Positions 1 through 64,000 of a stretch of DNA of 64,000 bases are shown one piece after another. The DNA lies in the NCBI GenBank assembly GCA_028412835.1, contig JAONQW010000001.1:11617-75616 (forward strand), given 5' to 3'. Source of the DNA: Candidatus Pelagibacterales bacterium (lineage in GTDB: Bacteria; Pseudomonadota; Alphaproteobacteria; Pelagibacterales; AG-422-B15). The notes below the pieces were generated by a model that worked only from the letters and a program-made list of their open reading frames with translations, did no database searches and was not told where the DNA came from. Made by a program: the position numbers and the translations under genes. The first letter of the stretch is position 1. Every line of letters begins with the position of its first letter.

Positions 1-131
1 TTATTACTGCGGGTGGCTTAAGAGCTAAAGTTGTAAAAGTTGTTAATGAAACTGATGTTGAATTAGAAATATCACCAAATGTGAATGTAGTAGTTTTAAA
101 AGCTACAGTTTCAGATGTTATAAAATCATAA
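1..131 (+). CDS. yajC: preprotein translocase subunit YajC, C-terminal fragment (5' end outside window)
   Basis: Frame 3 reads ITAGGLRAKVVKVVNETDVELEISPNVNVVVLKATVSDVIKS then TAA at 129-131. This is a YajC-like C-terminus directly upstream of secD-secF. Confidence 0.7.
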   Translation, partial: ITAGGLRAKVVKVVNETDVELEISPNVNVVVLKATVSDVIKS

Positions 132-159
132 ATAGTTTTAGTAAAAATCAGAATTAATA

Positions 160-1764
160 ATGCTACATTTTTCAAGGTCTAAAATTATATCAATAATTGC
201 TATTTCTATTATTGCAATATTATTAGCTTTACCAAATCTTTTTAGTGATCAAAAAATCTCTAAATTTCCATCATTTATTCCATCGCAAAAAGTAAATTTA
301 GGTCTAGACCTGCAAGGAGGGTCACATCTTTTGTTAGAAGTAGATACTGCAAGTATAAAAGTTGAAAAGATTGAGGATTTAACTTTTGACATAAGAAGAA
401 TGCTAAAAAAAGATGGGGTTAAGTATAGTAATCTTAAAATCGTAGAAGATAGCATCAACTTTAGAATAAGTGATACAAGTTTAGTTAATAGCCTTGTAAG
501 CGATATTAAAGACTTATCTCAAAGTATTTCTCAAAATGCTTTAAGTGCACAAAATAAATCAAATTTAGAAATACAAATAAACAATAACTTAATTAATGTC
601 TCACTTACAGAAGACTATCTTAAGCAAATAGCAATCAGTGCAGTGAATCAATCAATTGAAATTGTTAGAAGAAGAATTGATGAGTTGGGAACTAGAGAGC
701 CGACGATACAAAAACAAGGTATTAGTAGGATACTTATTCAGTTACCTGGATTAGATGATCCAGAAAGAATTAAATCGCTATTGGGTCAGACAGCTAAACT
801 TACTTTTAAACTTGTTGACCAAAGATCTTCATATGATCCAAACAATCCAACCAAAGCACCAGTTGGTTCGGAAATATTACCATCGGACTCAAACTCAGAA
901 TTTAAGTATATTGTTAAAAAGAAAGTAATGGTTGGTGGTGAAAATTTAGTCGATGCTCAACCTGGCTTTGACCCCCAAACAAACGAGCCTGTTGTAAATT
1001 TTCGATTTGATCGAATAGGTGCAAAAAAATTCGGTAAAGTTACTAAGGCTAATATAGGTAAGCCTTTTGCAATTATTTTAGACAACAAGGTTGTAAGTGC
1101 TCCCGTTATTAGAGATGCAATATTAGGTGGATCAGGACAAATATCAGGTGGTTTTTCTGCTGAGGAAGCTGCTGATCTTGCTGTCTTGTTAAGAGCTGGC
1201 GCTTTACCAGCCCCATTAATTATTTTAGAAGAACGTTCTGTCGGTCCTGATCTCGGTGCTGACTCAATTTTTGCCGGAAAGATTGCTGCACTGATAGGAT
1301 TTATAGCTGTGATAATATTTATGGTATTAATTTATCGGTCATTTGGTTTCTTTGCTGACATTGCACTAATTCTTAATTTGGTAATGGTTTTAGGCATCCT
1401 GTCACTATTACAGGCAACCTTAACATTACCTGGTATTGCAGGCATAATTTTAACTATTGGTATGGCAGTTGATGCAAATGTATTAATTTTCGAGAGAATT
1501 AAAGAAGAATTAAGAAATGGAAGTTCAGTTATTAATTCCATTGATAGTGGATATAAAAGAGCTTTATCAACAATATTGGATGCAAATATTACAACTTTAA
1601 TTGCTGCTAGTATTTTATTCTTTATGGGTTCAGGTCCAGTTAAAGGATTTTCAGTTACACTAGCAATTGGTATATTTACATCTGTGTTTACGGCTTTCAC
1701 AGTAACAAGGCTAATGGTTGCTATTTACGTAAGTAGAGTAAAACCTAAGGAGTTGAGGTTATAA
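160..1764 (+). CDS. secD: protein translocase subunit SecD
   Basis: 534-aa ORF with an N-terminal TM, a large periplasmic loop (LGLDLQGGSH) and a C-terminal 5-TM bundle (VGPDLGADSI). Lies in yajC-secD-secF synteny. Confidence 0.95.
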   Translation: MLHFSRSKIISIIAISIIAILLALPNLFSDQKISKFPSFIPSQKVNLGLDLQGGSHLLLEVDTASIKVEKIEDLTFDIRRMLKKDGVKYSNLKIVEDSINFRISDTSLVNSLVSDIKDLSQSISQNALSAQNKSNLEIQINNNLINVSLTEDYLKQIAISAVNQSIEIVRRRIDELGTREPTIQKQGISRILIQLPGLDDPERIKSLLGQTAKLTFKLVDQRSSYDPNNPTKAPVGSEILPSDSNSEFKYIVKKKVMVGGENLVDAQPGFDPQTNEPVVNFRFDRIGAKKFGKVTKANIGKPFAIILDNKVVSAPVIRDAILGGSGQISGGFSAEEAADLAVLLRAGALPAPLIILEERSVGPDLGADSIFAGKIAALIGFIAVIIFMVLIYRSFGFFADIALILNLVMVLGILSLLQATLTLPGIAGIILTIGMAVDANVLIFERIKEELRNGSSVINSIDSGYKRALSTILDANITTLIAASILFFMGSGPVKGFSVTLAIGIFTSVFTAFTVTRLMVAIYVSRVKPKELRL

Positions 1765-1767
1765 ACG

Positions 1768-2706
1768 ATGAGTATATTTTCATTCGCAACAAATACTAAA
1801 ATAAAATTTCTAGCATTAAGAAAACCAGCTTTTATCTTATCTACATTTTTAATTATAAGCTCTGTATTAATTTATTCATTTAATGGTTTAAATTTTGGAA
1901 TTGATTTTAGAGGTGGAACACTAATTGAAATTGAAACCAGTGAAACTGAAAACCTCAGTACCTTAAGAAAATCTTTAAATAGTCTTGATCTAGGAGATGT
2001 TCAGGTTCAAGAATTTGGATCACCAAAGAATATTTTGATTAGAGTCGAGCAACAAGCTGGTGGAGACAAATCTCAACAAAATGTTGTTAATATAGTTAAA
2101 ACAGAGCTTAACTCATCATTAAATTCTGAAGTTAATTTTAGAAGAACCGAGGTAGTTGGTCCTAAAGTAAGTTCTGAGTTAATTAAGGCTGGAATTATTG
2201 CAATTGTAGTCGCTGTTTTTGCAATGCTTCTTTATATTTGGTTTCGGTTTGAATGGCAATTCTCACTAGGTGCAGTTATTGCTTTAATTCATGATGTGCT
2301 ATTAACGCTTGGGATATTTTCATTACTACAATTAGAATTTAACTTATCAATTATTGCCGCCATACTTACAATAGTTGGCTACTCAATGAATGATACAGTT
2401 GTAGTTTACGATAGAGTGAGGGAGAATTTAAGAAAACACAGAAAAAAAGAAATCTTAGATCTACTTAATATTTCAATTAATGAAACTTTGTCTAGAACAA
2501 TAATGACATCAGTTACTACTTTATTAGCTTTATCATCTCTATATATTTTTGGAGGCTCTGTAATAAAAGGGTTTACTTTTGCAATGATTTGGGGAGTTCT
2601 TGTAGGTACTTATTCATCTATTTTTATCGCAGCACCGCTGCTGAACTATCTAAAAGTTAAAAGAGATTGGACGACAACAAGTGCTGTTGAGTCAACTCAG
2701 AAGTAG
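1768..2706 (+). CDS. secF: protein translocase subunit SecF
   Basis: 312-aa ORF starting 3 nt after secD, with the GIDFRGGT motif and a SecF-type TM bundle. Confidence 0.95.
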   Translation: MSIFSFATNTKIKFLALRKPAFILSTFLIISSVLIYSFNGLNFGIDFRGGTLIEIETSETENLSTLRKSLNSLDLGDVQVQEFGSPKNILIRVEQQAGGDKSQQNVVNIVKTELNSSLNSEVNFRRTEVVGPKVSSELIKAGIIAIVVAVFAMLLYIWFRFEWQFSLGAVIALIHDVLLTLGIFSLLQLEFNLSIIAAILTIVGYSMNDTVVVYDRVRENLRKHRKKEILDLLNISINETLSRTIMTSVTTLLALSSLYIFGGSVIKGFTFAMIWGVLVGTYSSIFIAAPLLNYLKVKRDWTTTSAVESTQK

Positions 2707-5553
2707 TTAGTTTCTTTCATTTAACAAGGTCTTTAGATATTGACCAGTATAACTTTTCTTTATTTTCGATACTTTTTCTGGTGTTCCTGTTGCAACAATT
2801 TCTCCACCACCATCTCCACCTTCAGGGCCTAGATCAATAACCCAGTCAGCAGTTTTTATGACATCAAGATTGTGTTCAATTACTAGTACAGTATTACCCT
2901 GCGAAACTAATGTTTGTAATACTTCAAGTAATTTTTTGATATCATGCACATGTAGCCCAGTTGTTGGTTCATCTAGTATATATAAAGTCTTTCCCGTCGC
3001 TCTTTTAGATAGTTCTTTTGAGAGTTTAATTCTTTGTGCCTCTCCACCTGAAAGAGTTGTCGCTTGTTGACCAATTTTTATGTAACCAAGCCCAACATTT
3101 TTTAATGTAATCAATTTACTTTTTAGCAAAGGAATTGCATCAAAGAATAAGCAGCCCTCATCAACAGTCATATCTAAAATATCTGAGATATTTTTATCTT
3201 TAAATTTAATTTCTAGTGTTTCCCTATTATAACGCTTACCTTTACATTCATCACAAGTAACATATACATCTGGAAGAAAGTGCATTTCTATCTTAATGAC
3301 ACCGTCACCTTCACATGCTTCACATCTTCCACCCTTAACATTAAATGAAAATCTACCCGGCTTATATCCTCTTGATTTTGATTCTGGAAGGCTAGAAAAC
3401 CAGTCTCTAATATAAGTGAAAGCTCCAGTATATGTTGCTGGATTTGAGCGCGGAGTTCTACCAATTGGTGATTGATCTATATCAATCACTTTATCAAGAT
3501 ATTTAAGTCCAATTATTTCTTTATATTTTGATGGATTATATTTTGATCCATTTAACTCTCTTGCAACAGCTTTATAAAGAGTATTTATAGTTAATGTAGA
3601 CTTTCCACTTCCTGACACACCCGTTATACAAGTTAAAGTACCTAATGGTATTTCTGTTGAAACATTCTTGAGATTATTGCCTGATGCTTCAATAATTTTA
3701 AGATACTTATTATCTAAAGCGGACCTTCGTGTGGATGGAGTAGCTATACTTTGTTTTCGAGACAAATATTGTCCAGTAAGGCTTTTTTTATTTTTCTTTA
3801 CCTCAAGTGGTGTCCCAGTTGCAACAACATGTCCACCATCTAAACCCGCTGCAGGACCAAGATCAATTAAGTAATCTGCATTCATCATAGCCTCTTCGTC
3901 ATGCTCAACAACAATCACTGTATTACCCAAGTCCTTTAGCCTCTTTAAAGTTGCTAACAATCTTGCATTATCTCTTTGATGTAAGCCAATAGAGGGTTCA
4001 TCGAGTACATATAGTACACCAGTTAAACCCGACCCAATTTGGGAAGCAAGTCTTATTCTTTGAGATTCTCCTCCTGAGAGTGTTCCAGAATTTCTTGATA
4101 AAGTTAGGTATTCAAGTCCAACATTATTTAAAAAATTTATTCTTTCTGTAAGCTCCTTTAAAATTCGGTAAGCAATCTCAGACTCTTTTTTCGTTAGTTT
4201 TTTCTCTAATTTCTTAAACCAAATAACTAGTTGTTTAATAGATTTTTTGCAAACGTCCCCAATGTGTTGATCATCAATTTTAACAACTAGAGCCTCTTCT
4301 TTTAATCTATTGCCCTCACATTCTGGGCATTTAACTTCAGATTGATATCTTTCGATATTACCTCGCATCCAATCACTTTCTGTTTCAATATAGCGTCTCT
4401 CTAAGTTTCTGACCACACCTTCAAAACTTTTTTTAGATGTTTGAACTCTATAGCCATCATCGTAAGTAAATTTAATATGTTCATCTTCAGAACCAAATAA
4501 AATTATATTATGAATTTTTTTTGGTAATTTGGACCAAGGTGTATCTAATGAAAACTTAAAATGTTTAGCTAAACTATTGCATATCTGTCTGAAGTATGGA
4601 GAATTTGTTAGAGACCAGGGAGCTATCGCACCATTATTTATAGTCAACTCTTTATTTGGTATAACTAAATTAGGATCAACTGAAAGATCAGTACCTATGC
4701 CGTCACACTCAGGACAAGCCCCATATGGATTATTAAATGAAAAAAGTCTTGGTTCAATCTCATCTATAGTAAAACCAGAAACAGGACATGCAAATTTTGA
4801 AGAAAAAATTTCACGGCTTGGTGATTTTTCATCTATTGAATGATCTTCAATTGCAGCAAGTCCATCAGATAAATTTAATGCCGTCTCTAAGCTATCAGCT
4901 AGCCTATTACCAAGATCTTTATTTAATACTATTCGATCTACAATAATGTCAATTTCATGTTTCTTTTTTTTATCTAAAGTAGGCAGATCATCAAAGTCAT
5001 ATTGGGTTCCATCAATTTTTACTCTTTGAAAACCTTTTCTTTGAAGTTCGGCCAATTCTTTTTTATACTCACCTTTTCTACCTCTAACTATTGGGGCTAG
5101 TATTATAAATTTAGTACCAATTGGTTTTTCTTTAATTCTATCAACCATTTGACTTACAGTTTGACTAGTAATTGGAAGGCCAGTAGCAGGCGAGTAGGGT
5201 ATTCCTATTCTTGCATATAATAGCCTAAGATAGTCATAAATTTCTGTTACAGTTCCAACAGTAGATCGAGGATTTTTTGAGGTTGTTTTTTGTTCAATTG
5301 CAATGGCTGGACTCAAACCTTCAATTAAGTCAACATCAGGTTTCTGCATCATCTCAAGAAATTGCCTTGCATAAGCAGATAAGCTTTCCACATACCTTCT
5401 TTGACCTTCAGCATAGATGGTATCAAAAGCTAATGAAGATTTACCAGATCCAGATAATCCAGTTATAATTGTAATTTTTTCTCGCGGAATTTTAACATTA
5501 ACATTCTTTAAGTTATGTTCACGAGCGCCTTGTACTGAAATATATTTATTCAT
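2707..5553 (-). CDS. uvrA: excinuclease ABC subunit A
   Basis: 948 aa with two ABC modules ([18 protein letters not shown]), two LSGGE signatures and CxxC zinc modules. Confidence 0.97.
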
Positions 5554-5659
5554 TTTTTTATTTAAATAGTCTTCGATTGTTGAACTTAAAGATCAAACTG
5601 TGAATAAGTTAATTTCCTTTTTTTGTATACACATTGTTATTAAATAGTTAAATTTAGGG

Positions 5660-6118
5660 ATGGCTGGAAGTTTAAATAAAGTAATGTTAATTGGCAATGT
5701 TGGTGCTGATCCAATTATAAGACAAACTCAAGATGGCAAGAAAATTGCCACATTAAGCTTAGCGACTACAGATTCATGGAAAGATAAAGCCACAGGTGAA
5801 AAAAGAGATAAAACTGAATGGCATAGAATAGTTATATTTAACGAGGGCTTATCAGGCGTTGTTGAGAATTATGTTAAGAAAGGACAGCAATTGTTTATTG
5901 AAGGTCAACTTCAAACGCAAAAATATACTGATGCCAATGGAGTTGAAAAATACACGACTCAAGTAATTCTTCAAAATTATAACGGTACATTAACAATGAT
6001 AGGAGGTAGAGGTAATTCTTCAGAACAAATTGCTTCCTCCCAAGACTCATCCTTGACTAATTCTGATCCTTTTCCAGGCGGTGATGATGTAGAAATTGAT
6101 GATGAAATTCCATTTTAA
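5660..6118 (+). CDS. ssb: single-stranded DNA-binding protein
   Basis: 152 aa with an OB-fold N-terminus (NKVMLIGNVGADP, TEWHRIV) and an acidic tail ending DDEIPF. Divergent from uvrA. Confidence 0.95.
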   Translation: MAGSLNKVMLIGNVGADPIIRQTQDGKKIATLSLATTDSWKDKATGEKRDKTEWHRIVIFNEGLSGVVENYVKKGQQLFIEGQLQTQKYTDANGVEKYTTQVILQNYNGTLTMIGGRGNSSEQIASSQDSSLTNSDPFPGGDDVEIDDEIPF

Positions 6119-6241
6119 TCTATAGATTTTCATCGATAATATATACTTTTTCTGTTATAATTTTACTTTATTAACGCTATTTATTTTACCCTAAATTTGT
6201 TGATTTTTAAGGGTTTTTAATGCTTTTCAAAGGTTATATTT

Positions 6242-8956
6242 TTGACTGATTCCAAAGACGATAATGCTAGCAATGTACCTGCTTTAGATCCATCAATTAT
6301 TCCTACTTTAATCGACACTGAAATGCAAAATTCATACTTGGATTATGCTATGAGTGTAATTGTTAGCAGAGCCCTGCCAGATGTTAGAGACGGTCTAAAA
6401 CCGGTACACAGAAGAATACTTTATGCAATGTATGAAGCAGGCTATGAGTGGAATAAACAATATAGAAAAAGTGCTAGAGTTGTTGGTGATGTTATCGGTA
6501 AATACCATCCTCATGGAGACCAGTCCGTATACGATGCATTAGTTAGGCTTGCTCAAGATTTTTCGATGAGACTACCTCTTATTGATGGTCAGGGGAACTT
6601 TGGTTCCATGGATGGAGATAGAGCAGCAGCCATGAGATATACAGAAGTTAGGATGCATAAGATTGCTAAATACCTTCTTGATGATATTGATAAAGAGACT
6701 GTTGATTTCAGACCTAACTATGATGAGTCTGAACATGAGCCATCTGTTTTACCTTCTAAGTACCCAAACTTATTAGTAAACGGTGCTGGTGGTATCGCTG
6801 TTGGTATGGCTACAAATATTTTACCACATAACTTAGGAGAAGTCATTGATGCTACTGTTGCTTATATAAAAGATGAAGATATTAGTGATGATGAAATATA
6901 CAGTCATATTAAAGGACCAGATTTTCCAACTGGTGGAACAATAGTAGGCACAAACACAATTAAAGTTTCACAAAAGACTGGAAGAGGCTCAATTATAGTT
7001 CAAGCTAAAAGTACTATTGAAGAATTTAAAGCCGATAGAGATGCAATAATTTTTTCTGAAATTCCATATCAAGTAAATAAATCAGTGTTAATACAAAGAA
7101 TAGCTGAACTTGTTCGAGATAAAAAGATTGAAGGCATTAGTGATCTAAGAGATGAATCTGACAGAGATGGAGTCAGAGTTGTCATTGAACTTAAAAAGGG
7201 AGTAATTGCAAATGTAATTCTTAATAAACTTTATAGATATACGCCTTTACAATCATCTTATGGAGTTAATGCTTTGGCACTAACTGGAGGTCGTCCAAAA
7301 CTTATGGGAATAAAGGAATTCCTCTCTAGTTTTGTCAAATTTAGAATTGAAATTATTACAAATAGAACGAAATTTGATCTTAACAAAGCAAGAGATAGAG
7401 CGCACTTACTAATTGGGCTTGGTATTGCAATTGCTAATGTTGACAAGGTAATTGAAATTATTAAAAAATCTAAAGACCCTGCTGATGCTAAACGGGAGCT
7501 GTTAAAAACTAAGTGGGCTAATTCTGATATTGCAGATTTGTTAGCAATTGTTGATGATCCTAGACAAATCATTAACGAAAAAGAAATTTACCTTACTGAA
7601 GAGCAGGCTAAAGCAATACTTGAGCTAAGACTTCAAAGGCTGACTGCTTTAGGTAAAAATGAAATTGAGTCTGAACTTAAAGAACTTTCAAAAAGTATTA
7701 ACGGTTACCTTGAAATCTTAACTAATAAAGAAATTTTATTAAAGGTTATTGAAGATGAGCTTACTGAAGTTAGAGAGCAGTTTGCAACTCCAAGAAAGAC
7801 AAATATTACTGAAATTGAACTTACAGACTTTGATCAAGAAGACCTTGTTCAAAAAAGTGATATGGTCGTAAGTGTTTCAAATTCTGGCTATATAAAAAGA
7901 GTTCCACTTGAAATGTATCGTGCTCAAAAAAGAGGTGGTAAGGGCAGATCTGGAATGAAAACTAGTGAAGAAGATTTTGTTACCCAGGTATTTACAGCTA
8001 GCACTCATGACAACATGCTATTTTTCACTGCGACTGGTATTGTTTATAAACTCAAAACCTGGAAAATTCCAGAATCATCAATTACAGCTAAAGGTAAAGC
8101 GATAGTTAATCTCTTAGAAATGAAAGAGAACAGTCAACTTTCCAGTATATTGGTGCTTCCAGAAAGTAAGTCATCGTCGGATAAAGAACTGTTTTTAATT
8201 TTTACAACATCTGATGGGACTATTAGAAAGAACAGCCTTGATGACTTTAAAAAAATTCAAAGCAGTGGAAAAATTGCAATGAAACTATCTACTAATAATT
8301 CTATTGTGGGAGTTAAGGTATGTTCAGATGATGATGACTATCTCTTAACTACATCAGAGGGTAAATGCATCAGAACACCTGTTTCAAAATTAAGAACTAC
8401 TAAAAGTAGAACATCTGAGGGAGTAAGGGGTATAAAGCTTTCTTCTAATGATAAAGTTATTTCTGTGTCTATTTTATCTCACACTGAATCAACTAGCGCT
8501 GAAATTAAAGCATATTTAAAAATGCAAAGAGATAAAAAGAATGAACATCATGAAGAGGATGATGAAGAAATAGAGAATGATGATGGAAGTATAGAAACTG
8601 TCAACTTAACAGAAGATATGTTTTCTGAAATGCAAGCACGAGAGCAATTTATATTAACTCTTACAGAAAATGGGTATGGTAAACGAACATCCTCTTATCA
8701 ATTTAGAATAACAAATCGCGGTGGATCAGGAATTAAATGTATTACTACATCTAAAAGAAACGGAAATGTTTTAGCCTCATTTCAAATCGAAAATGCCGAT
8801 GATATAATGCTAATTACAAAATCAGGACAACTAATCAGATGTCCTGTTAAAGATGTTAGGGTTGCTGGTAGAAATACCCAAGGAGTTAGTATTTTTAAAA
8901 CGTCTGATGAAGAAAAAGTTGTTTCCGCATCAAGGGTTGAAATAGATGCTGAATAA
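6242..8956 (+). CDS. gyrA: DNA gyrase subunit A
   Basis: 904 aa containing YAMSVIVSRALPDVRDGLKPVHRR, the AAMRYTE active-site Tyr region and C-terminal beta-pinwheel repeats. A TTG start is inferred because the first in-frame ATG would remove conserved residues. Confidence 0.95.
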   Translation: MTDSKDDNASNVPALDPSIIPTLIDTEMQNSYLDYAMSVIVSRALPDVRDGLKPVHRRILYAMYEAGYEWNKQYRKSARVVGDVIGKYHPHGDQSVYDALVRLAQDFSMRLPLIDGQGNFGSMDGDRAAAMRYTEVRMHKIAKYLLDDIDKETVDFRPNYDESEHEPSVLPSKYPNLLVNGAGGIAVGMATNILPHNLGEVIDATVAYIKDEDISDDEIYSHIKGPDFPTGGTIVGTNTIKVSQKTGRGSIIVQAKSTIEEFKADRDAIIFSEIPYQVNKSVLIQRIAELVRDKKIEGISDLRDESDRDGVRVVIELKKGVIANVILNKLYRYTPLQSSYGVNALALTGGRPKLMGIKEFLSSFVKFRIEIITNRTKFDLNKARDRAHLLIGLGIAIANVDKVIEIIKKSKDPADAKRELLKTKWANSDIADLLAIVDDPRQIINEKEIYLTEEQAKAILELRLQRLTALGKNEIESELKELSKSINGYLEILTNKEILLKVIEDELTEVREQFATPRKTNITEIELTDFDQEDLVQKSDMVVSVSNSGYIKRVPLEMYRAQKRGGKGRSGMKTSEEDFVTQVFTASTHDNMLFFTATGIVYKLKTWKIPESSITAKGKAIVNLLEMKENSQLSSILVLPESKSSSDKELFLIFTTSDGTIRKNSLDDFKKIQSSGKIAMKLSTNNSIVGVKVCSDDDDYLLTTSEGKCIRTPVSKLRTTKSRTSEGVRGIKLSSNDKVISVSILSHTESTSAEIKAYLKMQRDKKNEHHEEDDEEIENDDGSIETVNLTEDMFSEMQAREQFILTLTENGYGKRTSSYQFRITNRGGSGIKCITTSKRNGNVLASFQIENADDIMLITKSGQLIRCPVKDVRVAGRNTQGVSIFKTSDEEKVVSASRVEIDAE

Positions 8957-8996
8957 TTTACTAGAGCAATTTGAGTATTAGTTATATAAGATAACC

Positions 8997-9473
8997 ATGA
9001 AGAGAATTGCTATATACCCTGGTACATTTGACCCAATTCATAGGGGTCATAGTGACATTATCAATAGAGCAGCAAATTTGTGGGATGAGCTATATATTGC
9101 TGTTGCAGACAGTCCTCATAAAAACACTCTTTTTTCACTTGATGAAAGAAAAGCAATGATTGATCATGAATTTAATTCTATCAAAAATATTAAGGTTATT
9201 TCTTTCAATAATTTACTTATAGACCTTGCTAGTTCCTTGGATGCGAGAATTTTAGTAAGAGGTCTTAGAGTTGTTTCAGACTTTGAATATGAATTTCAAA
9301 TGTTAGGTATGAATAGAACAATGAATCCTGATATTGAAACAGTTTTTTTAATGGCTGAACCACAAAATCAACCAATTTCATCAAATTTTGTTAAAGATAT
9401 CGCAAGATTGAATGGTGATATTTCAAAATTTACTAGCGCTAATGTTGCTAATAAATTAAAAGAAAGATTCTAA
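8997..9473 (+). CDS. coaD: phosphopantetheine adenylyltransferase
   Basis: 158 aa with the YPGTFDPIHRGH nucleotidyltransferase motif and a typical CoaD length. Confidence 0.93.
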   Translation: MKRIAIYPGTFDPIHRGHSDIINRAANLWDELYIAVADSPHKNTLFSLDERKAMIDHEFNSIKNIKVISFNNLLIDLASSLDARILVRGLRVVSDFEYEFQMLGMNRTMNPDIETVFLMAEPQNQPISSNFVKDIARLNGDISKFTSANVANKLKERF

Positions 9474-10030
9474 TGATATCTATTTTAAAAGTTTTAACTA
9501 TTTTTACATTTTTAACTACAGCAGCTTTAGGGCAGGAAGAGCATAGTATGGTAAACGATCCAGAGAACAGTATCAAAATTGAATTAACAAGTGGCGATGT
9601 TTACATCGAGCTTTTACCAGATGTTGCTCCAGGGCATGTCGATAGAATTAAAGAATTAGCGCGAGAAGGTTTCTATGATGGCGTACCATTTCACAGAGTA
9701 ATTGATGGTTTCATGGCGCAGACAGGCGATGGTCAGTTTGGCAATGGCACTGGTGGCTCTAGTAAACCTGATTTAAAAGCTGAGTTTAATAATACTTCAC
9801 ACCTAAGAGGAACTGTATCAATGGCTAGAACAGCAGTACCAGACTCTGCAAATAGTCAGTTTTTTATCTGCTTTGGTCCAACACCCCATCTTGATGGCCA
9901 ATATACTGTCTTTGGCCAGGTTGTTAAGGGTATGGAATTTATTGATGGCCTAAAGAAAGGCTCTGGTCAAGGTGGTGAAGTGACTGACCCTGATAAAATG
10001 ATTTCTGTTAAGGTCGTGGCTGATATTTAA
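9473..10030 (+). CDS. peptidyl-prolyl cis-trans isomerase, cyclophilin type, probably periplasmic
   Basis: 185 aa with a cyclophilin core (FHRVIDGFMAQTGD, SQFFICF) and a hydrophobic signal-like N-terminus. Its start overlaps the coaD stop (TAATG). Confidence 0.9.
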   Translation: MISILKVLTIFTFLTTAALGQEEHSMVNDPENSIKIELTSGDVYIELLPDVAPGHVDRIKELAREGFYDGVPFHRVIDGFMAQTGDGQFGNGTGGSSKPDLKAEFNNTSHLRGTVSMARTAVPDSANSQFFICFGPTPHLDGQYTVFGQVVKGMEFIDGLKKGSGQGGEVTDPDKMISVKVVADI

Positions 10031-10037
10031 GGAATAA

Positions 10038-12168
<2,131 letters not shown>

Positions 12169-12963
12169 TTATTTTCCTTGAAAATTAGGTTTTTTCTTTT
12201 GTAAAAAAGCCACAATACCATTATAGCAGTCTTCTGTTTTTCCAGCCACTGACTGTGCAGCACTTTCAGCTGATAGCTGTGTCTCAAAATCATTAGATAA
12301 ACTATCCCAATATAATTTTCGTGTTAGACTATAGGCAACAGTAGGACCGTTTGCTATCTCCGTTGCAATATCCATTACTTCGATCATGAAATTTGGATCA
12401 CTAAAGACATCATTGATAAGTCCCCATGAAAGTGCTTTTTCAGATGATATTTTTTCTCCAAGCAGTGATAACTCCATTGCCCTTGCCATACCAATTTTTC
12501 TTGGCAAAATGTAAGTTGAACTTGCATCGGGAACTAAGCCAATAAATTTAAATGCTTGATAAAAATAAGCTGATTTTGAGGCATATACAAGATCACCAAT
12601 TATTGCTAGTGAACAACCTGCACCTGCAGCTGGACCGTTAACTGCAGTTATAAATGGTATATTTAAATTTTTTAAGTCAATTAGCATTGGGTGATAGTGA
12701 CTATTAAGAGCAGCACCCATATCTAATTTAGAAATATCTGCTGATCCAGGATTATCTACTAAATTAGCACCAGAACAAAAACCTTTTCCTTCTCCAGTTA
12801 TAACCAAACAACGAGCATTGGTCTTACCTTCATTTATATCTTTTATTTTACTATGTATTTGTGTGATCATCGCCATAGAAAGAGCATTAAGCTTTCCCGG
12901 ATCATTCAATGTTAAAATAGCTACATTATTTTTATTAATTTCGAAACTAATTAAATCACTCAC
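12169..12963 (-). CDS. enoyl-CoA hydratase/isomerase family protein
   Basis: 264 aa with a crotonase fold (GKGFCSGANL, NGPAAGAGCSLA). Confidence 0.85.
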   Translation of the reverse strand: MSDLISFEINKNNVAILTLNDPGKLNALSMAMITQIHSKIKDINEGKTNARCLVITGEGKGFCSGANLVDNPGSADISKLDMGAALNSHYHPMLIDLKNLNIPFITAVNGPAAGAGCSLAIIGDLVYASKSAYFYQAFKFIGLVPDASSTYILPRKIGMARAMELSLLGEKISSEKALSWGLINDVFSDPNFMIEVMDIATEIANGPTVAYSLTRKLYWDSLSNDFETQLSAESAAQSVAGKTEDCYNGIVAFLQKKKPNFQGK

Positions 12964-12986
12964 ATAAAACCCTTCTTTAAAAAATA

Positions 12987-13673
12987 TTATCTAGCAACTA
13001 CATCAGTTATTTGATCAATGCCACTAGTAATCTTTTTAATCACATTCTCTTGATCAAGTATTTTTGTTTCATTGTATTGTGGGTGAGCTAATACTGCTAA
13101 ATCTTTTGCTTTTGCCAAAGCTAATTCAAAAACTTTGTCTGTATCAGCTACTTCATCCAGATAGCCTGGTTCTATAGCATCTTCGATAGCGTACATTTCT
13201 GCATTAAGCAAAGCTCTCTGCTTATGTGATTTAGTGAGCTTAAATTTTGCAATTTCTAAAATTGGAGTTGGGACAATCATATTGTTTCTCAATTCATTTG
13301 CTCCAATCTTATATTCTCCCTTTGCACCAATTCGATAATCGCTGCTGCATAATAAAAAAGCACCTAGTGCAATTGCATGACCAGAACATGCAGCTACAAC
13401 AGGCCGTGGAAAAGAAAAAACCCTTTTTAACATTGTAAATCCTGATTTGACCATTTCAACAGCTGGTCCAGGTCCAGACATCATTACCTTTAAATCAAAT
13501 CCAGCTGAAAATATTCCCTGTCTTCCTTGGATTAAAAGTGAGCCTTTATTTGTGGGAACTTGGTCTAATAATGAGTTAAATTCTGCAATCATAGCAGGAG
13601 AAAATACATTTGCCTTACCATCATCCATTGTAATTATAGAGACATTTTCCTCAGTTTTGATACTAGCCAACAT
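12987..13673 (-). CDS. crotonase-fold protein (short enoyl-CoA hydratase/isomerase-like)
   Basis: 228 aa with FSAGFDLK and ACSGHAIALGAF oxyanion-hole-type motifs. Confidence 0.75.
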   Translation of the reverse strand: MLASIKTEENVSIITMDDGKANVFSPAMIAEFNSLLDQVPTNKGSLLIQGRQGIFSAGFDLKVMMSGPGPAVEMVKSGFTMLKRVFSFPRPVVAACSGHAIALGAFLLCSSDYRIGAKGEYKIGANELRNNMIVPTPILEIAKFKLTKSHKQRALLNAEMYAIEDAIEPGYLDEVADTDKVFELALAKAKDLAVLAHPQYNETKILDQENVIKKITSGIDQITDVVAR

Positions 13674-13836
13674 AAGTGGTTATCCTTCTAGGTTGTATTT
13701 TAAAATATTAAAATATATCAATATTTAAATATTAAAAGTTATTATTATAAAGATAGTAAATACTTATAAAATAGTGCACCTATTTATAATAATTTAGTTA
13801 TAATAAAAATTAGTAATATTTAATGAGGATATAATT

Positions 13837-15291
13837 ATGGGTTTAGGTGGAATTTCAATAAAAAATAGTTTAGCTGATACTTCTTTTGAGACAATGCAAG
13901 ATAAGCTTTTAAATCTTAAAAAACCTTTTTTAAAAAGCTTCAATCCAACAGTAGAATCTAGAAAAGACCGTATTCGTCGCATTATTAAACTTATTGAAGA
14001 AAATTCTGAAAATATTCATAAAGCAATATCAAAAGATTTTGGTTCTAGGCATGAGCAGTTGAGCCAGTTAACTGATACGCTCTCTACAGTTGCACATGGA
14101 AAACACGTGCTTAAAAAAATTAACTCATGGGTTAAGCCAGATAAACGCAAAGCTAGGTTTCCACTTAATTTGTTAGGTTCAAAAGCTCTTGTACACCATC
14201 AACCTTATGGTGTTGTTGGAATAATATCACCTTGGAATTTTCCTGTTGCCTTGTCTCTTGGACCATTAATAGAGGTATTTGCAGCTGGCAACAATGCAAT
14301 GATGAAATTGTCTGAGTTTGTACCTGAAACTTCTAAACTAATGGCTGATCTAGTTAATAAATATTTTTCTGAAGATGAATTAGTAATTATAAATGGTGGA
14401 ACTCAAACTTCAGTAGATTTTACAACACTAGACTTTGATCATTTGCTTTATACTGGTTCAACCGCTGTAGGAAAAAAAGTGTGTGCAGCTGCAGCAAATA
14501 ATTTAGTACCAGTTACAATGGAGCTTGGTGGAAAATCACCAGTAGTTGTTAGCAATCAGTCAAATTTAAAAAAGAGTGTGAATCAAATTATGACTGGTAA
14601 AACAGTCAATGCGGGCCAAATCTGTGTAGCCCCAGACTATGCATTTGTTCCCACTGAGTCTCAAGATGAATTTGTTTCTCTTGCTAGAGACTTTGTAAAA
14701 AATTCATTTCCAACAATTAAAAATAACCCTGATTATACGTCCATCATTCACTTGAACCATTATGATAGACTAAATGCATTAATTGAAGATGCAAAAAATA
14801 AGGGTGCAACTGTAGTAGAATTAAACCCTGCTAATGAAGATTTTAGTCAGCAAGAACATCATAAAATACCACCAACTCTAATCTTGAATCCAACAGATGA
14901 TATGGATGTTATGAAAGAAGAAATATTTGGTCCAATCATGCCGATTAAGACGTACTCAAACTTTAATGAAGTTGTAGAATATATAAATTTCCAACCAAAG
15001 GCATTAGCTGTTTATTATTTTGGAGATAACAATAAAGAAATGAATACTGTCATAAATGATACTTCGTCTGGCCAAGCTGTGATGAACGAGTGGGGATTTC
15101 AATATGCATTTGAAGATTTACCATTTGGTGGAGTTGGTCCTAGCGGCTCAGGTGCATATCATGGTAAAGAAGGGTTTTTAAATTTTAGTCATAATAAGGC
15201 TGTCTTAAAAGGCCAAAAACTAATTAATCTATGGTCATTAATTGGGGCACCTTTTACTGAAAAAACAGACAAGATGGCTAAAAAGTTTTAA
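13837..15291 (+). CDS. NAD(P)-dependent aldehyde dehydrogenase (class-3 / coniferyl-aldehyde-DH-like)
   Basis: 484 aa with ELGGKSP and a catalytic Cys context (GQICVAPDY). GAGGA lies 9 nt upstream of the ATG. Confidence 0.88.
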   Translation: MGLGGISIKNSLADTSFETMQDKLLNLKKPFLKSFNPTVESRKDRIRRIIKLIEENSENIHKAISKDFGSRHEQLSQLTDTLSTVAHGKHVLKKINSWVKPDKRKARFPLNLLGSKALVHHQPYGVVGIISPWNFPVALSLGPLIEVFAAGNNAMMKLSEFVPETSKLMADLVNKYFSEDELVIINGGTQTSVDFTTLDFDHLLYTGSTAVGKKVCAAAANNLVPVTMELGGKSPVVVSNQSNLKKSVNQIMTGKTVNAGQICVAPDYAFVPTESQDEFVSLARDFVKNSFPTIKNNPDYTSIIHLNHYDRLNALIEDAKNKGATVVELNPANEDFSQQEHHKIPPTLILNPTDDMDVMKEEIFGPIMPIKTYSNFNEVVEYINFQPKALAVYYFGDNNKEMNTVINDTSSGQAVMNEWGFQYAFEDLPFGGVGPSGSGAYHGKEGFLNFSHNKAVLKGQKLINLWSLIGAPFTEKTDKMAKKF

Positions 15292-15293
15292 TC

Positions 15294-17291
15294 TTATAAA
15301 ACTGTCTCAGCTGAAGCCTTTTTAGAATTCTCTTGAATAAATTTAAACCTTAATTCAGGTTTTTTGCCCATTAGTGCCTCAACACTTTTTTCGGTCTTCT
15401 TTTTATCGCTCTTAATAATTTCAACCTTTAGTAAAATTCTATTCTCTGGAGACATAGTAGTTTCTTTTAGTTGAGCTGGCATCATTTCACCCAAACCTTT
15501 AAACCTGCTTATGTCCACATTTTGAGAATTTTTAAACTCACTTTTAATTAATCTATCTTTATCTTTGTCATCAGTAGCATAAAAAACTTTTGGACCCTTG
15601 GATATTTTATAAAGTGGGGGAACAGCTAAATACAAATGGCCATCTTCTATTAATTTAGGATATTCACTGTAAAAAAAAGACATAATTAAAGTCGATATAT
15701 GAGCACCATCAACGTCAGCATCAGTCATAACTATTATTTTTTCATACCTAAGTTCTTTTGAACTATATTTATCGCCACGCTTACAACCTATAGCTTGAAT
15801 TAAATCGATTATTTCTTGATTTGCATTAATTTTATCTTTGGTGGCACTAATTACATTTAAAATCTTTCCCCTAAGCGGAAGTATTGCTTGTGTTACACGA
15901 TTTCGAGCTTGTTTCGCAGAACCACCCGCAGAGTCACCCTCCACTAAGAAAAGTTCAGTTCCCTTATTGCCGTCCTTTGAGCAGTCAGCTAACTTTCCAG
16001 GCAACATTACTCTTTTTCTTTTAATTTGTTTTTCAATGTTTTGATTAGATTTATTTTGAAGTCTTATTTGAGATCTGTTGTATGCATAGTTAAATAAAAT
16101 TTCAGCAGTTTGACGTCTTTTTGCAAGCCAAGCTTCAAATAATTGTCTCACTTTTAATTCAATATTTTTACCAGGCTCCACACTTGAAAGCTTTTCTTTT
16201 GTTTGCCCTTGAAATTCTGGATTTTCAATAAAAATAGATAATATAGAAGCTGATGATCCAAATAAATCCTCTTGATTAATTTGATTAGATTTTTTTTCAT
16301 ATTTTATTTTTGAATAGTCTTTAAAAGCTTTAAACATACCTTGTTTATATCCATTTTCATGTGTCCCCCCTTGTGGTGTCAGTATTGTATTGCAGTACGA
16401 GTTAGCAATAGGTTCAAAAAACTCATACCAATTAATTATAGCCTCAATACTTTCATCACCATTAAGTTTCTCATTGATGTAAAAATTTTCTTCAATTACT
16501 GATTCATTTTTTTCAGTAATAGTATCTAGATAGTCACTTATACCATTTGAATAATGAAGCTTATCAGAAATAGGAATATTTTTTCCAACAAGTGCCTTTG
16601 GACAACTCCAATTAATTTCTACATTTGGGATTAAATAGGCTTTAGCTTTTGCCATATTGTAAATTATAGATGAATCAAAATCAGTGCCATCATTAAAAAT
16701 TATAGGATCAGGAGTAAATGTAATTTTAGTTCCTTTTTTAATTGAATTTTTAGTAACAGTTTTTAGTTTAGTCTTAGGTGAACCTTGCGAATATGTTTGA
16801 ATATAAAACTTTTTATCTCTTGAAATTTCAAGTGTAAGATTAATTGAAAGTGCATTTACAACTGATACTCCGACACCATGTAAGCCACCTGAAGTCTTAT
16901 AGTTTCCTTCACTAAACTTGCCTCCTGAATGTAAGGTAGTCATTATTACTTCAGCAGCAGGAATTTTAAATTTAGGATGTTTATCAACAGGAATGCCTCT
17001 TCCATTATCAGAAATTTCAATTGTATTTGAATTAATTAATTTGATTTCAACCTTATTAGCATATCCTGCTACGACTTCGTCCATAGAGTTGTCTAAAACT
17101 TCACTAACTAGATGATGCAGGGCAGTTGCATCGGTTCCACCAATGTACATTCCAGGGCGTTTTCTTACTGGCTCTAGTCCCTCTAAAACTTCTATATCCT
17201 TTGCTGTATAATTTGATTTGAGTGTGGAAACAGATTTTTTATTGATAATCTTCCTTTTGATAGGCTTTTTTTTATTACTTTTTTTTGGCAT
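15294..17291 (-). CDS. parE: DNA topoisomerase IV subunit B
   Basis: 665 aa with a GHKL ATPase N-terminus, Toprim EGDSAGG and PLRGKILNV. It lacks the roughly 170-aa insertion and the length of proteobacterial GyrB. Confidence 0.85.
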   Translation of the reverse strand: MPKKSNKKKPIKRKIINKKSVSTLKSNYTAKDIEVLEGLEPVRKRPGMYIGGTDATALHHLVSEVLDNSMDEVVAGYANKVEIKLINSNTIEISDNGRGIPVDKHPKFKIPAAEVIMTTLHSGGKFSEGNYKTSGGLHGVGVSVVNALSINLTLEISRDKKFYIQTYSQGSPKTKLKTVTKNSIKKGTKITFTPDPIIFNDGTDFDSSIIYNMAKAKAYLIPNVEINWSCPKALVGKNIPISDKLHYSNGISDYLDTITEKNESVIEENFYINEKLNGDESIEAIINWYEFFEPIANSYCNTILTPQGGTHENGYKQGMFKAFKDYSKIKYEKKSNQINQEDLFGSSASILSIFIENPEFQGQTKEKLSSVEPGKNIELKVRQLFEAWLAKRRQTAEILFNYAYNRSQIRLQNKSNQNIEKQIKRKRVMLPGKLADCSKDGNKGTELFLVEGDSAGGSAKQARNRVTQAILPLRGKILNVISATKDKINANQEIIDLIQAIGCKRGDKYSSKELRYEKIIVMTDADVDGAHISTLIMSFFYSEYPKLIEDGHLYLAVPPLYKISKGPKVFYATDDKDKDRLIKSEFKNSQNVDISRFKGLGEMMPAQLKETTMSPENRILLKVEIIKSDKKKTEKSVEALMGKKPELRFKFIQENSKKASAETVL

Positions 17292-17370
17292 AGGCTTAGT
17301 AATTAATTATATACTTTAGATTCTTTACATTGTGTATTATTAAAATACTCTAAAATAATAAAAATTTATT

Positions 17371-18990
17371 ATGCCTGTTATTGAATCTAAAATAATGATT
17401 AACACCAAAGCTTTCAAAAAGAATGCTGAAGATCATACAAAATTAATAGATGAATTTAGATTGTTAGAAAAAAAAGTTTCTGACAATTCTTCACGTGCTA
17501 AACCCAAATTCGATAAAAGAAATCAGTTGTTACCTAGGGAAAGAGTAAAAAGATTGCTTGATCCTGGAAGCTATTATTTACCTATTTCAACATTAGCTGG
17601 CTATAAAATGGGTGATGATGATGGTGACAAAAATATTATGGGAGGCAATTCTGTAAGTGGTATTGGTATTGTTGAAGGTGTTAGATGTATGGTTACCGCA
17701 TCAGACTCAGGCATTAAAGGTGGTTCAATGACTCAAATGGGTGTTGAAAAAAGTTTGAGGTGTGCTGAAATTGTAAAAGAAAATAAACTTCCAATGATTA
17801 ATTTAGTTGAAAGTGCAGGAGCAAACTTACTAAAACAATCTGAAGTTTTCATTCGAGGTGGCCGAAGTTTTGCGAACCTTGCCAAAATGAGTGCAATAGG
17901 TATTCCAACAATATCAATTGTTCATGGATCTTCTACTGCTGGTGGTGCTTATTTGCCTGGTTTATCAGATCAGGTTATTGTTGTTAAAAATAAGTCAAAA
18001 ATATTTTTAGCTGGGCCTCCATTGCTAAAAGCTGCATTGGGTGAAATTGCAACTGATGAAGAGCTTGGTGGTGCCGACATGCATTACACCATATCAGGTC
18101 TAGCTGAACATATGGCCAAAGATGATGATGATGCAATTAAAGTATGTAGAGATGTAGTTAAGAATCTTGGATGGAATGATAATTTTGTATCAACACAAAA
18201 ATATGATTTTAAGGAACCAATATATTCTCCAGACGAACTTATAGGTGTTGTACCAACAGATTATAAAAAAAGTTATGACGTAAGAGAAGTAATTGCAAGA
18301 ATAGTCGACGGTTCTGAATTTCTAGATTTTAAACCAGAATTTGGTAAACAAATTGTTACAGGCACAGCCGCAATTCATGGATACAAAATTGGTATTGTTG
18401 GAAATAATGGCCCAATATTTGCTGACGGCGCTGTGAAGGCTGCTCAGTTTATTCAACTGTGTTCTAAATCAAATATTCCACTGATATTTCTACAAAATAC
18501 AACTGGTTATATGGTTGGTACTAGGGAAGAAAGTAAGGGGATTATAAAACACGGTTCAAAAATGATTCAAGCCGTTACTAATTGCACGGTGCCAAAAATT
18601 ACACTTCGTATTGGTGCATCATTTGGTGCGGGAGAATATGGAATGGCAGGGAGGTCTTTTGACCCTAGATTTATGTTTTCTTGGCCAAATAATAAACTAA
18701 GTGTCATGGGTGGTGAACAAGCAGGTAAAACTATGTCCCAAGTTGCAACAGAGTCTGCTAAGCGAAGAGGGGAAGAACCAAACATGGAAATGATAAAAGC
18801 TATAGAACAAAAAATTATTGATACATATAGTGAAGAAGGTGAAGCACTTTTTGCGACAGCAAGGCTTTGGGATGATGGAATTATTGATCCACGCGACACT
18901 AGAAAAGTATTAGCTGAGTGTTTAAATATTGTTTCAGATGCTGGAAAAAGAGAGCTACGCCCAAGTACTTTTGGCGTTGCAAGAATGTAA
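17371..18990 (+). CDS. acyl-CoA carboxylase carboxyltransferase (beta) subunit, methylcrotonyl-/geranyl-CoA carboxylase type
   Basis: 539 aa with two crotonase-like CT halves. The N-terminal region and length match MCCase beta / AtuC-LiuB type. Confidence 0.85.
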   Translation: MPVIESKIMINTKAFKKNAEDHTKLIDEFRLLEKKVSDNSSRAKPKFDKRNQLLPRERVKRLLDPGSYYLPISTLAGYKMGDDDGDKNIMGGNSVSGIGIVEGVRCMVTASDSGIKGGSMTQMGVEKSLRCAEIVKENKLPMINLVESAGANLLKQSEVFIRGGRSFANLAKMSAIGIPTISIVHGSSTAGGAYLPGLSDQVIVVKNKSKIFLAGPPLLKAALGEIATDEELGGADMHYTISGLAEHMAKDDDDAIKVCRDVVKNLGWNDNFVSTQKYDFKEPIYSPDELIGVVPTDYKKSYDVREVIARIVDGSEFLDFKPEFGKQIVTGTAAIHGYKIGIVGNNGPIFADGAVKAAQFIQLCSKSNIPLIFLQNTTGYMVGTREESKGIIKHGSKMIQAVTNCTVPKITLRIGASFGAGEYGMAGRSFDPRFMFSWPNNKLSVMGGEQAGKTMSQVATESAKRRGEEPNMEMIKAIEQKIIDTYSEEGEALFATARLWDDGIIDPRDTRKVLAECLNIVSDAGKRELRPSTFGVARM

Positions 18991-18991
18991 A

Positions 18992-20167
18992 TTAATTTTT
19001 TCCTGGCAAAATATCGAGATATTTAGAAATTATACCAAGCATAATTTCGTCAGCACCACCACCAATTGATCCTAGTCTACCATCTCTAAATCTTCTAGAT
19101 ATTGAGGTTTCATCCATATAGCCCATGCCACCCCAGTATTGTAAACATGAATCATTTACTTCTCTTGCTAGTCTTGTTGATTTTAGTTTTGACATAGAAG
19201 CAAGCTTTGTACAATCACCGCCGTTAACATGAATCTCAATACCTTTCCAAGTTAAAGCTTTCAGCGCTTCTACTTCTGTCATTAATTCGGATAATCTAAA
19301 ATGAACTATTTGATTATCTAAAATTGGTTTTCCAAAAGTTTTTCTTTGTCGTGTATATTCAATTGTTTCTGCGATTGCTAATTCACACCCTGCATAATTG
19401 CCAATTGCTGCATAGAGCCTTTCTTCTTGAAATTGCATCATTTGATATACAAAGCCTTGGCCTTCTTCTCCAATAAGATTTTTTGTTGGTACTCTTACAT
19501 CATCAAAAAATATTTCAGCAGTATCAGATGAGTTCATACCTAATTTTTTTAGCTTTCTATTTATAGTAACACCTTTAACCCTTTTACCATTTTCTTTTAA
19601 AGGAACACATATCAAGGATTTATTTAGATGTTTGTTTGTGCTGGCACTATCAGTGTTAACCAACATACACATCCAGTCTGCTTGAGTTCCATTTGTAATC
19701 CACATTTTTGATCCATTGATAACATAATCATCTCCATCTTTAACTGCAGTGGTTTTAATTGCTGCCACATCAGAGCCTGCATGAGGTTCAGAGACTCCAA
19801 TGCAAGATACAAAATCACCAGTAATTGAAGGTTTTAAAAATTCATTACATACATATTCGGAACCAAATCTTGCAAGAGCAGGTGTTGACATGTCGGTTTG
19901 AACACCAATTGCCATTGGTACGCCTCCGCAGTTAATAGTAGCTAAGGCTTCATTTAAAACTGCTCCATAAGAGTAATCAAGACCAGCGCCACCATATTTT
20001 TCAGGCTTAGTTATGCCTAATAAACCTTGGTCACCAAGTTTTTTAAAAATTTCATGAGCTGGAAATATTTCAGCTTCTTCCCATGCATCTACATGTGGAT
20101 TTATTTCACTTTCTACAAATTTTATTGCAGAACGCTTTAGCTCTTCATGTTCAGTAGTGAGTTCCAT
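18992..20167 (-). CDS. acyl-CoA dehydrogenase
   Basis: 391 aa with an ACAD three-domain pattern (GVSEPHAGSD, KMWITNG, C-terminal YEG-like IGGGADEI). Confidence 0.9.
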   Translation of the reverse strand: MELTTEHEELKRSAIKFVESEINPHVDAWEEAEIFPAHEIFKKLGDQGLLGITKPEKYGGAGLDYSYGAVLNEALATINCGGVPMAIGVQTDMSTPALARFGSEYVCNEFLKPSITGDFVSCIGVSEPHAGSDVAAIKTTAVKDGDDYVINGSKMWITNGTQADWMCMLVNTDSASTNKHLNKSLICVPLKENGKRVKGVTINRKLKKLGMNSSDTAEIFFDDVRVPTKNLIGEEGQGFVYQMMQFQEERLYAAIGNYAGCELAIAETIEYTRQRKTFGKPILDNQIVHFRLSELMTEVEALKALTWKGIEIHVNGGDCTKLASMSKLKSTRLAREVNDSCLQYWGGMGYMDETSISRRFRDGRLGSIGGGADEIMLGIISKYLDILPGKN

Positions 20168-20230
20168 TGTTATTACTTTATATTATCGTAATATAAATAT
20201 AACCCCCTTTTTTTTGTTAAAAGGAAGTGA

Positions 20231-21640
20231 TTATACACTAAAATAGTTTTTGAACTCGATTGGATGAGGTGAATGCTCAAGATCGTAAACATCTTGCATC
20301 TTTAATTCAATGTAACCATCAATTTGATCGTCAGTAAATACGCCACCTGCAGTTAGAAAAGCTCTATCTGCATCCAATGATTCTAATGCTTCTCTTAATG
20401 AGCCACAAACCGTTGGAAGTTTTGATACCTCGGCTTCAGGTAATTCATATAGATCTTGATCGGAAGCATCACCGGGATGAATTTTATTCTTAATTCCATC
20501 CATGCCAGCCATAACCATAGCAGCGAAAGCTAAGTAAGGATTTGCTGTTGGGTCCGGAAATCTAACTTCAACTCTTTTACCTTTTGGGCTATCTGAATGT
20601 GGAATTCTACAAGCGGCAGATCTATTTCGTGCTGAATAAACAAGAATAACGGGAGCTTCAAAACCTGGTATTAATCTCTTGTAACTATTTGTACTTGCAT
20701 TAGTAAATGCGTTGAGTGCTTTTCCATGTTTAATAATTCCACCAATATAATGCAATGCAGTTTCAGATAAGCCTGCGTAAGACTCACCTGCAAATAATGG
20801 TTTACCATCTTTCCATATAGATTGATGTACATGCATACCTGAACCATTATCTCCTTTAATAGGCTTTGGCATAAATGTTGCAGTTTTTCCAAATGAGTTT
20901 GCCACCATATGAACACCATATTTATACAGTTGTATTGCATCTCCTTGTTTTAGAAGAGTATCAAATATTAAGCCTAGTTCATGTTGACTTGGGGCTACTT
21001 CGTGGTGATGTTTTTCCATTTTAAGTCCTAAATTTTTAAGTTCTTCCAAAAATTCAGTCCGTATATCTTGTGCGCTATCAACAGGTGGGACGGGAAAATA
21101 ACCTCCTTTGACACCTGGTCTATGTCCAAGGTTACCACTTTCATAATTTCTACTACTATTGTAGGGACCTTCAGTGCTATCAATTTCAAAACTTGACTTA
21201 TTCATTTCAACTTGAAATTTAACATCATCAAAAACAAAAAACTCAGCTTCAGGACCTACATAAATTGTATCCCCAACACCACTAGATTTTACAAATGCTT
21301 CCGCTTTTTTTGCAGTTCCTCGTGGATCTCTCTCGTAAGGCTCTTTAGTAACTGCATCAAGAATGTCACAAAACAACATCATAGTTGGCTGAGCAGTAAA
21401 TGGATCCATTACTAATGTAGACAGGTCCGGTTTCAAGACCATGTCTGACTCGTTGATGGGTTTCCACCCTGCAATAGAAGAGCCGTCAAAAAATGTTCCT
21501 TCGTTTAGAAAATCCTCATCAACAATAGTTCCGTCCATTGTTAGATGTTGCCACTTCCCCTTCACATCAGTGAATCTGAGATCCAAATACTTGGCACCAG
21601 AGTCTTTAATCACCTTTAGAGCTTCGCTTGCAGTTGTCAT
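20231..21640 (-). CDS. glnA: glutamine synthetase type I
   Basis: 469 aa with GSGMHVHQS, NSYKRL and an adenylylation-loop-like DLYELP. Confidence 0.96.
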   Translation of the reverse strand: MTTASEALKVIKDSGAKYLDLRFTDVKGKWQHLTMDGTIVDEDFLNEGTFFDGSSIAGWKPINESDMVLKPDLSTLVMDPFTAQPTMMLFCDILDAVTKEPYERDPRGTAKKAEAFVKSSGVGDTIYVGPEAEFFVFDDVKFQVEMNKSSFEIDSTEGPYNSSRNYESGNLGHRPGVKGGYFPVPPVDSAQDIRTEFLEELKNLGLKMEKHHHEVAPSQHELGLIFDTLLKQGDAIQLYKYGVHMVANSFGKTATFMPKPIKGDNGSGMHVHQSIWKDGKPLFAGESYAGLSETALHYIGGIIKHGKALNAFTNASTNSYKRLIPGFEAPVILVYSARNRSAACRIPHSDSPKGKRVEVRFPDPTANPYLAFAAMVMAGMDGIKNKIHPGDASDQDLYELPEAEVSKLPTVCGSLREALESLDADRAFLTAGGVFTDDQIDGYIELKMQDVYDLEHSPHPIEFKNYFSV

Positions 21641-21715
21641 TACGTTAAATTTCCCTTAATTAAAAATTAACCTACAACAGTTCTACTTTTTTTTAAAGTA
21701 TGTCTTTGATTCTTA

Positions 21716-22693
21716 TTAGATTAAAGTACCAACAATATGTGACAGTATCTTATATGGATCTGCATTTGATGCAGGCCTTCTATCCTCTAAATATCCATTC
21801 CAATTGTGTTCAACTGTGTATACAGGAATACGTATACTTGCACCTCTGTCACTAACACCATAAGAAAACTGATCAATACTTTGAGTTTCATGAAGCCCTG
21901 TAAGTCTCATATCATTGTCGGAACCATATGAAGCAATACCATCAGCATGCACTTTGCCTAATTTTTCACACATCGATGAAAATAGCTCTTCAGATCCAGC
22001 ACTTCTCATTGCTTCATTGGAAAAGTTTGTGTGCATACCTGACCCATTCCAATCTCCAGTTTTAGGTTTTGGATGAATGTTAACGCCGACACCATGTTCT
22101 TCGGCAATTTTAAATAATAAATATCTACTTATCCATAAATCGTCTGCAGCTTTAATACCTTTTCCAAAACACTGATATTCCCATTGACCAAGTGCAACCT
22201 CTGCATTTGTTCCTGTTAAAGTTATGCCTATATCTATACATGCTTGAAGGTGAGCATCAGAAATTTTTCTTCCAACAACATTGCCTGCACCAACTCCACA
22301 ATAGTATTCTCCTTGTTCTTTTGGAATACCATCTTGCCAACCAAGCGGCTCTCCAGTTCTAGCATCAGTGAAGAAAAATTCTTGTTCGAAACCAAACCAC
22401 CATTCATCAGTAACAATTTCAGCAGCAGCAGCTCTGAAATTTGACGGATGAGTTTTATGATCTGCAGATTGAACTTGTGTCATAACTAAATCATGTCCAT
22501 TTGGGTTAGAGTAGGTTTGTACTGGAAGAAGTAAGCAGTCGGAACTGCCACCCTCAGCCTGTTGAGTTGATGATCCATCAAACGACCAGTCTGGAGGAGA
22601 TGTTTCATCAGTTGCTTTTACTTTACTTCTCATGAAAGGTTCTGGTTTATAACCATCTAACCATATGTATTCGTATGTTTTAGTACTTGCCAT
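21716..22693 (-). CDS. glnII: glutamine synthetase type II (eukaryote-like GSII)
   Basis: 325 aa with EYIWLDG, FDGSSTQQAEG, WWFGFEQEFFF, NGSGMHTNFS, RGASIRIP and LEDRRP. Closely parallels rhizobial GlnII as I remember it. Confidence 0.92.
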   Translation of the reverse strand: MASTKTYEYIWLDGYKPEPFMRSKVKATDETSPPDWSFDGSSTQQAEGGSSDCLLLPVQTYSNPNGHDLVMTQVQSADHKTHPSNFRAAAAEIVTDEWWFGFEQEFFFTDARTGEPLGWQDGIPKEQGEYYCGVGAGNVVGRKISDAHLQACIDIGITLTGTNAEVALGQWEYQCFGKGIKAADDLWISRYLLFKIAEEHGVGVNIHPKPKTGDWNGSGMHTNFSNEAMRSAGSEELFSSMCEKLGKVHADGIASYGSDNDMRLTGLHETQSIDQFSYGVSDRGASIRIPVYTVEHNWNGYLEDRRPASNADPYKILSHIVGTLI

Positions 22694-22717
22694 TTTTTCT
22701 CTTTCTTATTTAAATTT

Positions 22718-23056
22718 TTATAATGCTTCTGATCCAGTTTCTCCAGTTCTTATTCTGATAACTGTTTCAATATTAGTAACAAAAATTTTACCGTCACCGA
22801 TTCTATTTGTGTTAGCAGATTTTTTTATTGCTTCAATTGCTGGCCACAACATATCGTCATCGACCACCAATTCAAGTTTCATTTTAGGAATAAAATCAAT
22901 CAAGTGTTCAGAGCCTCTGAATATTTCTTCTTTACCTTTTTGTCTTCCATATCCAACGGCTTCAACTACTGTCATACCTCTTACTCCGACTTCTTCTAAA
23001 GCCTCTTTGACATCATCAATCTTAAAAGGCTTTATAATGGCTTCAATTTTTTTCAT
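22718..23056 (-). CDS. glnB: nitrogen regulatory protein P-II (variant T-loop, His51)
   Basis: 112 aa and gapless against E. coli GlnB (MKKI.AIIKPFK.DDV, GDGKIF, IRIRTGE). T-loop reads GYGRQKGKEEIFRGSEHL. Confidence 0.95.
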   Translation of the reverse strand: MKKIEAIIKPFKIDDVKEALEEVGVRGMTVVEAVGYGRQKGKEEIFRGSEHLIDFIPKMKLELVVDDDMLWPAIEAIKKSANTNRIGDGKIFVTNIETVIRIRTGETGSEAL

Positions 23057-23256
23057 AATTTAAATAAGCTACTTAATTCGAACGTTAATTTAATCTGAAA
23101 AAAAGTATTCCCCAACACCAAATTTATATAAGTATCTGCTAGAAACTAACGTGATTACATGCCAATATGACATCTATTAATTAATTTATTATCAATTAAT
23201 AAATTATCTATTTTAATCAAGTAGATAGAAATATAACTTAATAATTAATATTAGTA

Positions 23257-24108
23257 ATGACTATCAAAATAAATAACCCTAATCTTTGGATTTCAAGCTT
23301 TCCAATACCTGCTAGAACAGACCATAAATATACTAGAGGCATGGTTCTCATAAATTGTGGTCCTAAGTCTAAAACAGGTGCCGCGCGCCTAGCTGCCAGA
23401 TCTGCAATGAGAGTTGGAGCTGGAGCAGTTAAAATAGTTTGTGATGCAAATGTTATTGATATCATTGAGCCCCAAATATCAGTTGAACTAATTGAGATAG
23501 CTCATAACAAACAAGATTTTCAAAATATATTAAAAGATAAAAAAATTACTGCTGCTTTAATAGGCCCTGGCAATGGTATAAGCGATGAAACTAAAGCAAG
23601 AGCCTTGATGGCTCTAGCTTTCATTGATTATGTTGTTTTAGACGCTGATGCACTAACAGTTTTTTCTGAAAATCCGAAAGAACTTTTTATTGATTGCTAT
23701 CCTCATACAATTTTGACACCACATGAAGGTGAATTTAAAAAAATTTTTGGTAACGAAATTAATAATATTGAAGAACGATCTTTAAAAACTGCCGAGGCTG
23801 CAAAAATATCTAATACTATAGTAGTTTTAAAGGGTGCAGATACTGTCATTGCATCACCAAATGGCAATGTAGTTGTTAATAAGTCTTCAGCAGCATACCT
23901 TGCTACAGCTGGTTCTGGCGATGTATTGGCTGGAATTATCTCTAGTTTAGTTGGTAAAAACAAAATGAATGCTTTTGATGCTGCGTGTGCTGGCGTATGG
24001 ATTCATTCAGAAATTGGAGAAATATTAGGTTCAGGAATGATAGCAGAGGATATTATTGATATGATACCAATTACTGTAAAAAAATTAATTAAATCAAAAC
24101 AACTCTAG
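23257..24108 (+). CDS. nnrD: ADP-dependent NAD(P)H-hydrate dehydratase (YjeF C-terminal domain only)
   Basis: 283 aa with a ribokinase-like fold and the GSGDVLAG motif. No N-terminal epimerase domain. Confidence 0.85.
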   Translation: MTIKINNPNLWISSFPIPARTDHKYTRGMVLINCGPKSKTGAARLAARSAMRVGAGAVKIVCDANVIDIIEPQISVELIEIAHNKQDFQNILKDKKITAALIGPGNGISDETKARALMALAFIDYVVLDADALTVFSENPKELFIDCYPHTILTPHEGEFKKIFGNEINNIEERSLKTAEAAKISNTIVVLKGADTVIASPNGNVVVNKSSAAYLATAGSGDVLAGIISSLVGKNKMNAFDAACAGVWIHSEIGEILGSGMIAEDIIDMIPITVKKLIKSKQL

Positions 24109-24143
24109 ATATTCTCTAAATAGAAAGTATATATAATATATAT

Positions 24144-25961
24144 ATGCACAATAAAACGCTCTTTGTAATTATATTTATATTTATTTTTAATTTTTCCTAT
24201 TCGTCAGCTAATGATTCAACTGTAACGGTTCAAGGTTTTCAAATTAATGGTACAAATATTTATGAAGGCAATAATCGAAATGTTTTTGGTTGGCTAGGTC
24301 TACCTTACGCAGAACCTCCAATAGGAGATTTAAGATGGAAAGCACCAAGAGACTTTTCTGGGTTTAATGGTAATTTTGATGCAATTAATTTACCTAGTAG
24401 ATGCACGCAAGTTTCAAATACTTATGATGAAATTATGGAGGATCTTAAGCCGGGTCAAATTATTGGCAATGAAGACTGCTTATATTTAAACGTTTATCGT
24501 CCTGATAACATTGATTTTAATCAAAAAAAATTGCCTGTTATGTTTTGGATACATGGCGGAGGTAATACTTGGGGTTACTCAGCAAGTGACATGACTACAC
24601 CAAAAGAATTTCTTAATAAACATGATGTTATTTTGGTTACAGTAAATTATCGATTAGGACCCTTTGGATGGCTTGCCTTAAATGACTTTAATAAAGACTC
24701 AAGTAATCCACTAGATCAAACTTATAATTTTGGAACACTGGACTTAGTAAAAGCACTAGAATGGGTTAACCAAAACATTGAAGATTTTGGTGGTGACAAT
24801 AGTAATGTAACTATCTTCGGTGAATCTGCTGGGGCTAGAAACGTCATGTCTTTAATGGTTGCACCTCAAAGCAAAGATTTATTTCATCGAGCTATTTCTC
24901 AAAGTGGCTATTTAAATGGTGATACCTTAGAGGAGGCTATTAATAAACCAAGGGCGGGTTCGCTTGAGTTCGTTAAAAATAAATTAGAGATTAAATTTCC
25001 AAACATTTCTGAATCAGAAATGAATGAATTTATTCTAGATAACAAAAAATTAGAGAGTTTTTTAAGATCATTGTCAGCAGATGAAATAATATCATTTTAT
25101 AGAGTAAGAGAAGGGGTAGGCGGTCTGATTGATGTACCTAATTCAATACCTGATGGAATTGTGATACCAAATGAAGGCTTATTTAAATCATATGAAAACG
25201 GTCTAGCTCACGATGTACCAATTATTTTTGGAACAAATAGAGATGAGCACAAACTTTTTATGTTCGACAATCCTGAATTTGTTGAATCAAAAGGCTTCTT
25301 TTTTCTTGAAAAAATATTTGATGTTTTAGATTTTAGATATGTTCCACTAGATGAGAACTACTACGAAGTTTACTCAAAGTATATGTCAATGTCATGGAAA
25401 ATTGGTGGAGCAGATGATCCAGCAAATATATTAAATAAATACAATAAATCACATGTTTACAGCTACAGATTTGACTGGGATGAAGAACCTACATTTGCAT
25501 GGATTGATTATGCAAAATATTTAGGTGCGGCACATGGTCTAGAAATACCATTCATCTTTGATAATATTAATCGAACCAACTTATTATCTTACATTCTTTA
25601 TGATGATAATAATATTGAAACTGATCAAGAGCTTGCAAACCAAATGGGTAAATATTGGACCAACTTTGCTTATACTGGGAGTCCAAATAATGGACCTTAC
25701 AATGATTTAGTTGGGTGGAAAACTTGGTCGAAACAATCACAACAATATATTATTTTTGACAGTTCAAATGATCAAGGTATTAGGATGCAAGTAAACACAG
25801 ATAATGGTTCATCGCTAATGCAAGGCTTGGCAGGCGAAAATATTTCTACAAATCAAAAATGTTATATAGTTGATAAAATTTTTGTAAATACAACGTTACC
25901 GATCGAAAAAGTTAATATTTTTTATGACAATTTTTTAGATGGTGCATGTAACAAAAATTAG
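24144..25961 (+). CDS. type-B carboxylesterase/lipase family protein, secreted
   Basis: 605 aa with a signal-like N-terminus (FVIIFIFIFNFSYSSA), WIHGGGN oxyanion motif, FGESAGA nucleophile elbow and a GAAHGLE His region. Confidence 0.88.
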   Translation: MHNKTLFVIIFIFIFNFSYSSANDSTVTVQGFQINGTNIYEGNNRNVFGWLGLPYAEPPIGDLRWKAPRDFSGFNGNFDAINLPSRCTQVSNTYDEIMEDLKPGQIIGNEDCLYLNVYRPDNIDFNQKKLPVMFWIHGGGNTWGYSASDMTTPKEFLNKHDVILVTVNYRLGPFGWLALNDFNKDSSNPLDQTYNFGTLDLVKALEWVNQNIEDFGGDNSNVTIFGESAGARNVMSLMVAPQSKDLFHRAISQSGYLNGDTLEEAINKPRAGSLEFVKNKLEIKFPNISESEMNEFILDNKKLESFLRSLSADEIISFYRVREGVGGLIDVPNSIPDGIVIPNEGLFKSYENGLAHDVPIIFGTNRDEHKLFMFDNPEFVESKGFFFLEKIFDVLDFRYVPLDENYYEVYSKYMSMSWKIGGADDPANILNKYNKSHVYSYRFDWDEEPTFAWIDYAKYLGAAHGLEIPFIFDNINRTNLLSYILYDDNNIETDQELANQMGKYWTNFAYTGSPNNGPYNDLVGWKTWSKQSQQYIIFDSSNDQGIRMQVNTDNGSSLMQGLAGENISTNQKCYIVDKIFVNTTLPIEKVNIFYDNFLDGACNKN

Positions 25962-25983
25962 GCTTATCATTTTATAAATAGCT

Positions 25984-26130
25984 ATGCACAATAAAAAATT
26001 GTTGCCTTCAAAAATCTGCTTAGTTTGTAAATTACCATTTAATTGGCGAAAAAAATGGGAAAAAAATTGGAAGAATGTAAAGTATTGCTCTGAAAAATGT
26101 TCTCGTAGTAAAAATAAATTGCTTAAATAA
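25984..26130 (+). CDS. small zinc-ribbon protein, DUF2256-like
   Basis: 48-aa ORF below the track cutoff: [48 protein letters not shown]. It has CxxC plus CxxxC pairs and a basic tail. The family call is from memory. Confidence 0.6.
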
Positions 26131-26153
26131 AAAATAAAATTCATAATATTTTT

Positions 26154-26336
26154 ATGGACACTGATGACTTAGAGCTTGTTATTAAAACAAAAGAGATTGA
26201 TTTTGATACATTAAGTATATCTGAGCTTGAGCTTTATATTCTTGATCTTGAGGCTGAAATTATAAAGTGTAAAAATTTTATCGTAAGCAAAGGAAAAGAT
26301 AAAGAGCTTGCTGAGAGTGTCTTTAAAAAAAAATAA
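26154..26336 (+). CDS. DUF1192-like small coiled-coil protein
   Basis: 60 aa. LSISELELYILDLEAEIIKCK resembles the alphaproteobacterial DUF1192 pattern (L.EL..RI..LE.EI). Confidence 0.6.
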   Translation: MDTDDLELVIKTKEIDFDTLSISELELYILDLEAEIIKCKNFIVSKGKDKELAESVFKKK

Positions 26337-26349
26337 AGGAAAAAAAATT

Positions 26350-26700
26350 ATGAGTTCTATTGAAATTAAAAATTTTAATAATCCAGATGAAACAAATACC
26401 AAATTTAATAATGCAAAAATAGATGCTGTAAATGTTGGTGGACAGCGTGTTAATCGTTTGACACTCCAACCTGGATGGAAATGGTCAGTTGATATAAAGC
26501 CTAATGTTGGTGGCGACTCTTGCCAAGCATCTCATTTAGGAATTGTTCACTCTGGCACTATTCATTGTGTTTGTGATGATGGAAGCGAGGCTTCTTATAC
26601 TGAAGGTGATGTTTATTCTATAAAGCCCGGTCATGATGCTTGGGTAGTAGGCGATGAACAATGTGTTGTTACTGAGTTTGCAGGAATTTGGGGCGAATAA
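26350..26700 (+). CDS. cupin domain protein
   Basis: 116 aa from ATG 26350, preferred over the 26308 start that overlaps the previous gene. Has beta-barrel-type sequence with H..G..H-like (HLGIVHSG) and GDVYSIKPGH segments. Confidence 0.6.
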   Translation: MSSIEIKNFNNPDETNTKFNNAKIDAVNVGGQRVNRLTLQPGWKWSVDIKPNVGGDSCQASHLGIVHSGTIHCVCDDGSEASYTEGDVYSIKPGHDAWVVGDEQCVVTEFAGIWGE

Positions 26701-26779
26701 TAATTTTATTATTCAGTCTTATATATATATATTGATCTAAATTTAAGTGTTATGGTGAAATTTATTCATTGTAACACTT

Positions 26780-27652
26780 ATGCAGCCTAAACATTTAGCT
26801 TTAGTTTTATTGGTAATGGTCCTTTATGGAAGTGCTTATCCAGTAGGTAAAATAGGAACTTTAGACGCACCGCCATTATTTCTTTCTGCAATGAGAGTGC
26901 TTTGTGTTTTTTTATTTTTCCTTCCTTTTTTTAAATTTAGATTACCTCCTAGACAACTCTATTTACCATTAGTTGGATTTGCAGCTTCAATGGGAGTTTG
27001 TACTTATGCATTTATGTATTATGCCCTTAGTTTTACATCTATTGTTGCACCTATTATTATTGGTGCTCAATTAGCAATACCATTTGGATTGATTTTAAGT
27101 TTAATTTTTTTAAAAGAAGAAATCTCATTATTTAAATGGATACTTATTTTTTTTGCATTCGCAGGTATCGTAGTGATTGCTTACGATCCAAATTTTATAA
27201 ATGAACGAATTGCCCTTATATTTTGTATACTTATGGCTTTCTTTTACGCACTAGCAAACATGATGGCAAGAAGGTTAAAAGATATTGATACTTCTGTTTT
27301 AAATGGATGGTGTAATTTTTTAGCTTTTTTCCCCTTAATAATTGCTTCTTTTATTTTAGATGGAAACCCAATTAACATTATTTCCAATTTAAATAATTCA
27401 ACCTTCATAGTTATTTTACATGCATCTTTAATAGTATCAGTAATCGGTCATGCAGGTATGTTTTATCTGTATCGATTTTATCCCGTCGCTACGGTGCTTC
27501 CTTTTTATTCATTGTTTCCAATTTTTGGAATAATATTAACCTATCTTATGTTTAGAGAAATTTTAACGATGCAACAATTTATTGGCAGTGTACTAGTTAT
27601 TGGCTCTGTTTATTTAATTCATCGTGAAAACAAAAAAGAGATGGGTGTTTAA
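26780..27652 (+). CDS. EamA/DMT-family transporter
   Basis: 290 aa, about 10 TM, with two EamA-like halves. Its stop abuts the next gene's ATG. Confidence 0.8.
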   Translation: MQPKHLALVLLVMVLYGSAYPVGKIGTLDAPPLFLSAMRVLCVFLFFLPFFKFRLPPRQLYLPLVGFAASMGVCTYAFMYYALSFTSIVAPIIIGAQLAIPFGLILSLIFLKEEISLFKWILIFFAFAGIVVIAYDPNFINERIALIFCILMAFFYALANMMARRLKDIDTSVLNGWCNFLAFFPLIIASFILDGNPINIISNLNNSTFIVILHASLIVSVIGHAGMFYLYRFYPVATVLPFYSLFPIFGIILTYLMFREILTMQQFIGSVLVIGSVYLIHRENKKEMGV

Positions 27653-28531
27653 ATGATTTTATTGGATGGTGGAATGGGGAGACATCTCAAATTTATCGGA
27701 GCACCTTTTGGTCAACCGGAATGGTCTGCATTGGCTTTAATAAAAGACCCAATTTTTGTATTAAAAGCCCACAATGACTTCATTGATGCCGGATCGGACT
27801 ATATTAGTACTAACAGCTATGCAATAGTTCCATTTCACTTAAGTGTAGAAGTATTTAAAGAAAAGGGAAAAGATCTTTTAAATCTCGCTGGACAATTGGC
27901 AAAACAAGCAAAAGAAAATAGCAATACTAATGTAAAAATTGCAGCAAGTATTCCACCAGTACTTGGATCTTACAAACCTGAAACATTTAATTCTGAAGAG
28001 GCAAGGCCAATTCTAGAATTGTTTAGAGATGTGTTGGTACCATATGGAGATGTTATTTTAGGTGAAACTCTAAGTAGTATTGAGGAGATAGAATTAGTGC
28101 AAAATATCTTTAAATCATGTGGAGTGCCTCTGTGGTTAAGCTTAACTCTAGAGGATGATATTACAGATGTGTCACATTCTACCTTAAGATCTGGTGAATC
28201 ATTATTAATGGCTCTTAAAAAAATTGATTTATCTATAGTCGATTCTATCTTGTTTAACTGCAGTCAACCTGAAGTAATGGAAGTTGCAATCAAAACGACA
28301 AGTAACTTCTGTTCAGACAAAGCTAAAATTGGTGTTTATGCAAATGCTTTTCCAGCAATTAATAGTGTACAAAAAGAGGCCAACAATCAAATACGTGAAA
28401 TCAGATCTGATCTAACACCTTCGGGATACTTGTTTTTTGCTGAAAAATGGCAAAAAGCTGGCGCAACTATTATTGGCGGATGCTGTGGAATAGGGCCAGA
28501 TCATATAAGGGAACTTAATAGATTAAAATAA
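27653..28531 (+). CDS. homocysteine S-methyltransferase family protein (MmuM/BHMT-like)
   Basis: 292 aa with LLDGGMG at the N-terminus and Zn-ligand cysteines (NCSQP, GGCCGIGPDHI). Confidence 0.85.
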   Translation: MILLDGGMGRHLKFIGAPFGQPEWSALALIKDPIFVLKAHNDFIDAGSDYISTNSYAIVPFHLSVEVFKEKGKDLLNLAGQLAKQAKENSNTNVKIAASIPPVLGSYKPETFNSEEARPILELFRDVLVPYGDVILGETLSSIEEIELVQNIFKSCGVPLWLSLTLEDDITDVSHSTLRSGESLLMALKKIDLSIVDSILFNCSQPEVMEVAIKTTSNFCSDKAKIGVYANAFPAINSVQKEANNQIREIRSDLTPSGYLFFAEKWQKAGATIIGGCCGIGPDHIRELNRLK

Positions 28532-28663
28532 TTTATAATACTAAAGACCCATGCCACGATGCTATGATTGCTTTTATAGCAAGAATAATATGACAGCGAT
28601 TTTCTTGTATTGTTGTCTTTATTTCATTTCATTTAACGTTAATAGTGGTAATCTCCGTTCAAT

Positions 28664-29131
28664 ATGACTAAAAATTTCGAGAAAACATTATTAAAAAAAT
28701 CATTTGGTTCTTTTGCTACCGGTGTTTGTGTTGCCACGTCGCACTCCGGTGGGTTTACTGTAAATTCATTTGCATCATTAAGTCTTGAGCCACCATTGAT
28801 GATATTTAATATATATAAAACTGAAACTGATCATGTAAGTTTTTTAAACTTAGGACACTTTGCAATAAATTTTCTTGCATCAGATCAAAAAGATATTTCA
28901 AATCTTTTTGCTTCAAAAGATACTGATAAATTATCTAAAGTTAAACATTACAAAACTGAAAATAATATTGCAGTGCTAGATAATACTCTTGGACATTTAG
29001 AATTATCTATTTTTCAGCAAATAGATATAGCTGATCATGTATTAGTTATTGGTAAAGTCGAAAACCTAGCTATTAATGAAAATAAAGAACCACTAATTTA
29101 CTATCGAAGTAATTACAGAGAAATTAAGTAA
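28664..29131 (+). CDS. flavin reductase-like domain protein
   Basis: 155 aa with FGSFATGVCVAT and an FMN-binding split-barrel pattern. Confidence 0.75.
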   Translation: MTKNFEKTLLKKSFGSFATGVCVATSHSGGFTVNSFASLSLEPPLMIFNIYKTETDHVSFLNLGHFAINFLASDQKDISNLFASKDTDKLSKVKHYKTENNIAVLDNTLGHLELSIFQQIDIADHVLVIGKVENLAINENKEPLIYYRSNYREIK

Positions 29132-29169
29132 AAAATATAAATGTTTGAGGTCTAAGGTTTCTAAAAGCT

Positions 29170-29619
29170 CTAGTTAATTAACTTGCTTTCAGAACCGTAT
29201 TTATTTTCTCCATCATCACTTTTAAGGCACCAGAAAATAATTAAATTGATGTAGCCTAAAAACACAATAAGAGAGAGTCTTTCATTAAAGAAACTAATAA
29301 AATAGATTATAATGAACGCTAAATACCAGAATCCAGATCTATTTGTGTCATGTAATCTTCTTATTCTCAATGCTGTAAGTGGGATGAGAGTAAGAAAAAA
29401 TGATACTATTAGTAGAGGACCAATATTTAAATCAATCGTTTGATTGTCTATATACAACTCAAAAGATCTTACACTAAAACCAAAAAGGTTATCTAGAGTT
29501 AAACTTATTAGAGTAAGGATCTCTGCAAATAAATAGAAATACCATAGTTCAGATCTTGTTGCCCTTGAATCAAAATCAAAGCAATTTGCAAAACCTTTTT
29601 TTATTGAGTGAATAAACAT
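29170..29619 (-). CDS. DUF805-family inner membrane protein
   Basis: 149 aa with RATRSELWYFYLF and RRLHDTNRSGFW motifs, both typical of DUF805. Confidence 0.75.
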   Translation of the reverse strand: MFIHSIKKGFANCFDFDSRATRSELWYFYLFAEILTLISLTLDNLFGFSVRSFELYIDNQTIDLNIGPLLIVSFFLTLIPLTALRIRRLHDTNRSGFWYLAFIIIYFISFFNERLSLIVFLGYINLIIFWCLKSDDGENKYGSESKLIN

Positions 29620-29698
29620 ATTGTTGGTATTTTAAGTATTATAATAGTTATTTTTTTAGATCATATTATTATAAAAAATAATATATAATTATACTTAG

Positions 29699-31486
29699 AT
29701 GAATAAATCAATAAAAATAGGGGGCGCAAGTGGGTTTTGGGGTGATTCATTTATAGCAACATCACAACTTTTAAATGCTGACAATAATTTAGATTTTATT
29801 GTCTACGATTATCTGGCTGAAATTACCATGTCAATTTTAGCAAGAGCTCGCTCAAAGGATCCTAAGCTTGGATATGCTACAGATTTTGTTAGCACAGTAA
29901 TGAAGATGAACTTAAGGCAAATTTCTGACCAAAAAGTTAAAATAATTTCAAATGCTGGCGGTGTAAATCCACTTGCTTGTGCTGAAGCAATAAGAGAACT
30001 AATTAAAGAGCAAAACTTAAATCTTAAAGTTGCAGTAATTACTGGTGATGACTTGTTAGATCGTAAATCAGCTGTATTTGACTCAAATATAAGTGAAATG
30101 TTTTCAGGTGAAGCGTTACCAGATCAAAAAAATGTTGTTAGCATTAATGCTTACCTTGGAGCATTTCCAATAGCTGAAGCACTGAAACAAGGTGCCGATA
30201 TAGTTATTACTGGTAGATGTGTTGATAGCGCTGTTACATTAGCTGCATGCATATACAGTTTTAATTGGCATGAAGAAAATTGGAACTATTTAGCTAGTGG
30301 AAGCTTAGCAGGGCATATTATTGAATGTGGCACACAAAGTACTGGTGGCAATTTCACAGATTGGGAGCTTATTGCAGATCAGATTGATACTATGGGCTAT
30401 CCAATTGTAGAAATATTTGAAAACTCAGATTTTAATTGTCTGAAATCCAATAAATCTGGTGGCTTAGTAAGTGTAGGAACTGTATCAGAACAAATGTTAT
30501 ATGAAATAGGTGATCCTCAAGCTTATGTGCTGCCTGACGTAATATGTGATTTTTCAGAAGTCCAAATTAAACAAGTGGATAAAGATATTGTAGAAGTAAA
30601 AGGAGCTATTGGATATCCGGCCCCTAAAGATTACAAAGTATCAATGACTTATTCTGACGGTTTTAGGGGCGGACATTTAATGTCTTTTGTTGGTATAGAC
30701 GCTAGCAAAAAAGCTAATGCATATGGTGAAGCAATTTTTAAGAGATCACGAAATATAATGAAAAAAATGAATATTTCTGACTTTACAGAAACAAGTATAG
30801 AAATTTTAGGAGATGAAAGTCAGTATAGCAAAAAAAATAAATCATTAAATAGTAGAGAAGTAGTACTCAAATATGCTGCAAAGCATGAGGATATAAGGGC
30901 CATAGGTATAATGTTAAAAGAATCTGTTGGATTAGGTTTATCAACACCACCAGGATTATCAGGATTTGCCGGTGCAAGACCTAAGCCATCCCCGGTAGTT
31001 AGACTTTTTTCATTTTTAATTCCAAAATCTACAGTAAATATTAAAGTTTTATTTGAAGATAAAGATTTCGACTCTAAAGTTTATCAGGGACAAGATTTTG
31101 ATCTTACTAAGATCAAAAGACCCATAGAAATAAATACTGACATCGATGATGATCTGATAGATGTCCCTTTAATTAAGATTGCTTACGCCAGAAGTGGTGA
31201 TAAGGGCAACAAAGCCAATATTGGTATTATCGCTAGAGATGCAAAATTCTTTCCATCAATATGTAAGTACATAAATGAAAAAACCATTGAGGAAAATTTT
31301 TCTATCTTTTTAAATGGTACTACTAAGCGATATATTCTGCCAGGATCATATGCAGTTAATTTTTTATTGGATGATGTGCTTGGTGGTGGTGGTGCAGCAA
31401 GTCTTAGAAATGATCCACAAGGAAAAGCTTATGGACAAATTATACTTGATCAGATGATACCTATACCTAAAAAACTATTAAATTAA
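29699..31486 (+). CDS. acyclic terpene utilisation AtuA-family protein (DUF1446 plus C-terminal extension)
   Basis: 595 aa with an N-terminal IGGASGFWGDS, then YLAEITMSILA and ITGRCVDSA. Length fits AtuA-like proteins. Confidence 0.75.
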   Translation: MNKSIKIGGASGFWGDSFIATSQLLNADNNLDFIVYDYLAEITMSILARARSKDPKLGYATDFVSTVMKMNLRQISDQKVKIISNAGGVNPLACAEAIRELIKEQNLNLKVAVITGDDLLDRKSAVFDSNISEMFSGEALPDQKNVVSINAYLGAFPIAEALKQGADIVITGRCVDSAVTLAACIYSFNWHEENWNYLASGSLAGHIIECGTQSTGGNFTDWELIADQIDTMGYPIVEIFENSDFNCLKSNKSGGLVSVGTVSEQMLYEIGDPQAYVLPDVICDFSEVQIKQVDKDIVEVKGAIGYPAPKDYKVSMTYSDGFRGGHLMSFVGIDASKKANAYGEAIFKRSRNIMKKMNISDFTETSIEILGDESQYSKKNKSLNSREVVLKYAAKHEDIRAIGIMLKESVGLGLSTPPGLSGFAGARPKPSPVVRLFSFLIPKSTVNIKVLFEDKDFDSKVYQGQDFDLTKIKRPIEINTDIDDDLIDVPLIKIAYARSGDKGNKANIGIIARDAKFFPSICKYINEKTIEENFSIFLNGTTKRYILPGSYAVNFLLDDVLGGGGAASLRNDPQGKAYGQIILDQMIPIPKKLLN

Positions 31487-32100
31487 TGAACGAATTTAAT
31501 GTCATTATAGCAAATGGCGAATTTCCAATTCATAGCTATCCATTAGAGCTAATAAAAAAAGCAAAAAATATTATTTGTACTGATGGTAGTGCTGAAAAAT
31601 TATTAAATATGAATATTCAACCTGATATTTTAATAGGAGACATGGACTCGACAAAAATAAATTCTGCCGATATTAAAATTAAAATATTAGAAGATAAGAA
31701 TGAGAATAATACAGATCTTGAGAAGGCATTAATTTACTATTCTGAAAATTTTAACAACGAAAAACTATTTATTCTTGGCGCAACAGGCTTAAGGGATGAT
31801 CATAATTTTGCAAACCTACTGTTACTTAATAAATATTCTGAAAGTCTAAGTGTTATGTTTATTACCAATTACTATAAAATATTAGTTAATAAAGGTAAAA
31901 ATATCTATCCATCCACACCATCTCAACAGGTATCAATATTACCACTTAAGAACATTAATAAAGTTACTACTGAGGGTTTAAAATATGAATTGAATGAATC
32001 ACCTCTTGAAGCAAGTAGTACAGGTATAAGTAATATTGCCCTCAATAAAGAGTTTTCAATTAATTCATCAGAAAATGTTTTTGTTTTTTTAGACTTATAA
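31486..32100 (+). CDS. thiamine pyrophosphokinase
   Basis: 204 aa with GDMDS and the NNTDLEKAL motif, plus a C-terminal thiamine-binding-type beta domain. Its start overlaps the AtuA stop (TAATG). Confidence 0.7.
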   Translation: MNEFNVIIANGEFPIHSYPLELIKKAKNIICTDGSAEKLLNMNIQPDILIGDMDSTKINSADIKIKILEDKNENNTDLEKALIYYSENFNNEKLFILGATGLRDDHNFANLLLLNKYSESLSVMFITNYYKILVNKGKNIYPSTPSQQVSILPLKNINKVTTEGLKYELNESPLEASSTGISNIALNKEFSINSSENVFVFLDL

Positions 32101-32104
32101 TATT

Positions 32105-33250
32105 ATGAATTATTCAAATCATGTTGGCATTATAGGCTCTGGTATTTCAGGATTAACACTCGGATGTTGTTTATTAAAGTTTGGAATTGATTGTGTAATT
32201 TTTGAAAAATCAAATGAAATTAGTAAACATGGAGCAGGTATTTCAATTTCTAGAAATGCATTGAAAATTTTAGATAGGCTAGATTTAATTAATTCATTCA
32301 AGGAAGAATCGTTTCAACCAGAAAAAGTTTCCTGGAATTATAAAAATGTTGAGTTTCACACCACTGATTCAGATGTTTTTACTGCAAATAGAAAAAATTT
32401 AATCAAAGTTCTAAATGATAAATATATTAGTCTTGGAGGCAAAACATTATTCAATCATGAAGTAAAAAGTGTAACTTCAAATGGCAAGTCATTAGATTTT
32501 GATAATAATGATAGCTTTAATATTAAACATATAGCAGTTTGTGATGGGATAAAATCTTCAATAAGAGATAGATATTTTATTAAAAAGAATGATATTCAAT
32601 ACAGTGGTTTTAATGCTTGGAGAGGCATTGGAAAATCTAAAAATACGAAAATACAGTTTCATCTTGGCTCAAAATCACATGTGATAAATTATCCAATTAA
32701 TAATGAATTGGATCAAAGCTTTATTGGTATTGTCAAAAACAATAAAGAAAATAATGAATCGTGGGTTACAGAAGGCTCTATAGAAAATTTATTACTTGAA
32801 TTAAATGATGAAGCTGAGTCTATAAAATCAGTTCTCTCAAAAGATCAAAAAATATTTAAATGGGGTATTTTTGTTAGACCACCATTAAAAAAAATATTTT
32901 TAGACAATATTACTTTATTGGGTGATGCAGCACATCCTATGGTTCCTTTTTTAGGACAAGGTGGCTGCATGGCAATAGAAGACGCCTACACATTTGCTCT
33001 TGTCCTTAAAAAAGTTAATTTAAACTTTAATCTTACTCAAAAAATTTATAATAAAATCAGAACTTCTCGAAATATCAAAATTCAAAAAATGTCAATGCAG
33101 CAAGCTCGGCTTAATCATATTGAAAATCATATCATTGCATTAACAAGAAATTTTATTATGAAAAATACAAATATAATTTCAAAGCGGACTAATATTATCT
33201 GGAATTATGACGCACATTACCAGATTGAGTCTGAATTAAAAAAATTATAG
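32105..33250 (+). CDS. FAD-dependent aromatic-ring monooxygenase (salicylate hydroxylase/UbiH-like)
   Basis: 381 aa with GIIGSGISGL (GxGxxG), CDGIKSSIR and GDAAHPMVPFLGQGGCMAIEDA. Confidence 0.85.
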   Translation: MNYSNHVGIIGSGISGLTLGCCLLKFGIDCVIFEKSNEISKHGAGISISRNALKILDRLDLINSFKEESFQPEKVSWNYKNVEFHTTDSDVFTANRKNLIKVLNDKYISLGGKTLFNHEVKSVTSNGKSLDFDNNDSFNIKHIAVCDGIKSSIRDRYFIKKNDIQYSGFNAWRGIGKSKNTKIQFHLGSKSHVINYPINNELDQSFIGIVKNNKENNESWVTEGSIENLLLELNDEAESIKSVLSKDQKIFKWGIFVRPPLKKIFLDNITLLGDAAHPMVPFLGQGGCMAIEDAYTFALVLKKVNLNFNLTQKIYNKIRTSRNIKIQKMSMQQARLNHIENHIIALTRNFIMKNTNIISKRTNIIWNYDAHYQIESELKKL

Positions 33251-33282
33251 TCATGCATTACCGACTAAGATATAAATAATTT

Positions 33283-34089
33283 ATGCTAGATTTGCCAAAA
33301 ACTGAGAGAATCTTATTAGACATCACAGATGATTGGCTAACGATTTCATTTAACCACCCGGATTCCAGAAATGCTTTATCCCAGCAACTTACAGATGAAA
33401 TTAGATTAACACTCAAGAGTATTCAGAACGATAAAACTATTCGAGGTATTACATTTAGAGGTGAGAGCGGTATATTTTGTGCTGGAGGTGATTTAAAGAG
33501 TTTTAAATCAGGTTTGCAAGGCGACAATAGTAATCTTGCCGATGTTGAAAAAATGAGTGAAAGCACAGGTGAATTTTTTGAATTAATAAATACAATTCCC
33601 GTACCAGTAATTATGCTTGCTGAGGGCGCAGCAATGGCTGGTGGTCTTGGAATGTTATGTGCTGCAGATATAGTTGTGGTTACTAAAGATTGTAAATTTG
33701 CTCTTACAGAAACTACTCTTGGAATAGTTCCAGCTCAAATTGCTCCATATATAGTCAGCCGTGTTGGTTTGTCTAAAGCAAGAAGATTAATGCTAACAGC
33801 ATCTCGCTTTACTGGCAAAGAAGCATTTGACTATGGGATAGCAGATTTTGTTGCAGAGGGATCAGACGAATTGATGAAGATAGAGTCAGAAGTTAAAAAA
33901 GATATATTACGATGTGCACCTGGTGCAAATTCTATAACTAAAGAAATAGTACTAGCAACACGCAACTTAGATAAAGATTCTTTAGTGAAATTTGCAGCCA
34001 AAGGTTTTGCTAAATCTATGATGAGCGACGAAGGTAAAGAGGGTATAAAGGCATTTGTTGAAAAAAGAAAACCCAGTTGGGCAGAGTAA
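33283..34089 (+). CDS. enoyl-CoA hydratase family protein (methyl-/isohexenyl-glutaconyl-CoA hydratase-like)
   Basis: 268 aa with crotonase motifs FCAGGDLK and EGAAMAGGLGM. Confidence 0.82.
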   Translation: MLDLPKTERILLDITDDWLTISFNHPDSRNALSQQLTDEIRLTLKSIQNDKTIRGITFRGESGIFCAGGDLKSFKSGLQGDNSNLADVEKMSESTGEFFELINTIPVPVIMLAEGAAMAGGLGMLCAADIVVVTKDCKFALTETTLGIVPAQIAPYIVSRVGLSKARRLMLTASRFTGKEAFDYGIADFVAEGSDELMKIESEVKKDILRCAPGANSITKEIVLATRNLDKDSLVKFAAKGFAKSMMSDEGKEGIKAFVEKRKPSWAE

Positions 34090-34091
34090 TT

Positions 34092-34895
34092 ATGTTAGAT
34101 CAAGCATTAGATTTTAAGAACGAATGCGATGCACTTTATGAAGTTATTAGGTCATTATCCAACGAAGACCTTAAACAAAAAACTGGTTTTAAAGAATGGA
34201 CAATAAATAATATTATTGGACACCTACATACATGGAATATTGCAGCAAATAGAAGTTTAACAAGTGATAGTGAGTTTGCTAACTATGTATCCCTTTTCAA
34301 TGTTGAATATAGCAAGCGCCAAAAGATGAGTGATTTTGAAAACGTCTTTTTAGAAGGTAGAGAGGGCCAAGATCTTATTGAACTTTGGCACAAATTTTAT
34401 CCAGAAATGTCAAATAGATTTAAGGAGGCTGATCCAAAAAAAAGGGTAAAATGGATGGGGCCAGATATGAGTGTAAAATCTTCTATTACTGCTCGTTTAA
34501 TGGAGACATGGGCCCATGGACAAGCTGTATATGATATATTAGGCATTGTTAGAAAAAACCAAGATCATATTAAGAACATAACTGTTTTGGGTAATAATAC
34601 ATTTAAATGGTGTTACACAGTACATGGTAAGAAAGTACCATCCATTGTCCCACATTTAAAACTTACTGCACCATCAGGAGAAATTTGGACTTTTAATGAT
34701 GTTTCTAATGATGATTTGATTGAAGGAAATGCAGAAGATTTTTGTCAAGTTGTTACTCAAGTAAGAAATATTGCAGATGTTAGTTTAAATGTTGTTGGTG
34801 AGATTGCTAATGAGTGGATGTCTATTGCTCAATGTTTTGCAGGACCTCCTGAGCAGCCACCTAAACCGGGTGCACGTTTTACTTCAATTAGATAA
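34092..34895 (+). CDS. DinB/maleylpyruvate-isomerase-N-terminal-like protein (TIGR03084-like)
   Basis: 267 aa from ATG 34092; the track's TTG at 34077 is less likely. Has a DinB-type His (IIGHLHTW) and METWAHGQ. The family is from memory and is often found next to acyl-CoA carboxylase/AtuA genes. Confidence 0.6.
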   Translation: MLDQALDFKNECDALYEVIRSLSNEDLKQKTGFKEWTINNIIGHLHTWNIAANRSLTSDSEFANYVSLFNVEYSKRQKMSDFENVFLEGREGQDLIELWHKFYPEMSNRFKEADPKKRVKWMGPDMSVKSSITARLMETWAHGQAVYDILGIVRKNQDHIKNITVLGNNTFKWCYTVHGKKVPSIVPHLKLTAPSGEIWTFNDVSNDDLIEGNAEDFCQVVTQVRNIADVSLNVVGEIANEWMSIAQCFAGPPEQPPKPGARFTSIR

Positions 34896-35556
34896 TTGAG
34901 CCCACTTTATAATCTGACAAAAGATGAGGAATGGAACTATCACAATCATCCAAGTCATCATAATTTCCATTTTCTAGGTCAGCATTTAGATCTTCGGTAT
35001 CTAATAGCTTGCAAGCATAGTCTACATAGAGGTTGCTCAGTAGATGTCTGAACTCATGTTGAAAAATTACTGCAGCCATACCATTAAGTTTACCACTTAT
35101 CTTATTTAGATTTTCATCCATAGATTCATATGTAATTGATTTATAGGTAGCTACCTGGCCACGGAATTGTCCTTTTGCACTTAAGCAACCATGCCAAAAG
35201 TTAGTTAATTCTTTGGATGCAGATTTTATTTTTGGGTTTATAAAAATTTGTTTTTTTACATTAAGTAAATTTTTATAACGTGGCTCAGAGTCTTCATGGT
35301 TAGATTCAATTATAAAAATTTGCAAATTTAAACCAACTTGATTTGCCGCAATACCAATACCATGCTCTGCCACCATTGTTTTATACATTATATCTATTGT
35401 ATCTTTTAAATTTGATAAGTGGTATTCAGTTACTGGAAGGCATTTTTGATAAAGTACGTTATTTTCTCTTGAGGCATTTCCAAACAAACCCTGAATAATA
35501 GGAGCTTGCTCTTTATCTTTATACTCTTTAATGAAAGCAACTAAATCGGTAGTCAT
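34888..35556 (-). CDS. peptide deformylase-like metallohydrolase (divergent, extended)
   Basis: 222 aa. Motif 1 is GIGIAANQVG, motif 2 is HGCLS (canonical EGCLS) and motif 3 is QHEFRHL (canonical QHExDHL). Has an extra N-terminus and an acidic C-tail. Confidence 0.7.
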   Translation of the reverse strand: MTTDLVAFIKEYKDKEQAPIIQGLFGNASRENNVLYQKCLPVTEYHLSNLKDTIDIMYKTMVAEHGIGIAANQVGLNLQIFIIESNHEDSEPRYKNLLNVKKQIFINPKIKSASKELTNFWHGCLSAKGQFRGQVATYKSITYESMDENLNKISGKLNGMAAVIFQHEFRHLLSNLYVDYACKLLDTEDLNADLENGNYDDLDDCDSSIPHLLSDYKVGSII

Positions 35557-35609
35557 AAATCTATTTTATTTAAATTATAAAATTTATATATAGTAAATTA
35601 AAAGATGAT

Positions 35610-36041
35610 TTAAGAAAAACCGTTTATATAGTTGCGCAATGCATCGTTTTCGACTTCATATTTATGAATAATATGATTAACGACATCACCTATTGATACA
35701 ATTCCAATCAATTTATGTTTATCTATAATAGGCATATGTCTTATTTTTCGATTTGTCATTGTCTCCATTAATTCGGACACCGAAATTTCTAGATCACAAG
35801 AAATAATATTCTTACTCATTATTTTTGAAATACTTTCATCAAGATTTAATTTTTCGTTACATATGTATCTTGATATGTCTCTTTCAGAAATAATCCCAAC
35901 AACGTTTCCTTGACTGTCAATAACTGGCATTGCACCAATGTTGAATTCAGTCAATTTGTCAGCAGCATCCTTCACACTAGATGATGCTTCAATGGTGAAA
36001 CACTTTCTTTGAGATAGCGATTTTACTAATACACCAGCCAT
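35610..36041 (-). CDS. CBS-pair domain protein
   Basis: 143 aa with two CBS repeats (GAMPVIDSQGNVVGIISERD, RHMPIIDKHKLIGIVSIGD). Confidence 0.85.
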   Translation of the reverse strand: MAGVLVKSLSQRKCFTIEASSSVKDAADKLTEFNIGAMPVIDSQGNVVGIISERDISRYICNEKLNLDESISKIMSKNIISCDLEISVSELMETMTNRKIRHMPIIDKHKLIGIVSIGDVVNHIIHKYEVENDALRNYINGFS

Positions 36042-36116
36042 GAAATATTATACCAAAATTAGACCAATAATCTAAAAAATAGTATTAATCTATATATAAC
36101 AGTTATTTAAGTTACT

Positions 36117-37094
36117 TTATGCAGAAAGAGATTTAAGTCTACCATTGATGATTTCCATTGCATCACTCATGATTTGATTAATTAACTCTTCACATGTTGG
36201 AATATCATTTATTAAGCCTGCAACCATACCGCAACTCCAAGCTCCTGACTCCATTGTGCCTTCTTGCATCACTTTTGGATACACACCAGCAACTTCATCC
36301 ATAATATCTTGAATTTTGATATTGTCGCCAAGATCTTTTTCTTTTTGAAGTATTCTATCTACTGCAACATTACTTAAAACACGCTCAGTATTTTTTAAAG
36401 ATCTCATAATTAGCTTTGTATCAAGTTCACTAGCATCTAATATTGCATCTTTAACATTTTGATGAACGGGAGCCTCTTTAGTAGCTATGAAACGGGTACC
36501 CATATTTATACCATCAGCACCAAGCGCTAAAGCTGCTACTAATTGTTGTCCGTTTCCAATTCCACCTGATGCAACAAAAGGAATCTTCAACTCTTCTGCA
36601 GCACGTGGAAGTAAAATCATATTAGGAATATCATCTTCACCTGGATGACCTCCACACTCAAAACCATCAACACTAGCTGCATCGCAACCAATTTTTTCAG
36701 CTTTTAAAGAATGTCTAACAGAAGTACATTTATGAATTACTTTTATTCCAGCACTTTTAAGAGAGTCCATGTATTTTTCTGGACTTCTTCCAGCAGTCTC
36801 GACAATCTTTACGCCACCCTCGACAATTGCTTTGATATAGCCTGGATAATCAGGCTCCACAAATCCTGGAAGAAAAGTTAGATTAACTCCAAATGGTTTG
36901 TCTGTTAACTGATGGCACTTTGCAATTTCATTTGCAAGATCTGCTGGTGATTTTTGTGTTAAACCTGTAATAATTCCAAGTCCACCAGCATTAGATACAG
37001 GCGCAGCCATTTCAGCAAAGCCTACGTAATGCATACCACCTTGAATAATTGGGTGTGTTATATTGAATAATTCTGTAATTCTTGTTTTTAGCAT
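36117..37094 (-). CDS. nitronate monooxygenase / FabK-like FMN oxidoreductase
   Basis: 325 aa with HPIIQGGM and SGGIGNG, an NMO TIM-barrel pattern. Confidence 0.85.
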   Translation of the reverse strand: MLKTRITELFNITHPIIQGGMHYVGFAEMAAPVSNAGGLGIITGLTQKSPADLANEIAKCHQLTDKPFGVNLTFLPGFVEPDYPGYIKAIVEGGVKIVETAGRSPEKYMDSLKSAGIKVIHKCTSVRHSLKAEKIGCDAASVDGFECGGHPGEDDIPNMILLPRAAEELKIPFVASGGIGNGQQLVAALALGADGINMGTRFIATKEAPVHQNVKDAILDASELDTKLIMRSLKNTERVLSNVAVDRILQKEKDLGDNIKIQDIMDEVAGVYPKVMQEGTMESGAWSCGMVAGLINDIPTCEELINQIMSDAMEIINGRLKSLSA

Positions 37095-37239
37095 AGAGTT
37101 AATTTATCGATTATATTAAAAAATATCTATATTTAATTAGAACTTATTTTTACTTATATATTCGTAATGCTTGGTTGTATAATGTTTGAAATGAGACTAA
37201 TCTCATATTAATCCTTACTAAATATATTAGGTATTATTA

Positions 37240-37632
37240 ATGAATGATAATAGTAAAAAAATTTCTGACTTCTTAGACCTCTACTATTCATTGGAAAATG
37301 CTAATCCATTTCAACGTTTTATGTACAACACCAGACTTAGTTTTTGTGTTTGTCTTGAGTTAGCAAAAGCTCAGTATTCAAATAAGGCTTCAAGTTTTGA
37401 AAAACTCTGTTCAACTATTCCAAAAAATTTTGGATCAAGAGCTTCTATTCAAAATATCCTAAATCTAGGGCTTAAAAGCAATTTTTTTATAAAGGTTCAG
37501 TCAAAAAAAGATAAGCGTGTTCAAGATATTAAAGTTAAAGATGAGCTATTAAAGTATATAGAAATTTGGATCAAAATGCATACTGGAGTATTTGATCCTG
37601 CAATTACTGTTGAAAAAGAAAAAGCTAGTTAA
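37240..37632 (+). CDS. hypothetical protein, possible winged-helix DNA-binding regulator
   Basis: 130 aa. The central segment SFEKLCSTIPKNFGSRASIQNILNLGLKSNFFIKVQSKKDKRVQDIKV resembles a MarR-type HTH plus wing. Weak call, made by eye only. Confidence 0.4.
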   Translation: MNDNSKKISDFLDLYYSLENANPFQRFMYNTRLSFCVCLELAKAQYSNKASSFEKLCSTIPKNFGSRASIQNILNLGLKSNFFIKVQSKKDKRVQDIKVKDELLKYIEIWIKMHTGVFDPAITVEKEKAS

Positions 37633-37786
37633 TATTTTACTTTAACAAAAATTTTTATCTAATTTATAAATATGAATTTTAATCAATATTAATTTTTCTC
37701 TGTAAAAATCTATCAATTTAATTATTTAATTATCGTTGCGAATCATTATCATAATCCAATTATTAATTAATTAAGGGAAAATCGTT

Positions 37787-38593
37787 ATGTTTAAAACTGA
37801 TGATAAACTCATACAAATCTGTCTGGCAGTTTCTTATGCAATTCTTGCTTTGTATGCAATTATAAATTACTTCAATCCAGAATATATTATAAGCCAATAT
37901 TCTTCACTAGAATCAAATGACACGAATAGATTCTTTTTAGGCTGGTATGGTATGATGAATTTTGGAGCAGTAGCTGGACTTATATATATGGGTTATAAAG
38001 GATTGGATCGAGCATATTTTACTTATGCTATTCCGCTAGCAGCTCTATTCGTAGTTTGGACTTATATGGGCCAAGCTTCATTACCTGAAGATCAGCAAAA
38101 CTTTACAGCAATGGGACTTTTTGTAATTAACTTAGTTGCTTTAATCATTGCTCGCGTAAGAGGTCTTGGTGGATTAGATTTTACTAAAGCTGAAAACATG
38201 TGGGGCACAAGTGATAAACTTTGTCAGACAATATTTACTATTGGTTTAATTGGACAAGCTTTTTTTGTAGTTCAGTATATTGTTGCGCCAGGTTCTTTTA
38301 TCGAACAAACGCCAGGTCTTGAAGCATCTGATGTTGCTCAAAGATTTGTTATGGGCTTAATGTTCTTTTCTTTAGCTTGGACTATTGCATTGTTGTATCA
38401 ACTACGCACTGGTTACAGTATGTCATTAATTGTTACATCGTTGGTAATTTCAACAATGTTTATGTGTACAATGTTAAATTTCTACGCTTCTGGCTCAGTC
38501 CAAGATGGTGGAAACACATTTTTATCTGTAAATATCATAGGGAACTTTCTTGGATCTTTGATCGTGTTCTTTAGATTACAAAGTCAACATTAA
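37787..38593 (+). CDS. integral membrane protein, internal duplication of a ~130-aa 4-TM module
   Basis: 268 aa whose halves align (TDDKLIQICL.. vs TSDKLCQTIF..; NRFFLGW vs QRFVMGL). Possibly DUF4345-like, unverified. Confidence 0.7.
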   Translation: MFKTDDKLIQICLAVSYAILALYAIINYFNPEYIISQYSSLESNDTNRFFLGWYGMMNFGAVAGLIYMGYKGLDRAYFTYAIPLAALFVVWTYMGQASLPEDQQNFTAMGLFVINLVALIIARVRGLGGLDFTKAENMWGTSDKLCQTIFTIGLIGQAFFVVQYIVAPGSFIEQTPGLEASDVAQRFVMGLMFFSLAWTIALLYQLRTGYSMSLIVTSLVISTMFMCTMLNFYASGSVQDGGNTFLSVNIIGNFLGSLIVFFRLQSQH

Positions 38594-38608
38594 TTAGGGG
38601 AGAAAAAT

Positions 38609-39031
38609 ATGATTAAATTAGAAGATAGAGTATCAGTTGTAATATTGTGTTTGATAACCTTTATGGGTACTTTTTATGCTCTCATGATGGTTAATGCTAA
38701 TTTTGCATCTGCCTTTTTAGAATCTCTTGGAAGACCAACTCCAAATGAAGATACATTGTTTTGGATGGGATGGTGGGGCTATATTTACTTAGGACTAGGT
38801 ATAGGAAATATCATGGCTTTACTTGCACCTGCAAGTGATAGCAGGGTTTTCTTAAGAGCTATGACTATGGTAGCAATGATATCTTTCATTAGAGTCCTTG
38901 GTAATAATTTGGCAATTGGCGAACTTGATATTAGTCCAACATTAATAGCACAGTTCTTAGTCTTAATTGGCTACTCAGTTGTACTAACTAGAACTAACTC
39001 AAGAATAGGTAAGCATTTTGGCTGGTTATAA
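38609..39031 (+). CDS. integral membrane protein, single copy of the same 4-TM module
   Basis: 140 aa that aligns to each half of the upstream gene (LEDRVSVVIL.., EDTLFWMGWWG). Starts 15 nt after it, with GGGGAG upstream. Confidence 0.7.
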   Translation: MIKLEDRVSVVILCLITFMGTFYALMMVNANFASAFLESLGRPTPNEDTLFWMGWWGYIYLGLGIGNIMALLAPASDSRVFLRAMTMVAMISFIRVLGNNLAIGELDISPTLIAQFLVLIGYSVVLTRTNSRIGKHFGWL

Positions 39032-39049
39032 TCAGTAAGCTTGCTCAAT

Positions 39050-39090
39050 AAAATTACCCTCGTTAAGTTAGACTTTACGAGGGTAATTTT
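39050..39090 (+). terminator. long perfect hairpin (terminator or operator-like palindrome)
   Basis: AAAATTACCCTCGT (39050-39063) pairs perfectly with ACGAGGGTAATTTT (39077-39090). Four further base pairs form inside the loop (AAGT/ACTT). It lies 18 nt after the upstream stop and 14 nt before the next ATG. Confidence 0.55.
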
Positions 39091-39103
39091 ATAGTATCAC
39101 TTC

Positions 39104-40012
39104 ATGAATATTTTAAGAACTCCATCTGAAAACTTCAATAATTTAAAAGATTATAGCTTCGAAGAAAACTATATTGAGTTTTCACTTACATTGGATGCTG
39201 TTGATACCGTGATGCCGGTTAGGATGCATTTCATTGATGAAAATAAAGATAGTGAAGATATAGTTTTACTTTTACATGGAGAACCTACCTGGTCTTATCT
39301 TTATAGACATATGATTCCAATATTGGTTAAAGCAGGCAAGCGCGTTATTGCACCCGATCTAATTGGTTTTGGAAAATCTGATAAACTTCCTGATCGAGAG
39401 TCATATACTTACGAAAATCATATTGATTGGACATCTAATGTTATTAAAAAACTGGATCTTAAGAATATTACATTTTTTGGTCAGGACTGGGGAGGACTTA
39501 TTGGGTTAAGGCTTGTTGCAGATAATCCAGATCTATTTAGTGGCATGGTCCTAGCTAATACTTCATTACCTATTGGAAAGGGTTCAACTCCTGGTTTTGA
39601 TGCTTGGAAGAAGTATAGTCAAATTGTAGAAATATTTAATAGTGGTAAAATTATACAAAATGCATCTTTAAGAAATCTTTCTGATGACGAAATAGCTGCA
39701 TATAACGCACCATTTCCTGATGATAGTTATTTAGCTTGTGCCCGACAATTTCCAACCTTAGTACCAATGAATCCTGAAGATCCTAGTGTTCAAGAAAATA
39801 TTGCTGCCTGGGAAGTTCTTAAGCGTTTTGACAAACCAGTATTAACTATATTTGGATCTAAGGACCCTGTAATGCTAGGACAAGAAAAGTATTTTCAAAA
39901 AATGATTCCAGGAACCAGTGGGATGAATCATCAAATTGTTGAGGCAGCCCATTTCATTCAAGAAGATCAACCTGAACTCTTGGCAAATTCCATAATAAAC
40001 TTGTATAATTAG
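39104..40012 (+). CDS. haloalkane dehalogenase, HLD-I (DhlA-like)
   Basis: 302 aa with [21 protein letters not shown] (nucleophile Asp-Trp), FDAWKKY (second Trp), GSKDPV (Asp) and AAHFIQED (His). Collinear with Xanthobacter DhlA as remembered. Confidence 0.88.
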
Positions 40013-40016
40013 CGCT

Positions 40017-40700
40017 ATGATAGAACTTTACACTAGCCCAACCCCAAATGGCTATAAGACCTCAGTTGCTTTGGAGGAACTACAGCTTCCCTACAATGTT
40101 CATGTAATAAACTTACAGCAAAATGATCAAAAAAAACCTGAATTTCTAAAGATGAATCCAAATGGTCGAATACCAGTAATTATTGATACAGATGAAGATA
40201 TTACAATTTTTGAATCTGGCGCACAGTTAATTTATTTAGCAGAAAAAACAGGAAAATTAATGCCGACTGATATTAAGGGACGCTCATTGGTAATGCAGTG
40301 GCTCATGTTTCAAATGAGTGGCATTGGACCTATGATGGGTCAGACAAATGTTTTTTTTAGATATTGGCCAGAAAAAATACAACCAGCTATTGATCGTTAT
40401 CAAAATGAAAGTAGACGCCTCTTTGAGGTGATGGATGGAAGGCTTAAGGATCATGAATTTTTAGCAGGAGACTTTAGCATTGCCGATATTGCAAACTGGT
40501 GTTGGGTTAGAACCTATGCCTGGTCTGGTATAAACGTCGATGGTTTAGATAATCTAAAGCGCTGGCGAGGACAAATTGCCAAGCGTCCAGCTTGTCAAAA
40601 AGGTGTAACTGTGCCAGTTGATATTATCAAGGCAATGCAAGCTCGAATAGAAGAGAATAATGAACTGGTAAATACTGGGTCTTTAATTGTTCAAAAGTAA
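40017..40700 (+). CDS. glutathione S-transferase, Nu class (YfcG-like)
   Basis: 227 aa with [34 protein letters not shown] and IADIANW. Closely parallels E. coli YfcG as remembered. Confidence 0.85.
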
Positions 40701-41524
40701 AATAACAAGCAACCCCAAGATATTAAACCAACTCCAAATAATTTACTTATAATATTACCGTAAGGAAAAATCTTTTCAGCCAGTACAGCTATTGTAATAA
40801 TTAAAACCCATAATAAATTCATTACACCATTTACAAAAAGTAAAAGCATTAAAACCCAACAACAACCAATACAAAAAATTCCATTTGATAAACCAATTTT
40901 AACAATTGAACCCATTCCATTAATTTTAGTGCCCATTATGTAGGACAATGGATTACGACACTTTTCCAAACATATATTCTTCAGATTAGTGAATTGGTAA
41001 ATACCAGCAAATATAATTAGACTTGCTGCTATATTATTATTTTTAATAATTCCCATCATATCTACAATATTTGCATTATGTAAAATATATTGCAGTGAAA
41101 CAGCTGCTATCGAAAATAATGTCCATAGTAAAAAATAAGTTGTAGCAAGTATAGCAAGTTCAGTTTTTGGACTATGACGAGTCACCATATTAGATCGCAT
41201 TTGATTAAAGATTAATAAAAAGTTGAATGTTGTAGGCATCATCATAGCAAACATCATAACAATCCACATCAACGTCATAACAATTAGATCATTAAAATTC
41301 CAGTCACTAGTCATAGGCATGGTTAACAGAGTAAAAGTGTTTTGATTATCCATATCCATGCTCATGTCCATATCCATGTTCATATCCTTCATTTCCACAT
41401 TCATATTCATTGGCTTCATATGCATAGAATCTAAGTATAGCCAGGCACCAATAATCATAAATATTATGGGAATAACAACTATGAGATAATCTCTAGAAAA
41501 TTTTAACATGTGGATTTTTATCAA
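40691..41524 (-). CDS. integral membrane protein with Met-rich N-terminal loop (DUF2182-like putative metal-binding protein)
   Basis: 277 aa, multi-TM, with a CLEKCRNP motif. The loop sequence is [26 protein letters not shown]. Its 3' end overlaps the convergent GST gene by 10 nt. Confidence 0.55.
41348..41425 (-). repeat. in-frame low-complexity (Met-Asp/Asn)n coding repeat
   Basis: The plus strand shows a CATATC/CATGTC/CATGTT hexamer periodicity. It encodes residues 34-59, [26 protein letters not shown]. Confidence 0.8.
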
Positions 41525-41616
41525 AAAATAACTTTTAAGAAAAGACTAAAATTCTTTTATTGCACAATTATTGTAGTTTGAAATACTATTTATTAATTAA
41601 ATTTAATAGTAATATA

Positions 41617-42321
41617 ATGGAAATATTTCAACTGTTTAGCTATATGCATATCATAACAATATTTGTTGTTGTGGTTTCATCATTTTTAATTCCAATAGCC
41701 TGCAAGTTTTTTTTTAGTTCACGTATAAATATTAATATTTCATATATCATTGGTACTATTTTAATTACTCATGAACTTATAAAACCTTTTTATAGATATC
41801 ATTTTTACAACGATCCTTTTGTTGAAATTATTCCAATTCATATGTGTCACTTGGCATCATTATCTATGGGCTTATTTTTTTTTACAAAAAAGGATATTTT
41901 TTTTGAAATAGGCTACTTTTGGGGAATGACTGGCAATGTTATGGCAATTCTAACTCCAGATTTAGATTTCTTTTTTAATTGGCAGTACTTCACATACTAC
42001 TTCGGTCACAGCATGCTTCTTTTATCAATAATATTCACCTTAGCTTGCCTTACTCATAATATAAATTTTAAATCTGTAATCAGAGTTATATTAATTACAC
42101 TTGCATTTTTACCTCCAATTTATTTGTTAAATTTTATTTTAGGGGAGCAGGCAAATTATTGGTATTTAAATACAATACCTAAAGCGACATCTATACTTTC
42201 ATTTTTACCAAATCCACCATTGAACATTATCTTCTTGGTTCCAATAGGTTTAATCTTAATGATGTGTGTCTACATGCCCTATAGATATTTCGCATCTTAT
42301 AAGAGAAATATTGGAGCCTAG
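41617..42321 (+). CDS. integral membrane protein (possibly TIGR02206/YwaF-like)
   Basis: 234 aa from ATG 41617; the track's TTG at 41560 is less likely. Multi-TM with an IPIHMCHL motif. The family call is tentative. Confidence 0.55.
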   Translation: MEIFQLFSYMHIITIFVVVVSSFLIPIACKFFFSSRININISYIIGTILITHELIKPFYRYHFYNDPFVEIIPIHMCHLASLSMGLFFFTKKDIFFEIGYFWGMTGNVMAILTPDLDFFFNWQYFTYYFGHSMLLLSIIFTLACLTHNINFKSVIRVILITLAFLPPIYLLNFILGEQANYWYLNTIPKATSILSFLPNPPLNIIFLVPIGLILMMCVYMPYRYFASYKRNIGA

Positions 42322-42387
42322 TAAGATCTAATAATATTCTGAATATAAAAGTTGATAGCTTTAATTTTTATTAATAACATTCTATTT

Positions 42388-43347
42388 GTGAATGACAAAA
42401 AAGAACCTATACAGCCAGTAAGTGGTAAACTTGTACCAAGGTATGCTGGGCCATCTACATTTGCTAGAATACCAGAGTTAAGAGATGTTGATAGCTGTGA
42501 TGTTGCAATTATTGGTGTTCCTTTTGATGCCGGAACAAGCTATAGGCCAGGTGCAAGATTTGGTCCCCAAGCAGTACGTCAAGCTTCAAGACAGTTAAGA
42601 ACAAACTATCACCCAAATTACGATGTAGAACCATTTAAAGTTCAACAAGTTGCAGATGCTGGTGATATAACTTGTAATCCCTTTAATATAGATGAAGCTA
42701 TTAAACAAATAGAAGATGGTGCAACTGACCTTCTAAATAAAGTTGGAAGCATTATAACAATAGGTGGTGATCATACTATCGCTCTTCCATTGTTAAGAGC
42801 AGTAAACAAAAAGTGTGGGCAACCTGTGGCACTTGTTCATTTTGATGCCCATCTTGATACTTGGGATACTTACTTTGGAGCACCTTATACCCATGGAACA
42901 CCATTTAGAAGAGCAAGAGAAGAAGGTTTATTTTTAGATGATGCATCTATGCATGTCGGTATCCGTGGACCGCTTTATAGTCGAGATGATTTAAAAGAAG
43001 ATGAAGATCTTGGCTTTAAGATTATTCATTGTGATGATTTTCAAACACAAAGCATTAACCAAATTGTAAAAAGAATTCGTGATCGTGTAGGTGACAATCC
43101 ACTATATTTATCTATTGATATAGATGTTTTGGATCCTGCGCATGCACCAGGCACAGGAACACCTGAAATCGCAGGTATGACCAGCAGAGAAATGCTTAAT
43201 GTTTTAAGAGGATTGTCTGGAATGAACTTAGTGTCAGCCGATGTTGTTGAGGTGGCACCAGCCTATGATCACGCTGAATTAACCTCAACTGCAGCTGCAA
43301 CCATTGTTTATGAGTTAATAAATATCTTAGCCAATCGAAATAAATAA
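42388..43347 (+). CDS. speB: agmatinase / guanidino-acid hydrolase (ureohydrolase family)
   Basis: Mn-ligand motifs GGDHTI, HFDAHLD and SIDIDVLDP. The start is uncertain: GTG 42388 gives 319 aa, and TTG 42352 would add a hydrophobic 12-aa extension. Confidence 0.85.
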   Translation: MNDKKEPIQPVSGKLVPRYAGPSTFARIPELRDVDSCDVAIIGVPFDAGTSYRPGARFGPQAVRQASRQLRTNYHPNYDVEPFKVQQVADAGDITCNPFNIDEAIKQIEDGATDLLNKVGSIITIGGDHTIALPLLRAVNKKCGQPVALVHFDAHLDTWDTYFGAPYTHGTPFRRAREEGLFLDDASMHVGIRGPLYSRDDLKEDEDLGFKIIHCDDFQTQSINQIVKRIRDRVGDNPLYLSIDIDVLDPAHAPGTGTPEIAGMTSREMLNVLRGLSGMNLVSADVVEVAPAYDHAELTSTAAATIVYELINILANRNK

Positions 43348-43427
43348 TTTTTTAGCCTTTTCATTCATCGTAATTTAAAATAATAATAATAATCATTCTA
43401 AAGTAGAATGAATATGTATTTTTAATT

Positions 43428-44591
43428 ATGAATGAACTAATAGCCTCAATTATTGATCGAAAAACCATTATTTTTGCTAATGAGGGTAGATTGTTAAAAA
43501 AATGTTTTTTGGCGTTAATTATTCTAACTCTAGCGTTTCAACAAGGAACTTTAGGTGAAGTTGTTAGAGCATCTATGGTTGATGCCTATATACAAGTTTC
43601 AGTCTTTGTTGGGTTCACATTGTTTTTATTTATTGGTTTAGATTCATTTACTAAATTTGATATCGATAATTTTTTAGAAAACTCAAAAAAATTTCATGTA
43701 CCATTAGCATCTTTTTTAGGAGCCTTACCAGGTTGTGGTGGTGCCATCATAGTTGTCACACAATACATTCAAGGCAGAATAAGCTTTGGATCATTGGTAG
43801 CAGTACTTACTGCCACAATGGGAGATGCAGCATTTTTACTTTTAGCATCTGAGCCTTCAACTGGTCTTTTTATATTTGCCTTAGGCGGTACAGTTGGGAT
43901 TATTACTGGTTATATTGTTGATTTAATTCATTCAACCGATTATTTGCAAAGTGAATCTAAAATTAATATTGAGTTTGAAAAAATAGAAAAAACTTTAGTT
44001 TCTAGATTTAATTTATTTTGGTGCTTAATTTTTATTCCAGGTTTTATAATTTGCATGTTTGTAGCTTTTCAAATTGATGTTGATAAAATATTAAATTTAC
44101 CTAAAGAACTAAGTTTTGTTACTATAGTTGGATCTATAGGTGCATTTTTGTCAATTTTTATGTGGGCATTAAACCCTCTTAGTGATTTTCAATGTTCGAC
44201 AGATCGTTCTCGTAATTATGTGTCTAGAGTTGTCGATACGACAAATTTTGTATCTACTTGGGTTATTTGTGGTTTCTTGGTATTTGAAGTTTTTATGTTT
44301 TTCACATCAATTGATTTAAAGATTTTATTTGGTGCATGGTTGCCTTTTGTTCCTTTAATTGCAATACTATTAGGGTTCTTACCTGGATGTGGACCTCAAA
44401 TTATTGTTACAACGTTTTATTTAAATGGATATATACCTCTATCTGCAGAAATGGGTAATGCAATCGCTAATGACGGCGATGCATTGTTTCCAGCAATTGC
44501 TCTAGCTCCAAAAGCTGCCATAATTGCTACTTTATATAGTGGAATACCAGCTATTGTAGTTGCGTATGGATATATGTATTTATTTGAATAA
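43428..44591 (+). CDS. polytopic permease with duplicated LPGCG motif (ArsP_2 / putative metal transporter-like)
   Basis: 387 aa, about 10 TM. Two repeats carry LPGCGGAIIVVTQY and LPGCGPQIIVTTFY. The family assignment is from memory. Confidence 0.5.
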   Translation: MNELIASIIDRKTIIFANEGRLLKKCFLALIILTLAFQQGTLGEVVRASMVDAYIQVSVFVGFTLFLFIGLDSFTKFDIDNFLENSKKFHVPLASFLGALPGCGGAIIVVTQYIQGRISFGSLVAVLTATMGDAAFLLLASEPSTGLFIFALGGTVGIITGYIVDLIHSTDYLQSESKINIEFEKIEKTLVSRFNLFWCLIFIPGFIICMFVAFQIDVDKILNLPKELSFVTIVGSIGAFLSIFMWALNPLSDFQCSTDRSRNYVSRVVDTTNFVSTWVICGFLVFEVFMFFTSIDLKILFGAWLPFVPLIAILLGFLPGCGPQIIVTTFYLNGYIPLSAEMGNAIANDGDALFPAIALAPKAAIIATLYSGIPAIVVAYGYMYLFE

Positions 44592-44672
44592 AAATCCTAT
44601 TTTTCATAAAAAATAGTTTCCTTTATTACGTGAAGCGGATAGAAGAGGCTCACATAAAACAATTTTCACAAA

Positions 44673-46490
44673 ATGACTGTCGAACTTAGAAATATTGCAA
44701 TTATTGCACACGTTGACCACGGAAAAACAACTCTAATTGATTCAATTATGAAACAAACTGGTATGTTTCGTGACAATCAACAGGTTGATGAAAGATTAAT
44801 GGACTCTGGCGATCTTGAGAAAGAGCGGGGCATCACAATTCTTGCAAAGCCAACATCAATTATGTGGAAGGATGTACGTATTAATATAATCGATACACCT
44901 GGTCATGCTGATTTTGGCGGTGAAGTTGAGCGTGTTTTACAAATGGCTGATGGTGTTATTTTATTAACTGATGCTGCTGAAGGTCCAATGCCACAAACTA
45001 AGTTTGTTTTAGGTAAAGCATTGGCACTTGGTTTAAAGCCGATTGTAATTATTAATAAAATAGATAGACCTGATGGAAGACCAACAGAAGTAGTAGATGA
45101 AGTTTTTGATCTATTTGTAGCGTTGGACGCAAATGATGAGCAATTAGATTTTCCAATACTATATGCGGCTGGAAGAGATGGCTGGTGTGTAAAAGAATTA
45201 GAGGATGAAAGAGTTAATCTTCATCCATTACTTGATGTTGTCTTGGGTCATGTACAACAACCACAAGTAGAACATGATAAGCCATTTGCAATGCTGGCTA
45301 CTTTATTAGATTCTGATCCATATTTAGGTAGATGTTTAATTGGACGTGTAGCACAAGGTAGTGCAAAGGTGAATGACTCAGTAAAGGCAATAGGTTTAGA
45401 TGGAAAAAGCATTGAAACTGGTCGTCTAACAAAATTACTTACCTTTAAGGGAACAGAGCGCGTCATTGTTGATGAAGTGCAGGCTGGAGATATTATTTGT
45501 ATTGCTGGCTTAACTAAAACTTCTGTCGCAGATACTATTTGTGAGCCATCTGTTACTGAACCACTTGCCTCAACACCAATTGATCCACCTACCATGTCAG
45601 TAACTATTACGGTAAATGACTCCCCATTTGGTGGTCGTGAAGGTAAAAAAGTCACTTCAACTGTTATTCGAGAAAGACTATTAGCTGAGGCAGAAACAAA
45701 TGTTGCAATTACATTTTCAGAAAATGATCAAAAAGATGCATTTGAAATCGGTGGTCGAGGTGAACTACAAATTGGTGTTTTAATTGAAACCATGAGACGT
45801 GAAGGCTTTGAGTTAATTGTATCAAGACCAAGAGTTCTATATAAAACAGATGAAAGTGGAAGTCGACTTGAGCCAATTGAAGAAGTTATCATTGATGTTG
45901 ATGAAGAGTATGTTAGTGCGGTTGTTGATGGGATGAACCAAAGAAAAGGCTCTATGTTGGATATGAGAGCTGCTGGTGCTGGTAAAACAAGAATAATATT
46001 TCATGCGCCCTCTAGAGGTCTTATTGGATATCAAAACAGATTTTTAACAGAAACTCGTGGTACTGGTGTTATGAATAGGTTGTTCCATAGTTATGATTCT
46101 TATAAAGGTGATGTTTCTGGAAGAAAGAGTGGGGCACTTATATCGACTGATACTGGAACTGCTGTTGCTTACGCTATATTTAATCTTCAAGATCGTGGCA
46201 CAATGTTTATTTCACATCAAACACCAGTTTATCAAGGTATGATTGTTGGTGAACATACACGGGATAATGATTTAGAAATTAATGTATTAAAAGGTAAGCA
46301 ATTAACTAATGTCCGGGCCTCAGGAACAGATGAAGCTGTTAAGTTAGTTACACCCAGAGTGATGTCATTAGAGCAAATGATGGCATATATTAATGAAGAT
46401 GAATTACTTGAAGTTACTCCTCAAAGTTTAAGATTAAGAAAAAAATTTCTTGATCCAATTGAACGGAAAAGACACCGTAAATCTATTTAA
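44673..46490 (+). CDS. typA: translational GTPase TypA/BipA
   Basis: 605 aa with AHVDHGKTT, DTPGHADF, NKID and a BipA-specific C-terminal domain. Confidence 0.96.
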   Translation: MTVELRNIAIIAHVDHGKTTLIDSIMKQTGMFRDNQQVDERLMDSGDLEKERGITILAKPTSIMWKDVRINIIDTPGHADFGGEVERVLQMADGVILLTDAAEGPMPQTKFVLGKALALGLKPIVIINKIDRPDGRPTEVVDEVFDLFVALDANDEQLDFPILYAAGRDGWCVKELEDERVNLHPLLDVVLGHVQQPQVEHDKPFAMLATLLDSDPYLGRCLIGRVAQGSAKVNDSVKAIGLDGKSIETGRLTKLLTFKGTERVIVDEVQAGDIICIAGLTKTSVADTICEPSVTEPLASTPIDPPTMSVTITVNDSPFGGREGKKVTSTVIRERLLAEAETNVAITFSENDQKDAFEIGGRGELQIGVLIETMRREGFELIVSRPRVLYKTDESGSRLEPIEEVIIDVDEEYVSAVVDGMNQRKGSMLDMRAAGAGKTRIIFHAPSRGLIGYQNRFLTETRGTGVMNRLFHSYDSYKGDVSGRKSGALISTDTGTAVAYAIFNLQDRGTMFISHQTPVYQGMIVGEHTRDNDLEINVLKGKQLTNVRASGTDEAVKLVTPRVMSLEQMMAYINEDELLEVTPQSLRLRKKFLDPIERKRHRKSI

Positions 46491-46497
46491 TTTATAA

Positions 46498-47256
46498 ATG
46501 GAACTTATATTTTCACTAGAAACATTCATTTTTTTATTTTTTGTTGCAATTACAGCTGGCATTGTCGACACATTAGCTGGCGTTGGTGGATTAATAGTAT
46601 TACCAGCACTTGTATTAATCGGATTACCTCCTTTAACTGCCTTAGGAACTAACAAAGCCCAATCATTTGCTGGGACTGGAACAGCATCTTACATGATGCT
46701 GGTGTATAAGAAGATATCAGTAAAACAAATGAAACCATTAATGCTTACAGCTTTTGTAGGTTCATTAATTGGTACAGTACTTATTCAATTTATTGACAAT
46801 AAGTCACTTTCTATAGTTATACCCGTAGTATTGATGATTATTATATTATATTTTATTTTTTCACCTCGGATGAATGAGGTGTCAAGCAAAGCAAGAATAT
46901 CTGATAACCTATACAAATATACGCTGGCACCCATAATAGGGCTTTACGATGGAATGTTTGGTCCTGGAACTGGATCTTTCTTTACAGTTAGTGGCGTGGC
47001 ATTAAGAGGTAAAAGTTTAATAGATGCAACTGCAAATGCTAAAGCGCTTAATTTTGCAACTAATGTTGGTTCATTATTTATCTTTTTATATTTAGGTGAG
47101 GTTATATTTCCAATAGCTTTAGTAATGATAGCTGGACAGTTTATTGGTGCTCGTATTGGTTCAAACTTTTTAATTAATATTAATCCAACATTTTTAAAAT
47201 ATTTTGTTATTTTGTTGTGTGTCTTGATGCTTGCTCGATATCTTAATTTAATCTAA
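46498..47256 (+). CDS. TauE/SafE (TSUP) family anion exporter
   Basis: 252 aa, about 8 TM, with GxGGG-type motifs (LAGVGGLIVLP, GPGTGSF). Confidence 0.7.
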   Translation: MELIFSLETFIFLFFVAITAGIVDTLAGVGGLIVLPALVLIGLPPLTALGTNKAQSFAGTGTASYMMLVYKKISVKQMKPLMLTAFVGSLIGTVLIQFIDNKSLSIVIPVVLMIIILYFIFSPRMNEVSSKARISDNLYKYTLAPIIGLYDGMFGPGTGSFFTVSGVALRGKSLIDATANAKALNFATNVGSLFIFLYLGEVIFPIALVMIAGQFIGARIGSNFLININPTFLKYFVILLCVLMLARYLNLI

Positions 47257-47770
47257 ATCCACAAACAAAATTTTCTTGTGCTACAGTTTCAATAGAACCT
47301 GGTCGATTATCTCTTATAACTTCTATTGATTGCTGTGCAGACAAACCTAATTTAGTTAATATTAAAGCTGCTATCATTCCAGTTCTACCAAGACCAGCCA
47401 TACAATGAATATAGATATTCTCCCCATTAAAAATTCTTTGACTGATAGTTTTTATGTGAGAATTTAATTCATCGTATTGATTTAAATTAGGTATACCAAA
47501 ATTGATTATTTCAAAATGAATCCACTTAATATTGTTTTTATTTAATTCTTTAAATAAATTTTTGGCTCCCAGATGGGTAAGCTCATTTTCTTCTACTAAG
47601 CAGATTAAACACTTAATATTTAAATCTTTTATGATTTGAATATCACCCAGTAGATCTTTACCCATCCCAGGACAGCTAGAAAGAAATAAGTCACCAAACA
47701 CTTGAGCATTTGATGACTTGTTATTACGATTTATTAGGTGGTTAGTTCTAATGCAAGAGTAATTAAGCAA
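47243..47770 (-). CDS. dual-specificity protein phosphatase, CDKN3/KAP-like
   Basis: 175 aa with a CX5R P-loop (HCMAGLGRTG) and an upstream LSSCPG. Collinear with human KAP as remembered. Uses a TTG start 7 nt after the upstream gene's stop. Confidence 0.75.
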   Translation of the reverse strand: MLNYSCIRTNHLINRNNKSSNAQVFGDLFLSSCPGMGKDLLGDIQIIKDLNIKCLICLVEENELTHLGAKNLFKELNKNNIKWIHFEIINFGIPNLNQYDELNSHIKTISQRIFNGENIYIHCMAGLGRTGMIAALILTKLGLSAQQSIEVIRDNRPGSIETVAQENFVCGFRLN

Positions 47771-47777
47771 AGCTAAG

Positions 47778-48767
47778 TTATAGTCTCAACCATGCTAGAG
47801 ATATGTTTATATCCTCATATCCACCAGGTATGATTACATAGTGTATTGCAAGAACTATAGCGACTGAGACTGTAAGTCCCATAATCATTTTTAAAAAGTC
47901 CTTACCAATAATTGGAAAAACATAGCCAAGTTTATAATCACTTACAACCGTTGCTATTGCCAGTTCTCTACCACAAAGTAATCCAACAAAAACCCACGTG
48001 GTAGACATAGGAATATCATTGTAATATTTAAAATAGAGTAAAATAAAAGCATAAACTCCGTCAATAATAGTTGCCGAACGAATAAATCGTGTTCCACGTT
48101 TTTCAAGTACTATACTTTGAATACGGCCACCTTTTTCATAAAAAATGTAAAAAAGTAAAAATGTTAATAGACCCATAATGCCAAGCAACATAACAAAAGG
48201 TAAATCCCTAGGAAGAAACACGGCTATATTTGCCATATCATGAGAGAGCCATGTGTACCATAGGAAGCCAGTGGTTAACCATTGAAAGACACGCCATCTT
48301 TCTGGGTTTTTAACTACATCAAATTTCTCATTAATATATCTAGAAAGAACAATCCATAATGTATATGCAATGACAGCAGCCAATGCATAACCAATAACAG
48401 ATTTAATTAGTACTTTTTCTAAAACAACTGTGGAGGCAAATGCAGATAAAACTAGGAATGTAGTAGAAACTGGAATTCCAAATCTTGTAAGTAATAGTAG
48501 AAAACCAGGTGCAGCAGCATGATACCATTTAATTTCTTGGAAAGGTATCTTGTTTAATCTTCCATAAGAAATATCACCGTGAAAATACCAGCCATTAAGT
48601 AAGGTAAGACATAATACTGCTGACGCTGCTCCAGCTAATACATACCATTTAAAATTTTCTGAATTTGAAGCTATGAATGTTCCCAGTGTTTGAACACTAT
48701 CATTTGCGACAACAGAATATGCTGCAAGTGTAAAACCTATGACCATATAAATATAAGTAATTTCCAT
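47778..48767 (-). CDS. divergent PiT/PHO4-superfamily-like membrane protein
   Basis: 329 aa from ATG 48767; the track's TTG at 48932 adds 55 non-membrane residues. Motifs are VANDSVQTLGT, GIPVSTTF, HDMANIAVF and IPMSTTW, compared with canonical GANDVANA and PVSTTH. Confidence 0.6.
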   Translation of the reverse strand: MEITYIYMVIGFTLAAYSVVANDSVQTLGTFIASNSENFKWYVLAGAASAVLCLTLLNGWYFHGDISYGRLNKIPFQEIKWYHAAAPGFLLLLTRFGIPVSTTFLVLSAFASTVVLEKVLIKSVIGYALAAVIAYTLWIVLSRYINEKFDVVKNPERWRVFQWLTTGFLWYTWLSHDMANIAVFLPRDLPFVMLLGIMGLLTFLLFYIFYEKGGRIQSIVLEKRGTRFIRSATIIDGVYAFILLYFKYYNDIPMSTTWVFVGLLCGRELAIATVVSDYKLGYVFPIIGKDFLKMIMGLTVSVAIVLAIHYVIIPGGYEDINISLAWLRL

Positions 48768-49028
48768 TATAATTTGTTTCCCTTCAAAGATGGATTTATT
48801 AGATATAAATAAAGATTTTTTAGTATTTGAAAATGCACAATAGATAATATCACCTTTATAGGTTGGTAAGAAAAGATGTAAGTCGATTTTTTCATTACGA
48901 ATCGTATCTGTTGAACAATTCGATTGATACAATGATTCACATTCTAATCAACAGTAAATATTTATTAATTTAATATATATATGGATAAGATTTATTGTGA
49001 TGTTAATAAGCATCTTTACTAGAAATTC

Positions 49029-49862
49029 TTAAGAATACATTTGAAGCGTGGCAATACCCATAAACAAAATAAATGCAGCTAGAAGTCGCTTTTTCACACC
49101 ATTTTCTTTAAAAAAATACAGACCTATTAATGAGGCAAAAATTATACTGCTTTCTCTTACCGATGCTACGTAATGGGTTGGAGCTTGAGTGTAAGCCCAT
49201 AGAACTAGCGTATACGAGGTTATAGAAATAATAGCTGTAATTGAAAATCTAACCCTATTTTTATTAAGAGTATTTATTAAATTATCTTTATTAAATGTTA
49301 AATTATAGGCAAGTAAAGGTATTGAGCTAAATATAAAAATCCAAACAATATATTGATAAGGGTTGTTTGCATGCTGTATGCCTTCAGCATCTACTATCGT
49401 ATAAAAAGTAATAGCCAGTGGAAAATACAGCATTGACAGTATATTTTTAAAACCAATTTCAGATATTTTTTTTGGCAATAACAATAAAATTGCACTTACA
49501 ATTAACAATATCCCAATAAACTCAAACATATCAACTTCCGCATTAAAAAATATTATCAAGATAAGTACTGTTATGAGTGGAGCCAGGCCTCTAGCAAAAG
49601 GGTAGGCTATAGAAAAATCATAGAGTGAATATGCTCGTGTCATGGCGTGTAGATATAGCGTGTGTGCTATTACACTAATCAATAAATAAATCCATATTTC
49701 TGACGACGGCAAGCCTACTACAAATGTCAACGGCAGAACCAATAAAGCCATAGTCGATGAAATGATAGTTACTGTAACAAGACCATTGTTCTGATCTTTA
49801 ACAAAGGCATTCCAGGAAGCATGCAATATAGCTGCAATAATAAGGATTACTAAAACGCTCAT
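49029..49862 (-). CDS. DMT/EamA-like 10-TM transporter
   Basis: 277 aa, about 10 TM with two similar halves. No other recognisable motif. Confidence 0.55.
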   Translation of the reverse strand: MSVLVILIIAAILHASWNAFVKDQNNGLVTVTIISSTMALLVLPLTFVVGLPSSEIWIYLLISVIAHTLYLHAMTRAYSLYDFSIAYPFARGLAPLITVLILIIFFNAEVDMFEFIGILLIVSAILLLLPKKISEIGFKNILSMLYFPLAITFYTIVDAEGIQHANNPYQYIVWIFIFSSIPLLAYNLTFNKDNLINTLNKNRVRFSITAIISITSYTLVLWAYTQAPTHYVASVRESSIIFASLIGLYFFKENGVKKRLLAAFILFMGIATLQMYS

Positions 49863-49865
49863 GCT

Positions 49866-50486
49866 TTAGGGAGCGATCCATTGCTTATCTATATTAGTTT
49901 TGCTAATCGTAAACTTAGCTCTTCGGTGACCATTTTGGTGCAAATAAAGCCATTCGATAGCTTTTATGTTTATATTTACATGTGTGAAATTCTGATAACC
50001 TGACTCTAGTTCTTCAGGAGAGGGAAGTATATCTTCGTATTGTTCTGGATAGCCAGATGTTGGCGTACTTGACTCAGTTCCAGGGGCATTTTTTACAAGG
50101 TAACATTTTTTGCTAAAATCTCTTATATTTGACCAGATTGCTTTTGTATTAGCATTTTTATGGTTAATTTCTGCAATTCCATTGATTTTTAACTGTATTT
50201 TACTAGCATGATCATAAAGTAAAACTGTTACATTAGATTTATATTTTATCTCATTGATTTTATGAGATCTTATATCTGTATGAAAACCTATAGTTAGTTG
50301 ATCCTTGTCAACATGTCTTAAAACAACAGTTCGAACTGAGGGAAATTCATTGCCAGTTGATGCCACGTAGCATTGATGAAATTCAGAGTTACGATCTTTT
50401 TTACCAATCTTGAGTCGAGACCATATTTCATCATATATTTTGTCAATATCGTTATAATGATCGGGAAGGTTGCTACTTTCTACCAT
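49866..50486 (-). CDS. pyridoxamine 5'-phosphate oxidase-like FMN-binding protein
   Basis: 206 aa with a split-barrel pattern (PSVRTVVLRHVD). Overlaps the upstream SDR gene by 7 nt. Confidence 0.6.
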   Translation of the reverse strand: MVESSNLPDHYNDIDKIYDEIWSRLKIGKKDRNSEFHQCYVASTGNEFPSVRTVVLRHVDKDQLTIGFHTDIRSHKINEIKYKSNVTVLLYDHASKIQLKINGIAEINHKNANTKAIWSNIRDFSKKCYLVKNAPGTESSTPTSGYPEQYEDILPSPEELESGYQNFTHVNINIKAIEWLYLHQNGHRRAKFTISKTNIDKQWIAP

Positions 50487-51160
50487 TCGAGCTTTTTCCC
50501 GTCATAATTAACAAAAGATCCTGTTTTTGAAATATCGAATGAATCTATTACATGAAGCATACTAGTAACACTTTCACTAATTTCTAGTTTTGCTTTAGAT
50601 CCACCCATGTCGGTTTTCACCCATCCAGGGTGAAGCATTAAGACTGCAATATTGTTTGCTTTCCAATCAATAGACAAGCTTTTAGCTGCAGAATTAAGAG
50701 CTGATTTACTAGTTCTGTAAAAATAATATCCACCTGAATAATTGTCATCAATACTTCCCATTTGACTAGAAATAAAGATAACTTTTTTGTCAACTCCATT
50801 CATTAAATTTTCTTTTAATTTTTGGGTTAAAGTTATTGGTCCAATGGCATTAATCATTATTTCATCAAGCCACAACTCAGGATCTAAATTTGTTTCTTCC
50901 ATTTGTTCATCTTGAAATGTGCCAGCATTATTTAATATAAGATCAAAAGGAATATCTTTAACTTCAGCACAGAACAACTTAATGCTATTTTTATCTAATA
51001 AATCTAATTCTAGTATTTCGATATTTTTAATCTTTTTTAACTCATCGCAGTTACTTATATCTCTAGCAGTCGCGTAGACTGTATTGACGATATCAGCAAA
51101 AGACTGGGCAAACATAAGTCCAATTCCACGGTTAGCACCAGTTATCAAAATATTTTTCAT
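50480..51160 (-). CDS. short-chain dehydrogenase/reductase (CsgA/C-factor-like)
   Basis: 226 aa with ITGANRGIG and YRTSK catalytic motifs. Confidence 0.85.
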   Translation of the reverse strand: MKNILITGANRGIGLMFAQSFADIVNTVYATARDISNCDELKKIKNIEILELDLLDKNSIKLFCAEVKDIPFDLILNNAGTFQDEQMEETNLDPELWLDEIMINAIGPITLTQKLKENLMNGVDKKVIFISSQMGSIDDNYSGGYYFYRTSKSALNSAAKSLSIDWKANNIAVLMLHPGWVKTDMGGSKAKLEISESVTSMLHVIDSFDISKTGSFVNYDGKKLEW

Positions 51161-51196
51161 GTTGTTAATATACTTGAATTATATAAAAGTTATACG

Positions 51197-51556
51197 ATGA
51201 ATATTATGACGTATCTTAAAAAAGCTATTTTTTATGCGTACATGGCTTACGTAATATTTATGTATACTAGGCCTGTTTCCATTGACAGATATTTAGAGAA
51301 AACCAGTGAGCTGGATTTAGATAAAATCTTTCATTTTTTAACCTTTTTATTACTTGGAATACTTGCACAAATTACTAATAATAGAACAAACGATAATATT
51401 TATGCTGTTACCCTTGCTTTAATCGTAAGTCTTTTTATTGAATTCACTCATTTTGTGATACCGTATAGAGATTTTGAAGTTTTAGACGGCTTGTTTAACA
51501 TAATTGGATGTGTTGTTGGAATTGCTATTGTTAATTATTATAGAAAAAAAATATGA
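51197..51556 (+). CDS. VanZ-like membrane protein
   Basis: 119 aa with 4 TM. The DKIFHFLTF and EFTHFVIPYR motifs are typical of the VanZ family. Confidence 0.65.
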   Translation: MNIMTYLKKAIFYAYMAYVIFMYTRPVSIDRYLEKTSELDLDKIFHFLTFLLLGILAQITNNRTNDNIYAVTLALIVSLFIEFTHFVIPYRDFEVLDGLFNIIGCVVGIAIVNYYRKKI

Positions 51557-51918
51557 AGAAATTATTAATACGTAATATTTGTCAGCCACCTGATACTAAT
51601 CCCTATGGCACAGGTCATGGCGCATGGATTGCAAAACAAGTTGCTCATGGAGGCATTTATTATTCAATGATGGTTTCTGGTGGCGATGCAGTTTTAGCCA
51701 ATATACAACTTAAATATAAAAGCCCAATGCATGTTGGTAAATTTATTTGTGTTTATGGATCTATTAAAGAAATTAAAGGTTCAAAGATGATCTTTTTACT
51801 AGAAGCTAAAAGGGTTGAGAAAAACCAGAAAGAAATAACAGTTGCTGACGGTACGTTGGAATATGTTGCGGTTAATGAAAAAGGTAAGCCTAGAAAATTT
51901 AAACCAAATCTTAAATAA
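51553..51918 (+). CDS. hotdog-fold acyl-CoA thioesterase
   Basis: 121 aa. The N-terminal PPDTNPYGTGHGAWI resembles the YciA/Acot-type (N..G..HGG) motif. Overlaps VanZ by 4 nt. Confidence 0.7.
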   Translation: MKKLLIRNICQPPDTNPYGTGHGAWIAKQVAHGGIYYSMMVSGGDAVLANIQLKYKSPMHVGKFICVYGSIKEIKGSKMIFLLEAKRVEKNQKEITVADGTLEYVAVNEKGKPRKFKPNLK

Positions 51919-51920
51919 AA

Positions 51921-51950
51921 AATAACCCCCATATTGCTATGAGGGTTATT
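51921..51950. terminator. intrinsic terminator hairpin between convergent units (better on minus strand)
   Basis: AATAACCCCC..GAGGGTTATT forms 8 bp plus a C-A mismatch on the plus strand. On the minus strand it forms 10 bp including one G-U, followed by TTTTATTT. Confidence 0.6.
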
Positions 51951-51959
51951 ATGTAGTTT

Positions 51960-52061
51960 TTAGTTCGGAGCTCCACTCATAAAGTGAAGGTTTCCAATAT
52001 CTACGTGATTTTGGTTACCTTCGATTAATATCGCGGGCTCCATAATACTACTAATAGACAT
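51960..52061 (-). CDS. candidate 33-aa small protein (alternatively a small structured RNA)
   Basis: AAAGGAGGTG lies 6 nt upstream of ATG 52061. The ORF is MSISSIMEPAILIEGNQNHVDIGNLHFMSGAPN, ending at TAA 51960-51962, with a terminator hairpin immediately downstream. GC-enriched relative to other spacers. Confidence 0.4.
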   Translation of the reverse strand: MSISSIMEPAILIEGNQNHVDIGNLHFMSGAPN

Positions 52062-52149
52062 AGACCACCTCCTTTCATAAATATGTTTAATTGATCGTAA
52101 ACAAATATATAATCTGCTAGATTCTAATTTCAATCAAGGAGAATAGACC

Positions 52150-52578
52150 ATGGAATACGAAATTTTTGGCCCAGTATTTAATATGTTTTGCTTAACAACA
52201 GCTGTTTTTTTGCTAGTTACACTATTGCGTTTAAAATCTATATATATTGATAAGGCGAGTCCTGGGGAAGATTATCGTTACCCAACATTTCCTCAAGGCA
52301 ATAAAATATTACAAAATGCCCAAAGAAATTTGATTAATTTATTTGAGTTTCCAATTATTTTTTACGCCACAATAGCTATTATAATTGCGACTAACAATAT
52401 TGATCAGACTTTTGTAGATTTGGCTTGTTATTTTTTCTATTTTAGACTTGCACACTCTATTTATCATATTTTTGGTAATCATTTAATATTAGGTGGCCTT
52501 CCAGTAAGAGCGCCTTTATTTCTAGGAGCGTTCTTAATAAATGCCTATATGATTATTAGACTTTGTGGAATGCTATAA
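52150..52578 (+). CDS. MAPEG-family membrane protein, paralog 1
   Basis: 142 aa with 4 TM. AQRNLINLFEFPIIFY resembles the MAPEG R..N..E motif. AAGGAG lies 8 nt upstream of the ATG. Confidence 0.65.
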   Translation: MEYEIFGPVFNMFCLTTAVFLLVTLLRLKSIYIDKASPGEDYRYPTFPQGNKILQNAQRNLINLFEFPIIFYATIAIIIATNNIDQTFVDLACYFFYFRLAHSIYHIFGNHLILGGLPVRAPLFLGAFLINAYMIIRLCGML

Positions 52579-52993
52579 GTTGACTAACTTACTTATCTAT
52601 CCAATTTTATTTCTTGTAATCGTTACACTGATCGTAGGCTTTATACATACCTATGGATCAGTGTGGCTTATGAACAATGATAAAAAGTGGAAGAAAAACG
52701 GTATTCCATTAGATCCAAAGTCAGGTTCGCCTGAGTGGTTATTATTAATTAAAAATAATTTAATCAATTTATTTGAATTCCCACTTATTTTTTATCTAAT
52801 TTCTCTGATTGCCTACTTTCAAAATTTTAATGATTTATTTTTATTAGTAAATTGTTGGATTTATGTTCTCCTGAGAACTGCTCATAGCTATGTGCATATA
52901 TATATGAAGAATACAAATATAAGAGGCGCTTTATGGCTTTTTAGTCAAGTAGTTGTTAGTTTGATTGTAGTTAGATTTATTATGCTGATCTAA
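52565..52993 (+). CDS. MAPEG-family membrane protein, paralog 2
   Basis: 142 aa and homologous to the upstream gene (NNLINLFEFPLIFY). The start is ambiguous, either GTG 52565 or TTG 52580. Confidence 0.6.
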   Translation: MECYKLTNLLIYPILFLVIVTLIVGFIHTYGSVWLMNNDKKWKKNGIPLDPKSGSPEWLLLIKNNLINLFEFPLIFYLISLIAYFQNFNDLFLLVNCWIYVLLRTAHSYVHIYMKNTNIRGALWLFSQVVVSLIVVRFIMLI

Positions 52994-53328
52994 ATATCAA
53001 CACCAGCTTTTTCCATTTTATCTTTTAATTTTCCAGTAAGCATAAGCATTGTCATATGATGATCGCCAATAAGCGACCACAATGGATATTGAAATGTTGC
53101 TGGTTTATTATGTTCAACAAAAAAATGTGCAATCCATGCAGGACCATATCCAGCCAACAGAACCAAAGGAATCAGTAAGTAGTTTTGAGTAATTATTAGA
53201 GTGACTAAAAGGATATTCGAGGCACCTGTACCACAATAGTGAAGTAATCTAGTGCGTTTTTTACTATGTTCACGTAAATAGTGTGGAAAGAAATCTTTAT
53301 ATGTTGTATACCTTGTCGAATTACTCAT
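52990..53328 (-). CDS. DUF962 / Mpo1-like membrane protein
   Basis: 112 aa with FFPHYLREHSKKRTRLLHYCGT and AHFFVEHNKPATFQYPLWSL, both typical of DUF962. Confidence 0.7.
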   Translation of the reverse strand: MSNSTRYTTYKDFFPHYLREHSKKRTRLLHYCGTGASNILLVTLIITQNYLLIPLVLLAGYGPAWIAHFFVEHNKPATFQYPLWSLIGDHHMTMLMLTGKLKDKMEKAGVDI

Positions 53329-53439
53329 GTTTAAATAATAATAGTTTTTATGAATCTTGACAATAAACTAATGTACGTTGTTATAGCTGTTTTTATAGCT
53401 TTTATAATTTCTAGCAGTTTTACCCAACTTTAAATCAAT

Positions 53440-54150
53440 ATGGTCTCTTTTTGGTGTGTTTATATACCTAGGTTTGTTCTAGTTTACTTCTTGTCTGCAG
53501 TTGCAATAGCAGCGTACTTCTATCCAGGTGGTAATCATTTAGATGCATCTCAACAAGGCTATGATTTTACTATTAATTTTTTAAGTGAACTTGGTTTCTA
53601 TAATACACTATCTGGTGAAACTAATTTTTTATCAGCATTCTTTTTCAATTCAGCAATGTTCATGCATATACTTGTTGGAGTTGGATTTTTAATGATGCCC
53701 AAGCTTTTTAATGATAATATTTATTCTTATGTATCTGCTTGGCTTGGAGCAATTACAATTTCAATTTCATGTGTTTTTTTTGCAGGAGTAGGGTTAACAC
53801 CTGGTGATTTATATTTTCCAGCACATATTTTTGCTGTTCAAAATGCATTCAATTTAGTTTTTTTTGCCTATCTTTTTATTTGCTTAGCTTTCTTCTTTAG
53901 CTCATCTAGCAATAAATACACAATTGGTTCTATAATGATGTTTGTTATAACTATTAGTTATGCAATATTTATATCTGATCAACAGGTGATAGATCCAGTT
54001 AATGAAAAAGAGTTATTTCAGGAAGTTGTTACTACTGAAGTACTAAGAATAAATGCTATTTTGCAAAAACTTGTAACTATATTTATGAATATTTCACTAC
54101 TTATGTTCAGCTATGGCTTTGCTGATAGAATAAAAAGAAAAGGTTTTTAA
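53440..54150 (+). CDS. 6-TM membrane protein, tandem paralog A (possibly DUF998-like)
   Basis: 236 aa with YFYPGGN, NFLSELG and NFLSAFFFNSAMF motifs. Paralogous to the next gene. Confidence 0.6.
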   Translation: MVSFWCVYIPRFVLVYFLSAVAIAAYFYPGGNHLDASQQGYDFTINFLSELGFYNTLSGETNFLSAFFFNSAMFMHILVGVGFLMMPKLFNDNIYSYVSAWLGAITISISCVFFAGVGLTPGDLYFPAHIFAVQNAFNLVFFAYLFICLAFFFSSSSNKYTIGSIMMFVITISYAIFISDQQVIDPVNEKELFQEVVTTEVLRINAILQKLVTIFMNISLLMFSYGFADRIKRKGF

Positions 54151-54830
54151 TGTATAATTTTTTTACAGTTACTATTTTAAGGTTTGTTTCAATATATTTT
54201 GTATTATCAGTATTAATTGCCTCATATTTCTATCCAGGCGGAAACATCCATGATCCTTTGCAGGTTGGCTATTCATTTACACATAATTTTTTAAGTGATT
54301 TAGGTGGTTATACTTCACGATCTGGAGAAGTTAACTTTCTTTCCGCATTTTTCTTCAATTTTTCGATGTTTATCTTTTCTGCTGTTGGAATTGGGTTTTT
54401 ATTTGTCCCTGCACTTTTTAAAGACAATGCCACAAATTATTATTTAGCCTGGTTGGGTTCAATATTCTTTTTCGTTGGTACAATTTACTTTGCGGCTGTA
54501 GGCTTAACACCTCATGATTTATATTTAAGTGAACATATATATTTTGCTATAAATGCCTTTAGAATTTTAATTCCTGCTGGATTGTTTTATGTAATAGTTT
54601 TTTTTAGAAGCAATATCCCAAATTTTTATGCTTATTTAACATTAGTTTTTTTCATATTCACTACCGGTTATGTTGTGTACCAACTAACAAATGGTAGTCC
54701 TCGTGACAGTATTGAGGCGCTAATAGAGCAGGTATCGATACAAAAGTTAATAGCATTTGTAAGTACAATAAATATATTTTTGTTGAGCTTTGGTTTTAAA
54801 TCAAGAATTAAAGAACTCAATATTTCTTAA
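54150..54830 (+). CDS. 6-TM membrane protein, tandem paralog B (possibly DUF998-like)
   Basis: 226 aa with YFYPGGN, NFLSDLGG and NFLSAFFFNFSMF motifs. Its start overlaps the paralog A stop (TAATG). Confidence 0.6.
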   Translation: MYNFFTVTILRFVSIYFVLSVLIASYFYPGGNIHDPLQVGYSFTHNFLSDLGGYTSRSGEVNFLSAFFFNFSMFIFSAVGIGFLFVPALFKDNATNYYLAWLGSIFFFVGTIYFAAVGLTPHDLYLSEHIYFAINAFRILIPAGLFYVIVFFRSNIPNFYAYLTLVFFIFTTGYVVYQLTNGSPRDSIEALIEQVSIQKLIAFVSTINIFLLSFGFKSRIKELNIS

Positions 54831-56335
54831 ATATTTGGTTTCTTTAAATCCCATCTGTATTCATTTTCGAGTTGCTGACCAAGATTTAATAATTTTGCCT
54901 CAGAGCCATAATCCCCAACAAACTGAACGCCAACGGGCAGACTTTCCTCAGTGAAATATGTAGGCAATGACATTGCTGGTTGACCAGTTATGTTCTGTAA
55001 CATGCAACCTGGTGCAAACCACAAACTTTTTGGAGCTAGACCATCTAATATACTATCTCTAATTGATGGAATATTAAATAACCACCCAAGTCTTAATTGC
55101 ATTATCACTTTATTGATTATCTCATCTGATTTAGATGGTCTAATAGTATCAAGCTTAGCTGGCTCAGAAGAAATAACTGGCATTATTACAGCATCATATG
55201 ATTTCATTTGCAATTCAACATCTCTGGATACCTTTTGTGTGTAATATCTTGCCCACGTATAATCACTACCTTTAAAAGTTCTTCCTAAATAGTCAAACAT
55301 TCTAGTGCCAGTTTCAATTTCACTATTTTTATATGGTCTGCCAACTAATTCTTTTAGCTCATTAAACATTTGAGATGCATGCGAGGTTAAAATAATTACA
55401 AAAGCCCTAGCTAAGGTAACAGCATCGTAATTTAATTTTAATTCTTCAACATTATGACCCAATTTCTCACAAGCACTTGCATTGAAATACATGGCTTTAG
55501 ATGCATTATCATTTAGCTCAGTACCCTCAATATAGTTTTTTGTTACAAAACCAATTTTAAGATTTTTTTCTGGTAAATTTAAGTTTGAGACAAGAGAGCC
55601 TTTAACGTAATCAATCTTATAAGGATCACCTATTTCACTTCCAAATATATGGTCATACATATGTGCAGTATCACGAATAGTTCTTGTTACTACCCCCGAA
55701 TGTGTAAAACCACCCCATTTATCACCATGACTAGGTGCAAATGAAATACGTCCACGAGTTGGCTTTAGTCCTACCAAGCCGCAGCATGCTGCTGGAATTC
55801 GAATAGAACCACCTCCGTCACTAGCATGAGCTATTGGCACTGAACGTGATGCTACTGCAGATGCCGATCCACCACTAGAACCTCCTGGAGTGCGAGTTTG
55901 ATCCCATGGATTTTTGGTAGGCCCAAATTCAGATGGTTCAGTAGTAACCATCAAGCCAAATTCAGGGGCTGCAGATTTAGCGCAAATTAAAGCTCCACTT
56001 GAAATAAAGCGGTCAGTTAAAACATTACTAAAGTTCTGTTTAGTATTTTTTAAATATTTGCTTCCTTGCATCATTGGATATCCAGCCAACGATGAATCCA
56101 TATCTTTCAGAAGCATTGGAACCCCTGCAAAAGGAGCGTTGTTTAAATCGATATCCTTAATAGATTTTCTTGCAAAATCGTACATTTCAGTAGTTATGAA
56201 ATTTAGTTTTGAATTACTCTTTGATAAACTATCAATTGCTGTTTCTAATACATCTTCAATAGACACTTCTTTTAGTTTAATCAGCTCGGCTAAGCCGATA
56301 CCGTCATAATTGAAGTATTCTTTAAATATAGTCAT
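54827..56335 (-). CDS. amidase (amidase-signature family)
   Basis: 502 aa with a [12 protein letters not shown] signature and a Ser-cisSer-Lys context. Confidence 0.88.
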
Positions 56336-56394
56336 ATATATAAAATTATGATATTTGTTATGTTACAATAGTATAGTTAAATATTAATTAAATC

Positions 56395-57015
56395 ATGGCA
56401 AATAAAAATAAACCTGGATTTTTAAAAAATATACAAAGAAATTTTTTTACTGGTGTATTAGTCGCGGCTCCGATTGGAGCAACTATATATTTGACTATTT
56501 TTATCGTTGATTTTATTGCTGGATTAGTTCCAGCTCAATTTAATCCAAATCAATTTTTACCTTATGAAATTCCTGGCCTAGAATTAGTTATTGCTCTAGT
56601 TTTTTTTATTATCTTAGGATCTATAACCTCGACATTATTTGGCCGAACAATAGTAAGTTATTTTGATACTTTAATTAGAAGAATCCCACTTGCCGGCAAT
56701 ATTTACACAGCTATAAAACAAATTACTGAAACATTTTCAAAAACAGACTCAGCATCCCAAAAAGTAGTTATGTTTGAATACCCTAGAAAAGGCATACAAG
56801 CTATTGGTTTTATGACCGGGAGTGCTAAAGGTGAGATTAGAGATAAAGCAGGTATTGAAATGGTCAATGTTTTTGTACCAACCACACCTAATCCAACTTC
56901 AGGGTTTTTATTATTTATACCAAAAGATGATGTAATTATTTTAGATATGAAATATGAAGATGCTATTAAGTTAATAGTATCTGCAGGAATGGTATTTCCT
57001 GAAACAAGTAATTAA
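56395..57015 (+). CDS. DUF502-family membrane protein
   Basis: 206 aa with two N-terminal TM segments and PTTPNPTSGFLLFIPKDDV. A typical DUF502. Confidence 0.75.
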   Translation: MANKNKPGFLKNIQRNFFTGVLVAAPIGATIYLTIFIVDFIAGLVPAQFNPNQFLPYEIPGLELVIALVFFIILGSITSTLFGRTIVSYFDTLIRRIPLAGNIYTAIKQITETFSKTDSASQKVVMFEYPRKGIQAIGFMTGSAKGEIRDKAGIEMVNVFVPTTPNPTSGFLLFIPKDDVIILDMKYEDAIKLIVSAGMVFPETSN

Positions 57016-59072
57016 CCTGACTTAATATAATCAATCGCAACTTCATTATTAAATAAATGCAATAAGGTTCGTTGGGCTTTGCCAGTTTGTGTTTTTAGCG
57101 TGGGGTCATTTTTAATGGTTTCAATTGATAAGTTTCTTGCCATTTCTAAAATTTTTTGATGGATAGATAGGTCACTTAATCTAAAATCTGGTAATCCACT
57201 TTGCTTAGCACCCAGAGTTTCTCCCGATCCCCTAATAATTAAATCTTCTTCAGCAATTTTAAACCCATCATTTGTCTCTTTCATAATCTTTATCCGTTTT
57301 TTGGCAGTATCTGTTAATGGTTTTTGAAATAGAAGAATACAAGATGACTCTTTTACACCTCTACCTACTCGACCACGCAATTGATGTAATTGAGACAATC
57401 CGAACCTCTCAGAGTTTTCAATTATTATTACTGTTGCATCTGGATCATCAATTCCAACTTCAATTACTGAAGTAGCAATCAGTATCTTTGTCTTTCCAGC
57501 TTTAAAATTATCCATAATTTGATTTTTTTCATCACTTTTCATTTTACCATGAATCATTGCAACCAATTCTTCTCCATAATAACTCTCCAAATCTTTTAAC
57601 CTTGTGGTTACTGATTGAATTGAATTTGTTTCAGACTCTTCAACCAACGGACAAACCCAATATATTTTTTCATTATTTTTAATTTTTTTTAATAATGCAG
57701 ACTTAAGATCTATTATTTTATCATTACTCATTGATTTTGTTATTATCGGCTTACGGTTTAATGGCATGGATACTAATTTAGATACATCCATGTCTCCATA
57801 TGCAGCCAATTCTAAAGTTCTAGGGATAGGTGTGGCCGTCATCAATAGCGTGTCACATTCATTACCAGTTTTTTCACTTAATAATATTCTTTGATGAACT
57901 CCAAACTTATGCTGTTCATCAATAATCAATAATCCAATATCTTGGAAGCTTGCATTTTCTTGGAACAAGGCATGAGTTCCAATAATAATATCTGCATTAT
58001 AGTTTCTATCATTTTTTATCGAACCCGTAATTAGTGATATTGATACATCTAAGTTATCAAGAAAATTTTTTATTGTCTCATAATGTTGTTGAGCAAGTAA
58101 CTCAGTGGGGGCCATTAATATACCCTGTTTATTGTTTTCAACAACTTGAAGTAAAGCAAAAATTGCAACTATCGTCTTTCCACTGCCAACATCACCCTGC
58201 AACAGACGTAACATTTTTGTATCAGAACTTAAATCTTTGCTAATTTCACTAATAGATTTTATTTGATCTTTAGTTAGTTTAAAATCTAAATTAGATTCAA
58301 GTTTTTTAATTAACTTGTTGGTTGCTTTTAGTGAATTTCCCTTAATTAGTGTCAGTTTATTTCTTACCAACCTTAGTTTTAATTGATGAGAAAATAATTC
58401 ATCAAAAGCAAGTCTATTTAAATATTTATTATCTAATATTTTTGTATAAATCTCTTTTGGTTTGTGCAAATTAATTAGTGATTGCTTCCAATTTGACCAT
58501 CCATTTTTATTTAAAATATCTTCTGGTATCCATTCAGGTAAATCAACACACGTTAATAAAGCTGAATCAATTGATTTTCTAAGTATTCGAGAAGTAATTC
58601 CTGCTGTTAAAGGGTATACACATTCGATTTGTTTAATACTCTCAAGCTCATTCTCATCAACAACATATTTTGGATGGGCTATTTGGTAAATATCTTTGTA
58701 TGCTTCAGCTTTACCACTAATGACTTTTTTACTATTTATTGGAAATAGTTTTTTAATATAAATAGACCTAGCATTAAAATATACTATAGAAATAATCCCA
58801 GTTTCATCAGAGCAATTAATTCTATAAGGCATTCTCTTATTGAATGATGGAGCATGACTTTCAACTGTTACAGTTAGAGTAACAATAGAATCTTCTTTTA
58901 AATCCTTTATTTTCGGGTTATTTCTCCTATCTATATAAGAGGCGGGTGCGTGCGTAAGTAGATTTACAATGTAATTACCACAAAGATACTTTAAAAGAGA
59001 TGCATTCTTTGGACCAATTCCTTTAATTGAAGTTAAAGGGCCAAACAATGGATATAATATTTTAGGTCGCAT
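57012..59072 (-). CDS. recG: ATP-dependent DNA helicase RecG
   Basis: 686 aa with an N-terminal wedge/OB domain and helicase motifs GDVGSGKT, DEQHKFG and RGRVGRG. Confidence 0.93.
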   Translation of the reverse strand: MRPKILYPLFGPLTSIKGIGPKNASLLKYLCGNYIVNLLTHAPASYIDRRNNPKIKDLKEDSIVTLTVTVESHAPSFNKRMPYRINCSDETGIISIVYFNARSIYIKKLFPINSKKVISGKAEAYKDIYQIAHPKYVVDENELESIKQIECVYPLTAGITSRILRKSIDSALLTCVDLPEWIPEDILNKNGWSNWKQSLINLHKPKEIYTKILDNKYLNRLAFDELFSHQLKLRLVRNKLTLIKGNSLKATNKLIKKLESNLDFKLTKDQIKSISEISKDLSSDTKMLRLLQGDVGSGKTIVAIFALLQVVENNKQGILMAPTELLAQQHYETIKNFLDNLDVSISLITGSIKNDRNYNADIIIGTHALFQENASFQDIGLLIIDEQHKFGVHQRILLSEKTGNECDTLLMTATPIPRTLELAAYGDMDVSKLVSMPLNRKPIITKSMSNDKIIDLKSALLKKIKNNEKIYWVCPLVEESETNSIQSVTTRLKDLESYYGEELVAMIHGKMKSDEKNQIMDNFKAGKTKILIATSVIEVGIDDPDATVIIIENSERFGLSQLHQLRGRVGRGVKESSCILLFQKPLTDTAKKRIKIMKETNDGFKIAEEDLIIRGSGETLGAKQSGLPDFRLSDLSIHQKILEMARNLSIETIKNDPTLKTQTGKAQRTLLHLFNNEVAIDYIKSG

Positions 59073-59095
59073 GAAGTTAATATATTTTAAAAATT

Positions 59096-59356
59096 ATGGA
59101 TGACATAGAGATACATAGAAAAAAACTTTCATTTCGTGCGGGACATCGTGGAACTAAGGAAATGGATATGCTTTTAGGCAATTTTACTGATAAATATATA
59201 AAATTGTTTGATGAAGTTGAGCTTGGTATGCTGAGCGATTTATTAGATTGTGAAGATGATTTAATTTACAAATGTCTATTAGACAAAGAATCATTGCCTA
59301 CTTTAATGGATAATAGAGTCTTTCACTTACTAAAAGATACAGCTATCAATAAATAA
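59096..59356 (+). CDS. sdhE: succinate dehydrogenase flavinylation factor SdhE (SDHAF2 family)
   Basis: 86 aa with the RGTKEMD (RGxxE) motif and a five-helix pattern. Confidence 0.8.
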   Translation: MDDIEIHRKKLSFRAGHRGTKEMDMLLGNFTDKYIKLFDEVELGMLSDLLDCEDDLIYKCLLDKESLPTLMDNRVFHLLKDTAINK

Positions 59357-61719
59357 TGTCTTCACCTCAAATTAAACATGAAGAGGCATCTTTAGTTATT
59401 AATAAAGATGATAATTTTGAATATCAGCACACTATCGATTATTTGGGTGAGAACGGATATATAAGAGTTAGTAATGTAAGAGAGACGGGGGAGTTTTCAG
59501 TAAAAGGAGATGTTATAGATATATTTCCTAGTGGTTATGATAATCCAGTAAGAGTTGATACGTTTGGTAATGAAATTGAAAAACTACAAATATTTAATCT
59601 TAAAGACCAAAAACCAATTGATGATATTAAGCGACTAATCGTATATCCCTTTAATGAGTTTTTATTTAATCAAAATAATAGAAAGATAAGTGCAGACAGT
59701 TTTTTAACTGATCTAAGTACTTATGATTTAAATGACTTAATTGTTCATGTTGATCATGGAATTGGAAGATTTAAGGGTTTGCAAACTATTCCTGTATTAG
59801 GTTCAAACCATGAATGTGTAGAAATACATTACTCTAATGATGATAAACTTTTTATACCTGTTGAGAATATTGAACTACTAAGTAAATATGGTGGTAAAAA
59901 TGATTATATTGTTCTTGATAGGCTAGGTGCCACCCAATGGCAATATAGAAAAGCCGTAGCTAAAAATAAGATTAAGGAAATGGCAGCCGAGTTAATTAAG
60001 ACTGCAGCATCTAGAACTCTTGAAACAGCACCTAAATTTTTTACTCAAGAACCATATTACTCAAATTTTAATGCTGAGTTTCCATTTGATGAAACGGAAG
60101 ATCAGATAAAAGCGATTGCCGAAATTCACGATGATTTAGTTAAAGGCACCCCTATGGATAGGCTTATTTGTGGTGATGTTGGTTATGGTAAAACTGAAGT
60201 TGCTATTAGGGCTGCATTTACTGTAGCTTTGAGTGGTCATCAAGTAGCAATTCTGGTGCCAACGACACTATTATGTCGACAACATCATGAAAATCTTACT
60301 AAACGATTTTCTAAATCTCCTATTAAAGTTGCGCAGCTATCTAGACTAGTATCACCCAGTGAAGCTAACGAAACTATTGATAAAGTTTCAAAAGGAGAGG
60401 TGGATATTCTTATTGGAACTCATGCTATATTAAGTGATAAAATTAATTTTAAAAAACTAGGGCTTTTAATAATTGATGAAGAACAACATTTTGGTGTTAA
60501 GCAAAAAGAAAAATTAAAAACACTCCGAACAGACGTTCATATTTTGTCATTAACTGCAACACCCATTCCTAGGACATTACAGATGTCATTGGTAGGTTTA
60601 AGAGAACTTTCTATAATTTCAACTGCACCAGTCAATAGACAGTCTATAAAAACAAAAGTAGTCAACTTTGATAGCAAAATAATTAAAGATGCTATTAAAA
60701 ATGAAATTAGTAGAAATGGTCAATTATATTATGTTTGTCCAAGAGTTAAGCAGATTGAAGAAGTTGAAGAGTTTTTAAAAGAAGAAATGCCTGAAGTTTC
60801 ATATAAAGTGGCACACGGTCAAATGCCAGCTAAAGGACTTGAATCAGTAATGGTTGATTTTTACAATCATGAATTTTCAATTTTATTATGTACAACTATC
60901 GTTGAGTCTGGGCTTGATTTAAGAAATACAAATACAATGATTATTCACAACTCAGATAATTTTGGTCTATCCCAATTATACCAACTTAGAGGTCGAATTG
61001 GACGATCAAATACTGAGGCATTTTGTTATTATACCATCAAAGATTTTGATGGACTAACTGATCAAGCTAAACAAAGATTAAAATTACTGCAAAAATTAGA
61101 TAGTTTAGGATCAGGATTTAACCTCGCTAGTCATGATTTGGATATTCGGGGGTCAGGTAATATTCTAGGTGATGATCAATCTGGCCATATTAGAGAAATT
61201 GGTCTTGAACTTTATCACCGTCTCTTAAAAGAAAAGATACAAGAGTTACAAGATGATGGTGAATCACAACAATCTGAATGGTCTCCACAAATAAATCTTG
61301 GAATTGGAGTGCTTATACCAACAAATTATATAGGTAGTTTAAATACTAGATTAAGTTTCTATCGTAAGTTAGCGTATTTAAACGATAAAAAAAAGATTAC
61401 TGATATTAAGGACGAAATGATTGTTACTTTTGGCGATTTACCAAAAGAAGTTGAGAATTTATTTACAGTAACTGAGCTTCGGTCCTTATGTAAAAAAGCC
61501 AACATAGAAAAAGTTGAATTAGGACAAAAGGGGGGTTCAATTAAGTTCAAAGGCAATAAATTTAGTAATCCTGATGGCTTAGTTAGCTTAATTCAATCAA
61601 ACCATAAAAACGTAAAACTACGACCAGATCAAAGTTTAATATATATGTTTGATATTCCTCGTAAGGATCATAATATCGAGAGAATAATTAATTTAGTTAA
61701 AGAAATATCTGAACTTTAA
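59356..61719 (+). CDS. mfd: transcription-repair coupling factor Mfd, N-terminally reduced form
   Basis: 787 aa. It has a UvrB-like GEFSVKGDVIDIFP..RVDTFGNEIE segment and an RNAP-interaction-type HVDHGIGRFKG. Helicase motifs are GDVGYGKTEVA, DEEQHFG and RGRIGRS, and there is a C-terminal TRLSFYRKLA region. The start overlaps the sdhE stop. Confidence 0.9.
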   Translation: MSSPQIKHEEASLVINKDDNFEYQHTIDYLGENGYIRVSNVRETGEFSVKGDVIDIFPSGYDNPVRVDTFGNEIEKLQIFNLKDQKPIDDIKRLIVYPFNEFLFNQNNRKISADSFLTDLSTYDLNDLIVHVDHGIGRFKGLQTIPVLGSNHECVEIHYSNDDKLFIPVENIELLSKYGGKNDYIVLDRLGATQWQYRKAVAKNKIKEMAAELIKTAASRTLETAPKFFTQEPYYSNFNAEFPFDETEDQIKAIAEIHDDLVKGTPMDRLICGDVGYGKTEVAIRAAFTVALSGHQVAILVPTTLLCRQHHENLTKRFSKSPIKVAQLSRLVSPSEANETIDKVSKGEVDILIGTHAILSDKINFKKLGLLIIDEEQHFGVKQKEKLKTLRTDVHILSLTATPIPRTLQMSLVGLRELSIISTAPVNRQSIKTKVVNFDSKIIKDAIKNEISRNGQLYYVCPRVKQIEEVEEFLKEEMPEVSYKVAHGQMPAKGLESVMVDFYNHEFSILLCTTIVESGLDLRNTNTMIIHNSDNFGLSQLYQLRGRIGRSNTEAFCYYTIKDFDGLTDQAKQRLKLLQKLDSLGSGFNLASHDLDIRGSGNILGDDQSGHIREIGLELYHRLLKEKIQELQDDGESQQSEWSPQINLGIGVLIPTNYIGSLNTRLSFYRKLAYLNDKKKITDIKDEMIVTFGDLPKEVENLFTVTELRSLCKKANIEKVELGQKGGSIKFKGNKFSNPDGLVSLIQSNHKNVKLRPDQSLIYMFDIPRKDHNIERIINLVKEISEL

Positions 61720-61723
61720 TTCT

Positions 61724-62863
61724 ATGGGCCCATTAACAGGATATAAAATTATTGAAGTTTCTGGAATTGGTCCAGGTCCACTCGCCGGTATGCTTCTTGC
61801 TGATTTAGGCGCTGAAGTAATTAGGATTGATAGGTTTGAAACAGATATTCCTGGTCCACCCTCTAAACTCGATATTACTGGTAGAAATAAAAAATCGATA
61901 AGACTGAATTTGAAAAGTGGTAAAGGTAAAGATATTTTTTTTAAATTATTAGACGATGCTGATGCCTTAATTGAAGGTTTTAGACCTGGAGTTATGGAAA
62001 AACTAGGTATTGGTCCAGCTGAATGTTTGAAAAGAAATTCTAAATTAATTTTTGGAAGAATTACTGGATGGGGTCAAGAAGGACCATTGGCAAAAACTGC
62101 AGGGCATGACATTAATTATATTTCACTTATTGGTGCACTTAATGCAATAGGTGGTAAAGATAACAAGCCTACAATTCCATTAAATCTGGTTGGTGATTAT
62201 GCTGGTGGCACCATGTTTTTAGTATTGGGCATTTGTAGTGGGCTTTTGTCAGTCCAAAAAACAAATAAAGGTCAGATTGTAGATGCTGCAATGATAGATG
62301 GCGTTTCTAGTTTAATGACTATATTTAATATTCTTTCTCAATCTGGAATGTGGGATCTAGAAAAAAGAGAAAGTAATCTTTTTGATGGGGGTACACATTT
62401 TTATAACACATATGAGACAAGTGATAATAAATTTATATCCATTGGATCTTTAGAGGCAAAATTTTATAAAGAACTTTTGGAAAAATTAGAAATCAAAGAT
62501 ATTCAATTCAATAAACAAATGAGTAAAGATGATTGGCCTGAATTAACAGCAAAATTTTCACAAATATTTAAAACTAAAACTCAAGAAGAATGGAATATTA
62601 TATTTGAAGGTAGCGATGCATGTTATTCGCCTGTTTTGTCATTAGTAGAAGCCCAAAAACACCCACATATAGTAGAAAGAAATAACTTCATTAATGTAGA
62701 CGGAGTGACACAACCTGCACCTGCACCTAGATTTAGTGAAACTAAAACAGGCACACCAAATCCAGCACCACAAGTTGGCCAGGATAATAATGAAATATTA
62801 TTTAATCTTGGTTATAATGACGATGATATTAATGAATTTATAAATAATGGAATAGTAAAATAA
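61724..62863 (+). CDS. family III CoA-transferase (CaiB/BaiF; alpha-methylacyl-CoA racemase-like)
   Basis: 379 aa. The N-terminus is GPLTGYKIIEVSGIGPGPLAGMLLADLGAEVIRIDR, and GHDINYI is present. Confidence 0.88.
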   Translation: MGPLTGYKIIEVSGIGPGPLAGMLLADLGAEVIRIDRFETDIPGPPSKLDITGRNKKSIRLNLKSGKGKDIFFKLLDDADALIEGFRPGVMEKLGIGPAECLKRNSKLIFGRITGWGQEGPLAKTAGHDINYISLIGALNAIGGKDNKPTIPLNLVGDYAGGTMFLVLGICSGLLSVQKTNKGQIVDAAMIDGVSSLMTIFNILSQSGMWDLEKRESNLFDGGTHFYNTYETSDNKFISIGSLEAKFYKELLEKLEIKDIQFNKQMSKDDWPELTAKFSQIFKTKTQEEWNIIFEGSDACYSPVLSLVEAQKHPHIVERNNFINVDGVTQPAPAPRFSETKTGTPNPAPQVGQDNNEILFNLGYNDDDINEFINNGIVK

Positions 62864-62864
62864 A

Positions 62865-63350
62865 ATGCCAACATTTGATATAGTAAGTAAAATTGATATG
62901 CAAGAAGTGACAAATGCTGTTGCAAACTCAATGAAGGAAATAACTCAGCGATATGATTTTAAAGGATCTAAATCTAACTTAGATTTAAAAGAAAAATCAA
63001 TTGTTCTAGAAACAGAAGATGAATTAAAAGCTAAACAGGTAAATGAGATTTTAATAGGTCATTTTGTAAAAAGGAATATTGATCCAAGTGTTCTAAATCT
63101 TAAAAGTACAGAGAAAGCTTCTGGTAATACTATTAGGCAAACATATGAACTGATGGAAGGTATTGATCAAGCTGCATCAAAAAAAATAATTGCTGAAGTT
63201 AAATCTTCTAAAATGAAGGTTCAAGTAAAAATACAAGGTAATGAATTAAGGGTAAGTGGTGCAAAAAGAGACGATCTTCAGAAAACAATGGATATAGTAA
63301 AGGGTATTAGTTTGGAAATGCCAGTCCAGTTTGTTAACTTAAGGGACTAA
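62865..63350 (+). CDS. yajQ: YajQ-family nucleotide-binding protein
   Basis: 161 aa with MPTFDIVSKIDMQEVTNAV at the N-terminus. Typical UPF0234/YajQ. Confidence 0.9.
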   Translation: MPTFDIVSKIDMQEVTNAVANSMKEITQRYDFKGSKSNLDLKEKSIVLETEDELKAKQVNEILIGHFVKRNIDPSVLNLKSTEKASGNTIRQTYELMEGIDQAASKKIIAEVKSSKMKVQVKIQGNELRVSGAKRDDLQKTMDIVKGISLEMPVQFVNLRD

Positions 63351-63356
63351 TCTATA

Positions 63357-63372
63357 AAGAATACTTATTCTT
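63357..63372 (+). terminator. short AT-rich hairpin after yajQ (weak terminator candidate)
   Basis: AAGAATA-ct-TATTCTT followed by ATTTTTTA. It overlaps the stop of the convergent SDR gene. Confidence 0.3.
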
Positions 63373-64000
63373 ATTTTTTAATGATATTCATTTGCTTAGC
63401 TATCATTTTATCACTAGTGCGCTTTGGTAATAATGATAGAAATGCGTTTTGAAACCATTGTACGTCTATACGATATCGTGTTTTACTTTTTGAATCTGTA
63501 AGGATTGATAAAATACGATTTGCTACTACCTCTGAAGAAACTCCTTTTTTTTCTAGCGCTTCAGCAAACCTTATCATTTTAGATGAAACTTTACGGTATG
63601 CAGAGTTATCGTATCGTTTAACCATACTCACTTTATCTACCTTAGACCAAATTGGAGTTTGAATAGGGCCAGGTGCAACTACAACAACATCTATACCAAA
63701 GATCATCAGCTCCCTGCGCAATGCTTCAGAAAAACCTTCTAGACCAAATTTACTCATATTATATGCAGCCATAAAAGGCATTGCTAATTCACCTGAAATA
63801 GAGCTTATATTTATTATTTTACCAGGTGTACCATGTCGATCTTTATCAGCGCCAAGTAAATCCATATAAGCTTGCGTGCAATGAAAAACACCAAGCAGAT
63901 TTACATCAAACTGATGCTTAAATTCTTCAGCAGTCAAATTTTGAACTGCTCCAAAAACAGCAATTCCAGCATTATTAATTAATCCAGCTAATTTTTGATC
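63371..64000 (-). CDS. short-chain dehydrogenase/reductase, 5' end outside window
   Basis: The reading frame stays open to the window edge (..LINNAGIAVFGAVQNLTAEEF..). Contains NISS and YNMSK catalytic motifs. Confidence 0.85.
   Translation of the reverse strand, partial: DQKLAGLINNAGIAVFGAVQNLTAEEFKHQFDVNLLGVFHCTQAYMDLLGADKDRHGTPGKIINISSISGELAMPFMAAYNMSKFGLEGFSEALRRELMIFGIDVVVVAPGPIQTPIWSKVDKVSMVKRYDNSAYRKVSSKMIRFAEALEKKGVSSEVVANRILSILTDSKSKTRYRIDVQWFQNAFLSLLPKRTSDKMIAKQMNIIKK

Follow-up and report, generated by a model that had tools for sequence, protein, structure and literature searches.

The window analysed here, a 64-kb stretch of DNA from a Candidatus Pelagibacterales genome (32.5% GC; no rRNA or tRNA gene was detected within it), carries a gene for a PII signal protein, glnB, followed by two glutamine synthetase genes (Table 1). 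The locus begins with a divergent NAD(P)H-hydrate dehydratase gene (yjeF) and continues with glnB, glnII, glnA and an acyl-CoA dehydrogenase gene, and the same locus was found on at least 30 related contigs. glnB, glnII and glnA are co-oriented on one strand and separated by spacers of only 24 and 75 nt. Because of the 24-nt spacer between glnB and glnII and the terminator-like hairpin behind glnA, we read glnB as the first gene of a glnB-glnII-glnA operon, which would likely end at this hairpin. glnB is thereby co-oriented with, and placed immediately upstream of, a glutamine synthetase gene, the arrangement that defines the GlnB subtype of PII proteins.

Table 1. Features of the glnB-glnII-glnA locus, in window coordinates.
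Feature	Position	Strand	Evidence or remark
Terminator-like hairpin right behind the stop codon of glnA	20202..20228	-	Consensus scan only
glnA, type I glutamine synthetase	20231..21640	-	TIGR00653, 648 bits, over the cutoff of 429
glnII, type II glutamine synthetase (24-nt spacer from glnB)	21716..22693	-	NCBIfam GlnII, 351 bits, E 6e-105, under the cutoff of 500
glnB, 112-aa PII with derived T-loop	22718..23056	-	Translation, PF00543, NCBIfam GlnB, PDB alignments, AF2 and Foldseek
T-loop, residues 37-55, GRQKGKEEIFRGSEHLIDF	22892..22948	-	Codon coordinates; low AF2 pLDDT; no nonsynonymous change versus L001/L011
His51 codon CAC (plus strand GTG), replacing the uridylylated Tyr51	22904..22906	-	Aligned with Y51 of E. 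coli GlnB
Ser49 codon TCT, R-G-S-E context	22910..22912	-	Kept in all clade members
Phe46 codon TTC, replacing Tyr46	22919..22921	-	Tyr46 retained by 143 of the 145 loops read
Conserved non-coding block upstream of glnB, about 90 nt	23084..23173	-	Five clade members compared
Imperfect inverted repeat ATGTCA-N3-TGGCAT within the upstream block	23159..23173	-	Repeat core invariant in the sister clade too

The glutamine synthetase complement is in flux among close relatives, while glnB is always retained. Both glnII and glnA are present in the window and at locus L090, glnA alone at L001-L009 and L011, and glnII alone at L010 (5837-6817); glnII was additionally found at all loci of a sister clade described below. 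The type II enzyme gene between glnB and glnA is an observation in its own right for a SAR11 genome; cultured Ca. P. ubique has been described with one class I and two class III glutamine synthetases. The GlnA of the window retains the tyrosine of the adenylylation loop (LYELP, Tyr398), which is compatible with control by GlnE but no proof of such a route.

Upstream of glnB, a non-coding block shows a mean pairwise identity of 85% among five clade members, versus 51% at the third codon positions of glnB, and equivalent blocks are located at L001, L009, L010, L090, L012, L022 and L029. Most likely, this block represents a transcription-factor operator or a leader element for the glnB-glnII-glnA operon. 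Several more specific candidates were tried and rejected. For a riboswitch or structured leader, no Rfam family matched at gathering thresholds and a permissive scan remained at chance level (E 0.75), and the RNA fold of the block (RNAalifold, -6.8 kcal/mol) contained no compensatory pairs. Reading the TGGCAT motif as part of a sigma-54 promoter failed, as the -12 GC is missing at the required spacing. Finally, a 27-codon open reading frame (MSYWH...) starting from 23173 is broken by a stop codon in L010, and most of its substitutions are nonsynonymous, making a leader peptide unlikely. The rest of the window contains the ATGTCA-N3-TGGCAT core no more often than expected (three matches versus 3.8).

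The 112-residue translation of glnB (MKKIEAIIKPFKIDDVKEALEEVGVRGMTVVEAVGYGRQKGKEEIFRGSEHLIDFIPKMKLELVVDDDMLWPAIEAIKKSANTNRIGDGKIFVTNIETVIRIRTGETGSEAL) was assessed by profile, alignment and structure comparisons. Pfam PF00543 covered residues 1-106 with 106.1 bits (cutoff 25). The NCBIfam models for GlnB (NF008111) and GlnK (NF007946) reached 150 and 133.5 bits, respectively, and thus remained under their equivalog cutoffs of 202 and 181; as both models are tuned to enterobacterial sequences, these sub-cutoff scores are weak evidence. A phmmer search against all PDB chains aligned the protein without gaps to E. coli GlnB (1PIL/2PII), H. seropedicae GlnB (1HWU) and others, and the solved relatives further include A. 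brasilense GlnZ (3MHY). An AF2 model computed from a 52-sequence alignment (pLDDT 82) displayed the E-H-E-E-H-E order of secondary structure elements that is typical of PII, with residues 44-52 below a pLDDT of 50, in line with a flexible loop. When this model was submitted to Foldseek, the top 50 matches were all PII chains with a probability of 1.00. By sequence and structure criteria, the window protein is a bona fide PII family member, and by gene context it is a GlnB.

Among known systems, it most closely resembles the GlnB proteins of alphaproteobacterial glnB-glnA operons (Rhodospirillum rubrum, Azospirillum brasilense, Rhizobium), which likewise comprise 112 residues, align without gaps at 58-74% identity, share the fold, effector-binding residues and B-loop, and are encoded upstream of glnA. 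The window differs from these systems in about 10 of 22 T-loop positions, in the absence of the uridylylation tyrosine and in the presence of glnII between glnB and glnA. As part of an overall explanation that we consider probable, the window PII would be the SAR11 ortholog of alphaproteobacterial GlnB.

The residues which we take to contact ATP/ADP and 2-oxoglutarate (G37, R38, Q39, K58, the B-loop T-x3-G-D-G-K-I-F, R101 and R103; PROSITE PS00638) are all present in the window PII. Within the 52-sequence alignment, G37, R38, Q39, K58, G87, D88, G89, K90 and R103 fall into invariant columns, and the R101 column is near-invariant. This conservation suggests that the window PII binds ATP, ADP and 2-oxoglutarate.

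The T-loop, in turn, is strongly derived. It reads GYGRQKGKEEIFRGSEHLIDFIPK, and the peptide carrying the T-loop site is EEIFRGSEHLIDFIPK. Approximately 10 of 22 positions are changed (F36Y, H42K, T43E, L45I, Y46F, A49S, Y51H, V52L, V53I/N and L56I). The signature of the uridylylation site, presumably Y-[KR]-G-[AS]-[AE]-Y (PROSITE PS00496), is replaced by F-R-G-S-E-H; both signature tyrosines are substituted and the site that defines the GlnD-modified subgroup is lacking. In the PDB alignments to 1PIL/2PII, 1HWU and others, H51, the only histidine of the protein, lies opposite Y51. Only one tyrosine exists in the entire protein, Y36 in the base of the loop, where one relative has Phe; no alignment can therefore place a tyrosine at the loop apex.

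These results bear on a preliminary description of this DNA, which had been made from the sequence alone. Its gapless alignment of the 112-residue protein to E. coli GlnB was reproduced by phmmer against 1PIL/2PII, and the effector-binding residues that it held to be intact are all present, in columns that are invariant or, for R101, near-invariant. The replacement of Tyr51 by His was matched exactly on codon check, and the codons for the proposed Tyr46-to-Phe change and for Ser49 in an RGSE context were found as well (Table 1). A structure-aware alignment placing a tyrosine at the T-loop apex, which the description had named as evidence against its reading, is impossible with Y36 as the only tyrosine.

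The same description had named a singleton H51, not shared by close relatives, as another outcome that would speak against its reading. Instead, the loop proved clade-wide. In a first homolog search covering 5.8 billion proteins, the shared loop GKEEIFRGSEHL, including F46, S49 and H51, occurred in 11 of 11 protein clusters at 82-99% identity, all from marine Pelagibacteraceae. More distant matches (at most 74% identity) carried the canonical loop, except for two H51 variants in otherwise canonical loops (2 of 109 matches), both singletons on short contigs. The exact window PII sequence was present on 552 contigs, with the NCBI accessions annotated as Pelagibacteraceae or Pelagibacterales, and this recurrence on hundreds of contigs excludes a sequencing artefact. 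Identical or near-identical PII proteins were moreover encoded on Tara, Arctic and other marine metagenome contigs. Scanning one genome per GTDB species with peptide patterns specific to the window PII identified the loop in three Pelagibacteraceae genomes (L009-L011), namely two Fram Strait MAGs labelled AG-422-B15 and the single-cell genome AG-900-M14.

Outside this clade, the substituted positions are close to invariant. When 1.84 billion cluster representatives (50%-identity clusters) were searched exhaustively with HMMER, the best 150 proteins yielded 145 readable T-loops, among which Tyr51 and Arg47 were each present in 145 of 145, Tyr46 in 143 and Ser49 in 17. A separate observation concerns P0388, an unrelated 112-residue PII representative with F46 and S49 that retains Tyr51; the F46/S49 pair is thus not restricted to SAR11 and can occur together with Tyr51.

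Codon comparison of six clade members gave dN/dS values of 0.01-0.08, with synonymous sites near saturation (pS 0.63-0.84). Over residues 36-57, the window differed from L001/L011 by 12 synonymous and no nonsynonymous changes, and the His51 codon in relatives is either CAC or CAT. The H51 loop is hence real, fixed in a marine Pelagibacteraceae clade and under strong purifying selection.

Several sequences that seemed to place a canonical loop closer to this clade were discarded. P0014 and P0017, the closest matches with a canonical loop, have a different synteny and were assigned to other alphaproteobacteria. P0012, encoded at the same locus on L089 (ENA ERZ1699694 contig_6405), appeared to be a close SAR11 relative with a canonical loop. 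In a sliding-window comparison of positions 8500-12500, however, patches 100% identical to L011 alternated with stretches of 55-70% identity, and many genes were frameshifted. L089 probably stems from long-read metagenome assembly followed by polishing with reads of another strain, and owing to its mosaic nature we do not trust the P0012 loop as a real haplotype. At most, it hints at some Pelagibacterales lineage with a canonical loop at this locus.

A second SAR11 clade carries a T-loop that is remodelled in another way. This sister clade (L012-L033, for example L012 10001-10336) comprises about 21 Pelagibacteraceae GTDB species represented by single-cell genomes. Its PII is encoded at the same syntenic locus (yjeF, divergent glnB-glnII-glnA, acyl-CoA dehydrogenase gene) and shares the derived residues I13, R26 and S80 with the window protein. 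Whereas the window PII has H51, 112 residues and Arg47, the sister-clade PII retains Tyr51, is one residue shorter (111 aa) and lacks the otherwise invariant Arg47: its loop, GLGRQRGFTEVNTGVEY-GDFLPK, contains the motif NTGVEY-GDF with the changes R47T, Y46N and A49V. This loop is nearly invariant in about 118 protein clusters at 82-99% identity, with a pN/pS of roughly 0.03, and is thus likewise subject to strong purifying selection.

Comparing the two clades revealed where the divergence is concentrated. GlnII, GlnA and acyl-CoA dehydrogenase share 85-90% identity across the clade boundary, but PII only 69-70%. Within PII, residues 1-35 and 81-112 retain 83-91% identity. Residues 36-57, in contrast, form the most conserved segment in 89 canonical relatives (mean major-residue frequency 0.98) and the most diverged segment in both SAR11 clades, with 12 of 22 residues identical to the consensus in the window clade, 13 of 22 in the sister clade and 10 of 22 between the clades. 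With a diverged loop flanked by conserved ends, the usual pattern of constraint on PII is inverted in SAR11. Each lineage underwent a burst of different loop changes, followed by stasis. The sister-clade loop is heavily altered even though it retains Tyr51; losing this residue is therefore only one result of the remodelling and need not have driven it.

We then asked which other components of nitrogen regulation accompany this protein. In the 64-kb window and a further 10 kb beyond its left edge, no glnD, glnE, amtB, ntrBC, ntrYX or second PII gene was found. Similarly, a scan of all fetched loci for the GlnD nucleotidyltransferase motif, which covered the glnB region only, gave no match in SAR11 loci; matches were confined to actinobacterial and deltaproteobacterial loci. 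In published surveys, SAR11 subclade Ia is described as devoid of glnB, glnD, glnK and ntrBC (PMC3870248), in agreement with the preliminary description, according to which the nitrogen response of cultured Ca. P. ubique is PII-independent. Among 471 SAR11 genomes, glnD was not found, and glnB was reported in subclades IIIa and LD12 and stated to be missing from other SAR11 (PMC10030771, Lanclos et al. 2023). The supplement of that study does not contain the genomes considered here, and published surveys may not include the window lineage.

A glnB-bearing relative of Ca. P. ubique with a non-uridylylatable T-loop had been anticipated to be notable. The presence of glnB without glnD had already been reported in IIIa/LD12 (PMC10030771), and glnB as such is thus less novel than assumed. 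The preliminary description did not, on the other hand, capture the broader picture of some 10 altered positions among 22 in the T-loop and of an independently remodelled loop in the sister clade. The window lineage resembles IIIa and LD12 in retaining a PII gene in a group without a detected glnD; the IIIa/LD12 paper gives no loop sequence (PMC10030771). The putative glnK of the IIIa strain IMCC9063 is reported as not being near amtB (PMC3870248), and that description differs from the window, where glnB adjoins glutamine synthetase genes. The window lineage is abundant in open-ocean and polar metagenomes, and the records of its relatives are labelled AG-422-B15. Together with the adjacency to glnA, this distribution suggests that the lineage may belong to a group other than IIIa.

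Which function would fit such a protein? The explanation we consider probable is a functional sensor of ATP, ADP and 2-oxoglutarate that is not uridylylatable by GlnD and has a retargeted T-loop. The PII fold, the intact effector residues and the lack of a loop tyrosine all point this way, and support the earlier reading of a sensor that cannot be modified in the classical proteobacterial manner. GlnD would be unable to uridylylate or adenylylate this PII, which may instead act as an unmodified sensor of 2-oxoglutarate and energy charge, with effector binding setting the conformation of the T-loop and this conformation, in turn, controlling binding to target proteins. The loop may have been reshaped once GlnD and further canonical T-loop partners, among them NtrB, had disappeared from the lineage, and could by now be adapted to fewer or other targets. 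Of these, the most plausible would be an Amt ammonium channel and/or control of the glutamine synthetases encoded downstream, either directly or through GlnE. In the solved GlnK-AmtB complex, Arg47 enters the pore exit of AmtB; because this plug residue is retained in the window clade, we favour an Amt channel as one target there, while its loss in the sister clade argues that targets differ between the two clades. No amtB gene is adjacent to glnB in the window.

PII proteins sense ATP, ADP and 2-oxoglutarate independently of modification, which only Proteobacteria, Actinobacteria and some cyanobacteria are described to perform (PMC4285133). The unmodified PII proteins of Bacillus (GlnK), archaea (GlnK), plants and Prochlorococcus, as well as the E. 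coli GlnK variant Y51A, signal through an effector-driven T-loop, and for GlnK Y51A association with and dissociation from AmtB still follow nitrogen status (PMC4285133). In R. rubrum, GlnE is controlled by unmodified PII and 2-oxoglutarate (bioRxiv 10.64898/2026.09.02.748916). Unlike the window GlnB ortholog, in which the residue is replaced and the loop rewritten, the unmodified prokaryotic examples keep Tyr51 (PMC4285133, and every solved loop that was aligned).

A more far-reaching version of this explanation, to which we assign a rather low likelihood, holds that two sister SAR11 lineages, having lost GlnD and NtrB, independently rewrote the T-loop to dock a new or narrowed partner. Possible docking options are the co-transcribed type II and/or type I glutamine synthetase, or an Amt paralog whose cytoplasmic face has co-evolved; Ser49 or His51 could conceivably also undergo a new kind of modification. 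If true, this would amount to an unrecognised PII-target pair in the most abundant heterotroph group of the ocean, rather than a 'PII-independent' response.

Other explanations deserve consideration. The window PII resembles that of the cyanobacterium Synechococcus elongatus (2XUL, 1QY7) in its conserved effector sites and in Ser49 within R-G-S-E; the cyanobacterial protein presumably retains both Tyr46 and Tyr51, and it belongs to a PphA, NAGK and PipX network that is not known in SAR11. Covalent control could persist through phosphorylation of Ser49, a cyanobacterial-type switch that would have arisen independently in a proteobacterium. The A49S change is derived and fixed in every clade member, in the R-G-S-E context, and in Synechococcus and Synechocystis PII phosphorylation takes place at Ser49 (PMC4285133). 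Yet the same residue is present and remains unphosphorylated in Prochlorococcus, Anabaena and plants (PMC4285133), and with 17 of the 145 representative loops carrying it, Ser49 is simply a common variant. The sister clade, moreover, has Val49, and neither a PphA-type PP2C phosphatase nor a Ser/Thr kinase was seen in the window, its sole phosphatase-like open reading frame being of the dual-specificity type and 24 kb away from glnB. We thus regard such a switch as quite unlikely. That open reading frame (47243-47770, minus strand; dual-specificity/PTP-type phosphatase domains PF22784 and PF00782) seems in itself unexpected in a streamlined genome.

Many proteobacteria have two or three PII paralogs with divergent roles, so the window copy could also be a specialised paralog with a narrow task, while a canonical GlnK/GlnB system under GlnD control operates from another place in the genome. 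The genome scan would indeed have overlooked a further PII of canonical type, as its patterns were specific to the window PII. However, the window glnB occupies the ancestral alphaproteobacterial glnB-glnA position and not a secondary locus, the genomes are streamlined (32.5% GC in the window), and the surveyed SAR11 genomes lack glnD, with subclade Ia lacking any PII gene (PMC10030771, PMC3870248), which leaves a paralog an improbable explanation. Loss of PII in subclade Ia (PMC3870248), along with the stronger divergence of PII relative to its neighbour genes between the two SAR11 clades, would also fit a decaying relic, that is, a partnerless protein drifting towards loss with meaningless loop changes. 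Decay is contradicted by dN/dS values of 0.01-0.08 at near-saturated synonymous sites, a loop that is invariant within each clade, an intact glnB frame on hundreds of contigs and a conserved upstream region; the selection data effectively refute it, and we give it hardly any credence. The retargeted, non-uridylylatable sensor hence remains the reading we prefer.

Mechanistically, this PII is not a new kind, since PII proteins that go unmodified are familiar and engineered Tyr51 variants remain functional. Three features nonetheless appear to be new: a natural proteobacterial GlnB ortholog with Tyr51 replaced, an entire loop that sister SAR11 lineages have each remodelled in their own way, and a PII-headed glutamine synthetase operon in abundant SAR11 populations. 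None of the three was encountered in the open-access literature searched. SAR11 serves as the standard example of a 'PII-independent' nitrogen response, yet abundant oceanic and polar lineages keep a PII protein at the head of a glutamine synthetase operon. They offer a natural experiment on the constraints that act on the T-loop in the absence of GlnD and NtrB, and the window data point to a PII target in bacteria with a dominant part in the recycling of marine nitrogen. On the practical side, the homology label 'GlnB' in SAR11 metatranscriptomes or metaproteomes would wrongly imply a GlnD/NtrBC cascade.

Apart from the glnB locus, we noted that the open reading frame for the transcription-repair coupling factor Mfd (59356-61719, plus strand) aligns from about position 294 of the 907-position model TIGR00580; judged from its annotated start, it appears to be without most of the N-terminal region and encodes only 787 residues.

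Follow-up and report, generated by a model that had tools for sequence, protein, structure and literature searches.

A candidate phosphate importer and a predicted KAP-like phosphatase are neighbours in a putative SAR11 phosphorus-acquisition locus

The window analysed here is a 64-kb stretch of DNA from a member of the Pelagibacterales (SAR11). Within it, a gene for a PiT-like membrane protein, which ends in a TAA stop codon at 47778-47780, is followed on the same strand by a gene for a predicted cysteine phosphatase (Table 1). Both reading frames, first singled out in the initial annotation, proved real: they lie on the minus strand, carry every motif quoted for them, encode proteins of 329 and 175 aa and are separated by 7 nt. 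A TauE gene runs convergently with the phosphatase gene and overlaps its 3' end by 14 nt. This right flank (TauE, BipA and ArsP_2) recurs 3' of the phosphatase in the related loci L084, L086 and L095, and TauE also in L094. On the left, an EamA gene holds the equivalent position in L001, L084 and L086. No homologues of pst, phoR, PhoU_div, phn, PlcP-like or PPK2 genes occur within the 64-kb window, which set the scope of this search within the genome.

Table 1 Features of the locus (window coordinates).
Feature	Position	Strand	Evidence
PiT-like membrane protein gene, 329 aa, ATG start	47778..48767	(-)	PHO4 score, AF2 model, Foldseek, hhalign
KAP/CDKN3-like cysteine phosphatase gene (predicted), 175 aa, TTG start	47243..47770	(-)	Pfam, PDB sequence matches, AF2, Foldseek
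7-nt spacer, transporter stop to phosphatase TTG	47771..47777	(-)	Sequence; TTG and open frame kept at five loci
14-bp hairpin and U-rich run, phosphatase codons 18-28, covering the alternative GTG	47688..47719	(-)	Terminator-like match
261-nt intergenic region 5' of the transporter gene	48768..49028	(-)	Presumed promoter region
TauE/SafE-family gene, conserved right flank	46498..47256	(+)	Pfam TauE
EamA-family transporter gene, left flank in the window's lineage	49029..49862	(-)	Pfam EamA

The transporter and phosphatase genes are probably co-transcribed in the window. The unit has a single non-coding stretch of any size, 5' of the transporter gene, and this may tentatively be presumed to carry its promoter. 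Three sigma-70-like matches were found on the minus strand (49054-48941); such matches are not enriched over shuffled sequences, and the promoter scan was uninformative (7 sites against 12.5 expected). A hairpin is predicted near the start of the phosphatase gene, within its coding sequence (dG -15.8 kcal/mol, z -5.4), with counterparts in L001 (dG -21.7, z -7.7) and L086 (-19.1). Among the related loci compared, it is absent from L084 and L002. Judged by its predicted structure, the hairpin may attenuate or partly terminate transcription beyond the transporter gene; together with the U-tract, it could stop part of transcription before the phosphatase.

Homologues, in the thousands for the transporter and in dozens for the phosphatase, show that neither gene is a chance open reading frame. 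Of the more than 8000 transporter homologues, most are 329 aa long, and we therefore rejected a 384-aa, TTG-started frame reaching 48932. For the phosphatase, most gene callers choose an internal GTG that yields a protein of 152 aa. The 23 codons upstream of this GTG stay open, and the peptide they encode, LL(N/D)(Y/F)S(C/R)I, recurs at five separate loci, even where identity falls to 47%. In the AF2 model, residues 4-7 form a confident beta-strand. Because of this conserved peptide and modelled strand, we rejected the shorter form and retain the 175-aa protein together with the 7-nt gap.

The membrane protein is a short, scaffold-less and divergent member of the PiT/SLC20 superfamily. Family models recognize it poorly: Pfam PHO4 scores 20.1 bits (E 3.5e-4), below the gathering cut-off of 33.7, so the significant PHO4 match that the initial annotation would lead one to expect did not materialize, and NCBIfam holds no model matching it. 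A relative, P0171, reaches 29.4 bits, some homologues bear precomputed PF01384 matches, and IMG and COG label the protein 'phosphate/sulfate permease'. HMMER profiles built from 9 and 40 family sequences did not reach the TmPiT structure 6L85 among PDB sequences; only fold comparison and profile-profile comparison did so. In a Foldseek search with the AF2 model (pLDDT 78, pTM 0.77, 10 main helices), 6L85_A was the sole significant PDB match (E 3.9e-4, probability 1.00, TMq 0.63), the second-best having an E value of 0.096. By hhalign, the transporter aligned with canonical PiT over 183 columns (E 1.2e-4) with ND, PVSTT and D-x-x-N in register, and alignment to the C-terminal half of TmPiT agreed. 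The PiT fold proposed in the initial annotation is thereby borne out.

Like TmPiT, SLC20 PiT1/2 and PitA (PF01384, TC 2.A.20), the protein comprises two inverted repeats with a re-entrant hairpin each, equivalent to TM1-TM2-HP1a/b-TM3 and TM6-TM7-HP2a/b-TM8; the model thus contains the 5+5-helix transport domain. It shares with TmPiT the ND on TM1, the D on TM6 and P-x-S-T-T at both hairpin tips. Identity between the two is only ~17%, and the transporter is shorter (329 aa against 402). The TM4/TM5 scaffold and dimerization helices are missing, leaving 8 residues between the TM3 and TM6 equivalents. When aligned to 6L85, a canonical PiT of 350 aa from the related locus L026 also lacks this segment, and TM4/5 are therefore not universal in the PiT family. 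Canonical GANDVANA becomes VANDSVQT (within VANDSVQTLGT, residues 20-30), and the His that follows PVSTT in canonical PiT becomes Phe or Trp, in GIPVSTTF (97-104) and IPMSTTW (252-258), respectively. The remaining motif is HDMANIAVF (176-184). Unlike TmPiT and the PiT family, the transporter also has an invariant GRE after hairpin 2.

Phosphate in TmPiT is bound by D22, D258, S105/T106/T107 and S345/T346/T347 (PMC7413737). All eight ligands are conserved in the transporter, as D23, D177, S101/T102/T103 and S255/T256/T257, and the Na1 ligands are also complete. Across 40 family members spanning 41-95% identity, the phosphate-ligand equivalents are invariant save T103, which can also be Ser; invariant positions include N22, D23, S101, T102, D177, N180, S255, T256 and T257. 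Both repeats thus retain the PiT signatures (A-N22-D23-S with P99-V-S-T-T, and H176-D177-M with P253-M-S-T-T), with one departure, Asn to His in repeat 2. This departure changes one Na2 ligand, TmPiT N257 being H176 here and Gln in relatives from Bacteroidota. The third Na-site residue, D327, aligns ambiguously, hhalign placing I229 opposite it and D236 7 residues away. Invariant charges specific to the family (R70, R187 and R267-E268) are without counterpart in canonical PiT and could alter substrate or coupling. The earlier suggestion that coupling residues are altered therefore holds for flanking positions and one Na2 ligand, and fails for the phosphate ligands. Since all eight are retained, describing the fold as 'degenerate' was too strong.

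The transporter family is widespread, with members in Alphaproteobacteria, Bacteroidota and Cyanobacteria, and neither Pfam nor NCBIfam has a model dedicated to it. Its neighbourhoods are clade-specific: across 80 transporter loci we found no universally conserved neighbour, and some contexts, such as those in Cellulophaga, are uninformative. Others point to phosphorus. On three contigs, a family member is fused to a PstS-type PBP_like_2 domain and followed by PPK2; on one contig, a member is merged or fused with Porin_O_P; and in a Lewinellaceae genome, the family gene adjoins PHO4 and Porin_O_P genes. In 27 marine alphaproteobacterial genomes, the family gene lies 1-4.5 kb from PhoU_div and PiT, and PlcP-like/Agt-like genes are also nearby in 16-17 of these. 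Most likely, the transporter would work as a single component, importing inorganic phosphate by ion coupling and holding its substrate much as TmPiT does, between the hairpin tips and the TM aspartates D23 and D177, with a second cation site altered by His176 in place of Asn.

Divergence from canonical PiT leaves room for a different cargo, namely another oxyanion (sulfate, arsenate, phosphite or molybdate), or for an exporter or exchanger. Bacillus subtilis CysP, for example, carries sulfate. Consistent with such a role are the replacement of a Na2-ligand Asn by His or Gln, the family-specific Arg and Glu residues and the 'phosphate/sulfate permease' label; in addition, related genomes have a canonical-looking PiT nearby whose best match is the CysP sulfate-permease model, albeit far below the cut-off of that model. 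We nevertheless consider this quite unlikely, given the eight conserved phosphate ligands and the family's PstS-type fusion and PPK2, Porin_O_P and PHO4 neighbours. A reported anti-occurrence with Pst/Pho in SAR11 also speaks against it (10.64898/2026.08.15.744057).

That report belongs to a wider literature on SAR11 phosphate transport. Offshore SAR11 without pstSCAB-phoU carry pitA (COG0306) (Tucker et al. 2025, PMC12636525). The SAR11 Genome Atlas preprint describes an 'alternative phosphate transporter-like' group, OG0001433, that anti-occurs with Pst/Pho (pstSCAB-phoU-phoBR) and is proposed as a single-component replacement for it; Pfam, COG and KO all leave the group unassigned, and its match to 6L85 has a probability of 1.00 at 16.8% identity (10.64898/2026.08.15.744057). 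The window protein is likewise unassigned in standard workflows, falls to COG0306 by DIAMOND and matches 6L85 with probability 1.00 at ~17% identity. We infer that it corresponds to pitA/OG0001433, a match made on properties rather than on sequence, and in SAR11 it would appear to be an alternative to the Pst/Pho system. Neither text (PMC12636525, 10.64898/2026.08.15.744057) reports that the ligand residues are conserved, that the family extends beyond SAR11 or that PiT-like and pst genes share a site. Nor does the word 'phosphatase' appear in them, so the downstream gene goes unmentioned there.

The downstream gene product is predicted to be a cytoplasmic KAP-like cysteine phosphatase. It has no signal peptide, its AF2 model is confident (pLDDT 92.4), and the top Foldseek matches are human KAP/CDKN3 structures (1fq1 and 1fpz; PF05706), with 1fq1_A at E 8e-10, TMq 0.82 and rmsd 2.4 A over 180 columns at 24% identity. 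The two share an N-terminal strand and a (C/S)xPG motif (LSSCPG, residues 30-35, contributing a second conserved Cys), and their HCX5R loops and the helices after them align collinearly. The CDKN3 model of Pfam gives 26.6 bits, above its cut-off of 20.7. The KAP likeness noted initially is thus well founded. The 'eukaryote-type' label, however, misleads: by sequence, prokaryotic PTP-SAK (5.5e-12, 46.4 bits) and DSPc (3.4e-11, 43.5 bits) outscore CDKN3, and archaeal PTPs (Tk-PTP and SsoPTP) and DUSP23 are nearer than KAP. The structural search also matched PRLs (TMq about 0.65). A role in dephosphorylating the activation-loop phosphothreonine of a CDK is implausible, no CDK being expected in a bacterium.

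The catalytic loop is intact (H122-C123-MAGLG-R129-T130, within HCMAGLGRTG, 122-131), with C123 and R129 as the predicted catalytic residues. The 19 homologues compared all have C123, G126, L127, G128 and R129. At the position of the general-acid Asp, the phosphatase instead has Asn90 (EIINFGIP), both when aligned to PTPs of the Tk-PTP type and when aligned to a KAP sequence. All SAR11-lineage homologues (47-94% identity) have Asn here; a clade found beside PiT genes and the majority of distant homologues have Asp. A literature search for natural bacterial dual-specificity phosphatases without a general acid returned nothing relevant.

The initial annotation had envisaged that the membrane protein transports or senses a phosphorylated substrate and works with its hydrolase; taken strictly, the two genes would then form an obligate system. 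Their common strand and the 7-nt gap, kept in the window, L001, L002, L084, L086, L087 and L093, fit this idea, as do signature motifs unlike those of canonical PiT. Surveys of gene neighbourhoods do not. The genes are adjacent in only 2 of 80 species-level loci anchored on the transporter, leaving 78 without an adjacent phosphatase, and in 1 of 80 metagenome loci anchored on the phosphatase; the tight pair is confined to one syntenic SAR11 sublineage. Close clusters number >8000 for the transporter and about 24 for the phosphatase, and phosphatases of the same type lie beside pst, PiT or phn genes. All phosphate ligands of TmPiT are retained, and the pocket would therefore suit orthophosphate. 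With the pair not co-conserved and PHO4 below its cut-off, an organophosphate carrier with a dedicated hydrolase strikes us as highly improbable. The pairing is lineage-specific, and the two are not a dedicated carrier-hydrolase pair; they are neighbours in a phosphorus-acquisition locus.

The data do support a looser link, one that ties the phosphatase to phosphorus-uptake loci generally. On the contig L094, pstC, pstS and phoR are divergent from a 49%-identical phosphatase of the Asn type, with TauE next. This right flank is that of the window, so phoR-pstS-pstC lie where the window has its pair; the arrangement was seen on this one contig. In 26 loci, phosphatase relatives are convergent with PhoU_div and PiT. 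In at least 7, PhnU2/PhnT2, of a 2-aminoethylphosphonate ABC transporter, lie 5' of them on the same strand, and in L096 phnC-phnD-phnE lie 3'. With the PiT-like gene, the phosphatase thus recurs next to phosphorus-uptake genes of five kinds, which we did not find described in the cited literature. The phosphorus-linked contexts are all from related marine lineages of low GC content, and common ancestry of one phosphorus island could account for part of the pattern.

The two genes might instead be positional neighbours only. On this view, the phosphatase, TauE and BipA form the conserved flank of a hypervariable site at which phosphorus-uptake cassettes are exchanged, the phosphatase plays no part in phosphorus metabolism, and SAR11 genome compaction alone accounts for the 7-nt spacing. 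In the lineage carrying the pair, the whole neighbourhood is syntenic and not just the pair. The L094 and L173 phosphatases are 96% identical, and their upstream sequences part abruptly ~85 nt ahead of the start codon, in the manner of a cassette junction. No phosphorus context was seen at L097 or around two distant homologues, P0149 (beside an ADP-ribosylglycohydrolase gene) and P0145 (beside nitrile hydratase and toxin-antitoxin genes). Moreover, flexible phosphate islands sit at fixed chromosomal positions in HIMB59, a related order (PMC10734472). Against this, the other flank of the second clade differs (PhnU2 or others in place of TauE-BipA), and PhoU_div and PiT are still abutted in its 26 loci; the L096 phosphatase precedes phnCDE; and a single inherited junction does not easily account for five different phosphorus-uptake partners in three orientations. 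We regard a purely positional relationship as unlikely, if credible.

Like the locus described here, the HIMB59 islands are alternative phosphorus-acquisition cassettes at a fixed site, and their accessory genes (SET methyltransferase, GlpF/MIP, LpxH-like, RfaG-like glycosyltransferase and tyrosine phosphatase) are those that lie near the PiT-like gene in L016-L047. They also differ from that locus: all described HIMB59 islands contain pstSCAB-phoU, a PiT-like gene is not described there, and their 'tyrosine phosphatase' is Wzb, of the LMW-PTP type rather than the KAP-like fold (PMC10734472).

The position of the phosphatase also raises the question of arsenate, which enters cells through phosphate transporters. 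Reductases of the Cdc25/Acr2 type, with an HCX5R loop, need no general acid. The CX5R protein could accordingly be imagined as an arsenate reductase or other detoxifier: it adjoins phosphate-uptake genes of several kinds, has lost the general-acid Asp in the SAR11 lineage and keeps a second Cys in SSCPG; an ArsP_2-family permease gene lies 2.6 kb off, and LMW-PTP/ArsC-like and MIP channel genes occur in the related island of L016. However, we know of no arsenate reductase with a dual-specificity-phosphatase fold, the clade beside canonical PiT keeps its Asp, and the best matches are all phosphoprotein phosphatases. We judge this very unlikely.

Our preferred explanation, held with moderate confidence, is a candidate phosphate importer next to a phosphatase of phosphorus-acquisition loci. 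The phosphatase would be a resident of such loci in streamlined marine Alphaproteobacteria, with neighbours that vary among phoR-pstS-pstC, PhoU_div with canonical PiT, the 2-aminoethylphosphonate ABC transporter and phnCDE. Gene neighbourhoods, conservation, motifs and folds are shown here; that phosphate is the cargo, that the two genes are co-transcribed and that the phosphatase has a phosphorus-related role is inferred. A bolder and rather improbable proposal makes it an unrecognized, conserved component of SAR11-type phosphorus islands that acts on whichever uptake system is adjacent (PiT-like, PiT, Pst or Phn). Small cytoplasmic proteins encoded beside, or acting on, a secondary transporter are familiar from PhoU_div (DUF47) with PiT and from PRL with CNNM. 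The PhoU_div-PiT pair is itself present in loci related to the window, and we draw both comparisons as analogies, claiming membership of neither system. In one version, modelled on PhoU and PRL-CNNM, the phosphatase might be a regulator in which Asn for Asp slows turnover, so that a long-lived phosphocysteine or bound phosphate reports cytoplasmic phosphate. In another, it might be a phosphoanhydride hydrolase or arsenate-handling enzyme tied to phosphate uptake.

A pitA-type candidate in SAR11 was known already; what is new is the occurrence of phosphatase relatives beside other phosphorus-uptake genes, and the carrier-hydrolase idea that led to this finding is not supported. SAR11 is the most abundant heterotroph of the surface ocean, where phosphate is often limiting. 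Should Pst-less SAR11 import phosphate through this transporter alone, the way in which those populations compete for phosphorus would depend on its affinity, its ion coupling and its leakage of arsenate. Retention of the ligands, together with the exchange of PiT-like and pst genes at one site, makes the published 'candidate' directly testable, and the phosphatase is a small, tractable enzyme. The family also takes in many proteins of Bacteroidota and Cyanobacteria that are annotated only as 'hypothetical'.

Sequence comparison alone gave weak support for placing the membrane protein in the PiT family. Its Pfam PHO4 match (E 3.5e-4, 20.1 bits) falls below the 33.7-bit cut-off, no NCBIfam model matches it, and HMMER profiles of its family reached no PDB sequence. 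Fold and profile support was clear. An AlphaFold2 model built with 40 family members in the alignment (pLDDT 78, pTM 0.77) has one significant PDB match, the Thermotoga Na+/phosphate transporter TmPiT (6L85; E 3.9e-4, probability 1.00, TMq 0.63, 17% identity), with the runner-up at E 0.096. Profile-profile alignment to canonical PiT spans 183 columns (E 1.2e-4) with the signature motifs in register, and alignment to the C-terminal half of TmPiT agrees with that register. The model comprises ten main helices, forming two five-helix inverted repeats without the TM4/5 scaffold. In a related genome (L026), the canonical PiT, of 350 aa, lacks the same segment; short PiTs are therefore not unusual.

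The initial annotation regarded this PiT-like carrier as degenerate because its signature residues are altered. The resemblance in fold and family stands and the alterations are real, but set against the ligand list of TmPiT they fall on flanking positions (the second Asn in GANDVANA, the His that follows PVSTT and the Gly/Asn preceding the second Asp), and "degenerate" is an overstatement. TmPiT binds phosphate through D22, D258, S105/T106/T107 and S345/T346/T347, its Na1 ligands include N21 and D22, its Na2 ligands include N257 and D258, and a third sodium is held by T29, Q243, S247 and D327 (PMC7413737). The phosphate ligands correspond to D23, D177, S101/T102/T103 and S255/T256/T257 of the window protein, and N21, T29, Q243 and S247 to N22, T30, Q162 and T166. 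Across 40 sequences at 41-95% identity, N22, D23, S101, T102, D177, S255-T257, T30 and T166 are invariant; position 103 is Thr or Ser, and at position 162 Gln is conserved among the SAR11-lineage sequences and forms the consensus of the wider set. The one clear ligand change is N257 to H176, a position occupied by Gln in Bacteroidota relatives; for D327, the alignment gives an ambiguous equivalent.

A candidate of this kind is already in the literature. Tucker et al. report a pitA (COG0306) gene from offshore SAR11 without pstSCAB-phoU (PMC12636525). The SAR11 Genome Atlas preprint describes OG0001433, an orthologous group without COG, KO or Pfam assignment, which Foldseek matches to 6L85 (probability 1.00, 16.8% identity) and which strongly anti-occurs with seven Pst/Pho components; its authors propose a TmPiT-like phosphate transporter awaiting validation (10.64898/2026.08.15.744057). 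Because these properties coincide with those measured here, we take the window protein to be OG0001433, a match made on properties and not on sequence. The transporter has thus been published already, as a candidate, and it represents a divergent form of a known type of carrier.

The family is large and almost uniformly annotated as "hypothetical". It comprises more than 8000 close clusters, was found by pattern search in 220 GTDB species genomes, and reduces to 945 representatives on clustering at 50% (222 with E <1e-30), spread over Micavibrio-like and other Alphaproteobacteria, Bacteroidota (Flavobacteriales, Lewinellaceae, Cytophagales) and Cyanobacteria. No neighbour is common to all transporter loci; phosphate-related context recurs. 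Three contigs from independent samples (including L090 and L091) encode a 653-aa fusion of the PiT-like protein to a PstS-type PBP_like_2 domain, with a polyphosphate kinase 2 gene (TIGR03707, 373 bits) 28 nt past the fusion gene. One contig carries a 740-aa product merged or fused with a phosphate-selective porin domain, and in a Lewinellaceae genome PHO4 and Porin_O_P genes adjoin the PiT-like gene. In 27 marine alphaproteobacterial species genomes, all within loci L016-L047, a PhoU_div (DUF47) and canonical PiT pair lies 1-4.5 kb away. A SET-domain gene sits in the interval, joined in 16-17 of these loci by an LpxH-like metallophosphoesterase and then a GT4 glycosyltransferase, an order known from plcP-agt lipid remodelling in SAR11 (PMC4796936); we infer that these genes are plcP-agt.

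Several further features of the family were observed. The interval in L016 also holds genes for a MIP-family channel and for an LMW-PTP/ArsC-like protein (92 bits to arsC_pI258_fam, under the cut-off), which suggests arsenic handling inside a phosphorus island. The canonical PiTs of L016-L047 carry GANNIANV and PVSSSQ in the second repeat, with Asn replacing the Asp equivalent to TmPiT D258 and a Ser-rich hairpin tip; the best NCBIfam match of the PiT beside PhoU_div is the CysP sulfate permease, at 85 against a 400-bit cut-off. One 412-aa homologue (P0070) has an internal duplication of ~85 residues across the hairpin-2 region (GGKIQ...PMSTTWVF..., alignment columns 213-308) that could be real or an assembly artefact. 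A bacterial gene of the TMEM164 family (PF14808, 112-130 bits), known best from eukaryotes, lies 5 kb from the window pair; in the sister clade (L003-L012) such a gene directly precedes the PiT-like gene.

Both window genes have their closest homologues in Pelagibacterales (SAR11) genomes and marine metagenomes, and the window itself has a G+C content of ~32%. The two minus-strand reading frames, the gap between them and all the peptide motifs first quoted from them were confirmed (see table). A longer, TTG-started membrane-protein frame of 384 aa was rejected, since nearly all close homologues have 329 aa. Most gene callers choose a 152-aa phosphatase starting from an internal GTG. In five distinct loci, with protein identity as low as 47%, the 23 codons 5' of that GTG are free of stops and preserve the peptide LL(N/D)(Y/F)S(C/R)I, even across an in-frame deletion, and the phosphatase model has a confident beta-strand at residues 4-7; these observations support the 175-aa protein and the short gap. 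At its 3' end the phosphatase gene overlaps a convergent TauE/SafE-family gene, likewise in L001, L084 and L086.

Coordinates of features in the window and in related loci
Feature	Location	Strand	Details
PiT-like membrane protein ORF	window 47778..48767	minus	329 aa, ATG start, TAA stop
Phosphatase ORF	window 47243..47770	minus	175 aa, TTG start, 7 nt past transporter TAA
Hairpin and U-rich run	window 47688-47719	minus	14-17 bp across loci; within first 30 phosphatase codons
Equivalent hairpins	L001:6900-6937; L086:3022-3059
Phosphatase-TauE/SafE 3'-end overlap	window 47243-47256		14 nt
TMEM164-family gene	window 41560-42321	plus
TMEM164-family gene	L003:4821-5540
PiT-like/PBP_like_2 fusion, with polyphosphate kinase 2 gene	L090:4001-6898		653 aa
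MIP channel and LMW-PTP/ArsC-like genes	L016:9365-10448		between PiT-like gene and PhoU_div-PiT
Canonical PiT	L026:10378-11430		GANNIANV and PVSSSQ in second repeat
Upstream flanks of 96%-identical phosphatases	L094:3860-4000; L173:1-171		divergent beyond ~85 nt
Phosphatase homologue and convergent ADP-ribosylglycohydrolase gene	L081:5001-6465		Halioglobus contig

With 7 nt between the genes and no non-coding region, the phosphatase is probably co-transcribed with the transporter in the window. A hairpin followed by a U-tract overlaps the alternative GTG start. In the window, L001 and L086 it folds at -15.8 to -21.7 kcal/mol (z -5.4 to -7.7), none of 200 shuffles folds as stably, and although the 5' arm varies among loci, pairing is preserved through G-U/G-C/A-U changes. 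The hairpin, absent from L084 and L002, may attenuate transcriptional read-through into the phosphatase.

The proposal that carrier and hydrolase form a coupled pair was not supported by comparison across genomes. Only two of 80 species-level transporter loci (L001 and L002) have the phosphatase immediately downstream; in a further 26, which all fall in L016-L047, a homologue of ~30% identity is encoded on the other strand at a distance of 3-5 kb, and 52 have none within 6 kb. In L044 the PhoU_div-PiT pair is kept and the contig stops short of the phosphatase position. Anchoring on the phosphatase instead, one of 80 metagenome loci (L093) places a PiT-like gene beside it. Close clusters of the phosphatase are also far rarer, ~24 against the more than 8000 of the transporter. 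On contigs with phosphatases of 60-63% identity, the pair is embedded in a wholly syntenic block (EamA, PiT-like, phosphatase, TauE, BipA, ArsP_2). Judged by the co-conservation criterion set with the initial annotation, the obligate-pair model fails.

We also examined the phosphatase, initially described as a eukaryote-type enzyme resembling KAP (CDKN3). Pfam assigns PTP-SAK (5.5e-12), DSPc (3.4e-11), Tc-R-P and CDKN3 (26.6 bits, cut-off 20.7). Its nearest PDB sequences are archaeal-type PTPs (ShufPTP, Tk-PTP, SsoPTP) and DUSP23; KAP comes next (1.4e-7), yet with the longest coverage. The confident AlphaFold2 model (pLDDT 92.4) has KAP (1fq1_A) as its best full-length structural match (E 8e-10, TMq 0.82, rmsd 2.4 A, 180 columns), with DUSP23, Tk-PTP and PRLs at TMq ~0.65. 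The KAP-like call therefore holds at the level of fold, but "eukaryote-type" claims too much. No signal peptide or hydrophobic segment was found in the protein. Its P-loop, HCMAGLGRTG, is intact and invariant among homologues. The general-acid Asp is replaced by Asn90, and Asn occupies this position in all SAR11-lineage homologues (47-94% identity); Asp is retained in the PiT-adjacent clade and in the majority of distant homologues. RNA triphosphatases and Cdc25 are among the cysteine phosphatases that lack a general acid; either their substrates have good leaving groups or other acids take over. Asn90 is thus a lead on substrate or kinetics rather than a sign of inactivity. Distant homologues carry the IMG name 'ADP-ribosyl-[dinitrogen reductase] hydrolase', and on a Halioglobus contig one is convergent with an ADP-ribosylglycohydrolase gene, a hint that this branch of the family works in another setting.

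Relatives of the phosphatase recur beside other phosphorus-uptake genes. In L094, an Asn-type phosphatase 49% identical to the window protein has a divergent phoR (306 bits, TIGR02966) 141 nt upstream, followed by pstS (PBP_like_2, 141 bits) and pstC (TIGR02138, 292 bits, above cut-off); on the downstream side is the convergent TauE gene also present in the window. L095 has the same phosphatase type, and BipA and ArsP_2 continue the flank. One chromosomal site beside the same phosphatase is thus taken either by the PiT-like gene or by the Pst/PhoR cluster, giving a physical basis for the reported anti-occurrence. The L094 phosphatase is 96% identical to that of L173, and ~85 nt upstream of the start are common to both; beyond this the sequences diverge completely, with phoR in L094 and something else in L173, a pattern resembling the border of a site where cassettes vary. 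In the 26 loci of L016-L047, an Asp-type phosphatase is convergent with and abuts PhoU_div and PiT (PHO4 196 bits), whatever its other neighbour. In at least seven of them, genes for the permease (PhnU2, 768 bits) and the ATPase (PhnT2, 497 bits) of a putative 2-aminoethylphosphonate ABC transporter precede it on the same strand, at a distance of 25 nt. In L096 (41% identity, G+C 0.30), genes for an ABC ATPase, a Phosphonate-bd protein and a permease follow on the same strand, corresponding to phnCDE. That the phosphatase is a positional neighbour only is an unlikely reading given this recurrence; in its favour, GDH and SDR genes flank the phosphatase in L097, a counter-example to the phosphorus context, and two distant homologues from higher-G+C genomes have no such context. 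A genuine phosphorus-related role is tentative, standing close to even. Flexible phosphate islands with similar accessory genes occupy a fixed genome position in the order HIMB59, but there pst is always present and the tyrosine phosphatase is of the Wzb (LMW-PTP) type (PMC10734472).

The transporter is most likely a single-component phosphate importer driven by an ion gradient, which would retain the binding geometry of TmPiT with a modified second cation site; we consider it fairly probable that phosphate is its physiological substrate. The phosphatase would be a cytoplasmic, recurrent member of phosphorus-acquisition loci. In SAR11 lineages without Pst/Pho, the PiT-like protein would provide the route of phosphate uptake. 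Three modest new points are worth an experiment: a KAP-like phosphatase recurs next to phosphorus-uptake genes of five kinds, PiT-like and pst genes are exchanged at the same site, and the phosphatase shows a lineage-wide change from Asp to Asn.

Follow-up and report, generated by a model that had tools for sequence, protein, structure and literature searches.

The 64,000-nt stretch of Candidatus Pelagibacterales DNA analyzed here (the window) contains a spacer between a thioesterase gene and a MAPEG gene, and the question was what, if anything, this spacer encodes. SAR11 bacteria are among the most abundant bacterial lineages of the ocean and have streamlined genomes with little non-coding DNA and few regulators. 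A preliminary description of the locus had offered three readings: a minus-strand minigene with its own Shine-Dalgarno (SD) sequence, ORF and terminator, a structured small RNA, or a plus-strand leader masking the SD of the MAPEG gene. As far as its sequence tells, the spacer is a real, self-contained gene with a predicted RNA of ~180 nt. The first two readings, presented as alternatives, hold at once because the ORF lies within the structure, while the third was not borne out.

Along the minus strand of 51911-52133 follow a promoter-like site, a 16-nt complement of the 16S rRNA tail, an ORF of 33 codons and an intrinsic terminator. As had been remarked, the patch is GC-rich (0.38 in 51950-52049, compared with about 0.24-0.33 in most neighboring 100-nt bins). 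The promoter scan found a -35-like hexamer TTGAAA (52128..52133) and a -10-like hexamer TATATT (52104..52109) with 10 of 12 matches and an 18-nt spacer. The former is kept in most lineages, the L047-type sequences having TAGAAA together with TTGATA 4 nt upstream; the core of the latter, ATTATATA, is invariant in alignments A1 and A2 and in the 33-sequence alignment. The -35-like hexamer belongs to a block common to both divergent genes (52120..52141), which reads CTCCTTGATTGAAATTAGAATC on the minus strand and on the plus strand constitutes the MAPEG 5' leader including its AAGGAG SD (52136-52141). This block is almost unchanged in all lineages, while the identity of the MAPEG protein drops to 47-60%.

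Downstream of the promoter-like site, AAAGGAGGTG at 52075-52066 is followed by the ATG at 52061, which opens the ORF MSISSIMEPAILIEGNQNHVDIGNLHFMSGAPN of 33 codons (32 in some lineages) ending with TAA at 51962-51960, all as previously described. The ORF with its stop codon thus occupies 51960..52061. The distance between the SD and the ATG, given earlier as 6 nt, has this value if counted from the AGGAGG core, but only 4 nt (GTCT) follow AAAGGAGGTG. The terminator scan placed an intrinsic terminator at 51911..51950. Its hairpin (51950-51921) and the U-rich tract TTTTATTTAA had been recognized correctly, whereas the stem consists of 13 pairs (4 G-C and one G-U) rather than 10. Among the relatives, the stem shows the compensatory changes A-U to G-C and U-A to C-G. 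The terminator lies 3 nt beyond the stop codon of the convergent thioesterase gene and, from its sequence, is probably bidirectional, serving that gene too. The distance from the predicted start to the U-tract is ~185 nt, and both the promoter-like site (52133-52104) and the terminator are conserved, as judged from sequence only. Two other starts were considered and rejected: a 57-codon version of the ORF with a TTG start has an upstream part that lacks conservation and overlaps the promoter, and the upstream AUG at 52078-52076 is missing from several lineages.

The extended SD region is GAAAGGAGGUGGUCUA (52061..52076). With the majority 16S 3' tail GAUCACCUCCUUU(CU) (PMC6107228), which was assumed in place of the tail of this genome, GAAAGGAGGTGGTCTA (52076-52061) pairs without interruption over 16 nt, with two G-U pairs and the A of the ATG included, which is a longer complementarity than had been noticed. 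The perfect Watson-Crick run comprises 11 nt, or 14 nt in the L027-type, which has one G-U pair. The energy of the duplex with the assumed tail CUGGAUCACCUCCUUUCU is -27.5 kcal/mol, compared with -10.1 for the MAPEG SD. The sole polymorphism in the region, G/A at 52065, preserves the pairing with the tail as G-U or A-U. The SD had been called conspicuous, and indeed none of the 66 long ORFs in the window has upstream 16S complementarity exceeding 6 nt, and the 9-mer AAGGAGGTG occurs once in the 64 kb.

The search of relatives recovered the element at 56 related Pelagibacteraceae loci of about nine sequence types, originating from MAGs and one single-cell genome. It is always located between the 4HBT thioesterase gene and the MAPEG gene, where it occurs once and in unchanged synteny. 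The thioesterase homologue of L057, which is 47% identical and lies in a different context, does not have the element, and an anchored-pattern scan of viral contigs gave no match. Every lineage keeps the promoter-like site, the SD, the ATG, the frame, the position of the stop and the terminator. Two blocks, one from the SD to codon 9 and the other from codon 21 to just past the stop, are 95-96% identical, as against a nucleotide identity of only 54-72% in the flanking genes. The near-invariant 3' block UAGAUAUUGGAAACCUUCACUUUAUGAGUGGAGCUCCGAACUAAAAACUACA (51952..52002), encoding DIGNLHFMSGAPN, has 7 variable columns out of 51 among 17 sequences, with 47-49 of 51 positions matching pairwise. 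Meanwhile, 29 of the 33 columns are variable in the segment 52003..52035 (codons 9-20), where the window and L030 agree at 10 of 33 positions. Since the conserved blocks border a saturated middle, gene conversion or a recent transfer was rejected as the source of the conservation. A spacer that is ~95% identical beside genes at 55-70% marks something that the cell cannot afford to change.

Both the reading frame and the helices, on whose conservation the preliminary description had staked its reading, are kept in the relatives, the helices in 8 of the 9 sequence types. The ORF is open in all variants, with 96 or 99 nt from ATG to stop, and every change of length is a multiple of three. In the saturated middle, frame 0 is free of stops in all nine types, as against stops in the +1 frame in 7/9 and in the +2 frame in 6/9. 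The encoded peptide has conserved ends (N-terminal MSxxSI, C-terminal GNLHFxSGAP), and residue M28 is replaced by I, V or L only. At the same time, pS ranges from 0 to 0.22 in the conserved blocks of the ORF (0.35 in L051), compared with 0.42-0.86 in the neighboring genes. The synonymous sites of these blocks are thus ~3-4 times more conserved than those of the neighbors, indicating that selection acts on the RNA. The non-coding flanks, i.e., the leader and the ACUACA past the stop, match the ORF ends in conservation. With a pN/pS of 0.35-0.9 for the ORF and no constraint on one third of the peptide, the peptide as such may be unimportant.

Folding recovered the nested helices noted earlier, with z-scores of -4.6 for the minus strand and -3.8 for the plus strand; none of 200 shuffled sequences folded equally well. 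In the minimum free energy (MFE) folds of the lineages, the minus-strand helices form a rod, an interrupted 34-bp hairpin (51953..52051), which is the MFE structure in 8 of the 9 sequence types. It encloses codons 4-33 and the stop; at its base, the 5' strand starts 10 nt past the A of the AUG and the 3' strand ends 7 nt past the stop. The hypervariable segment makes up the 5' arm and the apical loop, and the near-invariant block forms the 3' arm. The rod together with the terminator has an energy of -50.4 kcal/mol, as compared with -36.4 for the alternative with a local hairpin. When the 5' arm was shuffled, the pairing of the native arm with the 3' arm had z-scores between -4.1 and -4.9 for four sequence types; the rod of L030 is weak (z -1.3).

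In an alignment fitted to the model, 91.8% of the rod cells are paired, against 37-43% in slid controls. Seven rod pairs are changed on both sides, a count reached by 5 of 500 shuffles, and 18 rod cells are changed on both sides, which none of 500 shuffles equaled; both counts come from related sequences in an alignment fitted to the structure itself. The MAFFT alignment of the first 17 sequences contained no double-sided changes in the rod, its 3' arm being invariant in this set, and covariation emerged after more distant lineages and a covariance-model alignment had been added. Read as the minus strand, the rod contains 89 G-U cells compared with 12 A-C cells, a bias that points to the minus strand as the structured one. 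The structured-RNA reading of the preliminary description is thereby upheld, with nucleotide-level conservation, compensatory changes and the G-U asymmetry all on its side.

Two further folds would involve the SD. The RNAalifold consensus contains a local hairpin A (52035..52069), predicted to cover the 3' part of the SD and the AUG while leaving GAAAGGA free. In this hairpin, 99.5% of the cells are paired, its energy is -7.3 kcal/mol and it forms first in the prefix folds, although it competes with the much more stable rod; covariation is absent from it since the sequence is almost invariant. In addition, the hexamer ACCUUC (51986..51991; ACCUCC in L047 and L051) pairs with the SD (GGAGGU) in prefix folds of 100-118 nt and in the MFE fold of L030, which suggests that it may function as an internal anti-SD. 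A third fold was also considered, in which CUUUAUGAGUG would pair with UAUUUAUGAA of the 5' leader, but changes in the leader are uncompensated and the fold was not retained as a conserved feature.

The closest known systems, neither of them recognized in the preliminary description, are the Rfam family CC2171 and the rre (ribosome-regulated expression) small mRNAs, whose representatives are rreB in Bradyrhizobiaceae and rreR in Rhodobacterales (Hahn et al. 2016, RNA Biol, PMC5711450). The rre mRNAs were defined by complementarity of at least 16 nt to the 16S 3' end, located upstream of a small ORF and reaching the first base of its start codon; the transcripts are monocistronic and ~165 nt long, with an ORF of 14 codons in rreB and 18 in rreR (PMC5711450). 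The rreB RNA binds strongly to 30S subunits and is weakly translated, the 3' part of its complementarity region and its start codon sit in a hairpin, and analogues occur in four alpha-proteobacterial orders (PMC5711450). A stability that depends on the start codon also characterizes the rre mRNAs. In the literature collection searched, no later work on their function turned up. The element studied here likewise has an alpha-proteobacterial host, although Pelagibacterales are outside the reported orders, and it is a predicted monocistronic RNA, the two kinds together spanning ~165-190 nt, with its own promoter and terminator. The 16S complementarity spans GAAAGGAGG to the first base of the start codon, here if the assumed tail applies and G-U pairs are counted; the 3' part of the complementarity and the start codon can fold into a hairpin with the 5' nucleotides free, which here is a predicted fold in competition with the rod; and in both the small ORF is conserved within the clade and encodes a peptide without a known family. 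The differences are that the rre mRNAs form 16-17 perfect pairs, whereas here 16 pairs include 1-2 G-U (11-14 perfect, with the assumed tail), the spacing from SD to start is one nucleotide shorter, the start is ATG rather than GTG (as reported for Azospirillum), the ORF has 32-33 codons rather than 14-18, and it is buried in a long rod with a hypervariable 5' arm.

A search of the whole 64-kb window against Rfam gave no match at gathering score. Below it, CC2171 (RF01867) was the top family for every variant and aligned end to end (model positions 1-159), with 24.7 bits for the window and 23.9-33.9 for five other variants, far from the gathering score of 75. This family, the "Caulobacter sRNA CC2171", is expressed also in Methylorubrum (bioRxiv 10.1101/2022.01.24.477521). 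It opens with the same 17-nt region as rreB, and its consensus suggests that CC2171 may itself be an rre mRNA. The parts matched are GAAAGGAGGUG.UC..UGUCU, a long-range helix closing just past the start codon and just ahead of the terminator, an inner hairpin and the terminator, although the posterior probabilities are low in the middle of the alignment and the GC content is very different. Other matches at permissive thresholds (STnc240, Phe_leader, rimP and others) were driven by the terminator and were dismissed.

We consider it probable, though far from certain, that the minus-strand unit is a monocistronic small mRNA of ~180-190 nt, the Pelagibacteraceae counterpart of the alpha-proteobacterial rre small mRNAs. 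The RNA would be started by a sigma-70-like promoter standing back to back with that of the MAPEG gene, and ended by the intrinsic terminator that the convergent thioesterase gene shares. The 5' leader would expose GAAAGGAGGUG(G/A)UCUA, which, given a 16S tail of GAUCACCUCCUUUCU, could pair with the whole single-stranded 3' tail up to the first base of the AUG, and very tight docking on 30S subunits would therefore be expected. Nearly the entire 32-33-codon ORF, from 10 nt past the A of the AUG, would be buried in the stable rod; as initiation and elongation would have to melt it, weak or conditional translation would be expected. The local hairpin over the AUG and the internal anti-SD ACCUYC might provide further off-states. 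When translated, the ORF would still yield an acidic, non-membrane peptide with the conserved MSxxSI and GNLHFxSGAP ends, the middle of which would be free to vary as long as the RNA arm still pairs. The 30S docking, the weak translation and control at the level of the ribosome are suggested by the analogy with rreB.

A tentative variant, to which we give about one chance in five, is that the selected product is the RNA itself, tethered to the ribosome. It would dock on the 30S subunit through the whole tail, and the ORF in the rod would respond to translation as a switch, reporting or tuning the availability of ribosomes (e.g., in the cold or during slow growth) or gating read-through antisense to the thioesterase operon. 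If this were true, SAR11 would gain a previously undescribed kind of riboregulator, and the orphan rre and CC2171 RNAs would gain a function.

A comparably unlikely possibility is a non-coding, trans-acting sRNA, in which the invariant 3' arm or the apical loop would be the seed and the variable 5' arm its cover, and the SD, ATG and ORF would be incidental or would recruit ribosomes for stability. The constraint on nucleotides including synonymous sites, the asymmetry between the invariant 3' and the free 5' arm, the high pN/pS with its unconstrained peptide middle and a peptide outside all known protein families would all fit. Searches of Pfam and NCBIfam assigned the peptide to no family (one 3HCDH_N match, E=0.079, was disregarded), and an exhaustive search of 1.84 billion representatives returned only the element's own family, together with two marginal matches (E about 5e-4 to 8e-4) to proteins of >1200 aa, which were attributed to chance. 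This possibility is opposed by the invariance of the 16-nt docking region and of the ATG at ideal spacing, and by a frame that stays open in every variant despite the saturated middle, with length changes in multiples of three. No target was identified, and the nearest precedent, rreB, is translated, if weakly (PMC5711450). The dual-function sRNAs (SgrS/SgrT, SR1/SR1P, RNAIII/hld; PMC12612679) resemble the element in joining a conserved small ORF and strong RNA-level constraint in one transcript, but in most of them the ORF and the regulatory domain lie apart; in the element the two coincide, and it has no known base-pairing target.

Conversely, an ordinary small-protein gene, in which the peptide alone would be functional and both the RNA structure and the conservation of the nucleotides would be by-products, is improbable. 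Such a gene would account for the conserved SD, ATG, ORF and terminator, the maintained peptide end motifs and the conservative M/I/V/L exchanges at residue 28, and gene callers do predict the small ORF, in many metagenome assemblies though in several lineages not at all. It would leave unexplained why pS in the conserved blocks is 3-4 times below that of the neighbors and why the leader and the ACUACA behind the stop are conserved like the ORF ends. Moreover, the variable codons differ radically (EGNQNHV, GCCPCCL, RGYPVYN), yet their complementarity to the 3' arm is retained.

The remaining three explanations are all very improbable. In the plus-strand reading of the preliminary description, CUCCUU (52069-52074) would mask the MAPEG SD AAGGAG as part of a cis-regulatory leader. 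Both hexamers are present and complementary, the plus strand also folds well (z -3.8) and the MAPEG leader is conserved. However, the pairing of the rod falls from 91.8% to ~81% when it is read as plus-strand RNA, G-U cells being in excess over A-C cells on the minus strand, and the plus-strand MFE fold leaves the two hexamers unpaired with each other. Upstream of 52069, the scan of the spacer yielded no passing promoter on the plus strand, and the thioesterase terminator separates that gene from the patch. CUCCUU is no more than the opposite strand of the SD that belongs to the element.

A type I toxin mRNA, i.e., a toxic peptide encoded by a highly structured silent mRNA, would share with hok and AapA1 a strong SD, a small ORF within a long-range 5'-3' structure and alternative folds hiding the ribosome-binding site, but the peptides are not hydrophobic (GRAVY -0.14 to 0.5), are acidic or neutral (net charge -3 to +1) and have no transmembrane segment, as the top 15-residue hydropathy is 1.2 or less; no antitoxin RNA, as an antisense or overlapping sRNA gene, was evident, no plus-strand promoter/terminator unit passed the scan of the spacer, although an antitoxin RNA might be encoded in trans, and the element occurs only once, with its synteny fixed. 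A RiPP-like precursor, with a leader and a follower around a hypervariable core of ~12 residues that is Cys-rich in L030 and L051, agrees with the conserved ends, but no maturase-type gene is nearby (the neighbors at all loci are EamA, PNPOx-like, SDR, VanZ, 4HBT, two MAPEG, Mpo1-like, two DUF998-like and an amidase gene), and changes in the core go along with its complementarity to the arm that encodes the follower, something that a model based on the peptide alone would not predict.

If the small mRNA proposed above is indeed of the rre type, the class reaches a fifth alpha-proteobacterial order, which would be an argument for its being ancient and important. With its longer ORF, ATG start and rod-buried coding region, it would also offer a natural variant for the study of ribosome-binding small mRNAs. 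As this locus shows, "coding" and "structured" need not exclude each other in small genes. It should also be noted that the opposite strand of the -10-like hexamer (52104..52109) reads TATAAT, which could be a candidate promoter element for the MAPEG gene.

The spacer that carries the element on its minus strand is bordered by two plus-strand genes, that of the 4HBT thioesterase (51553-51918) and the first member of a MAPEG pair (52150-52578). A promoter-like site, in which TTGAAA (52133-52128) and TATATT (52109-52104) lie 18 nt apart and together score 10 of 12 matches, is followed by the SD region GAAAGGAGGTGGTCTA (52076-52061), an ORF of 33 codons running from the ATG at 52061 to the TAA at 51962-51960, and a terminator hairpin (51950-51921) that begins 9 nt past the TAA and is directly followed by the tract TTTTATTTAA, all on the minus strand. 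Re-reading of the sequence showed that the preliminary description had placed the SD, the ORF, and the hairpin correctly, and two of its details needed correction: AAAGGAGGTG and the ATG are present, with a gap of 4 nt instead of 6, and the terminator hairpin has 13 pairs instead of 10. The GC content of the patch is 0.38, above that of its surroundings, as had been noticed earlier. In comparison with shuffled sequences, the fold of the spacer region gave z-scores of -4.6 (minus strand) and -3.8 (plus strand), and no Rfam family reached its gathering score anywhere in the 64-kb window. It should be noted that the 231-nt spacer stands out because the neighbouring genes are packed so tightly: the VanZ and 4HBT genes overlap by 4 nt (ATGA, window 51553-51556) and the SDR and PNPOx-like genes by 7 nt (window 50480-50486).

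In the assembly collection, 801 blocks list a thioesterase protein identical to that of the window, and a 33-aa gene was called in the spacer in 9 of 10 thioesterase loci among those listed. Further loci came from peptide searches and contig look-ups, from GTDB genomes searched with the MAPEG protein, a search that named the hosts as Pelagibacteraceae, and from a single metagenome scan for which the element's 3' block was the anchor; more distant thioesterase homologues were also looked up. The element was recovered at 56 loci in about nine distinct sequence types, in every case as a single copy with the convergent thioesterase gene on one side and the divergent MAPEG gene on the other. The types furthest removed, L047/L053 and L051, also carry it, though gene callers had left the spacer empty there, and it is absent beside a thioesterase homologue 47% identical in another context (L057). 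On a 1.37-Mb Pelagibacteraceae contig (L046:2501-2862), the thioesterase gene is split between two called ORFs (77 and 43 aa), which reflects either a polishing error or a pseudogene with a frameshift, and the element beside it is intact. In one distant lineage (L048), genes for sugar modification (DegT, FdtA, and a glycosyltransferase; 600-2129 and 3882-4592) take the place of the usual neighbours around the VanZ-4HBT-element-MAPEG block, so that the conserved block adjoins a variable cell-surface gene region.

When the window was compared with the related loci L011, L018/L019, and L030, the flanking genes showed only 54-72% nucleotide identity and their synonymous sites were near saturation (pS 0.55-0.86). 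Meanwhile, 39-40 of 41 positions were identical in the element from GAAAGG to codon 9, and 47-49 of 51 from codon 21 to ACUACA past the stop codon. The 33-nt middle dropped to 10 of 33 identical positions in L030, which is the random level. In the conserved blocks of the ORF, pS was 0-0.22 (0.35 in L051), as against 0.42-0.86 for the neighbours in the same comparisons; these low values rule out protein-level selection alone as the cause of the conservation. Recent transfer was rejected too, given the saturated middle between the conserved blocks. The pattern indicates that it is the RNA, through its nucleotide sequence, that is constrained.

Single-sequence folds placed the ORF within one interrupted hairpin, the rod (52051-51953, minus strand), which has a hypervariable 5' arm and a near-invariant 3' arm. 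It is built of the helices GUAGU/ACUAC, whose closing positions are 10 nt past the A of the AUG and 7 nt past the stop, AUGGAGCCCGC/GUGGAGCUCCG, and GAAGGU..CCAA/UUGG..ACCUUC; together with the terminator it reaches -50.4 kcal/mol. The structured-RNA reading offered in the preliminary description is well borne out, as the rod is the minimum free energy (MFE) structure in eight of nine sequence types and 91.8% of its cells are paired in an alignment of 22 distinct sequences, including distant types, to a covariance model built for the element (37-43% with the partners slid). The rod core is strongest in the most distant types (-45 kcal/mol, with a 16-bp uninterrupted helix). Shuffling of the variable 5' arm alone sharply reduced the stability, with z-scores of -4.1 (window), -4.9 (L012), -4.4 (L027), -4.2 (L011), -4.1 (L019), -2.2 (L024), and -1.3 (L030). 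When the first 17 sequences were aligned with MAFFT, no pair had changed on both sides, as their 3' arm is invariant. Among the 22 sequences, seven rod pairs had changed on both sides, a count matched in 5 of 500 shuffles, and eighteen cells had done so, matched in none of 500; examples are G-C to A-U at the rod base and A-U to G-C facing a synonymous CUU-to-CUC change. Both counts are biased in favour of the structure, since the sequences are related and had been aligned by a fit to it; neither the slid controls nor the arm-shuffle tests depend on this fitting bias.

The RNAalifold consensus replaced the rod by two local hairpins from the invariant blocks, hairpin A (52069-52035, minus strand), which would take in the AUG together with the 3' portion of the SD region, and hairpin B (51997-51965, minus strand). 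As they are almost invariant, covariation speaks neither for nor against them, and the rod is more stable than the two combined by 14 kcal/mol. In prefix folds, hairpin A forms first; folds of intermediate length have the SD paired with an internal ACCUUC, a motif that is changed to the perfect anti-SD ACCUCC in L047 and L051. We regard these hairpins and the SD-ACCUUC pairing as possible alternative states, not established features. The form found on a single contig at L030:544-715 has a Cys-rich middle, AAG instead of ATG at codon 7, and a much weaker rod, and in its MFE structure the SD is paired with the internal ACCUUC; this form may be a copy in decay or an alternative state that is functional. 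The invariant 3' arm also holds the self-complementary octamer GGAGCUCC (window 51967-51974, minus strand), which may either bind the 5' GGAGC of its own molecule, as in the rod, or join two molecules into a dimer.

The SD region is exceptional in the window. The 9-mer AAGGAGGTG occurs once in the 64 kb, and complementarity to the 16S tail upstream of the start does not exceed 6 contiguous nt in any of the 66 ORFs of at least 100 codons, 38 of which have fewer than 4. The pairing partner used was the majority bacterial 16S tail with its helix-45 flank, an assumption from which the host's own tail may differ: GAUCACCUCCUUU was found in 14,088 of 20,495 genomes, and that of B. subtilis is GAUCACCUCCUUUCU (PMC6107228). 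Against this assumed tail, the element has 11 perfect nt, and 16 contiguous pairs when two G-U pairs are included, the last on the A of the AUG. The predicted duplex energy is -27.5 kcal/mol, compared with -10.1 for the MAPEG SD and -33.0 for an rre-type region.

Such regions are known from the 'ribosome-regulated expression' (rre) small mRNAs of alpha-proteobacteria, where 17 nt complementary to the 16S 3' end comprise three 5' nt, AGGAGG, seven nt, and the first base of a GTG start (Hahn et al., PMC5711450). The rreB mRNA has 165 nt and its own promoter and terminator; the sORF encodes 14 aa in rreB and 18 aa in rreR. In rreB, the region without its five 5'-most nt, plus the start codon, is predicted to lie in a hairpin; the RNA binds 30S strongly, is weakly translated, and depends on the start codon for its stability (PMC5711450). 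When the Rfam thresholds were relaxed, CC2171 (RF01867), expressed in Caulobacter and Methylorubrum (bioRxiv 10.1101/2022.01.24.477521), ranked first for the window and five other variants. It matched end to end with 24-34 bits (E 2e-4 to 0.07), far under the gathering score of 75. Its consensus opens with GAAAGGAGGUGAUCCAGUG, of which the start is the exact 17-nt rre region (GAAAGGAGGUGAUCCAG) followed by UG, and about 22 in-frame codons then lead from the GUG to UAA. CC2171 is therefore probably a Caulobacter/Rhizobiales rre small mRNA and not a non-coding sRNA; a literature search turned up no publication that connects the two. With rre, the SAR11 element has in common the architecture and the hallmark complementarity region, but its SD-to-start spacing is one nucleotide shorter, its complementarity includes one or two G-U pairs, it starts with ATG, its ORF is twice as long and lies in a rod with a hypervariable arm, and its host order differs. 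Since the Rfam score stays below threshold and 16 nt or more of complementarity is reached only conditionally (with G-U pairs and the assumed tail), we consider it an rre-like variant, not a proven member.

The coding signal agreed with the preliminary reading of an SD-ORF-terminator minigene. The SD region and the ATG are invariant across variants, save one G/A polymorphism at which either base keeps the pairing with the 16S tail, and the frame is open in every variant, with 99 or 96 nt from ATG to stop in all types. Within the saturated middle, stops occurred in none of nine types in frame 0, in seven of nine in frame +1, and in six of nine in frame +2, and substitutions at residue 28 were confined to M, I, V, and L. 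Judged from the sequences, the element is a genuine and conserved unit, predicted to be expressed on its own, in which a small ORF and a structured RNA coincide. By analogy, it most likely works like rre, a reading we hold with moderate confidence: it would dock on the 30S subunit through pairing with the whole 16S tail, and its translation would be gated by its own structure. It would thereby extend a known but functionally orphan kind of RNA into an ecologically dominant lineage. A purely non-coding sRNA, which would account for the nucleotide constraint and the arm asymmetry, is unlikely, as it leaves the invariant docking site and ATG, as well as the retained frame, unexplained.

The peptide itself gave a different picture. 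Its middle third is freely rewritten between types (AILIEGNQNHV in the window, MSLVGFPNHL in L011, TTFEGLPNHL in L019, TYCVGCCPCCL in L030, CSIRRGYPVYNRY in L047, and CSSSEIPCDCRC in L051), no Pfam or NCBIfam family matched, and pN/pS over the ORF (0.35-0.9, versus 0.02-0.6 in the neighbours) counts against a constrained protein. In our reading, the frame, and hence the act of translation, would be under selection, as may be the peptide termini, and the middle would be dictated only by pairing with the 3' arm. A plain small-protein gene is quite improbable, since it explains neither the frozen synonymous sites nor the retained complementarity.

On the minus strand, 89 G-U cells were counted versus 12 A-C cells, and this excess points to the minus strand as that of the functional RNA. 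The same asymmetry contradicts the earlier suggestion of a plus-strand anti-SD leader of the MAPEG gene, for which the promoter scan found no upstream plus-strand promoter, and which is now very hard to credit. Scarcely any weight is left for a type I toxin mRNA, given a peptide that is not membrane-like by hydropathy and the lack of an antisense partner, or for a RiPP precursor, which the gene context does not fit and which leaves unexplained a 'core' tracking complementarity to its 'follower'.

The 5' leader and SD of the MAPEG gene (GATTCTAATTTCAATCAAGGAG, window 52120-52141, plus strand) are almost invariant where the MAPEG protein is 47-60% identical, and this gene is among only three long ORFs of the window with a 6-nt SD. 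The -10 region of the element reads TATAAT on the plus strand, so the element and MAPEG may share a back-to-back promoter and be co-regulated. The two tandem MAPEG paralogues (window 52150-52993) overlap by 14 nt, the second starting with GTG at 52565; its called start differs between gene callers, giving 142 or 107 aa depending on the assembly. At window 53440-54830, two paralogous genes for membrane proteins (236 and 226 aa) follow each other in tandem with no spacer between them. One homologue is annotated as DUF998 in the related locus L018, and at L005 just one of the two genes is called, with an uncalled gap at the expected place of the other.
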